Part shown: in pieces, positions 1 through 64,000 of the stretch
How positions within the stretch are numbered: position 1 is the stretch's first letter
Layout: each line of letters begins with the position of its first letter
DNA from: a virus
IMG/VR virus record: IMGVR_UViG_3300011113_000257
Location: 32,001-96,000 of that record
DNA: 64,000 nt
Strand: one strand, 5' to 3'
Program-made: the position numbers and the translations under genes
The notes under the pieces: model-generated
The model's input: the letters and a program-made list of their open reading frames with translations, nothing else
Told to the model about the DNA's origin: nothing
Databases searched by the model: none

Positions 1-368
1 ATCTGAGCATCTGCAAGAGCAGAAGCAGTCATTGCATGAGGTGCTGCTGAGAATGGGTGAGCAGTTGTAAGAAGGTCAGAGTACTTAGAAACTGAAGAGT
101 AAGAAACATGACCTTGCGCAAGATTAATGAATGACTTAAGTTCATTAAATGCGTAACTACGACGACTAGAGAAAAGACTAAAGTGGCGACTTTCGTTTAG
201 AGCACGCCAAACTACTTCGATAGCAGATGCATCAGTTACTTGACGTAGTGGAGCAACTCTGGAGTTAGCAGAGGCAACAACAGCCAAAACGTCTTGACGA
301 ATTAAAAGAGCCTGTTCAACTGCTGAACGACGCTTCACGCCTTTAGTTACTTTAGTTCTGTTATTCAC
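1..368 (-). CDS. Partial CDS running off the left edge; probable virion/head-region protein
   Basis: GTG at 368 overlaps the stop of the next gene; frame is open to position 1 (VNNRTKVTKG...AFNELKSFINLAQG...YSDLLTTAHPFS). Confidence 0.65.
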   Translation of the reverse strand, partial: MNNRTKVTKGVKRRSAVEQALLIRQDVLAVVASANSRVAPLRQVTDASAIEVVWRALNESRHFSLFSSRRSYAFNELKSFINLAQGHVSYSSVSKYSDLLTTAHPFSAAPHAMTASALADAQ

Positions 369-1480
369 GAAGAAGAACCCTTCTCGAAGCGAGGCAATAA
401 GTCAGCGTCTTTACTGTCGTATGTATATTCTGCCACATTTTTTACACGACTATATGGGTCTTCGTTATCTTTAACTGCTCGCAACCACGTTGCGCGAAGT
501 GCTGGGATAACTTCATAACCTAAACCAGAAAATTCTGCTAAGGCAGTAATAGCATCTTCTGTTGATTCGTATTCTTCTAAATCTTTAAGGGTTGTAGAAA
601 GTTCTTGCTCGTAGTACATGTCATCTACATCTTGCTTAAGTTTTGCTCTGTCGTATTCAATAACAGCATCATCGTTGACAGCACCTTCAGGAAGAACTGC
701 AAAACGGCATTTGCCCATAGGCTCTACTGGTAGAGCAATAATTTGGCACTGGTCTCCGCCTTGATAGAAAACGCAGTTAGCACAGATGACACCAATCGAA
801 GCAACTTCATTTTCTGCAGCAGGAGTATAGCCAGCCCAAACGCCAATCTGGTCTTCGTTGAACTTTCCGTGCTTAGCAACAACTTCAAGCAGAGCATCTG
901 CTAGGTCTCGCTCTTCTGGAACCAATCGAGCAGAGGCTGTAAGCGCTGAAGCAGAACTTTTTGTACTACGAGGATGTGACGCAGGAAGTAAGTCGTTATC
1001 TTGCTTGTAGGCAGCGTTAGAAGGCTTTCCAGACTTAAGAAGTTTTAGGAAAGCGTTAACGCGAGCCATAGCCCACTGGTCGCGAGTCATACCTGGTCGA
1101 TGTGAGACTGAGAAAGCACCTGCTCCACGGCGGTAAACAGCCTTAAGCATTCCTAAAGTAGCCTTGCGACCTTCTTTAGCCTTTTCGTTATGGTCAGAGA
1201 CTTTATTTTTTAGAGACTCTTCTACTTTTGCAGAAAACTTAATAGCCTTAGATTTTCCAGTTGAGGCAGAGCCTTTAGGGTTTGTGCTGGAACCTTTAAT
1301 TCTGTCTTTCTTTGGAGCAGGAGTCTGAGAAATAGTTCTTTTCTTTTTCGCTGCAAATTCTGCATCGCTTGAATCGTCAGAAGCATCTATTGGCACACAG
1401 TTAGGAACCATTTGTCCATCTTTGCCTTTCTTCATACCAACTTGCTTATAGCCATCCCAGCAAGGATTATTATCAGGCAT
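365..1480 (-). CDS. Multi-domain head-region protein (DUF5824-like domain plus HiPIP-like Cys motif)
   Basis: YRRGAGAF..SHRPG..QWAMARVNAF motif; CANCVFY..C..C motif; directly downstream of the portal gene. Confidence 0.5.
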   Translation of the reverse strand: MPDNNPCWDGYKQVGMKKGKDGQMVPNCVPIDASDDSSDAEFAAKKKRTISQTPAPKKDRIKGSSTNPKGSASTGKSKAIKFSAKVEESLKNKVSDHNEKAKEGRKATLGMLKAVYRRGAGAFSVSHRPGMTRDQWAMARVNAFLKLLKSGKPSNAAYKQDNDLLPASHPRSTKSSASALTASARLVPEERDLADALLEVVAKHGKFNEDQIGVWAGYTPAAENEVASIGVICANCVFYQGGDQCQIIALPVEPMGKCRFAVLPEGAVNDDAVIEYDRAKLKQDVDDMYYEQELSTTLKDLEEYESTEDAITALAEFSGLGYEVIPALRATWLRAVKDNEDPYSRVKNVAEYTYDSKDADLLPRFEKGSSS

Positions 1481-3218
1481 TTTCTACACCTTCTGTAGGC
1501 GGACCAAACAATTCAGGGAAGTTTTCTACTGTTGGTTCTAGAGTCATACCAGTTTCAACTGGTTCTTCTGTAGGGGCTTCAGGGGCTTGAGGCTCCTCTG
1601 GTGTTGGCTCTATTGGTGCTTCTCCTGAAAGGGCTTGAGTAACCTCAGGTGGAAGTGGACCAACAGAATTAGCCTGTTGCGCACCCTTAATCTTTGTCAT
1701 CATGTCAGGAGCAAGGGCAGCGAGTGCTGCTTCTGTAAGTTCAGGTGTGAGCATTCCTTTTTCGAAGAACATACGAATTGCAAGTTCTTCAGGAGTAGGT
1801 GCATCTGCATCCGAGAAACCGTGAGCATGTCGCCAAGTAGAAAGCGAGATTGCCATCTTGTCAAAACCTGCATCAGCATCAGCAGCGCGGTCATTGCGAG
1901 TTGAAATTGCTGATGGGTCATACCAAACAACAATGCGGTCTACGTCTGATTCTGCGAAACCATTTGCCAAAAGGTAAGGGCGTAAGTAAACAACTGTAAT
2001 TGCATCTGCAATAAGAAGCATGAGTGGCTCAATATGGGTCTTGTAGAGCGTCTCATCAATCTGCAGGGCGTTTGAGTACTTGACGTTGGCTAAGCCAGTG
2101 ATTACGTCTTTAGGCACGTCTACGCCCTGCAGAATGCGTTCCAGTACGCGGTCAGCACGTTGGGCTAGGGCAGGGTCAAAGGAGCGCTCAAACTTAAATT
2201 GCTTAATAGCATCGCCAAGTTCTGCAGGACCACGAATGATAAGTGGAACAACTGCGCTGGCAGAGTCCTCATCCTTAATAGGAGTGGTCATTGCATCGAT
2301 AAGTTGCTCTTCAAAGTCGTCTTGCTGTTCTTCAATAAGAATGTCTGGGTCTACGTCTACGTCATCAGAGTATGGGTAGTCAGGTTGTGCATTTGCTGCA
2401 ACGCTTAGACCATCTGGTAAGTAAAGTGCGCCAGCGTTGAGGCGTGAACGCGCTGTTGCACGGAAAGTACGATTAAGAAGTAGAAGTTCTGCGCAAAGGT
2501 CTAACAAACCGCGTAATGATGAGTCTGCCTCGTCTGAGTAGCGTGGGTGTGAGCGCCAGATGCGTCCTACAAATGCTTGACTACCTAGTTGATGGCTAGA
2601 TTTGTTGTTTGAGCCACCCATACCGTTGCCCATAGCCTGTTCACGGCGACCAATTACGCTGTAACCACCCTTAGGGTCTGCAAGAACTTCGTCAACGGAC
2701 TTAATATCCCACGACTCAGAAGTTCCACGCATAGGCTGTGAAGGCATTTGCACTAAGTAGCATTCGCCAGCAACAGAAAGGTTAAGAGCAGCGTCGCGCA
2801 AGAGTCCAGCCTGACCACCGTAAGCGGAATCAAGACGACCTAAGGCGCGTTCTGCGCCATCCTTCATGCGTTGGTCAATAATTGAAGAGTCTCTTACATT
2901 TACAGGAGTTTCAGAAGGATTTTCTACAACTGCTGCGTAAATGCGAATGCGTGAAATTACAGAGGCTACAAGATTGAATGCATATTTTAATTCGCCGATT
3001 GCATCGTAGTATTCCCAAGCCTCGGCTTGCCAAGAAGATGAATTAGAAGAGCGACGTGCGCGAAATTGTTCGTATTCCCCTTTGTCCCCAATTTTCATTT
3101 GTTGCGCTGCAGCAGTTAAAGGACGAATTGCTGAATATGGCAGTGGTTCTAGTGGAGTACCACCAGAATTTAAAGCGCGTACTGGACGGTCGGCATCATC
3201 GCGACTAAATACACCCAT
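1473..3218 (-). CDS. Phage portal protein (actinophage type)
   Basis: 581 aa; WQAEAWEYYDAIGEL, NLSVAGECYL, RIWRSHPRY..EADS, SAVVPLII motifs typical of actinophage portals. Confidence 0.8.
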   Translation of the reverse strand: MGVFSRDDADRPVRALNSGGTPLEPLPYSAIRPLTAAAQQMKIGDKGEYEQFRARRSSNSSSWQAEAWEYYDAIGELKYAFNLVASVISRIRIYAAVVENPSETPVNVRDSSIIDQRMKDGAERALGRLDSAYGGQAGLLRDAALNLSVAGECYLVQMPSQPMRGTSESWDIKSVDEVLADPKGGYSVIGRREQAMGNGMGGSNNKSSHQLGSQAFVGRIWRSHPRYSDEADSSLRGLLDLCAELLLLNRTFRATARSRLNAGALYLPDGLSVAANAQPDYPYSDDVDVDPDILIEEQQDDFEEQLIDAMTTPIKDEDSASAVVPLIIRGPAELGDAIKQFKFERSFDPALAQRADRVLERILQGVDVPKDVITGLANVKYSNALQIDETLYKTHIEPLMLLIADAITVVYLRPYLLANGFAESDVDRIVVWYDPSAISTRNDRAADADAGFDKMAISLSTWRHAHGFSDADAPTPEELAIRMFFEKGMLTPELTEAALAALAPDMMTKIKGAQQANSVGPLPPEVTQALSGEAPIEPTPEEPQAPEAPTEEPVETGMTLEPTVENFPELFGPPTEGVENA

Positions 3219-3257
3219 TTATTACTCCTTTGTCGTTTTTATTACGGAGCATGAGGG

Positions 3258-3557
3258 TTATTCCTTGTTCTCATACGCGGTAAGCAATCCCGCCATCGCA
3301 GAAAGTGCTAATGCAACTGCAAAAAAGCGGAATGTTGTTGCATCGATTGTATACCAAGTTGCAAAGCCTAATCCTAGCCACACACTAGAGCACCACTCGC
3401 AAGTAAATAGGTATCCTATGCGTGTAGTTTCTGGTGGATAGCGGTTCCATATCTTATTTCTGACGTTAGAAAAAATTTCATCTTGCGTAACTAGCCTTGT
3501 AGCGCGATAAATTGCTAGTGAAAACACAATAAAATCAACAATATTTAGAGTTTGCAT
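3258..3557 (-). CDS. DUF1360-family membrane protein
   Basis: LAIYRATRLVTQDEI and LFTCEWCSSVW motifs; usual position next to portal. Confidence 0.75.
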   Translation of the reverse strand: MQTLNIVDFIVFSLAIYRATRLVTQDEIFSNVRNKIWNRYPPETTRIGYLFTCEWCSSVWLGLGFATWYTIDATTFRFFAVALALSAMAGLLTAYENKE

Positions 3558-3565
3558 ATAAATCC

Positions 3566-4223
3566 TTAGTTAGCGCTCAAAATTGAGCCAACTGGTGACC
3601 AGTTTTTTAGTCGTGAACCGCAACCACAAGACTTATCTTTTTTAACTGCGATAATTTTATTCGTAACTGTAATAAAACGTGTTATTTTTTGTTGGTCAAC
3701 GTCTTTTTGCGTGTATTGCTCCCTAAAAAACATCACAGGACCAGTACTAGAATCAACGCCAATGTAAACAGTTGTCTCATCTGCAATAACACGGGCAACA
3801 GGGAGCAGTTTTGAGCCTCTCACTGCAGAGTTTTGTTGGTGATTGATTTGGTACATATCTATGTTTGGATATGTTTCGCTTGGAGTAATGTGAACATTGG
3901 CTGGAAAAGTGTCTAAAAGTCTCAAGAGGGGTTTCCTATCGGATGTAGTGCGTGAATTGGAAGTCTTCCCAACCAAGCATTTCGGTAGCAAGTTCGGTGG
4001 AAATGATAATAGGTGATTCGGGACTTGAACTGTTCAGTCTTTTCTGAAAATCGTCTTCTGAATAAATGTAAGTAGCGTTTTTGAAGGCTTGTAGTTCCTC
4101 GCGAGGGATTGAAAGTGGTTTTGGTGGCGTTCCGTGACTAGTTAGGGCTTGAAGAAGCCTTGATTGGGGGTGGTCTGAGCGTGATGGGTTTAACCACACA
4201 ACACAGCAAAGGTCAGTTGTCAT
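3566..4223 (-). CDS. Two hypothetical proteins (3566-about 3991 and 3936-4223)
   Basis: Contiguous ORFs in the minus-strand operon; the first ends in a CGCGSRL motif; its true start is uncertain. Confidence 0.55.
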
Positions 4224-4687
4224 AGGTTTGATAGTCCTTTACTTACTCGGCGAAACATTGCACGAGGGGAGACCTCGCAGGCTTTAGCGATTCTTTGGAC
4301 GGGAACGCCTTTTAGGTATAAATCGGTGGCAAGTTTGGTTAGGTCTTCATTTGCTAGGCGAAATGGCGAGGACGGGGGCGTTTTTGCTCGACAGCGTTGC
4401 GCTAGATGAGAAAGACGCTTAAGTTCTGGAACAAGTTTAGGTGGGACTTTAGGGGAGATTGGGCGTACAGGAAGATTAGGAGTTGGTAGAGGGGCTGGGT
4501 TTTTCTCGTCTGTGTAGCCAGTGTCTTCCTGTTTAATCCAGTTATAAACCGTAGATTTTGGGCGCGGAGGTATTAGGGAGTCGCCTAGTTCTTTGAGAGA
4601 CCAACCAGCCTCGTGGAGCGCCAAAAGACGGTTTGGAATTAGTGGTCCAAGTGAGTTCAGAAACTCTTTTTCAGATTCTGGGAGCAT
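4220..4687 (-). CDS. Double helix-turn-helix DNA-binding protein
   Basis: GWSLKELG..KSTVYNW and GVPVQRIAKACEVS motifs; leaderless (TACAAT-N6-ATG). Confidence 0.65.
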   Translation of the reverse strand: MLPESEKEFLNSLGPLIPNRLLALHEAGWSLKELGDSLIPPRPKSTVYNWIKQEDTGYTDEKNPAPLPTPNLPVRPISPKVPPKLVPELKRLSHLAQRCRAKTPPSSPFRLANEDLTKLATDLYLKGVPVQRIAKACEVSPRAMFRRVSKGLSNL

Positions 4688-5271
4688 GGCTCTATTGTAC
4701 AGAGTTTTCTCTTAAGTGTTTCTCCTCGCAGTCACGGGCGAGTTGGGGGACAACGTATTGTTTGCCGCACCAGTCGCAGAACCAAAGATGGTCGTAATTA
4801 GACTTCGAGTTCGAGTCTGACAAAGAGTTCCTTTCGACACTTACATTCTAAGCCGGGATAAGTTGAACGGAAAGACGAAAAAGGTGAACAGTAACTTTAT
4901 TTGGATTTGGGCGCTGAGGCGGCTGTCGTTGTTTCGTACACTTGTTCTAATCGTTTCGGCATTTTTATTTGAATTTTCAACTAACAAACTTTTAGAAATT
5001 TTTTATTTCTTTGTGCCTTTGTCTTTAAGTTTGCCTTTGCTTTTTGTCTTTATCCTTTTACCTTTTTGTGTGCCTGCCTTTATGACTTGCCTTGCCTTAT
5101 GAGTGTTGCCTACTCATTAAACACGCTCAACACGCTGAAGGAATACAATTATTTTTCCTAGTGTCATAAGGCTTTTCAAAGTATTTACTAAATTCAACTT
5201 GCACTAACCTGACTTTTCTGAGACAATTGTTTTATCAAGTTGCAAGGGGCAACTGATAGAAGGAGACCAAG

Positions 5272-5478
5272 ATGTCTAACTACCTAACCAAGTCGTATGA
5301 GATTCGCGCCTACACTTTAATGGGCGAGTTCATCTGCGTAGAGTGTGGAGAAAGTCTTTTCAGAAACTCTGACGATGACCCTCAGCCAGTGTTCAGTGAC
5401 CAGTGGAACACTCAGGAGATGCTTGAGACTTATGGGCTAGAAATACCTTGCTTCGCCTGTTACGAAGAAATACGATAG
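5272..5478 (+). CDS. Small Zn-ribbon protein in a promoter-hairpin-terminator cassette
   Basis: CVEC...CFAC; RBS AAGGAG; own promoter and terminator. Confidence 0.7.
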   Translation: MSNYLTKSYEIRAYTLMGEFICVECGESLFRNSDDDPQPVFSDQWNTQEMLETYGLEIPCFACYEEIR

Positions 5479-5489
5479 CCAAAGGCATA

Positions 5490-5523
5490 AGCCCCTACAC
5501 CGCAAGGTGTGGGGGTTTATCTT
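5490..5523 (+). terminator. Intrinsic terminator
   Basis: AAGCCCCTACACC-GCAA-GGTGTGGGGGTTT followed by a T-rich tail. Confidence 0.75.
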
Positions 5524-5647
5524 TGCTTACCGCAGATAGGCATAACCGCAACACGCCAAAAACTTTTTACCGTATGACTTGCATTAACCTGACTTTTCTG
5601 GAATAATCATCTTATGAGGTTGCAAGGGGCAACCGCGAGAGGAAGCA

Positions 5648-5959
5648 ATGACCGTAGAAAAACTAATCGAAGAATACCTAGAGGTTCTAAACGATAAGGC
5701 ACTAACTATCTGCACTACCGCATACGGAGTAAGCAAGGGACGTAAGTTTGCAAAGGTACTGGCACACGGTACTCAGACATCAGTACACGCTTTCGTAAAC
5801 CTAGAGAACGGTGACGTAATCAAGCCAGCAACATTCAATGCACCGCAGAAAAATTCTGACGGTACTTTTTCAGTCCGCTACAACTTAGTGGATGACGAAT
5901 CACGCAAGGCACTATTCGCAGAGTTAGACCCGTATGGTCACTACCTTTACGCAAGGTAG
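5648..5959 (+). CDS. Conserved phage hypothetical protein
   Basis: GRKFAKV..SVHAFV..GDVIKPA motif; own cassette. Confidence 0.75.
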   Translation: MTVEKLIEEYLEVLNDKALTICTTAYGVSKGRKFAKVLAHGTQTSVHAFVNLENGDVIKPATFNAPQKNSDGTFSVRYNLVDDESRKALFAELDPYGHYLYAR

Positions 5960-5967
5960 CCAACTAG

Positions 5968-6008
5968 AAAAACCCCCCCACCGCAAGGTGAGGGGGCTTT
6001 CTTATTTA
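5968..6008. terminator. Bidirectional intrinsic terminator
   Basis: AAAACCCCCCACC-GCAA-GGTGAGGGGGCTTT between convergent genes. Confidence 0.75.
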
Positions 6009-6015
6009 CGAAAGA

Positions 6016-6285
6016 TTAAACGCTTTCGCTTTTCTTGCCTTTTGACTTTGTATCAACCGAGTTAAACACTTCATCAATTTCTGCATCAGACAAGTCACCG
6101 TCATTAATGTAGGCGCGTGATAAGCCCTCGACTACGGTAGCGACTCCACCGACTCCAGCCATAAGAATTGCTTGCCAGAGTTCGACTCCAGCAATAGTTC
6201 CAGCACCGATAACCGATAGACCTGAAGCAGAGAATACGGCAAGAATACGCAAGGTAATCTTTCGTATCTTATTAGTTACTGTCAT
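6016..6285 (-). CDS. Small two-TM membrane protein (holin-like)
   Basis: Two hydrophobic segments; RBS GGAAGGA before ATG at 6285. Confidence 0.6.
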   Translation of the reverse strand: MTVTNKIRKITLRILAVFSASGLSVIGAGTIAGVELWQAILMAGVGGVATVVEGLSRAYINDGDLSDAEIDEVFNSVDTKSKGKKSESV

Positions 6286-6387
6286 AGTGTGTCGTCCTTC
6301 CAAAATTTCACACGGTGCTAAAACAATTTCAGCACCCAGCCTTACGAGTTTATCGCAGGTATTGGGTGCTGAAATTATTTGTGGCAA

Positions 6388-6663
6388 CTACTTAACAATA
6401 ATTCTCATTGCTGTCGGTGCAGTTACTTCAACAACTGGTGCAGGTGCAGGTTCGACAACTGGTTCAATAATTGGTTCTGGTTCTGGCTCAACCGTAGGTT
6501 CAACTACGACTGGTTCAGGTGCAGACTTCCTACCTTTGTATGTCTTTGCAACTGGTTCTTCTACCGTAACTTCCGCTACTGGTTCGACAACTAATTCAGT
6601 CACGGACTCTTCGAGTTCCGCAACTTCATCAACTGTCACTTCAAGTTCTGGATTCAGTTCCAT
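6388..6663 (-). CDS. Acidic Pro/Glu/Val-rich low-complexity protein
   Basis: VEPEPEP repeats; RBS AAAGGA before ATG at 6663. Confidence 0.6.
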   Translation of the reverse strand: MELNPELEVTVDEVAELEESVTELVVEPVAEVTVEEPVAKTYKGRKSAPEPVVVEPTVEPEPEPIIEPVVEPAPAPVVEVTAPTAMRIIVK

Positions 6664-6864
6664 AGTATTCCTTTGTTGAGGTTGTGCCTTGTATCTATTG
6701 TAAGACACAACTCAACTTCCTAGTTCTCTCTAATAGAGAGTAACGCAAGGCTAACCGCGTTAAGACCGAAAGCAAGTGTTAGCAAGTCTTTGCCTAACAT
6801 TGCCGAAACTACTGCCAATACCCCCGCGCCGAGCGAGGCTACTGCCACCCAAATAATTTCAGTT

Positions 6865-7059
6865 CTATTCACTAGAAACCTTTTTCGGGCGAGTTCGACC
6901 CTTTAACCGAGTAGACGAGTCACGCAACTCAACGCCTTCAGCCCAAACTGCCTTCCGCGCTGTACGGTAGCAAACATCTAGTTCACTAGCAATAGTTTCA
7001 ATAGACTTACCTTCTAGGTACATTTCGCTTGCTTGCTTACTAATTTTCTTGACAATCAT
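6865..7059 (-). CDS. Small HTH protein
   Basis: YLEGKSIETIASELDVCYRT. Confidence 0.65.
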   Translation of the reverse strand: MIVKKISKQASEMYLEGKSIETIASELDVCYRTARKAVWAEGVELRDSSTRLKGRTRPKKVSSE

Positions 7060-7307
7060 TATTTACTTTTCCTTTTCTTTTTCTATGTAGGGGCTTGCCC
7101 TACCCCCTTAGGGGTAGAGCAAGTCTTTACAACTTTGAGATAACTCAACGGTATCCACCTTGCATCTATCTGGCGTAGCCAAGTTCTCTGCTACTACAAA
7201 CATCGCAATCAGTATTACCGCAATGAATACGTTCCGAACACGTTCTCCGCGCTTAGTAAGTTTCATCTTGCTCTCCTTTTCGTTGAACCATTCAACTAAG
7301 GACAATC

Positions 7308-8252
7308 TTACGCACTAACCTGCACTTTGTCAAGTCCAGACACGCGAGTCTTTTCATAGACGTTAGCCACTACTTCAGCCCAGATAGACGGCGTATGCGT
7401 ATGAGGTTGATAACCACCCGCACCGCCTATCAACACGCGCCCTTGAGCGTAAGTGTTAGCAATGTCCGCAACTATGTCTGAGGCGTATGCATAGCCGTCA
7501 TAGTCAAATTGCAAACTAGCAAGCGGGTCAGTCTTGTGACCATCCGCGCCAGTAGCCAGTAGCACAACATCAGGTTGATACTTATCCGCAAGTTCACGGA
7601 TGTCATCCATAGCCTGAGCAAACTCCAAGTTCCCAGCACCACGAGGCAACGCCCAGTTGTAAACTGAATTTTTTTCGTCGTGACCACTACGCCCAGTTCC
7701 AGGGAATACAGTCCCGTCGTGAATACTCATAGTTGGAATGTCCGTATGGTAAAGCAATGCCTCAACTCCGTCACCGTGATGAGCATCCCAGTCAATGTAC
7801 ATAGTCTTTAGACCTGCTTCACCGAACTTCTTTCCAGCCCAAGCAATGTCATTAAACACGCAAAAACCACTTGAGTAGTCATAGTGAGCGTGATGCTTTG
7901 CACCTTGAGGATTAAAGCCAACTTGCACTTCTCCAGCAATCATCTTCTCAACTAGCCGAGCCGTACCTGCAAACATCTTGAGCGCAGTAAGACCAAGTTC
8001 TGGTTTTGTTCCTGCCCACTCATTCGATAAGCCAAGTAGCACTTCTTGAATGTAGGCAGGGTGATGCACTTTATGTAGTTCTTTAATGTCCGCATCCGTG
8101 CTTTTAGGCGCAACAATCTTTACGCTATTTTTGCCTAACTTGTCAATAAGCAAGTCGGTAGCAAGCAATGCGCGTTCTGGATTAGTAGGGTGACCTTCAC
8201 CTAACTGCCAATCCAAATAATCATTTCCGTATGCAATGTGTAATTTTGTCAT
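7308..8252 (-). CDS. Zn-dependent histone deacetylase / AcuC family deacylase
   Basis: HP.NP.R, GAKHHA, GFCVFND, DWDAHHGDG, GADGH..DPL and GAGGY motifs all intact. Confidence 0.93.
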   Translation of the reverse strand: MTKLHIAYGNDYLDWQLGEGHPTNPERALLATDLLIDKLGKNSVKIVAPKSTDADIKELHKVHHPAYIQEVLLGLSNEWAGTKPELGLTALKMFAGTARLVEKMIAGEVQVGFNPQGAKHHAHYDYSSGFCVFNDIAWAGKKFGEAGLKTMYIDWDAHHGDGVEALLYHTDIPTMSIHDGTVFPGTGRSGHDEKNSVYNWALPRGAGNLEFAQAMDDIRELADKYQPDVVLLATGADGHKTDPLASLQFDYDGYAYASDIVADIANTYAQGRVLIGGAGGYQPHTHTPSIWAEVVANVYEKTRVSGLDKVQVSA

Positions 8253-8759
8253 TTAGTCATTTCCTTTCTTCTCTAAATCTAGTAACCACTTTTCGTAGTC
8301 TTTGTTGCAAAGTACAAGAACACTTCTTGACTGTCGCAAGTATGTGATACTTTCCTCAGCCGAGTAGCCTCTACTCATTAGCACTAATGCGCTAACAAGT
8401 CCAGACCTATTCAGCCCAGACAAGCAACGAATCAGAACACTCTTTCCCGCGTCAAGTTCGTAGTTCACAAAGTCCACTAAAAATTTCAGTTCTTCTTCGT
8501 TAAACTCCGCAACACTTCCATCTTCAAAGTGTTGCCGAAACTCTCTAACGTGCCAGTCCACGGGATTACTCCAAGCGTGTAGTGTCACCACCGTATCAAA
8601 GTCCTGCTTTGTAATCCGTGGTTCTATCTCTGGCTTTCCAACAATGTCATCTTCATCAGTTCCGCCCATAAATAAATTGGGATAAACTTCTGTCCATAAC
8701 TCTTTTGGCATCAGTTCCGCATAAGTTCCGAGTCCTTCTTCCTTTTCGTATTTTGTCAT
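8253..8759 (-). CDS. Dual-specificity / tyrosine protein phosphatase
   Basis: CX5R loop CLSGLNRS. Confidence 0.88.
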   Translation of the reverse strand: MTKYEKEEGLGTYAELMPKELWTEVYPNLFMGGTDEDDIVGKPEIEPRITKQDFDTVVTLHAWSNPVDWHVREFRQHFEDGSVAEFNEEELKFLVDFVNYELDAGKSVLIRCLSGLNRSGLVSALVLMSRGYSAEESITYLRQSRSVLVLCNKDYEKWLLDLEKKGND

Positions 8760-8924
8760 TTTTTCCTTTCCCTTGAAGAATAACAGGTTAATAACATTTT
8801 GTCAAATTGACGGGAAAAGATAAAACCCTGTTATCAAATCGTTATCAAATGGATTAGGAAATGTCAGGGTAATGCGCTATGCTTAGTACATAAGCCAACA
8901 AGGGGTTGGTGAAAAGGGGTAACA

Positions 8925-9167
8925 ATGAATTGCACTCAATGTGAGAGAAAGGCTTACTCCGTAGGTCTTTGTACTGCGCACTATATGGCTAACTATCGGG
9001 CAAAGAAAAAATACGGCATACCTACCAAAGTCTCTAAGCGACACGGTGGCTGTGTAGAGGCTGGTTGTGAGCGAGAGATTTACTCAAACTCCATTTGCAG
9101 GACACACTATATGAGGGTCTATCGCCGTAGGGTAAAGATACGAAATAAAGAAGGTCTAAAGATTTAG
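8925..9167 (+). CDS. Small protein with two C-C-C-H Zn-finger repeats
   Basis: C..C...GLC..HY twice; own TGTCAGG-type promoter at 8855-8883, hairpin and RBS. Confidence 0.7.
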   Translation: MNCTQCERKAYSVGLCTAHYMANYRAKKKYGIPTKVSKRHGGCVEAGCEREIYSNSICRTHYMRVYRRRVKIRNKEGLKI

Positions 9168-9347
9168 AATCCTATACACGGGCTCACAAGGGTCGCCACC
9201 TTCGTCAGCGTATTCCTGTTCTTCAGGGGTTAAGTAATCCCAACCACTATCGTGTACCGCGCAATACTGCTCGCTAATCCACCCTTTTGTTCTGCCAAAC
9301 AGTATCCACTCCGCGCGTTCATCCCATTCTTCGTCTTGCATCTGCAC
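9156..9347 (-). CDS. Hypothetical protein
   Basis: GWIS..YCAVHD..GGDPC motif. Confidence 0.6.
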   Translation of the reverse strand: MQMQDEEWDERAEWILFGRTKGWISEQYCAVHDSGWDYLTPEEQEYADEGGDPCEPVYRILNL

Positions 9348-9358
9348 CCCTAAAAATT

Positions 9359-9919
9359 TCAGTTATCTTTGTACTGTACCGCAATGTGGATAGTTCCGCC
9401 AGTACCTGAATCCAAGTAAGACGAAATAGTTATGGCTTCTTTTAGATAAGTCTTTGCTTCCTCGACCGTAACTTTAGTCCTGACCATAGAATGCAATGCG
9501 CCAAGCGCGAATGATGAGCCACTACCAATACCGTAGATACCTGCAACATCTCTTGCCCAGCAGTAGTCATCATCAATCTCGTAGACAACACCATTAACGC
9601 AAAGGATAATGTTAAACTCTTGGTTTCCGTCTTTTGCGTAACCATTTGTTTCAAAGTAGCCCCTGATTACTGGAATTACTTTAGTAGAAACAAACCTGTC
9701 AAGTTTAACTCCACTTAAGTTTTCCGCATCAGGTAAAGGAATGTCCGCAAGTAAGTTCACAGCCCTCAAGTCTCCTGCAGCACCTATGAGATAGTTCCCG
9801 TTCTTAGATACTTTCTTTATCCCACTTGGTAAAAGATAAACTCTGTTGTCTGATGAAATTTGAGAGTCAAACCCAACAACCGTAAATCCGTCTCCCTGAA
9901 TTGCTGCAATAGTTGTCAT
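9359..9919 (-). CDS. Proteasome beta / HslV-like Ntn-hydrolase
   Basis: N-terminal MTTIAA (Thr1 nucleophile), D-S-Q, KV, AG, GIGSGSSFALGAL and DSGTGG motifs. Confidence 0.85.
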   Translation of the reverse strand: MTTIAAIQGDGFTVVGFDSQISSDNRVYLLPSGIKKVSKNGNYLIGAAGDLRAVNLLADIPLPDAENLSGVKLDRFVSTKVIPVIRGYFETNGYAKDGNQEFNIILCVNGVVYEIDDDYCWARDVAGIYGIGSGSSFALGALHSMVRTKVTVEEAKTYLKEAITISSYLDSGTGGTIHIAVQYKDN

Positions 9920-9936
9920 TAGAAAAGATTTCAGTT

Positions 9937-10858
9937 CTAGACTTCGTAGTCAATCGCGTCATCCCAGAGCAGGTCTTTAAGTTCATTTTCATACTTTGCT
10001 GAGTTCCAACCATTAGTTTTTTCCGAGATGTCTTCCTCATCAACAATCGAATCTAAAGACAAAACTGCCGTGTAGCCGTCATCCTCAAACATAATAATTA
10101 ACTTAGTGTCATCTCTTTCCGCGTCATCAACGATAGCAACAACAAAGGACTCGCCCGTACGATTAGTGTGGTACGCGCTCTGGAGAATTTCTAGTCTGCT
10201 CATAGCAAAAACATTACCGCATCCTTAGAAAGGCTATTTTTGCTTAAAAAACCTACTTAAAAACAGTAGTGAGCCTGTCGCTTAGGTTTACTATCTTGAC
10301 TATCTTGCTAGTGTTGTCTGGATTAAGTTCCCTAATCAACGCACTAGCCTTTGGATTATTGACCGCACTAAGTTGCTTATGGGCGTAGGCAATAGCCAGC
10401 CCCAAAGAGGTTTGAGTTCTACTCTCGAACGGAGGCTTTATTTCTTTGCCCTTCGAGGTCATTAGTGATACTGAATACTTCATACCTTTAGTCTACCTAA
10501 AAGATTTCATTTGTCAAGTTAATCAAAATACTCAATAACTACCGCGCCCACGAAAGAAACCGCGCCAACTATAAGGGTTGCTACCAAGTAAGTAGGCGTT
10601 ATCACTACTGGCTTTAGCAGACCGATAAACATAAGTTGTAGTTCTAGTAGTGCTAAAGGCAATGAGCCAATAGCAACAAAAGTTAAAACATCCCGTAAGT
10701 GGAATAGAAACATCTCTTAGACCTCCCACTCTCTGTAGCAATCTTGGCAAACCCAATCGAGGGTTATCCAATCGGTGCTTGACGGTGAAACATTAAAACC
10801 ACCGCGAACTGAATCTCCGCACTGTGGACACTGATGTGATTCCTTAAACTTTAACATC
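9937..10858 (-). CDS. Four small hypothetical genes (9937-10203, 10253-10483, 10519-10713, 10717-about 10858 Zn ribbon)
   Basis: Each has an RBS or a leaderless promoter. Confidence 0.6.
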
Positions 10859-10929
10859 TTGCTCTCCTTTTTATCGCCCCTTGCGATAGTTCTATCATAA
10901 CACAAGTCTCTGACCTTTGTCAAGTTAAA

Positions 10930-11056
10930 CGCTAGACGCGCCACCGAAAGGGGATAAGGTGACGCGCCTAACATTTATGAGTGGGGAGAAAGGGGGGGCA
11001 ACCCCACTCGTATTCGGAGCATAGGGAGAAGGGAGAAAACCCTCGCTCTACGAACT
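10930..11056 (-). ncRNA. Candidate three-hairpin small RNA with anti-Shine-Dalgarno loops
   Basis: Extended -10 TGCTAAAGT at 11062-11070; three stems with loops TTTTCTCCCTTCT, TTGCCCCCCCTTTCT and TTATCCCCTTTC; no ORF. Confidence 0.7.
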
Positions 11057-11204
11057 CCTCTACTTTAGCATAAAAAAATTTCAGTTATGCCTCCGTGTCG
11101 GAAAATTTAACAATCCCCACAAACTGACTTACTCGAAACCTTTTTCGAGTCAAGCCCAAACCTTTTACCGCATCTCCAACAATTAGTAAAGATAGTCACT
11201 ACCC

Positions 11205-11935
11205 TCACTCCCCAATCTCTGGAATGTCGTAGTCGTTCTGCCAACCGCACTTAGGGCAAGTCCAAACACCGCGCCCCCAGTCGTCAAAAGATACTTCCTC
11301 TGTACCCTCAAACTTGCAGTCAATCTCCGCGCCTGACTGAAACTCAATAATGCCTTTGCACTCTAGGTCATCAATCTCTGCTGAATCCGCGTAGAATCCT
11401 GAACCTCTTAGTGAACCTTCGTAACTCATTTTGTTTCCCTTCTTCTATCGCCCCTTGCGATAAATCTATTTAACCACATAATCTGACTAATGTCAAGTTA
11501 CTTGATAACTGTGCCTGTCCAACCCTCTGGAATTGAGTATTTAGTTTTTAGTGCCGTGTGAAAAGTGTCCACAACTATCTGACAAACACCGTCTAGTATC
11601 TCGTCACTCATTCCGTCAAGGTATGTCCGCAAGTTTTCCTGCAACTGTTCTTGCAATTCAAAAGTATTCATCTTGTTCTCCTTTCAAGAGTAAAGTTCCC
11701 CAACCCTAAATTTCCAAAACATCTAGGGGTGGGGAATCCTTTATTTGTCGTTGATACCTAACAAAGCGAAAATTTCATCTTCGTTCAAGACAGTAACCTT
11801 GTCGCCACTATCATCAACAATTTTTACGCTAGTTACACGGTAAGAGTTAGCAACCAAGTCACGAACTTCTTGCGCCGTGTTAGCGGTAAAACTGTACTCG
11901 TTATCTTTCGACTTCATTGTTACGTTGTAAGCCAT
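11205..11935 (-). CDS. Three small hypothetical genes (11205-11429, about 11500-11671, 11741-11935)
   Basis: Strong RBSs GAAGGGA and GAAAGGAG before each ATG. Confidence 0.65.
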
Positions 11936-11959
11936 TTCGTTCTCCCTTCTTGGCTCTAC

Positions 11960-12152
11960 CCTTCCCGCACTTTGCGGAAAAGTTTTCAGTTTATGAAGTA
12001 GGTAGGTGGCTCTCTCAACCACCTGTATGCGCTTCCCCACGCTTCCTATTCGGCTACCTACTTCAGTATTGACTGGCGAACTACGCACCGCACTCCAGTT
12101 GTAGTTTTCTTACCTAGTGCAAGACCAGTCAAGTCTTTCTCTATTTAGTTAT
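11960..12152 (-). ncRNA. Candidate structured RNA or long structured leader
   Basis: Perfect 12-bp stem 11994-12005/12054-12065 and 8-bp stem 12069-12076/12125-12132, each enclosing sub-helices; own promoter 12158-12187. Confidence 0.5.
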
Positions 12153-12188
12153 GACCCTAGTCTATCATACTAGGTTTGCTTTCGCAAG

Positions 12189-12267
12189 TCCCAAGAGTAG
12201 GAATCGAACCTACCGTGCCAAAGCGAGTGATTTACAGTCACCTTCCCCACCTTGAGGAATCCTTGGG
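12189..12267 (-). tRNA. tRNA-Tyr (GUA), atypical
   Basis: Acceptor CCCAAGG/TCTTGGG+A, anticodon loop CTGTAAA, T-arm GTAGG-TTCGATT-CCTAC, long variable loop; own promoter about 12286-12316; no encoded CCA. Confidence 0.8.
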
Positions 12268-12624
12268 GTTATTTAGTTATGGAACTAGTTTATCATACTA
12301 GTTATCTTTTTGCAAGTTCTTCGATTAATCTTGTTCGGCGTACAACATCTTTCGTACTCCAACCTTGACCAATCTCCGCGCAAGACTCCAAGTAGTAATC
12401 TAAGTCCTGAATTTCATCGTGAAGTTCGTTCACGGTGAGTTCCTCTACTGGTTTGTTTCTTGTAAGCATCTTTGCCCCTTTCGTTCCTCAAGTGTACAAC
12501 ACTTTCCTGACAAATGCAAGTCACGGGAAAAGATAATTTAGCGAAGGCGGGACTCAGAATAAAAAATTTCAGTTTTACCAAAAAAGAAAACCCCCGCAAT
12601 GCGCGAGGGCTTTCCATTTTTAGA

Positions 12625-13466
12625 TTAGTAGTTTTCGTTCACCCAATCCACAACGTCTTGCATTTTATCCGCGCTACGCGCTACCGCTAGAAAGTTTTCA
12701 TCTTCTAGTAATAGGCTTTCGTGAACAGTGGTCTCACCTGCTACGAAACCCAGTACGACTCTTAGATTAAGAGTTGATAGTAGTTGTCCTGTTGCCATTT
12801 TTTCACCCCTTTCCGTGTGATAACACGAGTCTATCATACCTACCTGACATTTGCAACCCTAACGCCCGAGCGTGGTGGGGCTAGTTGCCCCCACCACCGC
12901 ATTCGCCATCGGCGAATTCGAGACAACCGCCACAGCAGTCGTCACAAGTACGCACCCAGATAACATCTAGGGCAGGAATGTGTAGAGTTGAGTGAGTTGA
13001 GGTTGTGTTGCAGAATTGGCATTTGGACATTTGAAACCCCTTTAGGTTTAGTATCAAGACCCCTTGCCTTGATGAATCAAGTCTATCATACCTACCTGAC
13101 ATTTGCAAGCACATAAGAAAACCCCCTCCGTAGAGGGGGCTTTCCAAAGGGGTCGCGCTAGACGTTAAATAGTTTTTGCACGGCGGTTAGTGCCTTTATG
13201 TCTTTACCACCAATGTGCCAATCGTATTGACCGTAGTTAATTCCGCTTTCGTAGTTCTTCCAGTCGTAGATACTCGCGACAAATACTTCGCCAGTTGTTT
13301 CATCTTCAAACTTTAGCAACCATTCTGCCTGTACTTTATCTTCGGTATAGCCCAAGTAGTGTGGCTCTCCCAACTTTTCTACGATAGTCGCGTAGGTTGT
13401 TCTTACATAACCAAGTAGGAAAGTTCCGCTTGTGTCTACAGAATTACTTTTTTCTATGAGTTTCAT
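12625..13466 (-). CDS. Three single-gene cassettes (12625-about 12798, 12881-about 13030, 13158-13466)
   Basis: Each has a TGTCAG promoter, 5' hairpin and AAAGGG RBS; the last carries an ASIYDWK..WHIGG motif. Confidence 0.65.
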
Positions 13467-13624
13467 TTTTTCTCCCTTTCGTGGTATTTCCACTACCTAA
13501 AGTAAACCACTTTATCTGACAAAAGTCAAATCAAATTAAATCCCGCGTGTCCCTAAAAAATTTCAGTTTTACGTTCCCGCACAAAAAAAATAACCCACCC
13601 CGTAGGGTGGGCTACTTTTGTAGA

Positions 13625-14098
13625 TTAGAATCTGCGAGCGCAGACCGGGCCGATACCGCGAGCAACTGATACCTCATCAGTTAATTCACGACCGCAAGCG
13701 CAACATACGCCAAACTGGATACCGTAATCGCAAGCCTGTTCAAGAGTCATCTTGTCATCAGCCGAGATAGCACGGATGTAACTAGGGTCGTACTGGAATG
13801 ACCCACCAACCAACTTGGTTGCGTATGGGCGACCTGACGACTGCGAAATCTTAACGCGGTAGACAGAACCCTCCTTAAAGTAAACGCCGACCTCAAGGGC
13901 GACAACTGGCGCGGTGGTGCGTGGCTCACGCGGTGCGTATGGAAACGACCGCAAAGCGTCAATGACGGAACTAATTTCGCGCTTGGATAGCGCGGTGATG
14001 TCGCCTAAAGAAGCGCGGAACGTGTCCGAAACTGCGCGTGAAGCGAGCAGGGACTGGGCATACGAGATTTGGCTCTCGGTGGCTTGTGTTGTGTTCAT
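13625..14098 (-). CDS. DUF6011-domain protein
   Basis: C-terminal CCACGRELTDEVSVARGIGPVC; N-terminal ATESQI motif; leaderless promoter TTGACT-N17-TAAGGT-N6-ATG. Confidence 0.75.
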   Translation of the reverse strand: MNTTQATESQISYAQSLLASRAVSDTFRASLGDITALSKREISSVIDALRSFPYAPREPRTTAPVVALEVGVYFKEGSVYRVKISQSSGRPYATKLVGGSFQYDPSYIRAISADDKMTLEQACDYGIQFGVCCACGRELTDEVSVARGIGPVCARRF

Positions 14099-14476
14099 AG
14101 AACAACCTTATCAAACAACCTGATAAAAGTCAAGCCAACAACTCATAACTATTTTTTCCGGGCAGCGGCGGCGGCAGAACTGAAATTTTTTATTTCTCCC
14201 GCGCAAGAAAAAAATCCCCACCTTTCGGCGGGGTTCTTTCTTTGGTTTAGGCTCTGGTTAGAAAGCGTTTTCCCTCGTGGCGGTGGAACAATGCGATTCC
14301 GTAGCGGTGGGCTACTTCTTTTCCGCATAAGTAGCAATTTGCTTTCCCGTAAAGTTTTCCAAACATTTTGTTCTCCCTCTATCGGTTACTTCCTGCAACC
14401 TGATAAATCAAGTATAACACACTAACCTGACAAATGCAAGTTAGGTGCGCCAGCCGTAGCCAGCGCACCCGTAACC

Positions 14477-14821
14477 TTAAACGGCTAACCCAAATTCCTT
14501 TAGGAACTCTAATTGCTTTTCGGTAAGTCCAGTAGTTTCGCCCTGTCCGTCATTAGATGTAAGAAATACATCTCCAACGATTATGTCTGTACCAATTCCG
14601 TACTTGTCCCAGAATAACTGAGTTGCAATTCTATTTGGCTCTAGTCCAATTAGTTTGCCCTCTTCGTTTAGCCATAGGTCAATCTCTTCACCTACGACCG
14701 CGCACTCAATCCAACCGTCTACCGCGTTACGAATTACTTCGTAAGACTGTCCAACTGTGAACTCGCGAGTTTCAACTGTGCCGTCTACTCCAATGAATAG
14801 ACCCTTTGCTTTGTCGCTCAT
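14477..14821 (-). CDS. DUF3846-family protein
   Basis: VDGWIE, WLNEEGK..GL..N..AT and DIIVGDV motifs. Confidence 0.75.
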   Translation of the reverse strand: MSDKAKGLFIGVDGTVETREFTVGQSYEVIRNAVDGWIECAVVGEEIDLWLNEEGKLIGLEPNRIATQLFWDKYGIGTDIIVGDVFLTSNDGQGETTGLTEKQLEFLKEFGLAV

Positions 14822-15144
14822 TTGCTTCCCTTTCTCTGTGGTACTTCCACTAAAAAATAATAACACATCTCCCTGACATTTGCAAATTATCTTTTCCGCG
14901 TGTCCCCTGACCTAAAAAATTTCAGTTATCTAACTCAGCGCAAAAAGAACCCCGCACTTTCGCACGGGGAACTTTTTGTTTGGTTAAAGTATTTCTCCTA
15001 CTGTTGCTTCCTCGCAAGGGTCGCAAATCCAACCCTCTACTCCGTGCTGGTCAAAAGGAATCATAGTGTCCTTGCATTCAACGCATACAACGTATTTTGT
15101 CCCGTCTGTAGACGTAGCAACTAAACTATCTAATGCGTTCATCT

Positions 15145-17452
15145 TTACACCTCCCCTGCTTCTAAAGTTTCAAAGTAGTTGTTCACATCAACAATCGAGC
15201 AAGGCTCGCATTGTTCATAACCTCCGTCAAGACTGAACTTGTCTAGCGCGTTACCGCACTCTACGCACTTCTCATCTTCGCCTAGTGCTTCTTCCGCACC
15301 GCGTAGTAGCCATTCATCAAATCCTTGTAGCACTTTGCTACCTCCCTTTCTTGTATTCCCATTGTAGCGCATTAGCCTGACATTCGCAAGTTACCGCGCA
15401 AAAAGAAAGAGCGAGCCTTTCGGCTCGCCCCTCCTAGAGTTTAGTAAGTAGCAAAGGTTCGATTAGAGCCTAAGTCCTTAGCAAATTCGTAGATGTGTTC
15501 AAGGTTGATTGTTTTGCTTTCGCCCTTGTTGTTGAAAGCAACCGTGTCGCCTTGAAAGTAACGATACTTTTCCCAACCAACCGAGATAATTACCGCAACC
15601 CAGTCGTCTTGTAGGTGTCGCTTGAATACTTCTGCCCAGTCTACCTCGACAGTTTCATCTTCTTCTTCACTCCACACACTCCATAGGTTTGCTTCACCGT
15701 CTGGGTCAGCGTCAATAAATCCGTAAAGTGTTACGCCGTCTTTCTCTTGCGTAATTACTTCAACAGGATAGTTTGCAAGTTCTGTCTTAAACGCTTCCGC
15801 GTCTTTAACTGCAAAGTAGTTGCTTCGTGCCTGACCAAAAAATTGAGCCATTTCTTATCCCTTCCGCAAGTAAGCCCTTCTTACTCGCTGTATCTATAAT
15901 ACTAAATTACTTGACTATTGTCAAACTCTCCTTGTAAGAGTCCGCAACTTTTGCACACGAAATCATCTATCTCAAGTTCGTAAAAGTATCTGTGCTCGCA
16001 GTCTACGCGCCAAATTGAATAACACTCGCAAGCAAAACAACGGTGCTTATCTTCGCCGAGTTCGATTACCTCATCTTTTTGGATAATCCAATTACAAGTA
16101 TCACACCGAAAAGATTTCACTTTTTCATTCGAGTTGTTGCTGACGTAAATCCATTCCTCTGACATTAATCGTTCCCTTGTTCATAGCAGTTGTAGCAAGT
16201 CCAACCGCTTTCGATTAGGTCATCATCTAGCAAGTCGCATTGGCAGTTTATGGTGTCCGCGTTCATTAGAACACTCTCCCATACTCGTTTTCAACTACTG
16301 ATAAATCAACAGGTGATGTAACTTCCCATTGTTCGTATGGTGTTGGGTCGTAACTATCTCGGCATTCGTTACACCATAGTTCGGGAAACCAACGGTGCTT
16401 TTTAGACATTTCGGCGATTGGAAAGTCTTGTTCGCAATCCACGCAAAAATCGTTTTCTTCTGGTATTTCAACTCCAAGCCATTGTGTCATTTTGTTCTCC
16501 TTTTTGTTTTCGCGGGCTATCCGCTTAGTAATACTTTATCATACTATTTTGTTTGGTGCAAGTAGTAGGGGGCTTGCGCCCCCCACCGCATTTGCTAAAC
16601 GTATTCACATACTAGTTCTAGTAAATCCGCGTAAGTTTCTACCCCATTTAATAAGCCGTAGATAGCGTCTGTTAGTTCTGTAGAGTTCCTGATAGTTTCA
16701 ACTAGCAAACTTTCCTCAACTAGCAAGTCACCTGCAAGACAACGAATTGTCATTTCTGCACTCATTTTGGTTTCCCTTTCTTGTAAGGAGTTTCCTTACA
16801 TTTCTAATAGTACGGACTTTCTTGACATTTGTCAAGTGATTACGCAAACTCGTTTATTGCGTGTCGGCGTTGGGCAGACCTGTCACGATTACGGCGTGTA
16901 CGCCTATCCGCAAACTTTGCAGACTTTTGGTTTAGGACATAGTTCCCTCGACCTGTCACTAGATTGTCTAGTGGACTCTTGCGCTTAGCCATCTCTGACT
17001 CCTTTCGATAAATCTATTGTAGCACACTTCCCTGACATTATCAAATCGAACCGCGCTCGGCGTGTCGCAATTTAATAATCTCCGTAAAAAATTTCAGTTA
17101 TGAAAATAAGAAAACCCCCACTTTTGGTGGGGGCTTCCTTGCCTTACATAAATCGGTGGTAGAACTCTACTACCTTTTCCCGTGCCTCTTTCCAGTCTGC
17201 CGTAGCGCAGATAGTGACTGTCTGCTCGATACCATTCACATCATCTACCCAACCTATGGCTTCATAGATAGTCACGCCGTCATCATAGTCATAGACCCTG
17301 ACTTCGGCATCTACCGTTTCGTTCATCTCGATAGTGATTGCGTTGTCTGTTACTGGGTTAAGTAGCACCCGTGTAATTCGACTTGCTGGGTGGCGTAGCG
17401 TGGCTAGAAATAATCTAGTGGTTTCGCTGTATGTTGGAATTGTAGTTTCCAC
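15145..17452 (-). CDS. Run of small acidic / Cys-rich hypothetical genes (incl. 15145-about 15336, 15441-15851, 15902-16165, 16266-16490, 17144-17452)
   Basis: ORF track plus cassette signals; several further ORFs under 60 aa with clear RBSs. Confidence 0.65.
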
Positions 17453-17585
17453 TTTTGTTTTACCCCTTTTGAGTTATCTACCGCGCCTTGCGGTATGTAG
17501 TAATCGTATCATACCTTTATGACATTTTCTGTATTTCGAGAAAATAAACCCCGCCCGTAGGCGGGGCTTATCTCGAGTATCCGCA

Positions 17586-18101
17586 TTAGCAGATAGAGAA
17601 CCCACCGCTTTCGGCTAAGAACTCCGCGAACTCGCGTACGTTCTGAACATCAAACGGGTAACTTGCTGCCCAATTCTCTTTTGAGCCAACACCGTCACAA
17701 CCATTACACCAGCCGAACTCGCGCCCGACAAGGATAGCCACTTCTGGTGATAAGGCTCGGTCAGGCTGACCCGCACTCACGCCAACTTCATCTGTACGAA
17801 TACCTGTTGAATTGCAGTGCTTACAATCCTCGCGTGGTAAATCCGCAATCTCTGCGTAGTAGTCTTTTTGGTACTGGGCGGTATGTCCTCGACCAATCTT
17901 TTCAAACAAGATGTTTGATAAAGCAATCGCGCCTTCGGCGTTTAGCCCATCTCCATCATTGTATTCACCACTTACTTCTGAAGTAAGTTCAGGTGCAACT
18001 TCAATGCAGTAATTCCAAAGTGGTCGCCACCACCATACATTGTTGCGGAAGTATTCACCGCGCTCTGTTGTCGGTGCAGTTCCAAAAACGTCCATTCCCA
18101 T
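17586..18101 (-). CDS. Hypothetical protein with DnaJ-like CxxCxxxG Zn motifs
   Basis: MGMDV..YFRNNVWWWRPLW; CKHCNSTG and CNGCDGVG; start set by RBS GAAGGGA. Confidence 0.7.
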   Translation of the reverse strand: MGMDVFGTAPTTERGEYFRNNVWWWRPLWNYCIEVAPELTSEVSGEYNDGDGLNAEGAIALSNILFEKIGRGHTAQYQKDYYAEIADLPREDCKHCNSTGIRTDEVGVSAGQPDRALSPEVAILVGREFGWCNGCDGVGSKENWAASYPFDVQNVREFAEFLAESGGFSIC

Positions 18102-18655
18102 TTGGGTTTCCCTTCTGTAAGCAAGTCCCTCTTGCTCACTCTGTGAGTTTATCATACTAGCCTGACATTCGCAACTCAAACGAAAAACTTTTTTCGTGTC
18201 GCCATAACTGAAATTTTTTAAGTAGGCAACAAAAAATCCGCGCAATCTTCCGCGCGGACTTTCTTTTGTTTAGAACTTGTAGGTGATGTTAAAGTCTTTC
18301 CGCGTGAACGGGATAAAGGTTTCCCCGTACTCCACATCTCCAGCGTAATTTGTACCGATTTCGTAGCGAACTACAATCTCATCATTCTCTACGAACACGC
18401 TAACTAATTCTGAAAGATAACTTGTAGTCGCGTAATCTCTCCAGTTAGTTGTGATGTCCTCGATAGCGGTGTCTATTGTGTCATACAAAACTTCGCCGTC
18501 TACTTCGATAATGTCTATTGTTCTCACGTCTGACATTTTGTTTCCTCTCTTTCGCAACCCCTTGTTGCTAGTACCTAGCGTACCCTACTTCCCTGACATT
18601 TGCAAGTTGAAAAAGGGGCGAGTTTCCCCGCCCCCTTTTCGTGCGCCCTCCGCGC

Positions 18656-19129
18656 TTACCAAGAACTCTTGTAAGCAAAACTCCAGCCCTCTGGAACTTT
18701 AGAGAGTATGCGCCCAAGTTGAACAAGGGTATCTTCAACCTGTTCCCAATACCACTCGTCAATCTCATACGAGCCGAAGAAGAAACCTGCTTGAGTTGGT
18801 AGCAATTCTTCCGCCAACTCTTTGTTCTTGCTTTTCCAAACTTTCATACAGACATCATTTAATTCCTGCAACTGCTCTCGGCTAACGTAATACTCCGCGC
18901 AATTATCTTCACCCTCTTGCACGTTGTCCACGAACCATTGGTGTATCTGGTTAGCCTTGCGCCAGTAGCCAACTTTTACCTTGACCGTAATTGACGGGTA
19001 CTCCTCGTTCTCGAAATCTCCTGCGCCAATCGCATCAGAAACTTTTGCGTATGCATCTCTGGTTGCTTGTTCTTGCCATTCGCCACCTGATAGGTAGTTA
19101 CTTGCATAAAGGTACTGGTCTAGTCCCAT
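18656..19129 (-). CDS. Conserved phage hypothetical protein
   Basis: MGLDQYL..YWRKANQIHQWF..LLPTQAGFFFG..YKSSW. Confidence 0.75.
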   Translation of the reverse strand: MGLDQYLYASNYLSGGEWQEQATRDAYAKVSDAIGAGDFENEEYPSITVKVKVGYWRKANQIHQWFVDNVQEGEDNCAEYYVSREQLQELNDVCMKVWKSKNKELAEELLPTQAGFFFGSYEIDEWYWEQVEDTLVQLGRILSKVPEGWSFAYKSSW

Positions 19130-19297
19130 TTTGTTTTCCCTTCCGTAAGCAAGTCCGTCTTGCTCACTCTGTAAGTTTATCATACTAGCCTGACATTTGC
19201 AACCTGAACGCGAAACTATTTTTTCCGCGCCCGCGCCAGAAAAAATTTCAGTTTTCAATTTGAGATAAACGCGGATTTCTCCGCGCTCTCTCGTTTG

Positions 19298-21656
19298 TTA
19301 TTCGACTTCGTTATCCGCAAGGATTTGCTTGACGGCTTCAATCGCTTCCTCTAGAGTTTCGCAAACTTCCCACCACTCATCGTCAGCCTTTGGCTCATAG
19401 AACTCAAACCAATTATTATTCACCCAGACATCTTGCTCTGCGTGTGCCGTGTTGAACTCTGCCAACTTCGTGTCCGTGTCAATCCCTGCGGAGATTAGGT
19501 CGCTTGTGTAACGCCAGACATCTCCGTTAGGTAGGTTGATACGCATCTCGCCGTTAGACCCAATGTGAAACTCTCGGTCGCCCGACTTAACTACGGCTAG
19601 AACTTCCCAGCCGTTAGTCCAGCAATAGAACGCCGAGTCTGTCTGCTCTGGGTTCTGCTCTACTAAATACTCAACCGTGTAATCCATCACGCCACCTAGT
19701 CCTCGTCTGACTCAACTCGGACACCGCAAGTAAAACACTTTAAGTTTTCCCAGTCAGGGTACTCGTAGCAAGTATCGTGGATACAGTCGTTAGTATCGAA
19801 CACCGCGCCAAGTAGTTCCAACAAACCGTCAAGGTACTCTACGGGGAACGCTTTCATCTCGCCGTACTTTGACGGTAAGGAAACAACTCCCGACATAATG
19901 TCCTCTGAAAGTTCCGCAAGAAAGTCAAACTGCTCTTGCAACATTTCATAGTCAATGTTTTTCATTTTGTTTTCTCCCCATTGAGTTCTAGCAACACCGC
20001 ATTTAGAGTGTCGTAAAGTTCTTCGTCTTTTGCGTAGTTCGCATCATTGTCAATCGCGTGAGTCCACTCATTTGTTGCCGTGTCGTAAACAGTTCCGTCA
20101 AAGTAACGAGTTTCATTTTCAATGTTCCACTTGCCTGTTTCGGTATCGAAACACACTACATAGTGATGCTGTGTAGTTGAGGGGTAGTAACCCTGCTCGC
20201 CTTCACAAGTTTTGCAGAACGGTGTGCAGTCGAAACCGCCCCCGTGTTCTGGACACTCAACCATTTCTAGTTTGCTCATTTTGTTTCCCTTTCTTAGAGT
20301 GAGTCCCTCTCGCTCTATGATAAGTATACGCCCCTAGCCTGACATTTGTCAAATCAGGGGCGCACACCGCGTGTTACCAATTCAGTTCTTCGCCATTCTC
20401 GTCTTGGAAGATTAAGTCACTCGTATCTGCCGTGTGACCCCAACCGCAACTAAAGTCATTCTCAATCCACACTTCAACTCTCTGCATAATGTCCCACAGG
20501 GTTATTTCACTATGTGGAGTTTCAGTTTCCGCGTGTATGTCGTTAGCAATCTGGTTTACGTCATACGAGACAACTTTCATCACGTTAATGCGTTCTGGTA
20601 ATTCTCTCATTATTTCTCCATTCCGTGTCCAACGTGGACTAATCTAATTTCTGGCTCGCCGACTTCGATTCCCCAGCCATTCTTTAGTAGTTCTAATGCT
20701 TCTTCTTCGCTAGTGCAAAGTTTAAGATTCTTAGAGTCAATCTCTAATGTCTTGATTACTTGAAACTCGTAACGCATTTGGTTTCCCTTCCTTAGCAAGC
20801 CCTTCTTGCTAATAACTCTATGATACATCAATACCCTGACATTTGCAACTTGAACACGAAATTATCTTTTCCCGTGCCTTCGCTGAGTTCCGCATAAAAA
20901 ATTTCAGTTTTGTGAAACCAAGAAACCCCTAGCCTTTCGGCTAAGGGCATCTTTTGGATTAGGCGGTGATTAGTCCCTCGTCTATCAAGGTGCTGGCAAT
21001 TCTGCCGTAAGAACCTTGCAGTTGCCACGCTAGTCGCGTATCAACTAGTTGCTGAAACAAGTTAATTGTTTCTTCTCTGTCAAGATTACCTTCTTCGAAC
21101 TCGATGATTAAGTTCGTGATGTCGTGTAGTGACATTTGCTTCCCTTTCGTATTCGCCGTACTTCGGCTTATGTAGTAAGGATACACTAAACCCCTGACAT
21201 TTGTCAAGGGCTTAGTGTCCCGTGTCTTTAGTCTTCTTCTTCGTACTCATCTTCGTCTTCGTCTTCGTCTTCGTCTTCGTCTTCACGGCATCTGTCGCAG
21301 ATTGAGTCATAGTCCGCGCCAGACTCGCCACATAGTTGGCAAAACTCGTCTTCGTATCCCTGTGGGATTATGCTTTCGTATCCCTCGTTAGGGTCGTCCT
21401 CGTTAGTTGCTACTGATTGCACAAACTTTAGCCCGCAAGAGCCTTCGTACCAACGCTTGACTAGGGTAAGCATTTCGTCAGGGGTTGAGTCGGTAACAAG
21501 GAAACTTCCGTCCTCGCCATAGCCCCACTCTGCACTCTGCTTGACTTGCTGGTCGTCTTTCAAGATGTAAATCTTGTGACAACCATCAAACGAGATGCCT
21601 TTGGCTTCGTCAAGTTCTGCCTTAACTTCGTCCCAGATGTCTTGGAAAGTAGTCAT
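19298..21656 (-). CDS. Run of small acidic hypothetical genes (19298-19690, 19696-19965, 19962-20279, 20374-20610, 20610-about 20777, 20959-about 21135, 21228-21656)
   Basis: ORF track and RBSs; the last gene ends in a poly-Asp/Glu tract encoded by (GTCTTC)n at about 21250-21285. Confidence 0.65.
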
Positions 21657-21889
21657 TTTGATTTCCCTTTCTATCAGTAAGCCTTTCTTGCTGATAAAAC
21701 TATCATACCACACTATCCTGACATTACCTAATCGGGGCTTTAGCGCGTGTCGCAGAAAAAATTTCAGTTATCTAAAATTACGAAACCCGTACCAAAAAAA
21801 TTTCAGTACGGGCTTCGCTTAGAAACTGTCGGAAGGCTGACACACGCTGGAAGGACGATACCCCCCGACAGGGCTTATGGGTTATTCAA

Positions 21890-23698
21890 TTATCCGTTAC
21901 GGTTTCCCATAGCGGTTAGTGCTTTCGCACACGCTTGTCCGATAGCGTTGGACGCTTCCGTTGGAGAAGCCACACCGCTTAACGGCTCTACCGTTGTCCC
22001 CCTTAGGAGACTTCTGGCACTTGAACCGTTGTCGAACGGTATCCATACTACCGCCACGCCGTTGCTCTCACACTGCGACACCCAACTCCGAGCCTTTTGG
22101 GTCTCGTCGTAAGTGTACACGCCGTCGGATACCACGACTAAAAGCCTAGCACCGTCACCGTTGAGCAGGTTCAACTCGCCGTCTATTGCCTTGAACGCCT
22201 TGTCAAACTTTTCCGTACCGTCTGGTGCTGTGTACACCGTTACGTCCGTTAAGTGCTGACCAGACTTGAGCGTAGGGAACACGTCGTCGCCGTAGTACAC
22301 CATCGCGCACTTGCCTTGGACTCGCCGAGTTGCTTCCGACATTACCCACGCCGTTGTCGCCATCGGTTGCATCGCCGAATTCATCGAACCGCTAATGTCT
22401 ACCATCACGCCGACCTTTAGTGTTGGCTCGTCCGTTGTCTTACGGACTCGCTTACGCCAAGGTTGCGCCGTTGGTTGCATACCTATCGCCTTGTGTGCTT
22501 CGTTCTGCATAGCCGAGCGAGTTCGTAGCCGTCCACCGGGAACAATGCTACGCACTTCAACAACATCGCGCTCGCGATACTTTGCACGCTCTAATGCGCT
22601 CGCCACTTTCACCGCGCTGATACGCTCGTCTGCCGTAGGCTTACGAACCTCTGTTGCATAACTACGAGTACGAGTAGATGCTGATGGACCAGTACCTCGC
22701 CCGAAAACTTCTTGAGCAACTTTAACATTCTCACGACTTTGCTTTGCACTGTCCGCGCGATTCTTAACTTCCTCTTTCCATTCCTCTGACTCCTCTTGGT
22801 CTGCAAGTTCGGAGTAGTTAGACACCGCAACATTTTCAGATGCTTCTTTCAACTTCTCAAGTAACTCTTTTAATGCTTCGCCAACTTCAGATGTAGACTC
22901 ACCACTTCCACCAGAAGTACTTTCACTACCAGAATTATCCTCGCCACGTTCGTTTGCAAGGTCGCGAACAATCTGTGCCCACTCACGCGCTAATGGATAA
23001 ACAGGTTCCATGTTTCGATGGTCTGTGTGTGTAATGAAACGCTCGATAACACTGCATAACTTTTCAACAGTTTCGTTGCCTAAGTATTCCTCTATAAATT
23101 CTGTAACCTCTAGAACATCATCACGCTCTAAAATTCCACCAATGATTCGACCATGCACTAGTCCAACTAAAGTTGCAATGTTTGAAACACTACCCTGTGT
23201 CAAATCCTCTGACTCAAAATCTGCAATAACAATTTCCATTGCACTTGAGCATAGAAATGCGCGATACCGAGCATCAAGCAAAATACCTTGTGCTTCGATT
23301 CGTGATTCCTCAAGAAGCATTAGTGCTTCGTACTCGTCTGACTTTAATGCTTCGTAAGCAGACTCTAAACTCCACTTCGAGAAACGAGCGTGAAATGCTT
23401 CGTGCATTATCGCGCCAGTTGCCTTTGGAAATTCGTACTGCGTTGAGCGTTGATTAATGTCGCTAATGTGTTCTGGCTTAATGCCAAACCCGAAAGCAAT
23501 TTCTGTGTTCACTTCAATTTCTGCAATCGCTGGCTTGTAGCACGCTGGCGCATTGCTACCTGCAACAGGAGATGCAAGTCCAACTAAATCACCGCGACCT
23601 GCGATTGAGTTTGCTAGTTGCGCAATCTGCGAACCAACTGCATACCATTCTGGATGTCTTTCACCAGAAGTCTTACTGTGTGTGTCAATGTGTGCCAT
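21890..23698 (-). CDS. VWA-domain protein with HExxH metallopeptidase-like N-terminus (CobT-like)
   Basis: HEAFH, LEESRIE; MIDAS DISGSM, GT, VVVSDG; start set by RBS GGAAGGAG. Confidence 0.85.
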   Translation of the reverse strand: MAHIDTHSKTSGERHPEWYAVGSQIAQLANSIAGRGDLVGLASPVAGSNAPACYKPAIAEIEVNTEIAFGFGIKPEHISDINQRSTQYEFPKATGAIMHEAFHARFSKWSLESAYEALKSDEYEALMLLEESRIEAQGILLDARYRAFLCSSAMEIVIADFESEDLTQGSVSNIATLVGLVHGRIIGGILERDDVLEVTEFIEEYLGNETVEKLCSVIERFITHTDHRNMEPVYPLAREWAQIVRDLANERGEDNSGSESTSGGSGESTSEVGEALKELLEKLKEASENVAVSNYSELADQEESEEWKEEVKNRADSAKQSRENVKVAQEVFGRGTGPSASTRTRSYATEVRKPTADERISAVKVASALERAKYRERDVVEVRSIVPGGRLRTRSAMQNEAHKAIGMQPTAQPWRKRVRKTTDEPTLKVGVMVDISGSMNSAMQPMATTAWVMSEATRRVQGKCAMVYYGDDVFPTLKSGQHLTDVTVYTAPDGTEKFDKAFKAIDGELNLLNGDGARLLVVVSDGVYTYDETQKARSWVSQCESNGVAVVWIPFDNGSSARSLLRGTTVEPLSGVASPTEASNAIGQACAKALTAMGNRNG

Positions 23699-23835
23699 CT
23701 CTGGCTCCTTCCTTTTGTACGCCCCTTTGACGTACTCTGTGAGTTTATCATACCTTCTTGATATTTCCAAATTGAAGGGTGGGGAGTCGGGAAACACTCA
23801 CGAAAACCGACTCCCCTTAGCAAGGATGAAAGGGA

Positions 23836-24867
23836 CTAAATCCTTGCTGGCTTGTATTCCGCACCAAACACGCGAGACAGAACATCTGCCACGATTGGTC
23901 TGTCCATCTCTGGTGCAGAAGCAAGTAAGTTCGAGATACCAAACGGAACCCCGAATGTTGTAACGATGTCGCGGAACGCTAAAAGTTCGCGCATCTGTGG
24001 AGCCCACGAGACTTCACCAGACTCTTGTTTCTTAGCAAGATTCTGCGCAACAGTAACGAGGTTGCTAGGTACACCTAAGGTGCGAGCAAGTGACCAGTCA
24101 GTTGCCATCTCTGCTTGAACAGTAAAGCGAGATAGTAAGGCTTCTGAAAGTCGTACTCCCGGAGCATTAGGGTTAGTTGCACCCACAACATAAAAGTCAG
24201 GGTGAACCTTAACAGTACCTCTGTCAGGATTAGCAGTGACAGTAATTTCGCCACGTCCATCCATCACGCCATACAAACCTGAAAGTTGCTTAGGGTCAAT
24301 CAGACCAATCTCGTCAATGAACAAGACTGCACCTTCCTCTACTGCTCGCACAAGTGGACCATCTACCCACTCGAAACCACCAGCAGGATTCTGTACGAAC
24401 CCACCAAGGAAGTCTGACATTTCGATGTCAGCAGTTCCAAGTACTGTGTACATATTTCCACCAAACGCTGCTTCGACTAATGCAGTCTTACCAGTTCCCG
24501 GTGCGCCATAAAGCAACGCGAACATTGGCGAGCCAACTTTGTCTGTGACAGACAAGGTAGTTGCTTCACGAGCCTTGCGTAATGTTGCAACATCTTGATG
24601 TTCACCCCAAGTACGAGCGTGGTACACACTTCCATTTGGACGAATGTATTGACTACTACTTGATTCAAGTGTGACACCTGATGTTGTAATTGGTGTCGCT
24701 ACGCGAGCAACGCGAGGTGCGCGTTCTACGAAACGACCTTGTGGTAAAACCTGCGAGATTACTCTCATAGATGCTTCTGTTGATACTGACTGCGCAACCA
24801 TGTCGTCTAACATGGAAGTGAATTCAGTTCCCCACTTTGAATAAATTTCATTTTCTTTGATGCTCAT
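23836..24867 (-). CDS. MoxR/CobS-type AAA+ ATPase
   Basis: Walker A GAPGTGKT, WVDGPL, Walker B LFIDEI, ATNP, LSEALLSRF. Confidence 0.9.
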   Translation of the reverse strand: MSIKENEIYSKWGTEFTSMLDDMVAQSVSTEASMRVISQVLPQGRFVERAPRVARVATPITTSGVTLESSSSQYIRPNGSVYHARTWGEHQDVATLRKAREATTLSVTDKVGSPMFALLYGAPGTGKTALVEAAFGGNMYTVLGTADIEMSDFLGGFVQNPAGGFEWVDGPLVRAVEEGAVLFIDEIGLIDPKQLSGLYGVMDGRGEITVTANPDRGTVKVHPDFYVVGATNPNAPGVRLSEALLSRFTVQAEMATDWSLARTLGVPSNLVTVAQNLAKKQESGEVSWAPQMRELLAFRDIVTTFGVPFGISNLLASAPEMDRPIVADVLSRVFGAEYKPARI

Positions 24868-24883
24868 AATTTTCAGTCCCTTT

Positions 24884-25351
24884 CTACGCTGTGAACATTT
24901 CTGGATAAGATAATGCAGTTCGAGTCTGGTTGATTCGATGCACGACCTTAGTTGGAGTCTTACCTTCTGTTACATCTGTCAAGTCTTTCTGTGAAACTTC
25001 CACAAAAAATGGCTTGCCAATAAGTACGCTACTAATTGAAACGCGCTTCATAAACCACGCTAGTGTTTGAAGTCGCTCCTCGCGATGGTTCTCTGATGTA
25101 ACCCCTGTTGCTGGGTCTACGAGACTACGCTGAAGTGCTTGCACCTTCCATTGTTTCTTTGGCTGTGATGCCGAAAGACGACGATAGTAGACACGCGCTG
25201 TCGAAAAATTTCCAAGTTCATTCCAACCATCTGGAGTAATGAACATCTGAAAAATCTGTTGGTATTCATTCTTGAATTCCGCGTACAAGGCTGTGCCCTG
25301 TACTTTCTTTTCTGGGTCTGTAAGCAGACCAAGAGGTGTTTCTGTTGACAT
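24884..25351 (-). CDS. Hypothetical protein, first gene of the MoxR operon
   Basis: RBS GAAAGGA; promoter TTGACT-N17-TAAACT at about 25398-25426. Confidence 0.7.
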   Translation of the reverse strand: MSTETPLGLLTDPEKKVQGTALYAEFKNEYQQIFQMFITPDGWNELGNFSTARVYYRRLSASQPKKQWKVQALQRSLVDPATGVTSENHREERLQTLAWFMKRVSISSVLIGKPFFVEVSQKDLTDVTEGKTPTKVVHRINQTRTALSYPEMFTA

Positions 25352-25475
25352 AGTGAGTATTTCCTTTCTTTATGTCTTTTGTCCCTGTGACATTTCTAGT
25401 TTAGCATAACGCTATGATGGAGTCAAATCGGGGTAGGAGTATGTCTAAGGAGACCTACCCCGACCTGACTTCTAA

Positions 25476-25808
25476 CTACTTAGCGACAATGATGTCGTAA
25501 GTAGAAACCTTTGAACAGGTTTCGTATGCTTCTGGATAAACTTCTTTCAGAAGCGTTGAGTCCACATTGGTGCGTGAACGTGGTGCAAGTTCCACTACTG
25601 GAAGCCCTGCGACAGTACCAACCTTGGCAGAACCAATTAGGTCACGAATTGCGCTGTCAAGTTCTGACTTTGCTTTTTCGAGTTCCTTGATTGCAAGTTT
25701 TGCGTTAGCAAAATCTGCAAGCAGGTTCGCGATGTTGGTGTTGTCCAATTCAACGGTGGACGTTTCCGTGACAACCTGTGTTGTCGTTACCTGTGTGCGT
25801 ATGCTCAC
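25476..25808 (-). CDS. Hypothetical coiled-coil protein resembling the C-terminal region of YqaJ-type proteins
   Basis: R..VD...LK..YPE.Y motif; GTG start after GAAAGGGG. Confidence 0.55.
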   Translation of the reverse strand: MSIRTQVTTTQVVTETSTVELDNTNIANLLADFANAKLAIKELEKAKSELDSAIRDLIGSAKVGTVAGLPVVELAPRSRTNVDSTLLKEVYPEAYETCSKVSTYDIIVAK

Positions 25809-26122
25809 TTTGGCGATTCCCCTTTCAAGGAAAGTTCGATAGACCATCTAACGAACAGTTCTAACTTTACGCCCTACACCTGACATTTGTCAAATCGAGC
25901 GTTTCCACCCCGATTTCTCGGGCTGTTTTCGTTCATAGAACCAATGTAACACATTACCCTGACATCCGCAAGTTTATTTGATAACGATTTGATAACGGAC
26001 CGGGAACTGAAATTTTTTAGTTCCGGGTTGTTGAAGGCGGGCTCCAATAAAAAATTTCACTTTTGGGCAAAAAGAAACCCCCGTTCGAAACTCACTGGTT
26101 TCGATTTAACGGGGGTTGGTCT

Positions 26123-26311
26123 TTAGAGTTCTTGCTCCCACTTTTCGATGTCAAACATTTCCCAGATTTCATCATCTGTGAAATTTTCCTTCAACCAAAT
26201 AGCGGTGCGCTTTTGGACTACTGGGTTTTCGTCTACTGGCTTAGCAGTTCCGAAGATGCTACCCATAAGGGCTTGGTATGCGTGTGCGTTTGCTTCATGC
26301 GGTTTGTTCAT
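26123..26311 (-). CDS. Hypothetical protein
   Basis: Promoter embedded in the end of the upstream gene; AGGAG before ATG. Confidence 0.6.
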   Translation of the reverse strand: MNKPHEANAHAYQALMGSIFGTAKPVDENPVVQKRTAIWLKENFTDDEIWEMFDIEKWEQEL

Positions 26312-26772
26312 ACTCCTACGGTAACACGAGGCACTGACATTTCTTCAGGTGTCCAAATGTAGGGGAGGTCACTTGGCGTATCGGGAAAAAATTCAGAGTA
26401 GTACTCAGGGGCTTTGCGCAAGAGATTCGAGCGGTGCGATTCGTGGAACCGTGAGTTCCCGATGAACCAAGGCAAGCCTTCGTACCGCTTACCTTGCACC
26501 GTTAGGTCTCGCATCTTCTCGATGAAGTACGGTAGCAGGTTGTCGACATACCCTCTCCGTTTCCACTCCAGCGACATTATTGAACCGTAGTACGCGAGTG
26601 CGAACTCGTGCCCACGCCACATCTTGGTCGCAGGGTGGTTGACCCAACCCGTTGTCTCGCCGTTGAGCGCCATCAGTATTTGCTTGGTCTCAACCCGTTG
26701 CTTCCCGAGCCGTCGGTAGTCCAATACCCTCGCCGTCTTTTCAAAATCGGCGTATGGCAGGAACGTCTGCAT
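26308..26772 (-). CDS. Pyrimidine-dimer DNA glycosylase-like (MSMEG_6728 family)
   Basis: MQTFLPY..LD..RLGKQRVE, HPA.KMWRG, SHRSNLLRK and LPYIW motifs. Confidence 0.82.
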   Translation of the reverse strand: MQTFLPYADFEKTARVLDYRRLGKQRVETKQILMALNGETTGWVNHPATKMWRGHEFALAYYGSIMSLEWKRRGYVDNLLPYFIEKMRDLTVQGKRYEGLPWFIGNSRFHESHRSNLLRKAPEYYSEFFPDTPSDLPYIWTPEEMSVPRVTVGV

Positions 26773-27893
26773 TAGCCCTCGCCGTTCTCTCGAACTAGCG
26801 CGATGGCTCTCGCCATGCCTGCAGACCAACCGTCGTTAAACGCGACATCCGTCTCGTCCATTTCCTCAGCGTCCGTCATGTCTTCTTCGGTTACCCGTTC
26901 CCACTCCTCCATTAAAATTTCTAATAGTGTCATGTGGTCACGCCCGCTAACGCCCACGCCTTCTTGAGGTCGCGGTCGAAGTCGCGTTGCAACTTATCCC
27001 ACGCCGTTTCGTCAAAAAGGATTGGGTGCGCCTCTTGCTTATTTCTGCTAAGCACTCGCCGTATAAAAGATTTCAGTTCCGTGTAGTTCATGTTCTTGCT
27101 CCTCCTTTGTTTTGCGGGGCACGCCGTGTGCCTCGCCGTCGTGATGTATTAACTTTATGATAAAAGTTTCTAGATGTCAAGCGCGTACTCTGGGAGTTCC
27201 ATCCCTGCCCCAACTAACGCGCGCCGTATTAAACCTTGCTGACGCGAAGTTGTCTGCGAGTATTTATCTACGTTCAGATAAGTAACCTGACGTTTTTCTG
27301 TGTTTATACTAGCCATCCGTGTTGAGTAAGAGTAGATGTCGTAGATGATGTCGCCACCAGCGTCGCACCATTTCGAGGCTCTCATGCTGTGACCGTGCTT
27401 GAATGGTTTGAATGCTGGAATAAATTCTTCTGCAATTTCTTTGTAACTAGGCATTTTTATTTCCCTTCCCGTTGATGTGTCTCACCAACAAGAACCATTC
27501 TATCATACCAACCTGACATTCGCAACTTAAGGCACGCCATTAGATTTCTTCAGTGTCTTCCATTAGTTCAGGAAGATTTTCCTCAACCATCTCCCAGAAG
27601 GTATCAAAAATTTCGATATTCTCTCGAACCTCTTCAACGGGTGCATCGTATTCAATGGTAACGATTTCGTGGACGTGCTCTTCGTCTTCCTCAACGTGGT
27701 GAGTTCGAAACACATAGTCACCGTCTTCGGTGATTAGGTAATTAATAAACATCACGGAGCACTCAGATGTGAGCGCGACTTGGTATGTCTCGGTTAGGGG
27801 GTCGTAGATAGGACAGCAAGCAGAAATGATGTCGTGCATGTAGTGCCCTTTTTTGATGACACGGCTTGGGTGAATGTTGTTCGGTTTGTTCAT
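26772..27893 (-). CDS. Small hypothetical genes (26772-about 26933, about 26938-27091, 27170-27454, 27540-27893)
   Basis: 27170-27454 has YSYST..YSQTTSRQQ; cassette promoters at 27512 and 27916. Confidence 0.6.
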
Positions 27894-28284
27894 ACTAGCA
27901 GTATTGCACATCCGTCTGACATTTCCAAATCGGGCTCAGGGCACACCGTTTAAAAAATTTCAGTTTTGAGTTTGCACGGATGGATTTTGCGGTCCTAGCC
28001 CGGAAAATATAAAAAGGAGGCGGGTGGCCTGGGCGGCTCTTCCAGGCTAAGCGGTTTAACCGTTTAAAAGATTGCGTCAACAATCAGGGCGGCTAGAATA
28101 AGCGCCCCGAGAAATGCAAAAGGAAATTTAAACTCGCTCATCGGTCATCTCGGCGGTCAGCATCTTAACCAGTTCCGTTGCGCGGTTGGCTCTTGCGGTT
28201 ACGCGGATGTGCTCTTCGCGGGTCTTCGCAAGCGGGATGTCTGCGGTTAGGTCACGGGCTAATTCTTCGGCGACTGCTAATAAG

Positions 28285-29268
28285 TTATTTGTCATCAGGG
28301 CTCGCCGCCTGGTCTTCTGAGGCTGCATCCGTTATTATATTTTCCGGGCGGTCATCAGGATTGGATACAATCACGGCATCCGTTATCTCGTAGGTGGCTA
28401 CATCCGTTGGTGTTTCTTCCGGGGACAGGACGCTATAAACGCTCGCCGCTCCTGCAGCAAGCCGTTGCAATCTTTCAGCAACAATGACATGTGGCGGTCG
28501 CGCATCGTTGACTTCGACATCAACGCTAAGTTCCATTCCTCCGCGCACGCCCGCACGGTCGAGAATCTCCGTCGCCGCTTTTAACTTAACGGGTTCAGAC
28601 TCAGCGTTCTCCATCATATCTTCTAGAACGTCGACTGCATACGGTGCGGCTTGGATGAGTTTGCGTCTCGCCCGTTCTACATCTTCGCCCGGTTTGCGGA
28701 CGGACTTTAAGTGGGCTCGGCACAAGCCGTCATCTTTGAGGCGACCAGATGCCCACAACATACAGCGCAAGCCGTCATCCTTGATAGTTCGGCATCGCGT
28801 CGGGAGAACTGCGGGTTGCTTTCTTTCGCTCGCCGTTGGTTCGTTTTGTTCCGCTACCCACTTACGGGTCGCGCCGATAACCCAAGGCGGAGAAATCTTC
28901 ATGGCGTTGTCATCAAGCAGGAGGTCAACACCCGTTAGGTAATCTGAATTATTATTTGAACCGTCAACTAAAAGCGGTCGCTTCTCAACGAGTGAGAGGA
29001 CACGCCGTTCGCGCATTGCCTCTGGAGACCGTGCGGCTATCATACCCGTTGGGTTACCCGTTGCGTCGTAAACGGAATCCCAGTTGTAATGGGCTCGCCG
29101 TAATAGGGAGCGGTTGTCGTAGGTGTCGTCGCACACGCCCCGTTCGTGCTCTATGATACCGAGTTCGGAAAGGTCGGGGCGTAGGTCTAGCGGTGTATCA
29201 AGGCGTGGCGCTCTATCCGTTGGGTCATCTTTGGGACCCTCGGAATCAAACTTTATAACTTCTGTCAT
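28285..29268 (-). CDS. Zn-finger plus helical-domain protein, possible terminase small subunit
   Basis: C..C..C..H finger followed by AVDVLEDMM..VKLKAATEILDRAG. Confidence 0.45.
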   Translation of the reverse strand: MTEVIKFDSEGPKDDPTDRAPRLDTPLDLRPDLSELGIIEHERGVCDDTYDNRSLLRRAHYNWDSVYDATGNPTGMIAARSPEAMRERRVLSLVEKRPLLVDGSNNNSDYLTGVDLLLDDNAMKISPPWVIGATRKWVAEQNEPTASERKQPAVLPTRCRTIKDDGLRCMLWASGRLKDDGLCRAHLKSVRKPGEDVERARRKLIQAAPYAVDVLEDMMENAESEPVKLKAATEILDRAGVRGGMELSVDVEVNDARPPHVIVAERLQRLAAGAASVYSVLSPEETPTDVATYEITDAVIVSNPDDRPENIITDAASEDQAASPDDK

Positions 29269-29383
29269 GCCTCGCCGTTCAATAAAAAATTTCAGTTATC
29301 GTCTCACAATGTGGAACGATTGCTCGCCGTTAAAAAATTTCAGTTTTGCGGGCGGGGAAGCCGCCGCTGCCTGGAAGTTGTAA

Positions 29384-29599
29384 CTATTTTTTCTTGGGGG
29401 CGGGAGTCGCCGTCTTCTTTTTGGCAGGTGCCTTTTTAGCCGGGGCTTTCTTGGCTGGTGCCTTTGTTGCGGATGGTGCAACAACTGGGGCTGGGGCTGG
29501 GGTGGTGTCTAGGAAACGACCCTTTTTGTCGCGTGGCATTTTCTCGGCGGCTTTGCGTCGTGCGCGGGAGCCAAGAAGTTCTTTTAATTTTTTAAGCAT
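29384..29599 (-). CDS. Small basic histone-H1-like protein
   Basis: PAKKA repeats; PRDKKGRF. Confidence 0.6.
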   Translation of the reverse strand: MLKKLKELLGSRARRKAAEKMPRDKKGRFLDTTPAPAPVVAPSATKAPAKKAPAKKAPAKKKTATPAPKKK

Positions 29600-29612
29600 T
29601 GGGAGTTCCGTT

Positions 29613-29834
29613 CTAGTTCTTTGTGATGGAGGCGGAGTTTGAGTCGCCGACCTGTGTGGATGCGATACTGGACAAAACGGACAAAAGGGCAGCGCCGAGG
29701 GAAACCTTTAGGGTGTCTACGGTTGCGATGGTAAAGATGCCAGCCATGTCTGAACCGACAAGGGCAATGAAGGTTTGGGCAAAGGTTTTAATCGCTCTTT
29801 CGGCGAGGTCGTTCAAGAACTTTTTATTATACAT
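29613..29834 (-). CDS. Holin, r1t family
   Basis: AERAIKTFAQT and ALLSVLSSIAS motifs. Confidence 0.82.
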   Translation of the reverse strand: MYNKKFLNDLAERAIKTFAQTFIALVGSDMAGIFTIATVDTLKVSLGAALLSVLSSIASTQVGDSNSASITKN

Positions 29835-30150
29835 AAAATGTCTCCGTTGTCAAATCCAGCGTGTGTATCTTTTATAACGATTAGATAACAAGATGATAAC
29901 GGTTTAAATCTCGGACGATTTTTTTGGCGCGTGGAGAGAGTGGCGAGCCGTTTTGCCCCTTCTATAAAGAGAACCCCATAAAATAAGGGTTTTCTAGTAA
30001 CTAAGTATTATACACTTTTAGCCCTAAAAAAGTGTTTATATTTGGGCGTGTCGCATCACTTTTCTGGGTTCAGAACTGCCCAGACTGCCCAAGCACAGAC
30101 TCCAACACCGATAGCCAATCCGACAACTAATCCAACTAGAAACTCAAACA

Positions 30151-31009
30151 TTAGACTTCCTCTCTACATTCCTGACATAATAAAGCATCATACCCTGTTG
30201 CGTATGACGTGGCGTGTCCGCTCTTAGTTACAGGAACGGGAGTCACAATCTCGTCAACTTTTCCGCATCTGTCGCACTTCAAATCAACAATCCATTCTGC
30301 TGATTTACCTGACATTATCAAGGCACTCAATCCGCGACTCAAGGCGTGCATAGCCCCACCACCCACAGTCCTGCGTAGGAATGCGCGAGTATCGTCAACT
30401 TCTAGAACTGCTCTAGGAGATTTGCAAGGGCAGTCCAACCGAGAAGGCTTACACATAATTTCCCCAGCAATTTCCTTATGTCGTGACATTCCGTGCCCAC
30501 AGATACAGATTCGGCTATCCCTGACTTTTCCCCTCTGCTTGTGAGCATTGTCGGTTATTACTGCCATATCAGGGTCAACCCCAATGGCTATCAAAGCATT
30601 TCTTGCACTGTCGTCAGTCGTCATAATTTTCCATTTCTTTGGATAGGTTTTCCGCAATCTCGATAAAAGTCATTTCATCCTCGATGCTCTTTTTTAACTC
30701 GGAGTAGAGCCCTAGCATGGCTTGCGTTTTCTTAAAATTAAGGTATGATGTATAGCCCACCACAGCCAGTCCTGCACCCAAAAAGGCACTCAGTCCTACG
30801 AGCAAATATTCCATCAACTAATCCCCATCTCTAGTCTCCAACAATACTTCCTTAACCCCGTGACTGTCAAGCAGTGACTTCACAACTTCCTTAGCCTTGA
30901 CTTCCCATCTGTCTTTTTCTTCCTGACTTAAATCATTCATACCATTTGGGAACCAATATCTCAGGGTATCGTCCACGAAATTCTCGTAGGCTCGCTTCAT
31001 CCGACTCAC
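30151..31009 (-). CDS. Three hypothetical genes (30151-about 30624 Cys-rich, 30614-30817 membrane-anchored, 30818-31009)
   Basis: Contiguous ORFs; CICGH..H..C..C.C motif. Confidence 0.6.
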
Positions 31010-31020
31010 ACTAACTCCTT

Positions 31021-31380
31021 AAAGTTATCCACAGGCGCACCCTGATTCCAACTATAGTACCGACTATAACATAAAAAAACTAAACATTAAACATAAAACA
31101 TAAAAGTCAACTATATTTTACCAACCCCCCTAAGCGCACGCATACGCGCGTATGGAAAATATAGTTAACTTTTATGTATGGTGTATAGTTATTTTAGTGT
31201 TACTAGTCAGATTATTTTATCCGAAAATATTTTTTTCTGCTAGTAACTTACCACTTCGACTCATTTCGACCCGAAACTAAACATTAAAAAACCATACACT
31301 ATAAACCATACACTAAACATAAAAGTCGACTATATTTCCCAGACCAAAATCACAAATCCAACACAAAGTTATCCACAGCC
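31021..31380. other. Putative replication origin: AT-rich, iterons, two DnaA boxes
   Basis: TTATCCACA at 31025 and 31369; ACATAAAAGTYRACTATATTT at 31098, 31157 (inverted) and 31317; lies at a divergent strand switch. Confidence 0.55.
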
Positions 31381-31445
31381 CTTACCTCAAAAATTGCCAC
31401 ATCACCCCCCTTGACAGACCCAAATCCAAGGAGTAACCTACCGAT

Positions 31446-31754
31446 ATGAATTCTGAAATATACCTGACTCTTGAAGAGTACAACGATTTTGTGTCACAGG
31501 CACATGCTCAATATATGATAAACCGTCTGCAACATACTCCGTCAGACACCTACAAAAAGTATCATCCGTCTGACCTTGCAATCGAAACCGCATCATTCTT
31601 TGAAGCGTCCTATTTAGTGCTTGACTCCTATCTAGATATAATCACAGCACGACTACGCGCAGAGAGAGAAGCAAAACAAGAACCCGTAGAACCATTCTTT
31701 GACCACAAACCAACCAAGCCAAAGAAGGAAAGAAAGCAAGTAAAAGAGAAATGA
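31446..31754 (+). CDS. Hypothetical protein
   Basis: Leaderless promoter TTGACA-N17-TAACCT-N6-ATG. Confidence 0.65.
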   Translation: MNSEIYLTLEEYNDFVSQAHAQYMINRLQHTPSDTYKKYHPSDLAIETASFFEASYLVLDSYLDIITARLRAEREAKQEPVEPFFDHKPTKPKKERKQVKEK

Positions 31755-32237
31755 GATATTTAATGAAAAAAATTAAACTAATAAAAACCAACCGACTCCT
31801 AAAAAAGCACGTTGGTAAATCAACTTACTGGGATTAAGTAGGAGAACTAATGACACATATGATTTCGGTAGGGACACACGAATTATTACTAAACCTGTTT
31901 GAGGAAAAGATAGACCTAGAAACATTTAAGAATCTTTCTAATCTACCTGAAGAAGAACTCAACGCAATTTTAGAACTCTTATTAGAAACAGGTTGCTAAA
32001 ACTAATGTCTATGTTTCGCATATTTGTTTTAACTACGGCTACAGGATTGGCATGGCTTACTTTATTTAATCAGTTAAATAGAGAGACTATTATAAAAACT
32101 ACCCTGTTTTCATTATTTCTTTCTTTTGTATTATCTTTGATTAAGAACAAGCAACAAAAATAAATAAGCAATTCATTATATCCGCAACGACAAACAAAAT
32201 TGGACAATCAAAAAAGTCCAATAAAGAAAGGGCTTTT

Positions 32238-32528
32238 ATGCTTCTTAGAAAGTATATCGGAGAGACACTATTAAAAGAACGCACCAAGCAAGGAAGAACA
32301 CTAAGAGACGTATCTACTCAAGCAACTGTTTCTCTAGGATATCTATCTGAACTAGAAAGAGGTCTAAAGGAAGTTTCTTCTGAACTCTTAAATGCAATCT
32401 GCGAGGCTTTAGTTATAAGCCCCGTTGACCTGTTAATAGATGTAACTGCATCTATGAGCCAAGATTTAGGGAGGGAGTTGGATAATGAGTTATATTCCAT
32501 CAACCATAAAGAATCAATTAGTATCTAA
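32238..32528 (+). CDS. ClgR-like XRE HTH regulator
   Basis: LLR..IG..L..R..QGRTLRDVS..A.VSLGYLSELERG.KE.SSELL..IC.AL, near the actinobacterial ClgR consensus. Confidence 0.82.
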   Translation: MLLRKYIGETLLKERTKQGRTLRDVSTQATVSLGYLSELERGLKEVSSELLNAICEALVISPVDLLIDVTASMSQDLGRELDNELYSINHKESISI

Positions 32529-32771
32529 ACTTCTAGACCTAAACGATAAGTCAGCATTCCTTAGAGACCAAAATCCCTCCTATAAAAAAGTAGTATGCAC
32601 AGCAATAGTTGAGACACTAGAAAAAGGACTTAGAGAGTGTTATGCAAGAGAGATACTTGCTTATCACGAAGTGGAGTGTCAGAATGATGGCTACCCATAT
32701 TCCTGTACCTGTAGAGATGTTGCAGACATGATTATTGGAGAGATTTTAGGGGATGAAATTGGTGAATTTAA

Positions 32772-33179
32772 GTGAAGAACTCTGACTTTGATATTGACTT
32801 CTCTAACGGAAGAGCAGGGGAAGACTCTGTTGCCCAAGTATTAAACATCTCTACCGTTGAAGTTAAGCGCGACCTAAAATGGTTTGACACCAATAACTTC
32901 TTTATAGAGTACGAATGCTTTAACATCACCCAAAACAAATACATCCCAAGCGGTCTTAAAACCACCAAGGCTACGCACTACGTCTTTGTTTTAGGTGACA
33001 CTTTTATAGGGCTTCCGACCCAGCAACTAAAAGATTTAATCAACAAGAAGTTCCATGAAGGTACCCTAAGAGATGTAGACTGCTATATACCACCAAACCA
33101 AAGCAGGGGTTATCTTGTCACCGTTCAAGACATTCTGGAATACCAAAAAGAAAAAGGAAGAGAACTTACAAATGCATAG
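32772..33179 (+). CDS. PD-(D/E)XK nuclease-like phage protein
   Basis: VEVKRD..NFFIEY..SGL.TTKA. Confidence 0.5.
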   Translation: MKNSDFDIDFSNGRAGEDSVAQVLNISTVEVKRDLKWFDTNNFFIEYECFNITQNKYIPSGLKTTKATHYVFVLGDTFIGLPTQQLKDLINKKFHEGTLRDVDCYIPPNQSRGYLVTVQDILEYQKEKGRELTNA

Positions 33180-34234
33180 TTCCGTAAACCCAAAAGACAT
33201 TGCTTCCTACGGTGAACTTTTAGAAGAACTTCATAGGTATCAAAAGATGACTGCAAACCTTGCACACTTCCAAGACATCACCTATGAGTTAGCAACTATT
33301 CATCAAAAACAAGGAGATATCTGTTTAGGTTGTCCCCGTTCTATGACTGCCAAAGATGGTGTCATCTACGGTAAGTATTCTGAATGCAGTGTTGCTATCT
33401 GCATTGAAAAGCATAAGATAACTCCTAACCTAATGACCCGTCACGACATGGGAATACAGATTAATAAACTTACAAATAAAATAAATAAGTTAGAAGAGCA
33501 ACTTAAGAATATTAAAGAAGAACACTGCGAAGTTGCAGAAGGTGTTTGCAGTTTAAACCCGTGCCCAACAAAACATTTCTGCATAACATCTGGTTTTACT
33601 AAGGGGTAGAATATGAAGATGGAATACTACACACCTACATTTATCAAAAAGAAAATGGATGCCATCAAGCGCGTTCGCAACCTACACCAACCCAAAATGT
33701 GGAGTTTGCACGATGTTAAAGATATATGTTCAGAATGCAAAGTTCCATACCCCTGCAACACCATTAAAGCATTAGACGGTTAGTAGCGCGAGAACATACC
33801 TGTAAGTTTTGCGGAGTATTACTTACAGCAACATCTGTAAAAAAGATTGAGAAAGAGTACGAACTTCACATCAAAACCGACTACCATATATCTCAAGTAG
33901 AGTTAATAAAAGAGATACGCAAGCAAAGACTTCTTTTACTAGGAAACAAATGAGCGATAAAGAGAACGAAGAAGAAGAAGAATACCTAGCAGGTGTACGA
34001 GAATCTATGCAAGGTTTATCTGACGCTCTAACAGCAAGACTAGAGAGAATGCAAATGTTTCACAGATACACTCAAGCAATGATGCGAGACGATTTTGTTG
34101 GGATGGTAGAGGCTCTTGGCTATTCAGAGGATATTCTTAAAGATATGACGTACCCAGAGATAATGGAATCAATGGTTGTACGAGTAGCAGACTTAGCAAA
34201 AGAAGTTGGCTTCGACATAAATGGCAAAGATTAA
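33172..34234 (+). CDS. Several hypothetical genes (33172-33609, about 33613-33783, 33950-34234)
   Basis: Contiguous plus-strand ORFs. Confidence 0.5.
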
Positions 34235-34412
34235 AAGGTTCAAATAATGTGTAATCAAATGGAAGATGCTGCGCATGTTTATAAAATGAAAAAAGAAGTT
34301 TGGTTAGAAGTACTAAGCGATTACCCAAGCGAAGGCGAAGAAGAGCGGTTATGGCATTGCTTGCATGGCAGGGCTTATGGAATCAACTGCAAAAAATGCG
34401 AGAGAGATGACG

Positions 34413-34829
34413 ATGACTAAACCAAAAGCAATCATTGTTGATATTGATGGAACCGTCTCACACAAAAACGATAGAGATATTTACGACTACGAAAAGTCTC
34501 TTGATGATTCCTCTGACGCAGTAATCATTGAAATAGTTAAATCTCTCTGGCTCCAGAACTACAAGATTATTTTTATAACAGGTCGCTCGGACGAATGTAT
34601 TGCAGTAACCCGTGAGTGGCTACGACTTCATTGTCCTCCATACATCGGTCTTTATATGCGACAAGCAGGAGACTTCCGTAAGGACTCAATCATTAAGAAA
34701 GAACTCTATGACCAATACGTTAAAGACCAATACGATGTGCTTTGCGTATTTGATGACCGCAATCAGGTTGTGGACATGTGGCGCGAGATTGGTCTTAAGT
34801 GTCTACAAGTACAGCCAGGAGATTTTTAA
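34413..34829 (+). CDS. HAD phosphatase, T4 polynucleotide kinase 3'-phosphatase-like
   Basis: DIDGT, ITGR, LYMR..GD.RKD..IK and FDDR.QVV.MWR motifs. Confidence 0.88.
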   Translation: MTKPKAIIVDIDGTVSHKNDRDIYDYEKSLDDSSDAVIIEIVKSLWLQNYKIIFITGRSDECIAVTREWLRLHCPPYIGLYMRQAGDFRKDSIIKKELYDQYVKDQYDVLCVFDDRNQVVDMWREIGLKCLQVQPGDF

Positions 34830-35207
34830 GTGGAACGCTCTTTCGAGGATAAGTTAGAAATTGTAGCATCAGCGTTTTATAGTCGCTTTGATGAAGAAGG
34901 TGAAGCAGAAATTTTACAAAAGATTTTTAATTCACACGACCTATCAGGTGCTGTTGCATTAGCAGTAGTCGGAGGAGATGTCGAGATTAAATCTGACGAA
35001 GCAAAAGGTTGGATTGAAGAAACATATAGAGTTCTAGATGCTATCTTTGATTTCCCAGAGGAGGAGTCTTAAATGAACCAAGACGATTATGAAGAAGACA
35101 ATTATGAAGAAGACGTAAAAGATTCTTTAAAACTTTTTGCTTCCATTACTGTTCCCGTACTTATATTCTCTATTGCTATTTGGTTTCTATCTGCCTAGAC
35201 TTATCTA

Positions 35208-35852
35208 ATGCATACATACGACGTAAGACAGATAGAATCCAAAGAGACACACGACTACCTTCTTAACATCCACTATGCAAAGCGTCTCCCACAGATTATG
35301 TACGCATACGGTCTATTCCGAGATGACAACCTTGTTGGTGTAATTACTTATGGTCGTCCACCTGCACCGTCTGTGTCTAAGGGCGTTTTAGGAACTGAAC
35401 ATAAGAATCTAGTTCTTGAACTTAATCGTTTATGTCTTAAAGACAATCTTAAAAACGAAGCGTCACAACTTGTCGCAGGTTCTTTCAAACTTCTTCCTAC
35501 TCCACTTGCAATTATTTCTTATGCAGATACATCACACGACCATCTCGGTATTGTGTATCAAGCAACAAATTTTCTCTATACAGGGCTCTCATCTAAACAT
35601 ACAGACTGGGCAGTAAAAGGAATGGAAGGGACTCACACAAGAACTTTTAATCACATCGCTGATGCAATACCCGGAGATAAAAAGAATCTCGAAAAGATTA
35701 AAGAACTTTATGGTGACCGCTTCTACTACATTGACAGACCAAGAAAACATCGGTACATTATCTTGTTAGGGAGCAAGTCAGAAAAAAGAACTCTTAAAAG
35801 TCTTTTGAAGTACCCTGTTCTTCCATATCCAAAAAGGAGTAAAGATGCTTGA
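35208..35852 (+). CDS. Mom-family (GNAT) DNA modification protein
   Basis: IHYA, ELNRL, ISYAD..H.G.VYQATNF.Y.G and KHRY motifs. Confidence 0.8.
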   Translation: MHTYDVRQIESKETHDYLLNIHYAKRLPQIMYAYGLFRDDNLVGVITYGRPPAPSVSKGVLGTEHKNLVLELNRLCLKDNLKNEASQLVAGSFKLLPTPLAIISYADTSHDHLGIVYQATNFLYTGLSSKHTDWAVKGMEGTHTRTFNHIADAIPGDKKNLEKIKELYGDRFYYIDRPRKHRYIILLGSKSEKRTLKSLLKYPVLPYPKRSKDA

Positions 35853-36134
35853 TAGCAAAGGTGATTACCACCCTAATGACCCATCTGCAGAGAACGAAAG
35901 ACTGTACAGAATTTTAGATAAACTGAACAGTATTAGAAAGCACTCTCAAGTACGAGGAGACTCAGAGCAGTTTATTCTTGGCATCTTGCTAAGTACTGAC
36001 ATCGTAACTGCCGAAATACGTGGAGAAATTCATAAAATAGATGGCAGTAATACCCACCCCGACCAAATACCCCTAATCTAGCACTGCTAGTATTTTAACT
36101 CTTACTCAAATACCACCCCCAAAAAAGGATACTT

Positions 36135-38189
36135 ATGTCTGCCGTCACTTTTGTTTTTCGTCTAAATGAAGAGTTTGTTGCTTCTTATAAAGATAAGAAA
36201 GCACCATTTGGATATAGAGACGCAGGCGGTAACTCGGTAGGTGAAATTACTTTCCTACGCACTTACTCACGCAAGAAAGAAGACGGCACTAAGGAAACTT
36301 GGGTGGATGTTTGTGAGCGCGTTATTAACGGAATGTACTCGCTTCAGAAGGAACACTGCAAGACTAATCGTCTTCCTTGGTCTGATGCTAAGGCTCAGGC
36401 TTCTGCAAAAGAAGCATTCGACCGTTTGTTCCATCTCAAGTGGACACCACCAGGTCGCGGACTTTGGGTTATGGGAACTCCGATTGTAAACGTACAAAAG
36501 AACTCCGCAGCACTACAGAACTGCGCGTTTGTATCAACACTTGAAATGACTAAGAACAATCCTGCTAAGCCATTTGGTTTCTTAATGGAAGCATCAATGC
36601 TTGGCGTTGGCGTTGGCTTTGATGATAAGGGTGCTGAAAAAGAATTCACTATCTACGCACCTAAATCAGAGTGCACAACAATGGTTATCCCAGATACTCG
36701 CGAGGGCTGGGTTGAATCAACTGTTGAACTTATTAACTCTTACCTAAAGGCAGACCACAACTGCTTAGAATTTGACTACTCAGAGATTCGTCCTGCTGGC
36801 GCACCTATTGCAACTTTTGGTGGAACAGCAGCAGGTCACGAACCTTTAGAGCGTCTACATAACTACATCCACAAACTATTCAAAGGACGCGCTGGTGAAC
36901 TCGTTACTAAAAAAGATATTGCTGATATCGGCAATCTTATTGGCGTTTGTGTTGTTAGCGGTAATGTTCGTCGTAGTGCTGAACTTCTTATTGGCTCCAT
37001 TGATGACGCTGATTTCCTTAATCTTAAAAACGCTGATGTATTCCCCGAACGAAACTCCTACGACCCCGACGCTCCTGGCTGGGGTTGGATGTCTAATAAC
37101 TCGGTAGCAGTTAGCGTAGGTCAAGACCTTTCACCAATCGTTGATGGTATTGCTCGCAACGGCGAGCCAGGTGTTATTTGGATGGACGTATCAAAGAAGT
37201 ACGGTCGTCTTGCTGACCCAATCAACAACAAAGACCATCGCATTGCTGGCTACAATCCTTGTGCAGAACAGTCACTTGAATCATTTGAAATGTGCACCTT
37301 AGTTGAAACATACCTAAACCGTCACGATTCATTAGAGGACTACAACCGCACACTTAAGTTTGCATACCTCTACGCTAAGACTGTAACTCTTCTTCCAACA
37401 CACTGGGAAGAAACAAATGCAATCATGCAACGTAACCGTCGTATCGGAACCTCGATGTCAGGCGTAGCAAACTTTGCTGACCGTAAGGGTTTACCTGTTC
37501 TCCGTGACTGGATGGATAAGGGCTACGAGAATGTTAAGAAGTATGACACTATCTATTCAGAGTGGTTAGGTATTCGTGAATCAATCAAAACAACAACCGT
37601 CAAGCCATCAGGAACAGTATCTATCCTTGCTGGTGAATCGCCCGGAGTTCACTGGACACCAGGTGGAAAGTTTTTCAACCGAGCAATACGCTTTGCAAAT
37701 TCTGACCCTATGCTCCCACTTTTCAAAATGGCAAACTACAGAGTCGAACCAGCAAGCGAATCCCCAGACACCACTTCAGTAGTGTTCTTCCCAATCAAGT
37801 CTGATGCAGAACGCGCAGAACGCGACGTAACCATCTTTGAGAAGATGTCACTTGCTGCAGTTGCTCAGCGTTACTGGTCAGATAACTCAGTATCCGTTAC
37901 CGTTTCATTCGACCCAGACACTGAAGCAGAGCATGTTGGAACTGTCTTGCATATGTACGACGGTCAGTTAAAGACTGTTTCATTCCTACCTTCAGGTAAC
38001 TTCACTTACCCACAGATGCCTTACACGCAGATTACTGAAGAAGAATATGAAGCAGAACTTTTAAAGTTGTTCCCAATCGACTTCACTGGTGTCTATGCAG
38101 GTATGGCAGCAGATGCAATCGGCGAAGCGTACTGCACCACCGATGCTTGCGAAATCAAACTCATTACAGAGAACAACAAGGATAAGTAG
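36135..38189 (+). CDS. nrdJ: Class II adenosylcobalamin-dependent ribonucleotide reductase
   Basis: PPGRGLW, NCAF, GNVRRSA, NPCAEQ, RNRRIG and VKPSGT motifs; C-terminal CTTDAC. Confidence 0.95.
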   Translation: MSAVTFVFRLNEEFVASYKDKKAPFGYRDAGGNSVGEITFLRTYSRKKEDGTKETWVDVCERVINGMYSLQKEHCKTNRLPWSDAKAQASAKEAFDRLFHLKWTPPGRGLWVMGTPIVNVQKNSAALQNCAFVSTLEMTKNNPAKPFGFLMEASMLGVGVGFDDKGAEKEFTIYAPKSECTTMVIPDTREGWVESTVELINSYLKADHNCLEFDYSEIRPAGAPIATFGGTAAGHEPLERLHNYIHKLFKGRAGELVTKKDIADIGNLIGVCVVSGNVRRSAELLIGSIDDADFLNLKNADVFPERNSYDPDAPGWGWMSNNSVAVSVGQDLSPIVDGIARNGEPGVIWMDVSKKYGRLADPINNKDHRIAGYNPCAEQSLESFEMCTLVETYLNRHDSLEDYNRTLKFAYLYAKTVTLLPTHWEETNAIMQRNRRIGTSMSGVANFADRKGLPVLRDWMDKGYENVKKYDTIYSEWLGIRESIKTTTVKPSGTVSILAGESPGVHWTPGGKFFNRAIRFANSDPMLPLFKMANYRVEPASESPDTTSVVFFPIKSDAERAERDVTIFEKMSLAAVAQRYWSDNSVSVTVSFDPDTEAEHVGTVLHMYDGQLKTVSFLPSGNFTYPQMPYTQITEEEYEAELLKLFPIDFTGVYAGMAADAIGEAYCTTDACEIKLITENNKDK

Positions 38190-38506
38190 TGGCAATACTG
38201 AATCTAAAAACAAACGAGTTCGACAAGTTTATTGCCAACGCAGAAGTCCCAGTAGTCGTTGATTACTGGGCAACTTGGTGTTCACCTTGCAAGATGGTTC
38301 TACCAATTCTTGAAGAACTTTCTACTGATTATGAAGGCAAGGTAATTATTGCTAAGGTAGATGTTGACGCAGAACCAGAACTTATGGATGGTATCCGTTC
38401 TGTTCCGACAATCCGCGTCTTTCAAAAAGGCAAGAAAGTCAAGGAAATTGTTGGAGCAAAGAATAAGCCAGCGTTGCTCAAGGAACTAGAAGACTACTTA
38501 GGGTAG
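38189..38506 (+). CDS. trxA: Thioredoxin
   Basis: WCSPC active site; SVPT cis-Pro motif. Confidence 0.9.
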   Translation: MAILNLKTNEFDKFIANAEVPVVVDYWATWCSPCKMVLPILEELSTDYEGKVIIAKVDVDAEPELMDGIRSVPTIRVFQKGKKVKEIVGAKNKPALLKELEDYLG

Positions 38507-38515
38507 AATACTAAT

Positions 38516-38704
38516 ATGCCTACATATGATTACACCTGCTCAAATGAGCACGTCTACACAGAAGAGCGTTCAATCCACGAGGACCAGAAGATAACTGAGT
38601 GTCCAGAATGTAAAGAAACTCTTAAGCGTATTTTTATTGCTGTTCCAGTTTCTTTTCAAGCACCTGGCTTCTACGCAAAAGAACGAAAGAGTTTAGGACT
38701 GTGA
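38516..38704 (+). CDS. FmdB-family Zn-ribbon protein
   Basis: MPTYDYTC..H..CPEC..F..GFY. Confidence 0.85.
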   Translation: MPTYDYTCSNEHVYTEERSIHEDQKITECPECKETLKRIFIAVPVSFQAPGFYAKERKSLGL

Positions 38705-38970
38705 GCCTCCAACCACTAACAGGTTCAGGTATCCAATTAGATACAGTAACCAATACTGCTCCAGTAGAACCCGGAGACCACGACAAGTTTGCGCACTATG
38801 CTCCAAAAGATGAGATTACCTACGCACTTATTTACGGCGTTCCAATCATTGCTCTTTGCGGTAAGCAGTGGATTCCATCCAGAGACCCCAAGGGTTTTAG
38901 TATCTGCCCTGCTTGCAAAGAAATTTACGAACAACTATCTGAAGACAATCCTGACGACTACATGTCTTGA
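38701..38970 (+). CDS. DUF3039 family protein
   Basis: GDHDKFAHY..G.P..ALCGK.W.P.RDP....CP.CKEIY. Confidence 0.85.
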   Translation: MSLQPLTGSGIQLDTVTNTAPVEPGDHDKFAHYAPKDEITYALIYGVPIIALCGKQWIPSRDPKGFSICPACKEIYEQLSEDNPDDYMS

Positions 38971-39046
38971 TAAACTAGACGTTGACATACGTTTGGCATA
39001 GTAAATAGGACTGTGCCTGTTTGTAACTGGAAGTACAGGCAGGAAT

Positions 39047-39994
39047 ATGAAGAAATACAATGCGCTTATCTGCGCACTCATTTTAGTTATTGGAGCCTCG
39101 GCTGTCCCAGCCTTAGGTCTTAATAGAGGCGATTACCAATTAAAAGAATCTAAATCTAACCAAGTAATTAAAACTGGTAAATGGACTACTTTAAATTTTA
39201 AGGGCGATGACTCCCTTAAAAGAACAAAAAACTACCGAACCCTGTTCTGCACAAAGGTTCATCTTGATACCAGAAAAGGTTCTCCCACCTATGTGAAGGT
39301 ACGCTTTGCTCGCGTCAAAGGCGGACCAAATGACACCACTGGAACAAATACTTGGGTCACCAAAGGGTTTACAGGTAGATATTGGCAAGGCGCTCTGTGC
39401 TGGACTATAGACACAAAATACCCGATTGTAGCCCAAATCAAGATTGAAGGACCTAAGAAAACCTACACTTCACACCTTCGTCAGTTCAAGGCTTGGTCTC
39501 CACCTTATGAACTCCCGGCTGATATGACAACACCCGCTCCAACTGCTACGGTGGATGTAGTTCAATAGAGTAAAATAAAACTCTACTTAGAAAGGACGAC
39601 AATGACTGTTGAATATGTTTCATGGAAAGCAGGCGACCCAAAGATTAAACCTGCTCCACAGGTAATCAAGCCTAAGACTTGGACACAACTAGATTTTGGT
39701 GCACAAGATTCAATTGTTCCTAAAAACTCAGGTATTGCTAACTGGGCATTTTACTTAAACGTAAGCAAAGATGGCGGAGCAAAGCATATGAAGATTCGCT
39801 TTACTCGCGATATCGGAACTAAGGATGCAGACTTTACTGGTCAGCGTATGCTCGACCTAACATTAGACAACATCCACTCAGGTACTTGGTTCTTTAAGGC
39901 TAACAAGGGTCAACCAGTTGGTCTTGAGGTTTACCACGAAGGAACAACCGCAATGACAATCATCACTCGTGAATTGAAGATGTGGATTCCGTAA
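39047..39994 (+). CDS. Two tandem paralogous beta-rich proteins (39047-39568 with signal peptide; 39602-39994)
   Basis: Shared Q.IK...WT.L.F...D and RF.R.....D.TG motifs. Confidence 0.6.
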
Positions 39995-40547
39995 CCTTTA
40001 ATCTGAAGAGGCGGTAGATTTTTCTACCGTCTTTTCTTTTTTTCCAAACACGGAAGAATCCAAGTTCAGAACCAATCACGCGAACTCTTTTATAAACTCC
40101 TGTGCGGGTTCCTTCTGTATCAGAACCTGCTTGGTCACTTGTTGTATCACCCTCGACAACTTCATAACCAACTGTTAACCCCCACTTGCGAACCACCCCA
40201 ACAACAATACCTACATGCGTTGCTCTTCCTTCTTTCTCGAAGTCATAGAACGCTAGGTCTCCTTCTTTAACTCTCCACCATTGTATCTGTTCAGAGTTTT
40301 TAAGTAAGTGTTCATAACCAATATTACAAGACGCAAACCCTTTTTTACTTGAAACTTCAACTAACTCACTTGCACCGATTTTTGCAAAGCACCACGAAAC
40401 GAACATGGCAGAGTATGGATTGTTGTTTAACCCGTACCACTTTCCGTACTTACTATCTCGATTAGGTCCGTTGGTGTAACCAACCTCTTCTAAAGCGACA
40501 CTTATAAGTTCGGACTTGGAAGTTTTAATCTTCGGAGGATTCTGCAT
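39963..40547 (-). CDS. CHAP-domain protein with catalytic Cys replaced by Ser
   Basis: KYG.WYG..PYSAMFVSW, GDL.F.D, HVGIV, EGDT. Confidence 0.75.
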   Translation of the reverse strand: MQNPPKIKTSKSELISVALEEVGYTNGPNRDSKYGKWYGLNNNPYSAMFVSWCFAKIGASELVEVSSKKGFASCNIGYEHLLKNSEQIQWWRVKEGDLAFYDFEKEGRATHVGIVVGVVRKWGLTVGYEVVEGDTTSDQAGSDTEGTRTGVYKRVRVIGSELGFFRVWKKRKDGRKIYRLFRLKVTESTSSIHE

Positions 40548-40857
40548 TTTCCAGTTTCTTTTGCTCTTTACGTTCTTTCACAACATTCTCGACTGTCTTA
40601 TTCTTCCAGTGTACCGTCTTTACTCTGGACATATAGAACGAACGAAACACGGAGTACCCTTTTCGACCACCAACAACATCAATCCATTCAGCAGTTGGAG
40701 TCTTAACATGCTTAACAAATCTAAATCTACCTGCCTCACCAGTAATAGATAGTTCTGTACCAGCAACTACAGTTCGACCATTAACTTGAATCTCATTCTT
40801 TACTGTCCAAGTATCTGGATATGCTTTGGTTTTTCCCTTGCTAGATTTTTTCATCAT
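40525..40857 (-). CDS. Conserved actinophage hypothetical protein
   Basis: GE.GRFRF.KHV..EWID..FRSF; leaderless TGTCAGG-type promoter at 40864-40892. Confidence 0.7.
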   Translation of the reverse strand: MMKKSSKGKTKAYPDTWTVKNEIQVNGRTVVAGTELSITGEAGRFRFVKHVKTPTAEWIDVVGGRKGYSVFRSFYMSRVKTVHWKNKTVENVVKERKEQKKLENAESSED

Positions 40858-40944
40858 AGTTAAATCGTATCATACCTTCCTGACAAACGCAAATCCCCTG
40901 CGAGTTACAAGGTCTAAACTACTTTTTATGATACCGTTTACTCT

Positions 40945-42021
40945 ATGCCTGAAGTATCAATACCAAAGAGTGTACCAACTGCTGATGACTTATTTGGTGC
41001 AAAGACGAAACAACTTGCGCGTTTCTGCGAAGAACCAGCGTGGTCTGCCTATAACCCGTCTATTTGCTACACCGAAGAGCATGGCTACTTGGTACTCCTA
41101 CGCTCCTCAAACGGCTGGCTACGCGACCACAGACCAGAGTGGCAAGTAGAAACAGGTGAAGAACTTACCACCGAAGATTCTTATGAAACTCCCGGAGAAT
41201 GGTATCAGGCTTCATATATTAATTCCGTTTTAGGAACAGAGAAGTATTTTAGAAATAGAATGTTTCTTGCAAGTCTAAACACAAAAACACTTAATCTTTC
41301 TTACTTGAAAGAAATAGACCTAACTCAGGCTTACGCACAAGCCCCAGCAAAACTTATAAGAGGAATTGAAGATGGAAGACTCTACTACGACGGAGAAACG
41401 CTACGAATCTCTGCGACGGTATTTGAAATTGGGCACATTAATGTTGCTCGTATTTGTTCTGTTGAACTGGACTTAAGCGGAGATAGCCCACGCGGTGTTT
41501 CTTTTGAGATGTTTGATTCTCCTATTAATGAAGACACCGTTGAGAAAAACTGGATGCCTGTTCACAAGTCATCTATTTTTAATCCAGATGATGTTAATTT
41601 TGATTATCTCTATTCTTCAGGAAAGACTTACACGATTAAAGACCACTCCCTCAAAGAAGTTGGTGGACCAGCACCATCCGTTAGAGGTGGCTCACAACTT
41701 ATCGGTTTAGAGAATGGAACTATGTTAAGCATTGTTCATCAGTGCGTTTCAGCCGAGTACATCAGATTTGCTAACCTAAGCAAGGAAGCACTATTCCGTC
41801 GTCGCTATGTTCACCGCTTTATGCAATACGACGAAAAGGGAAGAATCATTAAAGTTTCCGATATGTTTAACTTCCTAAACAAGTCAATAGAGTTTGCAGG
41901 TGGAATGGCAATCCACGAAAACAAACTGCTAGTTAGTTTCGGTGCCCTAGATTCATCAGCACACATAGCATCCATCCCCCTTAAAAACGTCTTGGCGAAT
42001 CTTCGTCCTCCTCGTATTTAA
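40945..42021 (+). CDS. Five-bladed beta-propeller glycosidase/phosphorylase-like protein (GH130-like)
   Basis: YNPSI, EDGRL, EKNWMP, RGGS and IEFAGG motifs. Confidence 0.65.
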   Translation: MPEVSIPKSVPTADDLFGAKTKQLARFCEEPAWSAYNPSICYTEEHGYLVLLRSSNGWLRDHRPEWQVETGEELTTEDSYETPGEWYQASYINSVLGTEKYFRNRMFLASLNTKTLNLSYLKEIDLTQAYAQAPAKLIRGIEDGRLYYDGETLRISATVFEIGHINVARICSVELDLSGDSPRGVSFEMFDSPINEDTVEKNWMPVHKSSIFNPDDVNFDYLYSSGKTYTIKDHSLKEVGGPAPSVRGGSQLIGLENGTMLSIVHQCVSAEYIRFANLSKEALFRRRYVHRFMQYDEKGRIIKVSDMFNFLNKSIEFAGGMAIHENKLLVSFGALDSSAHIASIPLKNVLANLRPPRI

Positions 42022-42066
42022 GTCCTATGAAGTCGACAAAATCGAACTTTACATTATAGAGGAACA

Positions 42067-42444
42067 ATGGTACTTAGCGGAGAAGACGACGACAACGAGT
42101 CTGAAAAAGATGTAGAAGATGTAATTGACTTCCTCGTTGCAACAGGTGCTTTAGAACTCACCTCTATAGATAAAAACGGAGACCCTGTTTACAGGATTAC
42201 TAGTATTTGTAAAGACTTGTTTCCCGATTTGTATTATGAACATATGAGACAAGCAGATGACACCTCCTTTGCTTTATGGCAAAAAGGTTTACTAGAAATT
42301 GCTTTTGGTGAAGATGGTACTAACTATGTCACGATGACCGCAGAGAACTACTTAAAGTATTTAGATATTGCTGACGAGTTATCCGAAGAAGAGGAAAGCG
42401 TTATGTTTGTCTTAATAAATAAGAACATCTTGGACGCTCAGTAA
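42067..42444 (+). CDS. Acidic hypothetical protein
   Basis: ORF track. Confidence 0.6.
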   Translation: MVLSGEDDDNESEKDVEDVIDFLVATGALELTSIDKNGDPVYRITSICKDLFPDLYYEHMRQADDTSFALWQKGLLEIAFGEDGTNYVTMTAENYLKYLDIADELSEEEESVMFVLINKNILDAQ

Positions 42445-42482
42445 AACTTGACACCACTCTAGGCTTTTTGTAGCCTATACAT

Positions 42483-42662
42483 AGTTCTTGATGTATTAGG
42501 TGTTTTCTGCCAGTTCTACTAATACACCAAGACTTTTCGCAGAAATGTGGTTTGTTCTCCTTTCCTACATTTTTTTGGAAGCGGGTTGCTCCGCCACTTG
42601 CGAACACGGAGCATATATAAAAACCGCCCCACCGAATTTAATTCTGCGTAGGGCGGTTTATT
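42483..42662 (+). ncRNA. Candidate three-hairpin small RNA with anti-RBS loop, plus terminator
   Basis: Promoter TTGACA(42448)-N17-TAGCCT(42471); three stems; loop 2 is TTTGTTCTCCTTTC; terminator 42621-42663. Confidence 0.7.
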
Positions 42663-42671
42663 TATTAAGTT

Positions 42672-43193
42672 TTATAGTCTTCTAAACTGGATTTTCTTAC
42701 TCCAGATTTTTTCAATTTTTACTACTCCACCAGGCTTCGGAGAATGTAAAACTTTTCCGTTTCCTGCGTAGATTGCGACGTGGTAAATATGACCACCTGA
42801 CGAAAAGAAAAATACCAAGTCACCGACCTTAGCATCGCTACGAGCAATCTTTTTTGACTGCTTGTATTGACCTCCAGTGGTTCTTGCTACTTCCTTACCT
42901 TTCTTCTTGTAGATGTACTGAGTAAACCCAGAACAGTCAAAACAGTTAGGACCTGTTCCACCTTTGCAGTAAGGGGTTCCTAAATACTTTAGACCAGTTT
43001 TGTATGTGGATAGAAGGTTTGCTAAAAGGCTTTGATTAGCCCTAGCCTTACTTTTTATTTCTCCTAGACTTATATTCGACTTTACTGATAATTCATTAGC
43101 GTTGGCTTGACCCTGGGCTACTGGTGGCGATACGACCATGACGGACATAAGAAGCGCAGTAACGGTGGTCAAAACCTTGGTTCTGACTAACAT
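42672..43193 (-). CDS. Secreted NlpC/P60 peptidase
   Basis: Signal peptide; LGTPY..GG..FDCSG, GDLVFF, HVAIY.G, HS. Confidence 0.92.
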   Translation of the reverse strand: MLVRTKVLTTVTALLMSVMVVSPPVAQGQANANELSVKSNISLGEIKSKARANQSLLANLLSTYKTGLKYLGTPYCKGGTGPNCFDCSGFTQYIYKKKGKEVARTTGGQYKQSKKIARSDAKVGDLVFFFSSGGHIYHVAIYAGNGKVLHSPKPGGVVKIEKIWSKKIQFRRL

Positions 43194-43344
43194 AGGCTTT
43201 AAGTTTACCAGACTGGTATAATATTCGGCAAATCCAAACCTTACAAACCCCACTAAAACGGTTTTTGGATTTGTCGTCTTCTAAAGTTTTTTATCCAGTG
43301 AAGTCTGAAAAAATGACTTTTCTATTATATAGAAATCAAAACTG

Positions 43345-44088
43345 TTACTTTTTCTTCTTCTTTTTACTGTTTGGGTTATATCCAAGAGCCTTTTTCTGCG
43401 TAGCAAGCCACTCATCGTAGTTTGATTCAACAACCCATACTTGCTTATGATGCCCAAATACAGCCCCTGTATGAGCCACCATAGGGATTTTAAGAGACTG
43501 TACGCGCTCACAGAAGGTTAAATCCTCAGAGAGCCACTTGTTATCCCCAATCGGACCGTCTTGGAACCAAGCCCAATCCTCACCAAAATGCTTGCTGTAC
43601 CCCTTACGGACTTCCTCAAGCACGGAACGGTGAATCATCATTGCACCAGTTCCCGCTGCATAAATCTCAACTAAGGAATTCTTTGGATAGTTGTAAAAAG
43701 GTTGAACACCTAACTCCCCACCAAGGTTCACAAAGATAAGCGGAATAGGTTCTAACTTCCCTGGCTCTGGAACACTACCTGCGAAGTAGAGTCCGCTAAC
43801 AAAAGGATAAACGTCTTTGTCTGCACTGTTCACAAGTTTCTCAAAACCGTCTTGACTGATGTGCTCATCAGCATCAACCATAAACAACCAGTCATCTGTT
43901 GTTGAATCAAGAAAGTTTTTTACTTGAATGTTTCGACTTTTGGCTAATAAACCTAGCCCCTGAACACTATGAAAGTTGCCTACTCTTTTAGGATTATTCC
44001 TAATCAATTCCATTATACTATGCGCAAAGAACGCATCAACATCACCGTGGTGACACCAACTAATACATACTGTTTCGTTATCCTGCAT
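43345..44088 (-). CDS. GT-A fold (family 2-like) glycosyltransferase
   Basis: SRN, WLFMVDAD, GTGAMMIHRSV, SEDLTFC, GHHK; leaderless start at 44088. Confidence 0.82.
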   Translation of the reverse strand: MQDNETVCISWCHHGDVDAFFAHSIMELIRNNPKRVGNFHSVQGLGLLAKSRNIQVKNFLDSTTDDWLFMVDADEHISQDGFEKLVNSADKDVYPFVSGLYFAGSVPEPGKLEPIPLIFVNLGGELGVQPFYNYPKNSLVEIYAAGTGAMMIHRSVLEEVRKGYSKHFGEDWAWFQDGPIGDNKWLSEDLTFCERVQSLKIPMVAHTGAVFGHHKQVWVVESNYDEWLATQKKALGYNPNSKKKKKK

Positions 44089-44146
44089 GGAAAAACAATA
44101 GCACAGTCGTCTTGTTATCTCCATCCAACAGGCGTATGATTTCCCT

Positions 44147-45247
44147 ATGACTGACGAAATATGGCACAAATTAGAACGCTCAAACTCACCCCTGACTTCT
44201 CAAGTGCAGATGGATGATGTTACAGAGAACCTAATCAAACCATTTGACTATCAGTCAGAAGGTGAAGAATCCTTCTACCCATATCTAGTCCCTCTAGATA
44301 TTCCTAAGGACTTCGGTATCGGAGTCATTGTTGGAGCCTCTGGCACGGGCAAGTCGACTCTTCTCAAATCATTTGGTAACCCAGTACATCCCGAATGGTC
44401 AGCACAATCTATCGCTTCTCACTTTGAGAGCGCAGTAGAGGCAAATGAGAAGTTCTCGGCGGCGGGTTTAATGTCCGTGCCAGACTGGGTAAAGCCTTAC
44501 AGCGTCTTATCTACTGGTCAGCAATTCCGAGCAGACCTTGCTCGCTCGCTTCACGACGGCGCAGTCATTGACGAGTTCACTTCTGTTATTGATAGAACTG
44601 TTGCCAAGGCAGCGTCTACGGCTATGTCTCGGTATGTACGCAAAAACGGAATACGCAACATTGTTCTAGCAACCTGCCACAGAGATGTCCTTGAGTATTT
44701 AGAGCCAGACTGGGTTATTTACACAGACCGTGGCGAGTGGACTACTGGGAGGTCACTTCGGCGACCAGAACTGGACATCACGATTTATCCTTGCTCAAAC
44801 GAAGTTTGGGGCTACTTCGCTAAGCACCACTATTTATCCGAATCGCTCAACAAGTCAGCACACTGCTACTTGGCATTCAGCGATGGAAAAGTAGTTGGCT
44901 TCGTTGCTTCACTGGCGTACCCCTCAGGAAGCGTACAGAACGCTTACAGAGAGCACCGCTTAGTAATCCACCCTGATTATCAGGGCTTTGGCATTGGTCC
45001 ACGTCTTTCCGAAGTTATAGCCAACCACTACATTAGTAACGGCAAGCGTTACTTCTCAAAGACTTCCCACCCCCGTCTAGGTGGATACCGCGACCAGTCC
45101 CCTGTATGGAAGCCAACCTCAAAGAACCACATGAAACGAAAAGACGGACAAGACGCTACAAAAACACGGTGGACTATTAATCCTGACCGTTGGTCTTATT
45201 CTCACGAATTCATCGGAGAGCCCGGAAAAATCGATTCTAAGATATAA
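44147..45247 (+). CDS. ABC-type ATPase fused to Mom-like GNAT acetyltransferase
   Basis: GASGTGKS, LSTGQ, IDEFTS, TCH; then HHYL and RLVIHPDYQGFGIG. Confidence 0.82.
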   Translation: MTDEIWHKLERSNSPLTSQVQMDDVTENLIKPFDYQSEGEESFYPYLVPLDIPKDFGIGVIVGASGTGKSTLLKSFGNPVHPEWSAQSIASHFESAVEANEKFSAAGLMSVPDWVKPYSVLSTGQQFRADLARSLHDGAVIDEFTSVIDRTVAKAASTAMSRYVRKNGIRNIVLATCHRDVLEYLEPDWVIYTDRGEWTTGRSLRRPELDITIYPCSNEVWGYFAKHHYLSESLNKSAHCYLAFSDGKVVGFVASLAYPSGSVQNAYREHRLVIHPDYQGFGIGPRLSEVIANHYISNGKRYFSKTSHPRLGGYRDQSPVWKPTSKNHMKRKDGQDATKTRWTINPDRWSYSHEFIGEPGKIDSKI

Positions 45248-45388
45248 TAAGTACAATTATTTATGTGCTTATACACATAAAGTTATCCACAGGCTAAAAG
45301 TGGCGTGTTTGATGGCTTATGGACATAACCATCGTATACACTTAAACTTAAGTGTTTACGTTTTATTGCCTAAGAAAGGGCGCAAACA

Positions 45389-45664
45389 ATGGATATTAAT
45401 TGGAGATTACCGTTTGAAATCTTAGCCGAACTGTTTTTGTTCGTTTTAGGGTGGACTTTAGTTGCAGTAATGGCTTTTATTACATTTGCAATTGTTCTTG
45501 GTTTAGCAAAAGGAACTAAGCAAGTCATTGTTGGAAGTAGAAAAGAAAAGAAAGCAAAGGTAGAAGAAGAAGAACCTATTCAACCTATGCTTGGTGTTAT
45601 TGAGCCCCCAGACAATCTAACTAATCTCCAACTCAAAAGACTCTTTGAGCGTGGAGCAGACTAA
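45389..45664 (+). CDS. Small membrane protein
   Basis: N-terminal hydrophobic helix; RBS GAAAGGG. Confidence 0.6.
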   Translation: MDINWRLPFEILAELFLFVLGWTLVAVMAFITFAIVLGLAKGTKQVIVGSRKEKKAKVEEEEPIQPMLGVIEPPDNLTNLQLKRLFERGAD

Positions 45665-46052
45665 CCGACCTTCGTGGGATAACTACTACTTAGATATTGC
45701 TAAGGCTGTCTCGGCAAGAGGCGATTGCATTCGCGCTCAACACGGAGCAGTAATTGTAAAAGACCACAAGATTGTATCCACTGGATATAATGGAACTCCA
45801 GCAGGGGATGAACGCTCCTGCGGTGCTACAGGTCAATGCCCAAGGGCTCTTGATTACTCGTCGGAACACTCAAAGGGTCAATATGACCTATGTTGGAGTA
45901 CCCACGCAGAGTCAAACGCGCTTCTACGGGCTTCCTGGAGCGACCTTCAGAACGCAACTATCTATATAACTGGTCAACCTTGCCCCGGTTGCTCAAAACT
46001 AATCGCATCATCAGGAGTAAGCAGAGTCATATGGGAAAGAGACCAACAATAA
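45645..46052 (+). CDS. dCMP deaminase
   Basis: RPSWD.Y, TGYNG, HAE.NA, PC..C. Confidence 0.92.
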   Translation: MSVEQTNRPSWDNYYLDIAKAVSARGDCIRAQHGAVIVKDHKIVSTGYNGTPAGDERSCGATGQCPRALDYSSEHSKGQYDLCWSTHAESNALLRASWSDLQNATIYITGQPCPGCSKLIASSGVSRVIWERDQQ

Positions 46053-46756
46053 TGGATGCCACATTCAGTTCAGAAATGACAGTAGAACTTGTCAAGCACA
46101 GCGCTTCTGATTCAGACATTGCTTTCGCTGCCAGAGTCTCTACCCAAGGTGAGCGCTCTAAAGAAACCACCATGGGAGAGATTGGTGGTCTGATTAACTT
46201 TCTAATGCGCGAGAGACACGGCTCCCCATTCGAGCACTCTACGATGACTTTCTATGTCAAGGCTCCAATCTTTGTTTGGCGTGAGCATATGCGTCATCGC
46301 ATGGCAAGTTACAACGAAGAATCAGGACGCTACAAGACACTAGAGCCACACTTCTATGTTCCAGACAAAGACCGTAAGTTAGTCCAGATTGGAAAGACTG
46401 GCTCTTACACATTTGAAGAGGGAACTCTTATGCAATACGGAAGCGTGCTTGCTGGATATCTTAAAGGCTCTAAGGCTTCATACGAAGCGTACTTAAAGAT
46501 GCTTGAGTCTGGTATTGCTAAAGAAGTTGCTCGCGGAGTTCTACCAGTGAATATTTACTCCAGTGCTTATGTAACTATGAATGCTCGTGCGCTTATGAAC
46601 TTTCTTAGTCTGCGTAAGTCTGACCCTGAATCGCACTTTCCTTCCTACCCCCAGCGAGAGATTGAGATGGTTGCGGAGCAGTACGAAGAAATCTTTAAAA
46701 CTTTGATGCCACTTACCTACAATGCTTTTGTTAAGAATGGAAGAGTTGCACCTTGA
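46052..46756 (+). CDS. thyX: Flavin-dependent thymidylate synthase
   Basis: AARVS, HGSPFEH, RHR..SYNEESGRY, E.AR.VLP and NAR.L.NF..LR motifs. Confidence 0.95.
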   Translation: MDATFSSEMTVELVKHSASDSDIAFAARVSTQGERSKETTMGEIGGLINFLMRERHGSPFEHSTMTFYVKAPIFVWREHMRHRMASYNEESGRYKTLEPHFYVPDKDRKLVQIGKTGSYTFEEGTLMQYGSVLAGYLKGSKASYEAYLKMLESGIAKEVARGVLPVNIYSSAYVTMNARALMNFLSLRKSDPESHFPSYPQREIEMVAEQYEEIFKTLMPLTYNAFVKNGRVAP

Positions 46757-47682
46757 CTTATCCAACCATCTCAGACTTAGGCGGTGAGGCTCACCTTATT
46801 CGCAGGTACGCCATGCCTCCTAATAAGAGTTGGAGCGCGTTCAATCCATCGATAGTACTTTCTAATGAAGGAGAGTATTGGATTGCATTCAGAGCAAGTA
46901 ACTATATTTTTTCTGACACAAGAATATCTGTAAAACTTACAGCAGGTAATAGAGTACGAAACAAGATGTTTATTGTTCGTCTCAAGGATGACTGGTCGTT
47001 TGATGAAGAGACCCTAAAAGAAATTACTGTAACTAATGTTAGAGACAACATCATTAGAGGGTTAGAAGACCCAAGACTTTTCTGGGATGGAACAAGTTAT
47101 TGTATTAGTTCTACCTATCTAGAAAAAGATAATCCAATAGCAAGAATTTCAAAGATAAGAATTAAATCTTTAGAAGACCCTGAAGTTTTATCTATAGAAA
47201 TCTACCCGTCTCCCAAAAATCAAATTGAGAAAAACTGGATGCCAGTACAAGATACAGAATCTTTTATCTATGATTACTGTTCCGTGGTTACTAATGGACA
47301 GGTCATACAGCACAGCGTAAATAAGAAGTACGAAACATTTAGAGGTGGTACTCAGGTAATACCGCTCGGAGACGGAACAAGTATTGCACTTATTCACGAA
47401 ATCTACTCGGTAGTCGTTAGAGCAGTCAATCCAACAACTTTTTCATCTACAACAAATGTAAGAAACTATAGTCATAAATTTGTTAGATACAACAAAGACT
47501 TAAAACCAATTCAGTGCTCAGAAGACTTTATCTTTGTAAAAGAAGGAATTGAGTTTGCTTCTGGCATAGCGCCTATAAAAGATGGATTTGTTATTAGTTT
47601 AGGCAGGTCAGATTTGGCTTCGTATGTGGCAACCATAAGTAAAGAAAATGTACTAGCAACACTTAAGGATTTAGATGTCTAA
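46753..47682 (+). CDS. Second GH130-like beta-propeller protein
   Basis: FNPSI, GLEDPRL, EKNWMP, RGGT and IEFASG motifs. Confidence 0.65.
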   Translation: MTYPTISDLGGEAHLIRRYAMPPNKSWSAFNPSIVLSNEGEYWIAFRASNYIFSDTRISVKLTAGNRVRNKMFIVRLKDDWSFDEETLKEITVTNVRDNIIRGLEDPRLFWDGTSYCISSTYLEKDNPIARISKIRIKSLEDPEVLSIEIYPSPKNQIEKNWMPVQDTESFIYDYCSVVTNGQVIQHSVNKKYETFRGGTQVIPLGDGTSIALIHEIYSVVVRAVNPTTFSSTTNVRNYSHKFVRYNKDLKPIQCSEDFIFVKEGIEFASGIAPIKDGFVISLGRSDLASYVATISKENVLATLKDLDV

Positions 47683-48337
47683 CGGAATTGCTTATTTATA
47701 TGCTCGCGTCTCTACCCAGATTCAGGTAAACGACGGAGTAAGTCTCGATGCTCAAGTTAGACAAATGGAGTATGCAGCACTTGCAGCGGACTATGAACCC
47801 GTTGTTTTAAGAGAAGAAGGGCGCTCAGGTAAAAGTATTCAGGGTCGTCCAGTACTACGAAACGCGCTAGATGACCTAGACGCAGGAAGGGCTCAGGCTA
47901 TTTATGTCACAAGACTCGATAGATTGGCGCGTTCGACTAAGGACTTTCTTTCAATTGTTGACCGTTCACATAAATACGGTTGGCGTTTGGCTTTACTTGA
48001 TTTGGGGCTTGATACTGCTACGCATCAGGGAAGGTTTGTTGTTACGATTATGGCGGCGATGGCGGAAATGGAACGCGGAATGATTTCTGAGCGTCAAAAA
48101 GATGTACATAGAGACCGAAGAAGTAGTGGAAAGAAGTGGGGGATTGACTTAGGACCACTGCCAGATATTGAACAAAACATAAGAGAACGCATTTATAAAG
48201 AAAGAAATTTAGGACTTTCTTATCAGTTGATAGCAGACGGATTAAATGCAGAAAGCATACCAACTGCGCATGGTGGAGAGAAATGGTACGCAGCAACAGT
48301 AAGAAATTCTTATTTAGCGTACAAAAAAACAATGTAA
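47675..48337 (+). CDS. Serine recombinase (resolvase family)
   Basis: YARVST, SGK...RP, RLDRLARS, E.ER.MISER; C-terminal IADGLN..G.KW. Confidence 0.92.
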   Translation: MSNGIAYLYARVSTQIQVNDGVSLDAQVRQMEYAALAADYEPVVLREEGRSGKSIQGRPVLRNALDDLDAGRAQAIYVTRLDRLARSTKDFLSIVDRSHKYGWRLALLDLGLDTATHQGRFVVTIMAAMAEMERGMISERQKDVHRDRRSSGKKWGIDLGPLPDIEQNIRERIYKERNLGLSYQLIADGLNAESIPTAHGGEKWYAATVRNSYLAYKKTM

Positions 48338-48399
48338 AATAAGAACAAGGTTCGCGCTGACACACGAATTAATATTCTGCCCTTGCTGGAGGGGTTACT

Positions 48400-50394
48400 T
48401 TGTTTAAGACTCTAAGAGTTCTTGGTGCTCTTTTTTACTTATCTTTATTTGCTTTAATTGCACCACCCCCTCCAGCAAGTGCGTCTATTGCCGAACAACC
48501 TTGCAATCAAGTCTCTTGGACTCAAGAAGACGATGTTGCCCACGAAATGGCTTTGCCTTATAGCCTTCCTCTTGGAGACACTACATACAATACAACCTAT
48601 GTAACTACCAACGGAACTTTAACTTTTGGGACACCTGACCCAACATTTCACACATATCCAAGTACTCCTTCCATCTCTCTTGCAGGCTGGGACTGGGTTA
48701 CTTGGAGTGGTGGCTATTTAAGTTATGGAGTTACTGATACAGGCTTCTGCGTTGAATGGAAAGTTCGTCCATTCCCACAGAGTTCAGGTGATTTTACAAC
48801 AATCAAACTAACTGTTGACACTTCACGCCTACCTACTTGGTCTGGAATTGTTGAAACAACAGGCTGGCTTCCTTCAGATTTACGTCGCGGTATTCGTTTC
48901 CAATCAGGTGAAGAGGTGGTCCAAATCTCAGAGGCGTTCACCATTAACGGTGGACTCCCAGTTGAAATGCAGACTTGTTGGGATGGAACAATTATCCCAA
49001 TGTCTGCAACATGTCCTGCAGAACCACCACCCGGTCAATGCTGGGATGGCTCTACAGTTGTTTACGGGCAAACCTGTCCACCAGTCCCACCTGACACACA
49101 ATGCTGGGACGGTACTTGGATTGCATGGAGTCAAACCTGTCCACCTCAACCGCCCCCAATAACTTGTTGGGATGGTTCAGTAATTGCTCACAACCAAACC
49201 TGTCCACCAACTCCGCCTGACACACAATGTTGGGACGGCTCAACTATTCCTTGGAATCAAACTTGTCCACCAACTCCTCCAGATATTGTTTGCTGGGATG
49301 GCTCAACTATTTCTTGGAATCAAACCTGCCCACAAACACCACCACTAGTTGAGTGTTGGGATGGTTCGGAAGTTAACTGGAATGAGCAGTGTCCACCAGA
49401 GCCACCACCTGCAATTGTTTACCCAGACGATGCAATATACATTACAACTAACGAAGGGGGAGAACTTACTTATGTTGCCCCAGTTGGTATGAAAATTAAT
49501 CAAATCTTATTTGCATCATATGGAACACCAAATGAGTACCAATACGGAACATGTCACGCTGAAAACTCTGCAATGCTTGTATCGAATGCTGTATCTAATG
49601 ACACCTTAGTCATTAATGCAAATAATGGAGTCTTTGGAGACCCTTGTGGTGGAACTGAAAAATATCTTTCTGTAGTTCTTACTATTGAAGTTGACCCTAA
49701 CTATGTAGAACCAACTCCAACTCCTACTCCAGAACCGACACCCACTGAGACAGTAGAACCCACCCCAACGCCAGAACCAACACCAGAGCCGTCACCATCA
49801 GTATCACCGACACCAGAACCGACTTTAGAACCTTCACCTACACCGACACCCACACCAACAGTCCTGCCCACATCAGAACCAACAGTAACTCCAACAGTTG
49901 AGCCGAGCCCAGAACCAATACCTTCAGAGACTTCAACACCAGAACCAACTCCTACTCCTACTGAACCAATTATAGAGCCTGTTCAAGAAGTCATAGATAA
50001 CGCTTCTGCTGATGGAATTATTACTGACAGTGAAAGAGAAATAATCTCTAATGCTCTCGTCGAGGAATATGCTGATACATCAATTCCATTTGATGTTTTT
50101 GAAGAGTCTGGTTTGGATTACGAAGACTTGCCACCCGAGCAACCAGTTACTTTAGAAAACGGTGTAGTTATTACTGCTGAAATTGCCGATGCACTTGAGA
50201 TTTTTGAAGACCCTTCCGAACTCCTTTCCGCAGTTTTAACTGACCCAGGGAAGGCACTTAAAGCCATTGCGAATGTTGGTGCCGATTTGTCACCAGAGGT
50301 TCGTAAGGACGCACAGGCAATCACTGTTTCGGCAGTCATTGTGTCACAAATAATTGCTGGAACTTCAGCACTAACCCTAGCGAGGAATCAATAA
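48400..50394 (+). CDS. Surface/secreted protein: NIDO-like domain, seven Cys repeats, SUEL-type lectin, PT linker, C-terminal anchor
   Basis: Signal peptide; YVTTNG.LTF; CWDG repeats; ILFASYG..G.C..FGDPC.GT.KYL. Confidence 0.72.
48976..49410 (+). repeat. Seven tandem 63-bp (21-aa) CWDG-x8-CP repeats
   Basis: Visible directly in the protein and DNA. Confidence 0.92.
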
Positions 50395-50624
50395 TGAAAG
50401 CCATACTGATATGGATTAAAGATGCCTTCATTGAATCACTAAACCAAACATGGACTTTATTAGGTATGTTTATCGCTTGGTGCGTTCTTGAAGGAAGTGC
50501 AAAGACCGTTGTAGGTTATGCAATAACACTGTCACTAGCAATCTGGCTGCTTACAATTAAATTAAGAGGTCCACTTGACCTTGAGATTGTGCATAAAGAT
50601 GAAGACGAAGAAGCCCCCAAATAG
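50394..50624 (+). CDS. Small two-TM membrane protein coupled to the surface protein
   Basis: TAATG overlap; WTLLGMFIAW.VLEGSAK. Confidence 0.7.
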   Translation: MKAILIWIKDAFIESLNQTWTLLGMFIAWCVLEGSAKTVVGYAITLSLAIWLLTIKLRGPLDLEIVHKDEDEEAPK

Positions 50625-50711
50625 GGGGCTTTTTCCTTTATACAAGCAATTTGCATAAGAGATACAAAGTCTGTACCATAGAGTTATGACACACGCTAAA
50701 GACATAAAGAA

Positions 50712-51182
50712 ATGGAGAAAGAAAAAATGAGTGATTTACTCCTTGAGTACACTGAAAAAATCCTTCCAATCTTGCCTTTAGCAAAAAAGGCATATGGTTC
50801 TAGGTCGCAAAAAAGCGTAGAGCACGATGCAAGTCGTCAATACACGGATTTTCTAATTGAATTTCAATCAAAAGGTGGCAGTCTTCCGCAGTTAGCAAAG
50901 AGTCTAAATGTTGCTTATCCCGGTGTAAGACGACGAGTTGTAATGAATGACGTAAATTTGTCTTCAATAAAGCCAAAAACTCGTGCTACAAAGCAAGAAA
51001 ATATTGAAGCAGTAGACCGTGTAAAAAAGGCAAAAGAAATTGGTGTTGACCAGTATCACGACCAACTTGCTGTTGAATATAAAAATGGCGTATCTTTGTC
51101 AGTTTTAGCCCGCGAAATGGGTCTCAGTTCCGCCGCACCACTGTATTATGGAGTACAGAGTAGTTTGAAGCGTAACGTCTAA
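50712..51182 (+). CDS. Double HTH DNA-binding protein
   Basis: GGSLPQLAKSLNV and GVSLSVLAREMGL. Confidence 0.65.
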   Translation: MEKEKMSDLLLEYTEKILPILPLAKKAYGSRSQKSVEHDASRQYTDFLIEFQSKGGSLPQLAKSLNVAYPGVRRRVVMNDVNLSSIKPKTRATKQENIEAVDRVKKAKEIGVDQYHDQLAVEYKNGVSLSVLAREMGLSSAAPLYYGVQSSLKRNV

Positions 51183-51240
51183 AACAAAAATTTAAGCCCT
51201 CATGCTACTCAGCGTGAGGGTTTTGTTTTTTGGAGGAATA

Positions 51241-52650
51241 ATGGGTAAGAGTTTAATGGAGCAAATTGCCATGCTCTCCGAGGAAGAACGTAATGCTGTT
51301 CTTTCTGATATGGATATGGACTCTCTTATCTGGGACTGGAAGGCTTGGGGAAGACCAGAACAACAAACACCAGAGGGTAACTGGAATATTTGGGCATATA
51401 TCGCTGGTCGCGGTGCTGGTAAAACTAGAACTGCTGCTGAATGGGTTCGTGAAGAAGCCAAGCATACAAATAAGGGACAACTTAGATTTGCTTTAGTTGC
51501 TCGTACTGCAGCAGACGTTCGCGACGTTATTGTCGAAGGTGAGTCAGGAATTATCAATGTTTCGCCACCGAGTGAGAAGCCACACTATGAACCGTCTAAG
51601 CGTCGTCTAACTTGGTCTAACGGAAATACTGCAACTTGTTTTACTGCTGACGAACCTGACTCACTTCGTGGTCCGCAATTTACTCACGCATGGGGCGACG
51701 AAGTTGCTGCTTGGCGACAGACTCCAGATGCTGCTGGTATGACTGCCTTTGATAACTTACGAGTTGGTACTCGTCTTGGGGACCGACCAAAAATTATGTT
51801 GACTACAACACCAAAGCGCGTACCGCTTTTATATTCTTTAATAGAAGAATCAAAGAAAAGTGAAAGTGTAGTAATTACACGCGGTAGCACTATGGATAAT
51901 GCAGGTAACTTATCTGGCGCTTACATGGAAGCAATTATGGGTGTGTATGAAGGTACCCGTCTTGCTGCTCAAGAACTTTATGGCGAAATGCTTGACGACA
52001 TTGAAGGTGCTCTTTGGACTATTGAAATGGTTGAAAGAAACCGACATGGGTCATTTCCTCTAGGAACACCTCTTAGATGTATAGGAGTAGACCCATCTGT
52101 GGCAGAAAATCCAAGAGATGAGTGCGGAATTGTTGTATGCGCTTCTACTGGAGATAGAGATTTATACAAACGCGAAGCATGGGTACTTGAAGATGCATCT
52201 ATTCTAGGCTCACCTGAAGTCTGGGCTAATAAAGTTGTAGAGATGGCTCGTAAGTGGATGTGTCCAGTTATTGCTGAAGTAAACCAAGGTGGGGCTTTAG
52301 TTCGTAATGCAATTAATGCTATTGACCCAAATGTTAAAGTTTTAGAGGTTCACTCAAAGCACGGTAAGCAACTTCGCGCTGAGCCTACTGTTCTTGCATA
52401 TGAGCAAGGACGTGTTCACCATATTGGATTCTTAGCAGAACTTGAAGACCAAATGACTTCATGGATTCCCGGTGAAGGAAAATCTCCAGACCGTGTAGAT
52501 GCTTTAGTACATGCACTAACAGCATTACTTATTAAACCACCTCAAGGTTTTGTAGGCGGAAAAATAACCGCCCACTCCCCTGCCCGTCGAAAGATTGACT
52601 TAGGCAGGAGAGGTGGCGGTATGGGTGGTGCTAGGGTCTTTAAACCTTAG
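51241..52650 (+). CDS. terL: Terminase large subunit
   Basis: AGRGAGKTR, LRGPQF..AWGDE, TTTP, QE..GE, IGVDP, E.NQGG, K..RA and SPDRVDA motifs. Confidence 0.95.
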   Translation: MGKSLMEQIAMLSEEERNAVLSDMDMDSLIWDWKAWGRPEQQTPEGNWNIWAYIAGRGAGKTRTAAEWVREEAKHTNKGQLRFALVARTAADVRDVIVEGESGIINVSPPSEKPHYEPSKRRLTWSNGNTATCFTADEPDSLRGPQFTHAWGDEVAAWRQTPDAAGMTAFDNLRVGTRLGDRPKIMLTTTPKRVPLLYSLIEESKKSESVVITRGSTMDNAGNLSGAYMEAIMGVYEGTRLAAQELYGEMLDDIEGALWTIEMVERNRHGSFPLGTPLRCIGVDPSVAENPRDECGIVVCASTGDRDLYKREAWVLEDASILGSPEVWANKVVEMARKWMCPVIAEVNQGGALVRNAINAIDPNVKVLEVHSKHGKQLRAEPTVLAYEQGRVHHIGFLAELEDQMTSWIPGEGKSPDRVDALVHALTALLIKPPQGFVGGKITAHSPARRKIDLGRRGGGMGGARVFKP

Positions 52651-53381
52651 ACCAACTTAAATCCATATTTCTTTGCCATCTCTGACATAGACTTTTTGCC
52701 AGGAATACCATCAGCATCTTTACCATGGTAGCCCAACTTATGTTGCCACAACTTGTAGGCTTCTCTAGTCTTCTCATCAAAAGTTCCGTTAGCAGGAATT
52801 TTTGCACCGCATAGGTCAATTAATGCTGACTGCACGACTTTAACATCGTCATTAGTGGCACCATAAACAAGACCAGATAAATGTACAATCTTGTTTGGTT
52901 TCTTTGGTGTAGGAGTTACAATTGCAACACCCTTTTTCCAAAGACCAATCTTGCGTTCTGAAGGAGCATTCTTGTCAATAATGCCAGGCATATCTAGGAA
53001 CGGATTGCTTACATCATTACCATAACGGAATGGTGAAACACGAGTTTCTAAGTGTAAGTGCGGCCCGGTGGAGTTACCTGTATTCCCAGAGAGCCCCAAT
53101 TCCTCTCCTTCAGCAACTTTTTGACCTTTTTTCACAGTTGGCTTTGACATATGGCAATACCAAATATCTACAGTTCCTTTATCGGATTTGCAAGTAAGAA
53201 TTACAACTTTGCCATATGACTTGTCGTTAAGAACATCTTTGATTGTTCCTGCAGCAACTGCAAATAAAGGAGTACCAACAGGGCAAGCAAAATCAATTCC
53301 CGTGTGACGCTTTGCTGAATAGCGAGGGTTTGGACGACCCCAAGGTTGAGAGACCTTAGGGTTTTTTAGTGGACTAGCCAT
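52647..53381 (-). CDS. Endolysin: M23 peptidase plus peptidoglycan-binding domain
   Basis: HTGID, YCHM, GNTGNSTGPHLH; C-terminal WQ..LG....ADGIPG. Confidence 0.9.
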   Translation of the reverse strand: MASPLKNPKVSQPWGRPNPRYSAKRHTGIDFACPVGTPLFAVAAGTIKDVLNDKSYGKVVILTCKSDKGTVDIWYCHMSKPTVKKGQKVAEGEELGLSGNTGNSTGPHLHLETRVSPFRYGNDVSNPFLDMPGIIDKNAPSERKIGLWKKGVAIVTPTPKKPNKIVHLSGLVYGATNDDVKVVQSALIDLCGAKIPANGTFDEKTREAYKLWQHKLGYHGKDADGIPGKKSMSEMAKKYGFKLV

Positions 53382-53442
53382 TTTTAAATCCTTAGTAGGT
53401 AGAAAAACAATGTTCTTCTATTTTACCTGAACTAAAGTTTTC

Positions 53443-56082
53443 CTATCTAGCAAATCTAGTAGCAGTGCCCCAGTCAATTTCGTTATTAGTCACCTGACGA
53501 GGCTTCAAGGAACGACCCATAATTATTGCTTGAGAACCCTGACCTACGACTTCTACGTTTCTTTCCAACATCTTACGCTGGAATGCAGTCTGAGTCATAG
53601 GTTTTTCGCCACGCTCTTCAGCCCAAATACGGTAAATAACATACAAAGACTTAATTGGGGTAGTAGCACCCTCATTTAAAATAGTTTCTTCTTCAAGGAA
53701 CAATCCAATACGGTCTTCATTCTTTCGGTAGATTTCTGCTGCTTCAGAGACAACTGAACACCAACCAAGAGCATCACGAGAACTTGAACCAAGCATTTTT
53801 ATTGCACCTTCAACAGCCCAAGAAAGAACAGCAGGAAGAGCGCCCTCTGGGTCAAAAATGTATTCTTTTAAGTCTGGGTCTGGATTCTCGGGAACAAATG
53901 TAAATGGAATTGGACGAATACGTCTCCACATTGCATCATCATTAATAATTGGACGATGATTAGTAGATATCCAAAGTTTTGCTTGAGCCTTAAAAGTAAA
54001 TGGACGCTCACCAGGAGAACGCGCAGAAATTTCTTCGGAGCCAGTTAATTTTTTAACTGAGTTCTCTTTTAAGCGCTCTGAGTCAGGAAGTTCGTCAACC
54101 CAAACCATACGGCGACCACGAAGTTCAGCCCAGTGATAAAGGTCAGAACCTGATGCATTACCGTCACCACTAGCAAGAATGCTTGAGTCAAATGGCCAGG
54201 CATATTGTTGTGTACCAAGACATTTTACAATTGCTTCAACAAATGTATTCTTACCAGAACCTGCAGGACCGTAAACCAAAAACATCAAGTCATACTTACT
54301 AAGACCAGTAAGAGAGTAGCCAGCAGCACGTTGTAGCCAATCTTGGAACTCTTTATCTCCACCAGTTGCAAAATTTAGAAACTCCTCCCAGCGTATGTTA
54401 CGAGTACCAGGAGAATAAGCAACAGGTGCTCTACGAGTTATGTATAGGTCTGGTCTATTTTTTAGTAGTTCTCCAGAACGTAAATCAACAACGCCATTTA
54501 AGACTCCAAGCATGTGAGGATTAGAATCCCACTGGTCTACTGCAACTCTAATACGACGGTCAGAGTTTGCGTTCTCGATTGCAGACTTTAGTCTGGCATT
54601 TGATTTAGAATTTTGCGCCCATTTAATAACGTCTGATTGTTTGTCAGAATCACCATCATAGTTTTTTACTTCACTAGCAATAACAGGAGCAAGACTTTTT
54701 GCAAGTTCTTGCATTTCTAAACCCTCAATGTCTGGCTTCCAGTAACCACCGTCCCAGTGAAACCAACCAAGACCCTCTGAGTAACGAACTGCTTCACCGA
54801 ATGTATCTACAAATCTACGACCATTACCTGTATCGGATAAGGTACGTTGCCCAACGATTCCGCCATCTTCTTCGCTAATAGCATCAGTATCTTTTGGAAC
54901 ATTTAAGTTAGCAAGAGAAGATGCTTCAGCAACTGATTCACCTTTGTGGATACTTTCAGATACGGCACCAGCAAGAGTTCCCGGCAAAAATTCTGACTCT
55001 CCAGAAAAATCTGATGTTGATTTAGGATTAAATTTTGCTTGAGTTTCTTCAGTTGATTTTTTAGCCCAACCGTTTTCCGCATCGCCAATACCGGGCCAAA
55101 GCATATTTGACTTAGGGTTGTTGGCAACAAAATCTATGGCGCGACGAACGTGCATAAGTAGACCGCCCTGACCTTCAAGAGGTAGAGGTGGTTTTACCTT
55201 TTCAGCATTAAAGCGAATCATTAAAGTTTCAAGCGCCTCGCGACCGTGAGGTTTATCTACTGGATATTCATTAGCAAGAGAGCAAGTTAGTTTATAAATA
55301 TCTACAGCGCGAGAGCCTTCTTCAATTCCATCTTCAAGAATTTTACGAATTTCTTCTTTGTTTTTACCAAAATCAACATCGTCAAAGGTTGCACTCCAGT
55401 CCATAGCCCCAAGAGAAGAACTTAGAGATTTCGAAGAAGTAGAACGACGACCACGCTTACGCAAAAAATTTAAAAGTTCTTCTGGCGCTTGAGCCATCTC
55501 GGTTTCCCAAGGAGCCTTTCCTTCAGCCCATTCATAATTTTGACCAGAGAAGTGGCGTGAAGGTGCAATAAGAACATAACCATTGTGCTTAATATCAATA
55601 CCTTTGATACCAGCAGATTTTAAATTTCCAACTAAATCTTCAGATGCATCGCATCGATAAAAAATATGACGACCACGCATAGTCTTTCCACCAAGCGTGT
55701 ACTCACCAGTGAGTGCTTCAACAGTTGGAGGCAGATTACCTTCAACTAGTTTTTCAAACTCTTCAAAAGAATCGTGACCACCCGAGCGAGGGTCAATATC
55801 AATTACAAAAAATCCTGAAGGACGACAGAAGACACCAATATTTGCTTCTGAATCACGCTCCCACCAGCGTTCAATAACATTTACGTCACTAGATGCTTCA
55901 GTGTGCCATCCGCTAATCGCTGGATGCTTACCTACATCTTTAGGTTCAGCGTGGGCTTGGCTACAAGTACAACGACCGCCAACAATTCCATAACAAGGGA
56001 GAATTTTCCATCCTTGTGAGGCATACCAAGAAGTTGCCTTACTAAATCTGCCATCAATGTTTGCTTCATCATGCCGAGACAT
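53443..56082 (-). CDS. Bifunctional primase-polymerase fused to SF3 (D5/P4-type) helicase
   Basis: GKHP, NIG, IDIDPR.GG, GRH, PS.H.SG; D.GN..RF; GPAGSGKNT, VKKLTG, AMWRRI. Confidence 0.92.
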   Translation of the reverse strand: MSRHDEANIDGRFSKATSWYASQGWKILPCYGIVGGRCTCSQAHAEPKDVGKHPAISGWHTEASSDVNVIERWWERDSEANIGVFCRPSGFFVIDIDPRSGGHDSFEEFEKLVEGNLPPTVEALTGEYTLGGKTMRGRHIFYRCDASEDLVGNLKSAGIKGIDIKHNGYVLIAPSRHFSGQNYEWAEGKAPWETEMAQAPEELLNFLRKRGRRSTSSKSLSSSLGAMDWSATFDDVDFGKNKEEIRKILEDGIEEGSRAVDIYKLTCSLANEYPVDKPHGREALETLMIRFNAEKVKPPLPLEGQGGLLMHVRRAIDFVANNPKSNMLWPGIGDAENGWAKKSTEETQAKFNPKSTSDFSGESEFLPGTLAGAVSESIHKGESVAEASSLANLNVPKDTDAISEEDGGIVGQRTLSDTGNGRRFVDTFGEAVRYSEGLGWFHWDGGYWKPDIEGLEMQELAKSLAPVIASEVKNYDGDSDKQSDVIKWAQNSKSNARLKSAIENANSDRRIRVAVDQWDSNPHMLGVLNGVVDLRSGELLKNRPDLYITRRAPVAYSPGTRNIRWEEFLNFATGGDKEFQDWLQRAAGYSLTGLSKYDLMFLVYGPAGSGKNTFVEAIVKCLGTQQYAWPFDSSILASGDGNASGSDLYHWAELRGRRMVWVDELPDSERLKENSVKKLTGSEEISARSPGERPFTFKAQAKLWISTNHRPIINDDAMWRRIRPIPFTFVPENPDPDLKEYIFDPEGALPAVLSWAVEGAIKMLGSSSRDALGWCSVVSEAAEIYRKNEDRIGLFLEEETILNEGATTPIKSLYVIYRIWAEERGEKPMTQTAFQRKMLERNVEVVGQGSQAIIMGRSLKPRQVTNNEIDWGTATRFAR

Positions 56083-56271
56083 AAATCACCTCGGAAAGTA
56101 AACTAGGCAGAAATCCCTGTGTCATTTAATCGTTTTCTCCTTTCAAGGACGTTTGCGCGTCGTAAGAAGACTATACCTTAACCCAAGCAAAAAGCAATAG
56201 AGCCACCCTAAAATAGTAAGGTTTATGCTATAGTAGTCATACGCGCTATAAGCGAATCTACAGTATACACC

Positions 56272-56610
56272 TTGAAAGGTGACACCGTGTCGTTATTTTC
56301 TCAATTCGTAATGTTTATTGGCGGGGCAGTAACCATTACAGGTGCTCTATATGCCATATATAAAATTGCTAAAAGACTAGAAGATGCTATCGGAACTGAC
56401 TCAAAAGGCAGAACCATTTCTGAGCGCCTAGATAGGGTAGAGCACCAACTATGGGAGAATGGTGGCTCGTCTCTAGCAGATAGAGTAAATACTATTGAAA
56501 TGCATAGTATAAAAACATCAACTGAAATACAGTTTATTAAAGAACTTATTGTAAATAGTTCAACTTCAGTTGCTGCTGCTAAAAAGCCTAGAACAAGAAA
56601 AACATCATAG
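56272..56610 (+). CDS. Single-TM membrane protein (lysis-associated type)
   Basis: N-terminal TM; NGGSSLAD motif. Confidence 0.6.
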   Translation: MKGDTVSLFSQFVMFIGGAVTITGALYAIYKIAKRLEDAIGTDSKGRTISERLDRVEHQLWENGGSSLADRVNTIEMHSIKTSTEIQFIKELIVNSSTSVAAAKKPRTRKTS

Positions 56611-56716
56611 TTTTCTAACAGTTTTATACATTATATAAGTTTCGACACACCAGTAACACGAGTCACATAAATTGTAATTATTTCTGTTAAAGTTCTTATA
56701 TGTCTAGTCACAAGAC

Positions 56717-57028
56717 TTGATAACAAGAAGGACTGTTATGGGTAAATTAGCAGAAAAAGTCTCGGAACTTTCAGCACCTCAATTTGGACTCCCCTGCGGA
56801 GTTTCAAAAGTAATGACAAAAATGGACAAAGACGACAAAAGTACTTTAGAACTAATTTTATTTCCGCAAACTGAAAAAGTTAAGCGATTCTCTAATCGCC
56901 AAATTTACGAACTACTTCTTTCTGAAAATTACGATGTTGCTCAATCATCAATTGCACTACATCGTCGTAAGCAGTGTCGTTGTTTTACAGGAATTAATGC
57001 TCGTATTGAAGCACTTGGAGATAAATAA
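56717..57028 (+). CDS. Small Zn-binding protein upstream of the phosphoesterase
   Basis: C...HRRKQCRC. Confidence 0.6.
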   Translation: MITRRTVMGKLAEKVSELSAPQFGLPCGVSKVMTKMDKDDKSTLELILFPQTEKVKRFSNRQIYELLLSENYDVAQSSIALHRRKQCRCFTGINARIEALGDK

Positions 57029-58239
57029 TGTCTGAAAGTTTTGCAAAAAAAGTTTTAGAAGAGTTAGCAACTCCAGGACAAACTGGCTCAGATAGACGTT
57101 TGCAAGACACCCCTGAAGCATGGAAACCTCGTATGGACATTGACCATAAAACAGGTGGCTTTGTTGTAAGTACTCCACGACCAGCAGGTAATACCGCAGA
57201 TGCAGATGCAATCCTACGAGATTTTGATTTAGACCCTGCTTCTTGGCGAGTCACAAGTGTGCGCCAAAGTAAGTGGCAGTCTGCTAACCAAGAATGGCTT
57301 GAATCCTATCGAGTATCTGTTGTACCAGCAGATATGGTTGCAGAAGAAGATGTAGTTGATATAGAAAAACTTATTGATGAAGTAAAAAAGTGGAAGCCAG
57401 AAAAAGGTATTAAAAAAATATCTGGAAAAGGCGCATACGTTATAGTTCCAAGTGACCAACAAATTGGTAAAAAAGCAAATGGACAAGGCACTGCAGAGTC
57501 TGTAGCAAGAATTCTTGACTTAACTGACAGCGCACTTGCTCGTTATAAAGAACTTGTAAAAATAGGTCGTCCATTAGGAACAGTTGCTTTTTTATTGGCA
57601 GGTGACCACGTTGAAGGTAACGTATCTCAGAATGGTCGCTTACAAAGTCCAGCAGCGTCAGACTTAGGTCAGACAGAGCAGACTCGTGTTGCTCGTAGAG
57701 TACTCATGCAACAAATTAAAGCGTTTGCTCCTCACTGCGAAGAACTAATTATTGCAGTAGTTAACGGAAACCATGATGAAGTAACGCGACAAGTTGTGGC
57801 AGACCCTTCAGATGGTTGGAACGTAGAGATTGCTTCAGCAGTACAGGATGCCTGCGCAGAAAATCCAGCATTATCTCATGTTAAATTTCGCTACCCAGAA
57901 AAAGACCACCAAACACTTACTGTAAATATTTGCGGAACCCTTGTTGGGCTTTTTCATGGACACCAAAGTGGTAAGGACGTAACTAAATATTTATCGGGAC
58001 AGGCAGCAGGTCAAACTGCACTTGGACAAGCAGACATGTGGGTATCTGGTCACTACCACCACTTCAAGGCTCTTGATGTTGGTTCGCGTTTATGGTTACA
58101 GGCTCCAACTACTGACCCAGGCTCTCCTTGGTGGCGTGACCGTTCAGGTTTAGAAAGTAAGCCAGGACTACTAACATTTACAGTTGGTGAAGATTTAGAC
58201 CCACGCGGAGATATCAGCGTGATTCAAACAAAACTATAA
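57028..58239 (+). CDS. Calcineurin-like metallophosphoesterase / nuclease
   Basis: SDQQIGK, GD..EG, GNHDE, HGH, GHYHH. Confidence 0.85.
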   Translation: MSESFAKKVLEELATPGQTGSDRRLQDTPEAWKPRMDIDHKTGGFVVSTPRPAGNTADADAILRDFDLDPASWRVTSVRQSKWQSANQEWLESYRVSVVPADMVAEEDVVDIEKLIDEVKKWKPEKGIKKISGKGAYVIVPSDQQIGKKANGQGTAESVARILDLTDSALARYKELVKIGRPLGTVAFLLAGDHVEGNVSQNGRLQSPAASDLGQTEQTRVARRVLMQQIKAFAPHCEELIIAVVNGNHDEVTRQVVADPSDGWNVEIASAVQDACAENPALSHVKFRYPEKDHQTLTVNICGTLVGLFHGHQSGKDVTKYLSGQAAGQTALGQADMWVSGHYHHFKALDVGSRLWLQAPTTDPGSPWWRDRSGLESKPGLLTFTVGEDLDPRGDISVIQTKL

Positions 58240-58249
58240 AAAATTTTAG

Positions 58250-58738
58250 TTAGGGCTTCTTTCGAGAAGCCCTTTCTTTTTTCTTATTTTCACGGTCAGC
58301 GTGGTAAGCCTCTACAGCATTTGCGCTGGAGCGTCCACGCCAAGCAAAACCACATTCAGTGCAGGTAACTACTTTTGCGCGAGTCCAGCGTCCACCAGGC
58401 GGAAGTTTTTCAATAGATGTTGCTAACTTGCTAGGACGGGCAGTGCAGTAAGGACAGTTTGGCGGACGGTTACGTTTACGTTCTTCGCCATTGTAAGCCA
58501 CAGAGAGCGCTCTACGGAGTTCAATCTCGTCCTTGCCTCCCCAGATACCCCAAATCTCTCTGTGCTCCAGTGCCCATTGTAGGCAGTCCTTTCGAGCAGG
58601 ACAAGAGAAACATAAATTTTTTGCTTTATTTCTTTCTTCTGAATCCTTTGAATGGAACCATGTCATATATTTTTTGTTTTCTGGTTTTGCGCATAAAGCA
58701 TCGCGTTGCCAGTTAAGACTAATAGCAGGTTTCCACAT
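58250..58738 (-). CDS. whiB: WhiB-family regulator with C-terminal Zn ribbon
   Basis: W...A.C, AK.LC..CP....CL, GIWGG; extra CPYC...CTEC. Confidence 0.88.
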   Translation of the reverse strand: MWKPAISLNWQRDALCAKPENKKYMTWFHSKDSEERNKAKNLCFSCPARKDCLQWALEHREIWGIWGGKDEIELRRALSVAYNGEERKRNRPPNCPYCTARPSKLATSIEKLPPGGRWTRAKVVTCTECGFAWRGRSSANAVEAYHADRENKKKERASRKKP

Positions 58739-58785
58739 AGAACACAATTATATTAAAAGATACAAAAAAACAGCAGGCAGACACG

Positions 58786-59419
58786 CTAAAAATCTACTAA
58801 AGTTACTTTTTTTATTTCCTCTACTAAATCTCCATACTCTGTGTATCCGTCCGAATCGCAGATACTAAGTTCAGAATCAGTATCCGTAACCCCAGCGTAT
58901 GCGTGTGTGACAGATGCTTTTGAAAGCATGTTAAAACCATCAAGTAACGAGTCAGCAATTCCATCTCTTTGAAGGCAAGATGCTAGAGCCCTTAATACAA
59001 CATCTTCATCTAAAGTTACATGGTCAACTGTATAAAAAACCATACTATTTGGGTGAGATTCATCGTAGCCTAAACCGTACCACTCTTCCCAGAGAGATTG
59101 ACCTACTCTAGAATCCTTCATCAAAAGCCTCGTCATCATCTCCAAGAGACATAACAAAATTACTTTCTAGTTCATCATCTTCTAGAAAATATACTTCTTT
59201 AGGATTCACCATTTGATAGATTCCAGCAACGGTGATTGAACCACACATGCAACAAGTTTCTACTGATTCAGTGTTTACTTTTTCTGGGACATCTACACTA
59301 ATCAATTTCATTAAGATTTGACCATCTTCATTCATGCTCTCTGGCTCCCAGAGAATGTGGTCATCTAAATAACATAGTTCGCACATAGCCATTGGTCTAG
59401 GGGCTTGTTCTGCTGACAT
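58786..59419 (-). CDS. Two acidic hypothetical proteins
   Basis: Contiguous ORFs; CELC...CCMCG in 59108-59419. Confidence 0.6.
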
Positions 59420-59452
59420 CTCAAAGACCTCCTGAGGACTATGTGAAACAGT

Positions 59453-59752
59453 CTACAGCAACTTAAAATTAGTTATAGTCCGTAAAGGTATTCTTTTTTG
59501 ACTTCTTATATTGGACAGTTCTTTAGGGGATAGACCACCCCAAACACCAAAAGTTTCGTGATGTATGCCCCATTCAGCACAATCATTTATGTGAACACAG
59601 TTAGCGCATAACTTCTTAGCCAAATGCACATTAGTAAAGTTTGTGTCTATTTGTTCTGGGTCATCTTCGTCTGCAGAATAAAAAAGGTCTCCACCAACTT
59701 CTCTACAAATAGGAGTTTCAAATTCCCAAGGTTCGCGAAGTTTTTTACTCAA
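59453..59752 (-). CDS. whiB: WhiB-family regulator
   Basis: C, AKKLCANC....DC, E.FGVWGGLS. Confidence 0.88.
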   Translation of the reverse strand: MSKKLREPWEFETPICREVGGDLFYSADEDDPEQIDTNFTNVHLAKKLCANCVHINDCAEWGIHHETFGVWGGLSPKELSNIRSQKRIPLRTITNFKLL

Positions 59753-59779
59753 GACCGTCCCGTTTCTGTTTTAAAAAAT

Positions 59780-60091
59780 TTACTTACTACTTTCTACACT
59801 ACCTACTTCAAAACCGCAACCAGCGTATCCAGCAATATCAATCCATGTATCAGGTTGGAAACCAGACTTTGAAGCGTAACGCGCTAACTTCAAACCAACC
59901 ATCATCATTGCAACATCTTCAGGAGTAATCTCTGTGCCAACAATTACAGACCAAATTTTTGCAATACGAGTAAAGTTTTCTTCTGGACCGCCATACTGTA
60001 AATCTCTATCTCCAGATATAATTTTTGCTGCTTCACGCAGAGCCTCTACACGAGGAAGGACATTTTGTTCCTGAGGGACCTGTTCAGACAT
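59780..60091 (-). CDS. DUF6378 family protein
   Basis: GDR..QYG..NF.RIA.IW..DVA.MM..LK..D...DIAGYA. Confidence 0.8.
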   Translation of the reverse strand: MSEQVPQEQNVLPRVEALREAAKIISGDRDLQYGGPEENFTRIAKIWSVIVGTEITPEDVAMMMVGLKLARYASKSGFQPDTWIDIAGYAGCGFEVGSVESSK

Positions 60092-60727
60092 CTCTACCTC
60101 TTACTATTATGGTTGCTTCGTAGTCGTTATCAGCAGATACATCTACATTCTCAACTACATTAATTTCATAATTAAATTTTGATTTTACATCTTCTACATC
60201 TATTTGAAAAAAATCAGAAATTCTGTGCTCAGCAATTTCTATCAATTCATCGTGACTATCAGCATATACAGTAAATTTAAGAGATGTTACAACACTCATA
60301 GAATTGCAATCAGTTTTTCTAGTTTATATGGTGAGTAGTGAGAGCCATCTAGTACTGGCTCTTTTCCATCTGTAGTTTTAATAATAATGTCGCCATAACG
60401 AACGGCTACTACACGACCTCTTCTTCCATTGTGAAGTTGACCTAATTCTCCTTCAAATGCATCTGCCATAACACGAACCTCATCCCCAACTCTTACAAAA
60501 CCCGGACGCGCTGGTTCCCAGATTTCATCCGAAGGAGATTCAACAATTGAAACGCTACAAGCAAGAAGAGAGAATAGTTGAGTAACTTTATTGTCATTCT
60601 TATCTTCGTGACTTAGTGTTGACCAAACTTCTAGTAGTTTTACTACAGAAGTTCCAACGTCAACAGGAACCTTTGCTTGCTCTAGTTGGCTCTTAGCCCA
60701 ATTAGTGTCTAGTTTTTTCATATACAT
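60084..60727 (-). CDS. Two hypothetical proteins (60084-60299, 60296-60727)
   Basis: Overlapping start/stop codons within the operon. Confidence 0.65.
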
Positions 60728-60756
60728 ACCTCGCTGTGTAGTTTAATTTTAGTGTA

Positions 60757-61770
60757 CTAATCGTTAAATATCGCTGATGAAACTCTTTCTAAAGTTTCTT
60801 CATAAGTATTAATTGCTTTTTTATAGTCTTTTTCCTGACTTATAGCAAGTTGAACTCTTTCAGAGTCAGACATATCCTCAACGGTATGACCAAGAACTGA
60901 CCAAGACTCTCCAAGATATGATGTATGTTTCCAATCAGAAATCACAGGAGTTTTAACAAATAAAGATTGAGCAAGGTTTACTGACCACCAAGGCTCGTCA
61001 TTTTTGTATACCGAAATAAGAGAACCAATAGATTTATTTAAGTTAGATAGAACTGAAGAATTCCCTGCAGTTTTTGAGACAACCATAGGAGATGCTTCCC
61101 TAGATAAAGTTTTAGATATTTTAGATATCCAAGGGGTCTTGGTGTCATAAGACCAACCAGAAACGTCTGACTTCATATATAAACCAGTACTACTAAGATT
61201 TTTAAAAGTAACAGAATCTAGACATAATGGCTCTACTAAATCATCAGATAGATTAGGTATGTGATTAGTGACATTAGAATTTTTAAACCAAGGAAAAGAC
61301 GGAACTAAAGTAGAGTTCCAATTATTTTTATATAAATCTTCTACTACAGACTGAAGTCTTTCTAGTTCCTTATGCTTGCTTGCGTTAAAAAACTCACTTC
61401 TACGAGAGTAAAAGTCTTTTACTAAATCATCTGGATTCTGAGATATCGCCCTAATTCCGTTCCACAACCTGTGAGGCTCTGGAGCATCAACTAGATATTT
61501 TAGATTAGTTACAGATTTAGCCCTGTCAATAACTGACAAAGCACCATATAAACGATACGCAGTAATACTTGTAGGGGCTGTAAGACCGACAACTACTGTG
61601 TCATATTTACTTAACTGCGCCTCTGTGAGTCGCATTGACGGCGTATCCCACACAACTTCGTGACCTGCTTCGGTTAAAGATTGAACAAGTAAACCAGTAA
61701 ATGTAGGAATTTTTTTAGCAACAGACGACGAAGTTTGAGCAGAACTACATCCAGTGATGAGCACTTTCAT
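60757..61770 (-). CDS. Putative GT-B fold glycosyltransferase
   Basis: MKVLITG..L...GHEV.W..YD.VVVG N-terminus; PV..DW near the C-terminus. Confidence 0.5.
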   Translation of the reverse strand: MKVLITGCSSAQTSSSVAKKIPTFTGLLVQSLTEAGHEVVWDTPSMRLTEAQLSKYDTVVVGLTAPTSITAYRLYGALSVIDRAKSVTNLKYLVDAPEPHRLWNGIRAISQNPDDLVKDFYSRRSEFFNASKHKELERLQSVVEDLYKNNWNSTLVPSFPWFKNSNVTNHIPNLSDDLVEPLCLDSVTFKNLSSTGLYMKSDVSGWSYDTKTPWISKISKTLSREASPMVVSKTAGNSSVLSNLNKSIGSLISVYKNDEPWWSVNLAQSLFVKTPVISDWKHTSYLGESWSVLGHTVEDMSDSERVQLAISQEKDYKKAINTYEETLERVSSAIFND

Positions 61771-61859
61771 ATTTGTAACCTATCTCGTTTCTATACTTTG
61801 TGAACTAATAAGAAAACCTTCCAACTTTCGCTGGAAGGTAATCTTACTAAGTCAAAGAC

Positions 61860-62396
61860 TTAGAACGGTGCTGACGGCGCTGCTGGCGCTGGAGCAGGTG
61901 CTGGCGCTGGAGCAGGTGCTGGAGCAGGTGCTGGAGCAGGTGCTGCTTGAGCCTGTTCTACAGCCCAAGGGTCTGTAGTAGGTGCTGCTGACTGAGCAGA
62001 GAAGTAACGCTTGATTTCGTTCTTCTTGTTACCCTGCCATACGCGACTACCAACCTGTGCACGGAATGCACGACCACGAAGAGCCTGCTCAATTTGAGCG
62101 TTGCTTGGACCTTGGTCAAAGAAATCTTTACCAAGACCAAGTGCCGACATCTTCGAGAAGAAGATACCAAGTGCGCTTGGATTGTCTGTAGTTACAACTA
62201 AGTTGTCCCAAACAAGACGCTTGTTATGAGGTCCACCCTGAACTTCAGCCTTAACTGAGAACATAGTTTTACCCGATTGAGTTTGCTTTGCAACGCCCTC
62301 AAGAACTACCAAGTCGTAGTCACCGTCTGGTAGTGGTTCGTATGATGATGTTTCTCCAGCCTCTTTAATGAGGTCTGACCAGTTTAAGGTACTCAT
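61860..62396 (-). CDS. DUF669-type ssDNA-binding protein
   Basis: YEPLPDG.Y, WDNL, NEIK; (PA)n tail ending in PF; adjacent to Sak4. Confidence 0.8.
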   Translation of the reverse strand: MSTLNWSDLIKEAGETSSYEPLPDGDYDLVVLEGVAKQTQSGKTMFSVKAEVQGGPHNKRLVWDNLVVTTDNPSALGIFFSKMSALGLGKDFFDQGPSNAQIEQALRGRAFRAQVGSRVWQGNKKNEIKRYFSAQSAAPTTDPWAVEQAQAAPAPAPAPAPAPAPAPAPAPAAPSAPF

Positions 62397-62399
62397 ACC

Positions 62400-63179
62400 T
62401 TATCCTTCTTTCTTTGTCGTTTTGGTAGCCGATGCTACAGGTTGCTTCTCACCGAAAACAATGTCAAGCATACGTTCGATGGAAAGATTTTCTTGATGAA
62501 CAGCAGAGCCAAGGCGACCTTGAACACGCTCTCCTGCTTCGTACTGATTATTACGTTCTACATACATCTTACGAACTTTGTATGCAGGACTTAATGGGTC
62601 AGGATTAGGAACTTCCTCAGTTGTAATTGCACCAAGGATGTCATAAAAGTATGGAGCCTGAATTGCTAACTGACCCTGCAAGTAAGGACGCATACGTCCA
62701 TCTTGACCTGTACGAGCCATTGCAGTTAAGACTACTGCTTCTAATGGATTAGTTGCGTGCATAGTTAAATCACGAAGGTCGCGTAAAAGACCGCCCATGT
62801 GACGAAGTAATTCGCCCCATTGTTGCATCTTCATTTGCTCGCTACCTGCGATGCTATCTACACACTTAACTTGAAGTTCAGAGATTGAGTCAATAATAAG
62901 ACTCTTAAACTGATGTTTTCCGCTCTGAAGCCACTGATATGCCTTAATGACATCTTGATAGTCTCGAACTTGTACGACACATGTGTCCCAAGTTCCGTCT
63001 GCTACTGGTGGCTCCTCTCGGAGTGGGTCCCAATACTTAACAATGATAGGGAGGAATCTATGTCCACCCTCAACGTCAAGCATTAGGCGCGGATACGGCG
63101 CGGTGACCGCAAAAGTGGACTTTCCAACTTTTGACTCACCGTAGACCATAACTGTTAGTGAACGCTGAATGTCACCCAT
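62400..63179 (-). CDS. Sak4-like AAA_24 ATPase (single-strand annealing)
   Basis: YGESKVGKST, LDVEGG, IIDSISE. Confidence 0.85.
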   Translation of the reverse strand: MGDIQRSLTVMVYGESKVGKSTFAVTAPYPRLMLDVEGGHRFLPIIVKYWDPLREEPPVADGTWDTCVVQVRDYQDVIKAYQWLQSGKHQFKSLIIDSISELQVKCVDSIAGSEQMKMQQWGELLRHMGGLLRDLRDLTMHATNPLEAVVLTAMARTGQDGRMRPYLQGQLAIQAPYFYDILGAITTEEVPNPDPLSPAYKVRKMYVERNNQYEAGERVQGRLGSAVHQENLSIERMLDIVFGEKQPVASATKTTKKEG

Positions 63180-63182
63180 AAG

Positions 63183-64000
63183 TTAATCGCTACCTTTCTT
63201 GTCATTTTCGTAATATGAATAGGGGTCTCCCTCTTCAAACATTTCTGTCAATGCTTGTTCTCCTGCACTTCCATCGTCAAACAGAGTACATACAGTAAAA
63301 AATTGACACTTCCACTTACAATCACGGGTCGCATGAGGATACGCAACTGATGCATGGCTTGTACCTTCGTCAAGTGCTGTACGCACTCGCATTAGGTCTG
63401 CAATAGTACCGTGGATACGGTCCCAAAATGAGCGCAACGTGAAGATATTATGTCGCACTTCAATCTGGTCGTAGAACGGTGGTTTTGCTGAAGCAGTACG
63501 CTTTACCTTTTTTAGCATCGTAAAGATGCCACCTTCGGAGCGTTCTCCTTCTTTATTCTGGAAAGACTCCAGAAGCATATAAGTTAGCACCTGTTCGTTC
63601 ATAGGTGCAAGATTGGCAAAGTCTGAGAGCGACCCACCAACAGTTTTAAAGTCACGAAACATACGCACACCGTCAATCCTGCGACGAACACGCATATCCA
63701 ACTTACCTTGAAGTTCTACTTCACCGTTGAATAGAGGAGCAATAATTGTTTCTTCTGTAGAAATCATTTCTAGTTCAGAGTCAATACCGTTCTCTTCAAC
63801 CCACTGCTCGTAGCCCTCAAGCATAATACGACCTAGTTCGGCTTCGCTATCAAGAGTGTCAGTGTCCCGAAACTCCGAGATAAGAGTCTCTCTATCAAGG
63901 TCAACTAATCGAGAATGAGCCTTTAGTAGAGGAACACCATTTGCATAGTGGTCGTCAAGGGCAGCATGGATACGAGAACCTAATGCAAGCGCACCCGTGT
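63183..64000 (-). CDS. Cas4/RecB-like PD-(D/E)XK exonuclease, 5' end outside the window
   Basis: GS.IHAAL, GKLD, DFKT, Q...Y, C.W.C.F...C; frame is open to the edge. Confidence 0.85.
   Translation of the reverse strand, partial: TGALALGSRIHAALDDHYANGVPLLKAHSRLVDLDRETLISEFRDTDTLDSEAELGRIMLEGYEQWVEENGIDSELEMISTEETIIAPLFNGEVELQGKLDMRVRRRIDGVRMFRDFKTVGGSLSDFANLAPMNEQVLTYMLLESFQNKEGERSEGGIFTMLKKVKRTASAKPPFYDQIEVRHNIFTLRSFWDRIHGTIADLMRVRTALDEGTSHASVAYPHATRDCKWKCQFFTVCTLFDDGSAGEQALTEMFEEGDPYSYYENDKKGSD

Follow-up and report, generated by a model that had tools for sequence, protein, structure and literature searches.

An element of about 180 nt on the plus strand of an uncultured freshwater phage genome may encode a small RNA in which one hairpin loop would mask a whole class of ribosome-binding sites (RBSs), namely those built on the part RARRGGAGARCRAR. 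The probability of this reading, in which the RNA would be transcribed from a promoter of its own, as the 3' end of the operon located upstream, or in both ways, is estimated at about one half. The window analyzed, a continuous stretch of 64,000 nt to which all coordinates below refer, corresponds to bases 32001-96000 of a 110,857-bp IMG/VR virus record.

Genes for a portal, a terminase, a primase, a ribonucleotide reductase and an exonuclease can be found in the window. The portal shares 69% identity with that of the Actinomycetia phage DSL-LC01 and 47-61% with those of large Microbacterium and Arthrobacter phages. DSL-LC01 is itself a phage assembled from a lake metagenome, for which an actinobacterial host is predicted only (PMC10611076). 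Considering the portal similarity and the predicted host of DSL-LC01, an actinobacterial host is plausible for the present phage, a large phage with a probably virulent lifestyle.

The element occupies a gap of 227 bp (42445-42671) between two converging genes. The upstream one codes for a 125-aa protein, 38 further variants of which, 60-91% identical, can be found in public metagenomes, and these variants indicate that the phage group is widespread. Among cultured phages, neither a DNA match to the element region nor a protein match to the 125-aa gene was found. The element itself is available in four distinct copies: that of the window, that of a 119.7-kb contig (G001, also numbered L003), that of the identical contigs L004-L006, and that of L002, which is cut off inside hairpin 3. 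The features of the region are as follows.

42067-42444, plus strand: 125-aa ORF upstream of the element; acidic product, no Pfam or PHROG family
42448-42453, plus strand: -35 box TTGACA of the promoter-like site; perfect, invariant in four of four distinct homologues with variable flanks, the same hexamer as in early promoters
42460-42477, plus strand: hairpin A, 6 bp; overlaps both the spacer of the promoter-like site and its -10 box
42471-42476, plus strand: -10 box TAGCCT, 17-nt spacer after the -35 box; matches the consensus at three of six positions (TA...T)
42486-42532, plus strand: hairpin 1, stem of 13-14 bp, 19-nt loop at 42500-42518
42534-42581, plus strand: hairpin 2, 10-bp core stem (42541-42550 with 42565-42574) and 6-bp lower stem, enclosing loop 2
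42551-42564, plus strand: loop 2, UUUGUUCUCCUUUC, 14 nt; exact complement of GAAAGGAGAACAAA; candidate anti-RBS seed
42587-42613, plus strand: hairpin 3, 7-bp stem, 13-nt loop at 42594-42606, CCACUUGCGAACA
42621-42667, both strands: two-way intrinsic terminator, with a GC-rich hairpin at 42621-42659, an A-run before it and a U-rich run after it
42672-43253, minus strand: NlpC/P60 peptidase gene, converging on the element

Regarding loop 2, a preliminary description of this DNA had noted that it complements 13 nt of two RBSs, and exact matches are indeed present at 11673-11685 and 16491-16503, both of them real RBSs located directly before an ATG. When only Watson-Crick pairs are counted, pairing is longer than 8 nt at just these two of 181 start sites, and control loops that combine shuffled flanks with the CUCC core attain 13 nt in 6.5% of cases (P 0.065); given this core, the Watson-Crick 13-mers are marginal. 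Once G-U pairs are admitted, loop 2 is predicted to form duplexes of -17.2 to -19.4 kcal/mol with five start sites, and the number of start sites at -17 kcal/mol or better is 5 versus 0.3-0.6 in control loops that keep the CUCC (P 0.005-0.02), while in gene-internal windows the pairing never goes beyond -12.3 kcal/mol. At the scale of the genome, pairing over at least 12 nt (G-U allowed) can be found at 11 sites besides the element itself, six of which end at position -1 relative to the ATG of a small early ORF.

These six sites share one RBS part, RARRGGAGARCRAR-ATG, with which loop 2 is predicted to pair over 13-14 nt, in register from -14 to -1. The only pyrimidine of the part, C(-4), faces the only G of the loop, and the 14-nt complementarity has the same boundaries as the 14-nt loop. 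The candidate targets are listed below with the predicted energy or length of pairing and, where available, the state of the orthologous site in G001.

7267-7279, minus strand: RBS part AAAGGAGAGCAAG-ATG of a 52-aa early ORF with start at 7266; -17.2 kcal/mol; kept in G001
10858-10870, minus strand: RBS part-ATG of a 46-aa early ORF with start at 10857; -17.2 kcal/mol; kept in G001
11672-11685, minus strand: GAAAGGAGAACAAG-ATG of a 57-aa early ORF with start at 11671; -19.4 kcal/mol, only -13.8 in G001
11936-11949, minus strand: GAAGGGAGAACGAA-ATG of a 64-aa early ORF with start at 11935; -19.3 kcal/mol; identical in G001
14367-14379, minus strand: GAGGGAGAACAAA-ATG of a 39-aa early ORF with start at 14366; 13 nt pair, G-U allowed
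16491-16503, minus strand: AAAGGAGAACAAA-ATG, also written AAAAGGAGAACAAA-ATG, of a 74-aa early ORF with start at 16490; -17.5 kcal/mol, -17.2 in G001

In G001, the pairing is kept at four of the five orthologous sites and the same part can be found before additional genes, which brings the total there to 8-9 sites. The six target ORFs of the window, of 39-74 aa, are unrelated to each other; several harbor CxxC pairs, and a promoter with a short leader hairpin usually lies before them. The complementarity of loop 2 to translation-initiation regions is beyond chance, with targets that share one part; since this part is repeated, the six targets are not independent, and the match could reflect common descent. 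The preliminary description had gone further in proposing a multi-target RNA that covers AGGAG-type RBSs. The multi-target character is supported by sequence insofar as loop 2 complements the part of six early genes, but the coverage of the type as a whole does not, as only six of about 180 sites pair strongly while 46 contain GGAG.

The other two loops behave differently from loop 2 in this respect. No start-site enrichment was obtained for loop 1, in agreement with the earlier remark that it has no clear target, and no start-site target of loop 3 rises above background. Pairing of loop 3 with early leader hairpins, by way of a shared UCGCAAG, was likewise not above background and was rejected. 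Non-coding hairpins with C-rich loops can also be found elsewhere on the minus strand, at 10926-10977, 10979-11009 and 25421-25470, with stems of 8-20 bp and loops of 12-16 nt (UUAUCCCCUUUC, UUGCCCCCCCUUUCU, UCUCCUUAGACAUACU); their predicted pairing with start sites falls short of that of loop 2 in both strength and specificity.

Loop 3 had also been described as antisense to the CHAP gene. The motif CCACTTGCGAAC does recur at 40182-40193, within a minus-strand CHAP-like gene to which a plus-strand RNA would be antisense. However, the 180-nt region also matches the window at one further, unrelated 12-mer and at four 11-mers, and a search space of this size is estimated to yield about 1.3 matches of 12 nt. 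In the relatives, the CHAP gene reads CCACTTGCGAAT or CCACTTACGAAT and loop 3 starts with G, and the pairing is reduced to 10 nt or broken, owing to differences at wobble positions of the gene and at the first loop base. The proposed CHAP antisense was rejected on these two counts, a match at chance level and its decay in the relatives.

With regards to conservation, the four copies are about 87% identical over 1.3 kb, and all of them keep the TTGACA, the TA...T and the layout of hairpins and terminator (L002 ends inside hairpin 3). Loop 2, for which a lack of conservation in related phages would have counted against the proposal according to the preliminary description, is identical in four of four copies, a weak indication among relatives that are 11-15% diverged. 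The whole of hairpin 2 is included in an invariant block of 48 nt, which is only the fourth longest invariant run in the 4.1-kb four-way alignment (116, 51, 49, 48, 47, and 47 nt). In the comparison with G001 alone, to which the average identity is 87%, 149 perfect runs of at least 48 nt, and up to 179 nt, can be found genome-wide, and the pairwise identity of the 86-nt core of the element lies at the genome median. The identity to G001 is mosaic, with long identical stretches, e.g., 44813-44991, 21795-21969, and 62419-62584, a pattern that suggests recent exchange between the two phages and that makes short invariant blocks weak evidence of constraint in this phage group. The conservation of the 48-nt core is no better than that of neighboring coding DNA.

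Regarding transcription, the promoter-like site announced in the preliminary description, TTGACA-N17-TAGCCT, is present together with three hairpins and a strong terminator, and it begins 4 nt past the stop codon of the 125-aa gene. A generic promoter scan did not list this site because the -10 box matches the consensus at only three of six positions. In the relatives, the TTGACA and a TA...T (TAATCT) at the 17-nt position are kept, and three also display a perfect TATAAT with a 15-nt spacer. Sites of the form TTGACA-N16-18-TAnnnT number 17 in the genome versus 4.3 +/- 2.2 in shuffles (about 4-fold) and are mostly located before early genes; examples of the -10 boxes of early promoters in this phage are TAAGAT, TAGACT, TATCCT, and TAAAGT. 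The promoter-like site fits this early, host sigma-70-like class, which leaves the earlier view of a later-expressed RNA without support, and the start of transcription would be predicted at about 42483-42484. In the relatives, the stem of the terminator is invariant and its loop variable, and transcripts of the plus-strand RNA and of the converging NlpC/P60 gene on the minus strand would both end here. Hairpin 2, which has a U7 run, was also considered as a terminator and rejected, in view of its AU-rich stem and 14-nt loop.

The stretch from the stop codon at 42444 to the hairpins is devoid of a terminator, and the element would therefore also form the 3' end of the operon located upstream; the description of the RNA as stand-alone is not supported on this account. 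A further hint comes from hairpin A, whose arms read TAGGCT/AGCCTA in the window and TAGGTT/AATCTA in the relatives. Its pairing survives a C-G to U-A change, and, if hairpin A is an RNA structure, this compensatory change hints at read-through transcripts from the 125-aa gene. Both observations can be accommodated by an alternative in which the element is a structured 3'UTR of the 40945-42444 operon, whose hairpins would serve to shield the 3' end, to bind a protein or to direct processing, while the TTGACA would be fortuitous or minor and the complementarity of loop 2 would have no regulatory role. That hairpin A lies 5' of the proposed start and over the -10 box, that the element is conserved no more strongly than nearby genes, and that loops 1 and 3 are without targets above background are all in line with such a 3'UTR. 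This alternative is nevertheless considered unlikely, as the estimated chance of finding, in the 227-nt gap, a perfect TTGACA followed by a TAnnnT at the correct spacing is about 0.003, in a class of sites that is itself enriched 4-fold, and as the exact, in-register complementarity of a 14-nt loop to a standard RBS part would be left unexplained.

The predicted folding energy of the element is below that of shuffled controls on both strands, with z values of -3.7 for the plus strand and -6.05 for the minus strand, and the minimum free energy does not distinguish between the two. On the plus strand, one and the same four-hairpin fold is predicted in all three full-length homologues, and loop 2 has a predicted mean unpaired probability of 0.70 in the window copy and of 0.92 in its relatives (three homologues). 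The stem of hairpin 1 stays paired through one U-A to C-G exchange, through several G-U changes and, in L002, through deletions that are matched on both arms, while its loop drifts. Hairpin 2 is invariant in the four copies, and five of its plus-strand G-U pairs correspond to A-C mismatches on the minus strand. In the stem of hairpin 3, one compensatory U-A to C-G change and one C-G to U-G change can be found, the resulting U-G pair of the relatives again being an A-C mismatch on the minus strand, and the loop is invariant except for its first base. Covariation is thin, as two pairs are changed on both sides and 24 of 500 shuffles reach as many. Taken together, hairpins 1-3 would form a unit of conserved structure with a conserved and accessible seed loop, as judged from only four close copies in which conservation does not exceed that of the surroundings. 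Three features point to the plus strand: the promoter-like site, the four-hairpin fold that recurs in the homologues, and the G-U pairs of hairpins 2 and 3.

In another alternative, the minus strand, which folds at least as well as the plus strand, would be the meaningful one. The element would then be either a relic or decoy of an early expression unit (a hairpin and GAAAGGAGAACAAA) that has lost its promoter and start codon, or a DNA-level or protein-binding site, and its anti-RBS appearance would merely be the reverse complement of a duplicated RBS. Read in this direction, a hairpin, a spacer and GAAAGGAGAACAAA follow each other in the orientation of the early genes and in an arrangement that resembles an early leader, and the complementarity could thus be inherited rather than selected. 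However, no start codon follows the motif, as the preliminary description had correctly noted in stating that loop 2 is not itself an RBS, no minus-strand ORF survives in the relatives, and the minus strand has no promoter-like site in the stretch from the terminator to hairpin 3. In addition, a dead relic should decay, yet the stems are kept by compensatory changes, while in real early units the Shine-Dalgarno sequence (SD) is single-stranded after the hairpin and not enclosed in a loop. Considering also the five G-U pairs of hairpin 2 that would turn into mismatches, a meaningful minus strand is judged decidedly unlikely.

A small protein encoded by the plus-strand ORF 42545-42685 (46 aa from the ATG at 42545, with a hydrophobic N-terminus) is hardly credible, for although in the window, L003 and L004 the frame remains open for 39 to at least 50 codons, no SD precedes the ATG, the ORF crosses the terminator hairpin, its C-terminus differs in each relative, and the substitutions (4 : 1-2 : 3-4 over the codon positions) show no third-position bias and mostly alter residues, those in the stem of hairpin 3 keeping the base pairing. 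As the minus-strand ORFs are broken by stop codons in the relatives, the earlier statement that the region has no credible ORF is borne out on both strands.

The distribution of the element was examined with nhmmer and a covariance model of hairpins 1-3, which revealed no paralogue in the genome and no homologue in 50 kb of DSL-LC01 or in any of five larger contigs of related phages; in DSL-LC01, neither the hairpin nor the RBS part RARRGGAGARCRAR was seen. Scans of IMG/VR by protein, by a 20-mer core and by the arms of stem 2 with a free loop returned the same five contigs and chance matches only, a metagenome scan returned one contig that was already known, and scans of genome contigs returned nothing related. 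In phages with an NlpC/P60 protein of about 50% identity, tRNA-like genes, as read by eye, can be found after its gene on the same strand (L011-L019, ~3480-3900), and in phages with 34-42%-identical homologues of the 125-aa protein the downstream DNA is unrelated. As far as these searches reach, the element is single-copy and restricted to one narrow phage clade.

With ARAGORN, no tRNA was found in the element region, where the 80% threshold gave no call and the 60% threshold only spurious ones, and a tRNA-like nature of the element was rejected for want of an ARAGORN cloverleaf. When the whole window was compared with Rfam 15 at gathering thresholds, no match was obtained, and for 42300-42800 with E values up to 10 only sub-threshold matches appeared, namely rli38 (27 bits versus 49, on the terminator) and LhrC (RF00616; 18.3 bits versus 110, E 3.6), with 6C (RF01066) and c4 (RF01695) unlisted. 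Judging from these comparisons, the element belongs to no Rfam family. Elsewhere in the window, ARAGORN called a tRNA-Tyr of 80 nt at 12188-12267 on the minus strand, and the tRNA family was among those for which Rfam at gathering thresholds gave no match; either this tRNA is atypical or Rfam tRNA matches went unreported.

Several known systems can be compared with the RNA proposed here, which is plausibly a candidate phage sRNA family of a known mechanistic kind, as far as its sequence allows a comparison. The loops of the 6C/B11 RNA (RF01066) of Actinobacteria pair with RBSs (PMC10470900), a pairing that is chaperone-independent according to earlier work (PMC6486639), as cited in PMC10470900. 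As in 6C/B11, which is stable, a hairpin RNA with an open pyrimidine-rich loop would bind the RBSs of several mRNAs and repress their translation, the function being predicted here, and the likely host belongs to the same phylum. Unlike 6C, which is a host gene whose two loops with consecutive cytosines bind G-tracts, the element is a phage gene with a single CU-rich loop against a 14-nt AGGAG-type part, and it lacks an Rfam match. In the c4 antisense RNA of phages P1 and P7, loops pair in trans around the RBS of a phage mRNA and block its translation (review: PMC12197685). The element resembles c4 as a putative phage-encoded RNA with a loop complementary to the RBS region of phage mRNAs, but c4, which likewise gave no Rfam match here, controls the single gene ant in temperate immunity, while 6-9 unrelated early genes would be concerned here.

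Among Firmicutes, sRNAs of the LhrC (RF00616), RsaE/RoxS and RNAIII types possess several hairpins, and their UCC- or CU-rich loops occlude the SDs of many targets. Multiple hairpins and a CU-rich loop motif are shared with the element, but only one of its three loops is anti-SD, and its match to LhrC is non-significant. MicL and DapZ of enterobacteria are Hfq-dependent sRNAs derived from 3'UTRs, with an internal promoter located inside the coding sequence. As in these sRNAs, the element would share a terminator with the upstream gene and has its own promoter-like site at or just after the gene end; unlike in these sRNAs, this site is found after the stop codon and not in the coding sequence. 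In phage T4, RegB is a protein that cleaves the GGAG Shine-Dalgarno sequence of the phage's own early mRNAs and thereby ends early protein synthesis. The proposed RNA would be a functional analogue of RegB, with the difference that RegB cleaves its targets as a protein and the RNA would mask them (background on this endoribonuclease can be found in PMC9409239).

According to the preferred reading, a structured non-coding RNA of about 180 nt (~42483-42665) would be transcribed on the plus strand from the early-class sigma-70-like promoter, with a probable further contribution of read-through from the operon located upstream, and would be ended by the two-way terminator. Hairpin 2 would keep the 14-nt loop UUUGUUCUCCUUUC open, and in the infected cell this loop would pair with mRNA positions -14 to -1 of the RARRGGAGARCRAR-AUG part, which precedes six early ORFs here and 8-9 in G001. 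The pairing would hide both the Shine-Dalgarno sequence and the spacer and exclude the 30S subunit, and translation of this gene set would decrease as the RNA accumulates. If the RNA works in this way, its effect would be a delayed negative feedback while it builds up. Hairpins 1 and 3 could be scaffold or stability elements, or seeds for other, possibly host, targets. As to its origin, such an antisense RNA could arise in a simple way if an RBS part is duplicated and comes to lie behind an opposing promoter.

It can further be speculated that the phage runs an RNA-based translation programme, in which its many small early genes would be assembled from a few standard RBS parts, each matched by a hairpin RNA with an exactly antisense loop, and whole classes of early proteins would be shut off together. 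In this extension, which we consider quite unlikely, the present RNA would serve RARRGGAGARCRAR and the C-rich loops at 10.9-11.0 kb would serve GGG-type sites, the present RNA would have originated from a captured inverted copy of the RBS part, and the whole would be the RNA counterpart of T4 RegB.

In textbook phages, the timing of early protein synthesis is done by proteins such as RegB. To our knowledge, very few trans-acting RNAs from non-temperate phages are known, and we know of none from actinophages. If the preferred reading is true, a large virulent-type phage of freshwater Actinobacteria would time its early proteins by means of a base-pairing RNA directed at an RBS part that unrelated genes have in common, and the 14-nt loop and the 14-nt RBS part would be a simple pair for studying such regulation in hosts without Hfq.
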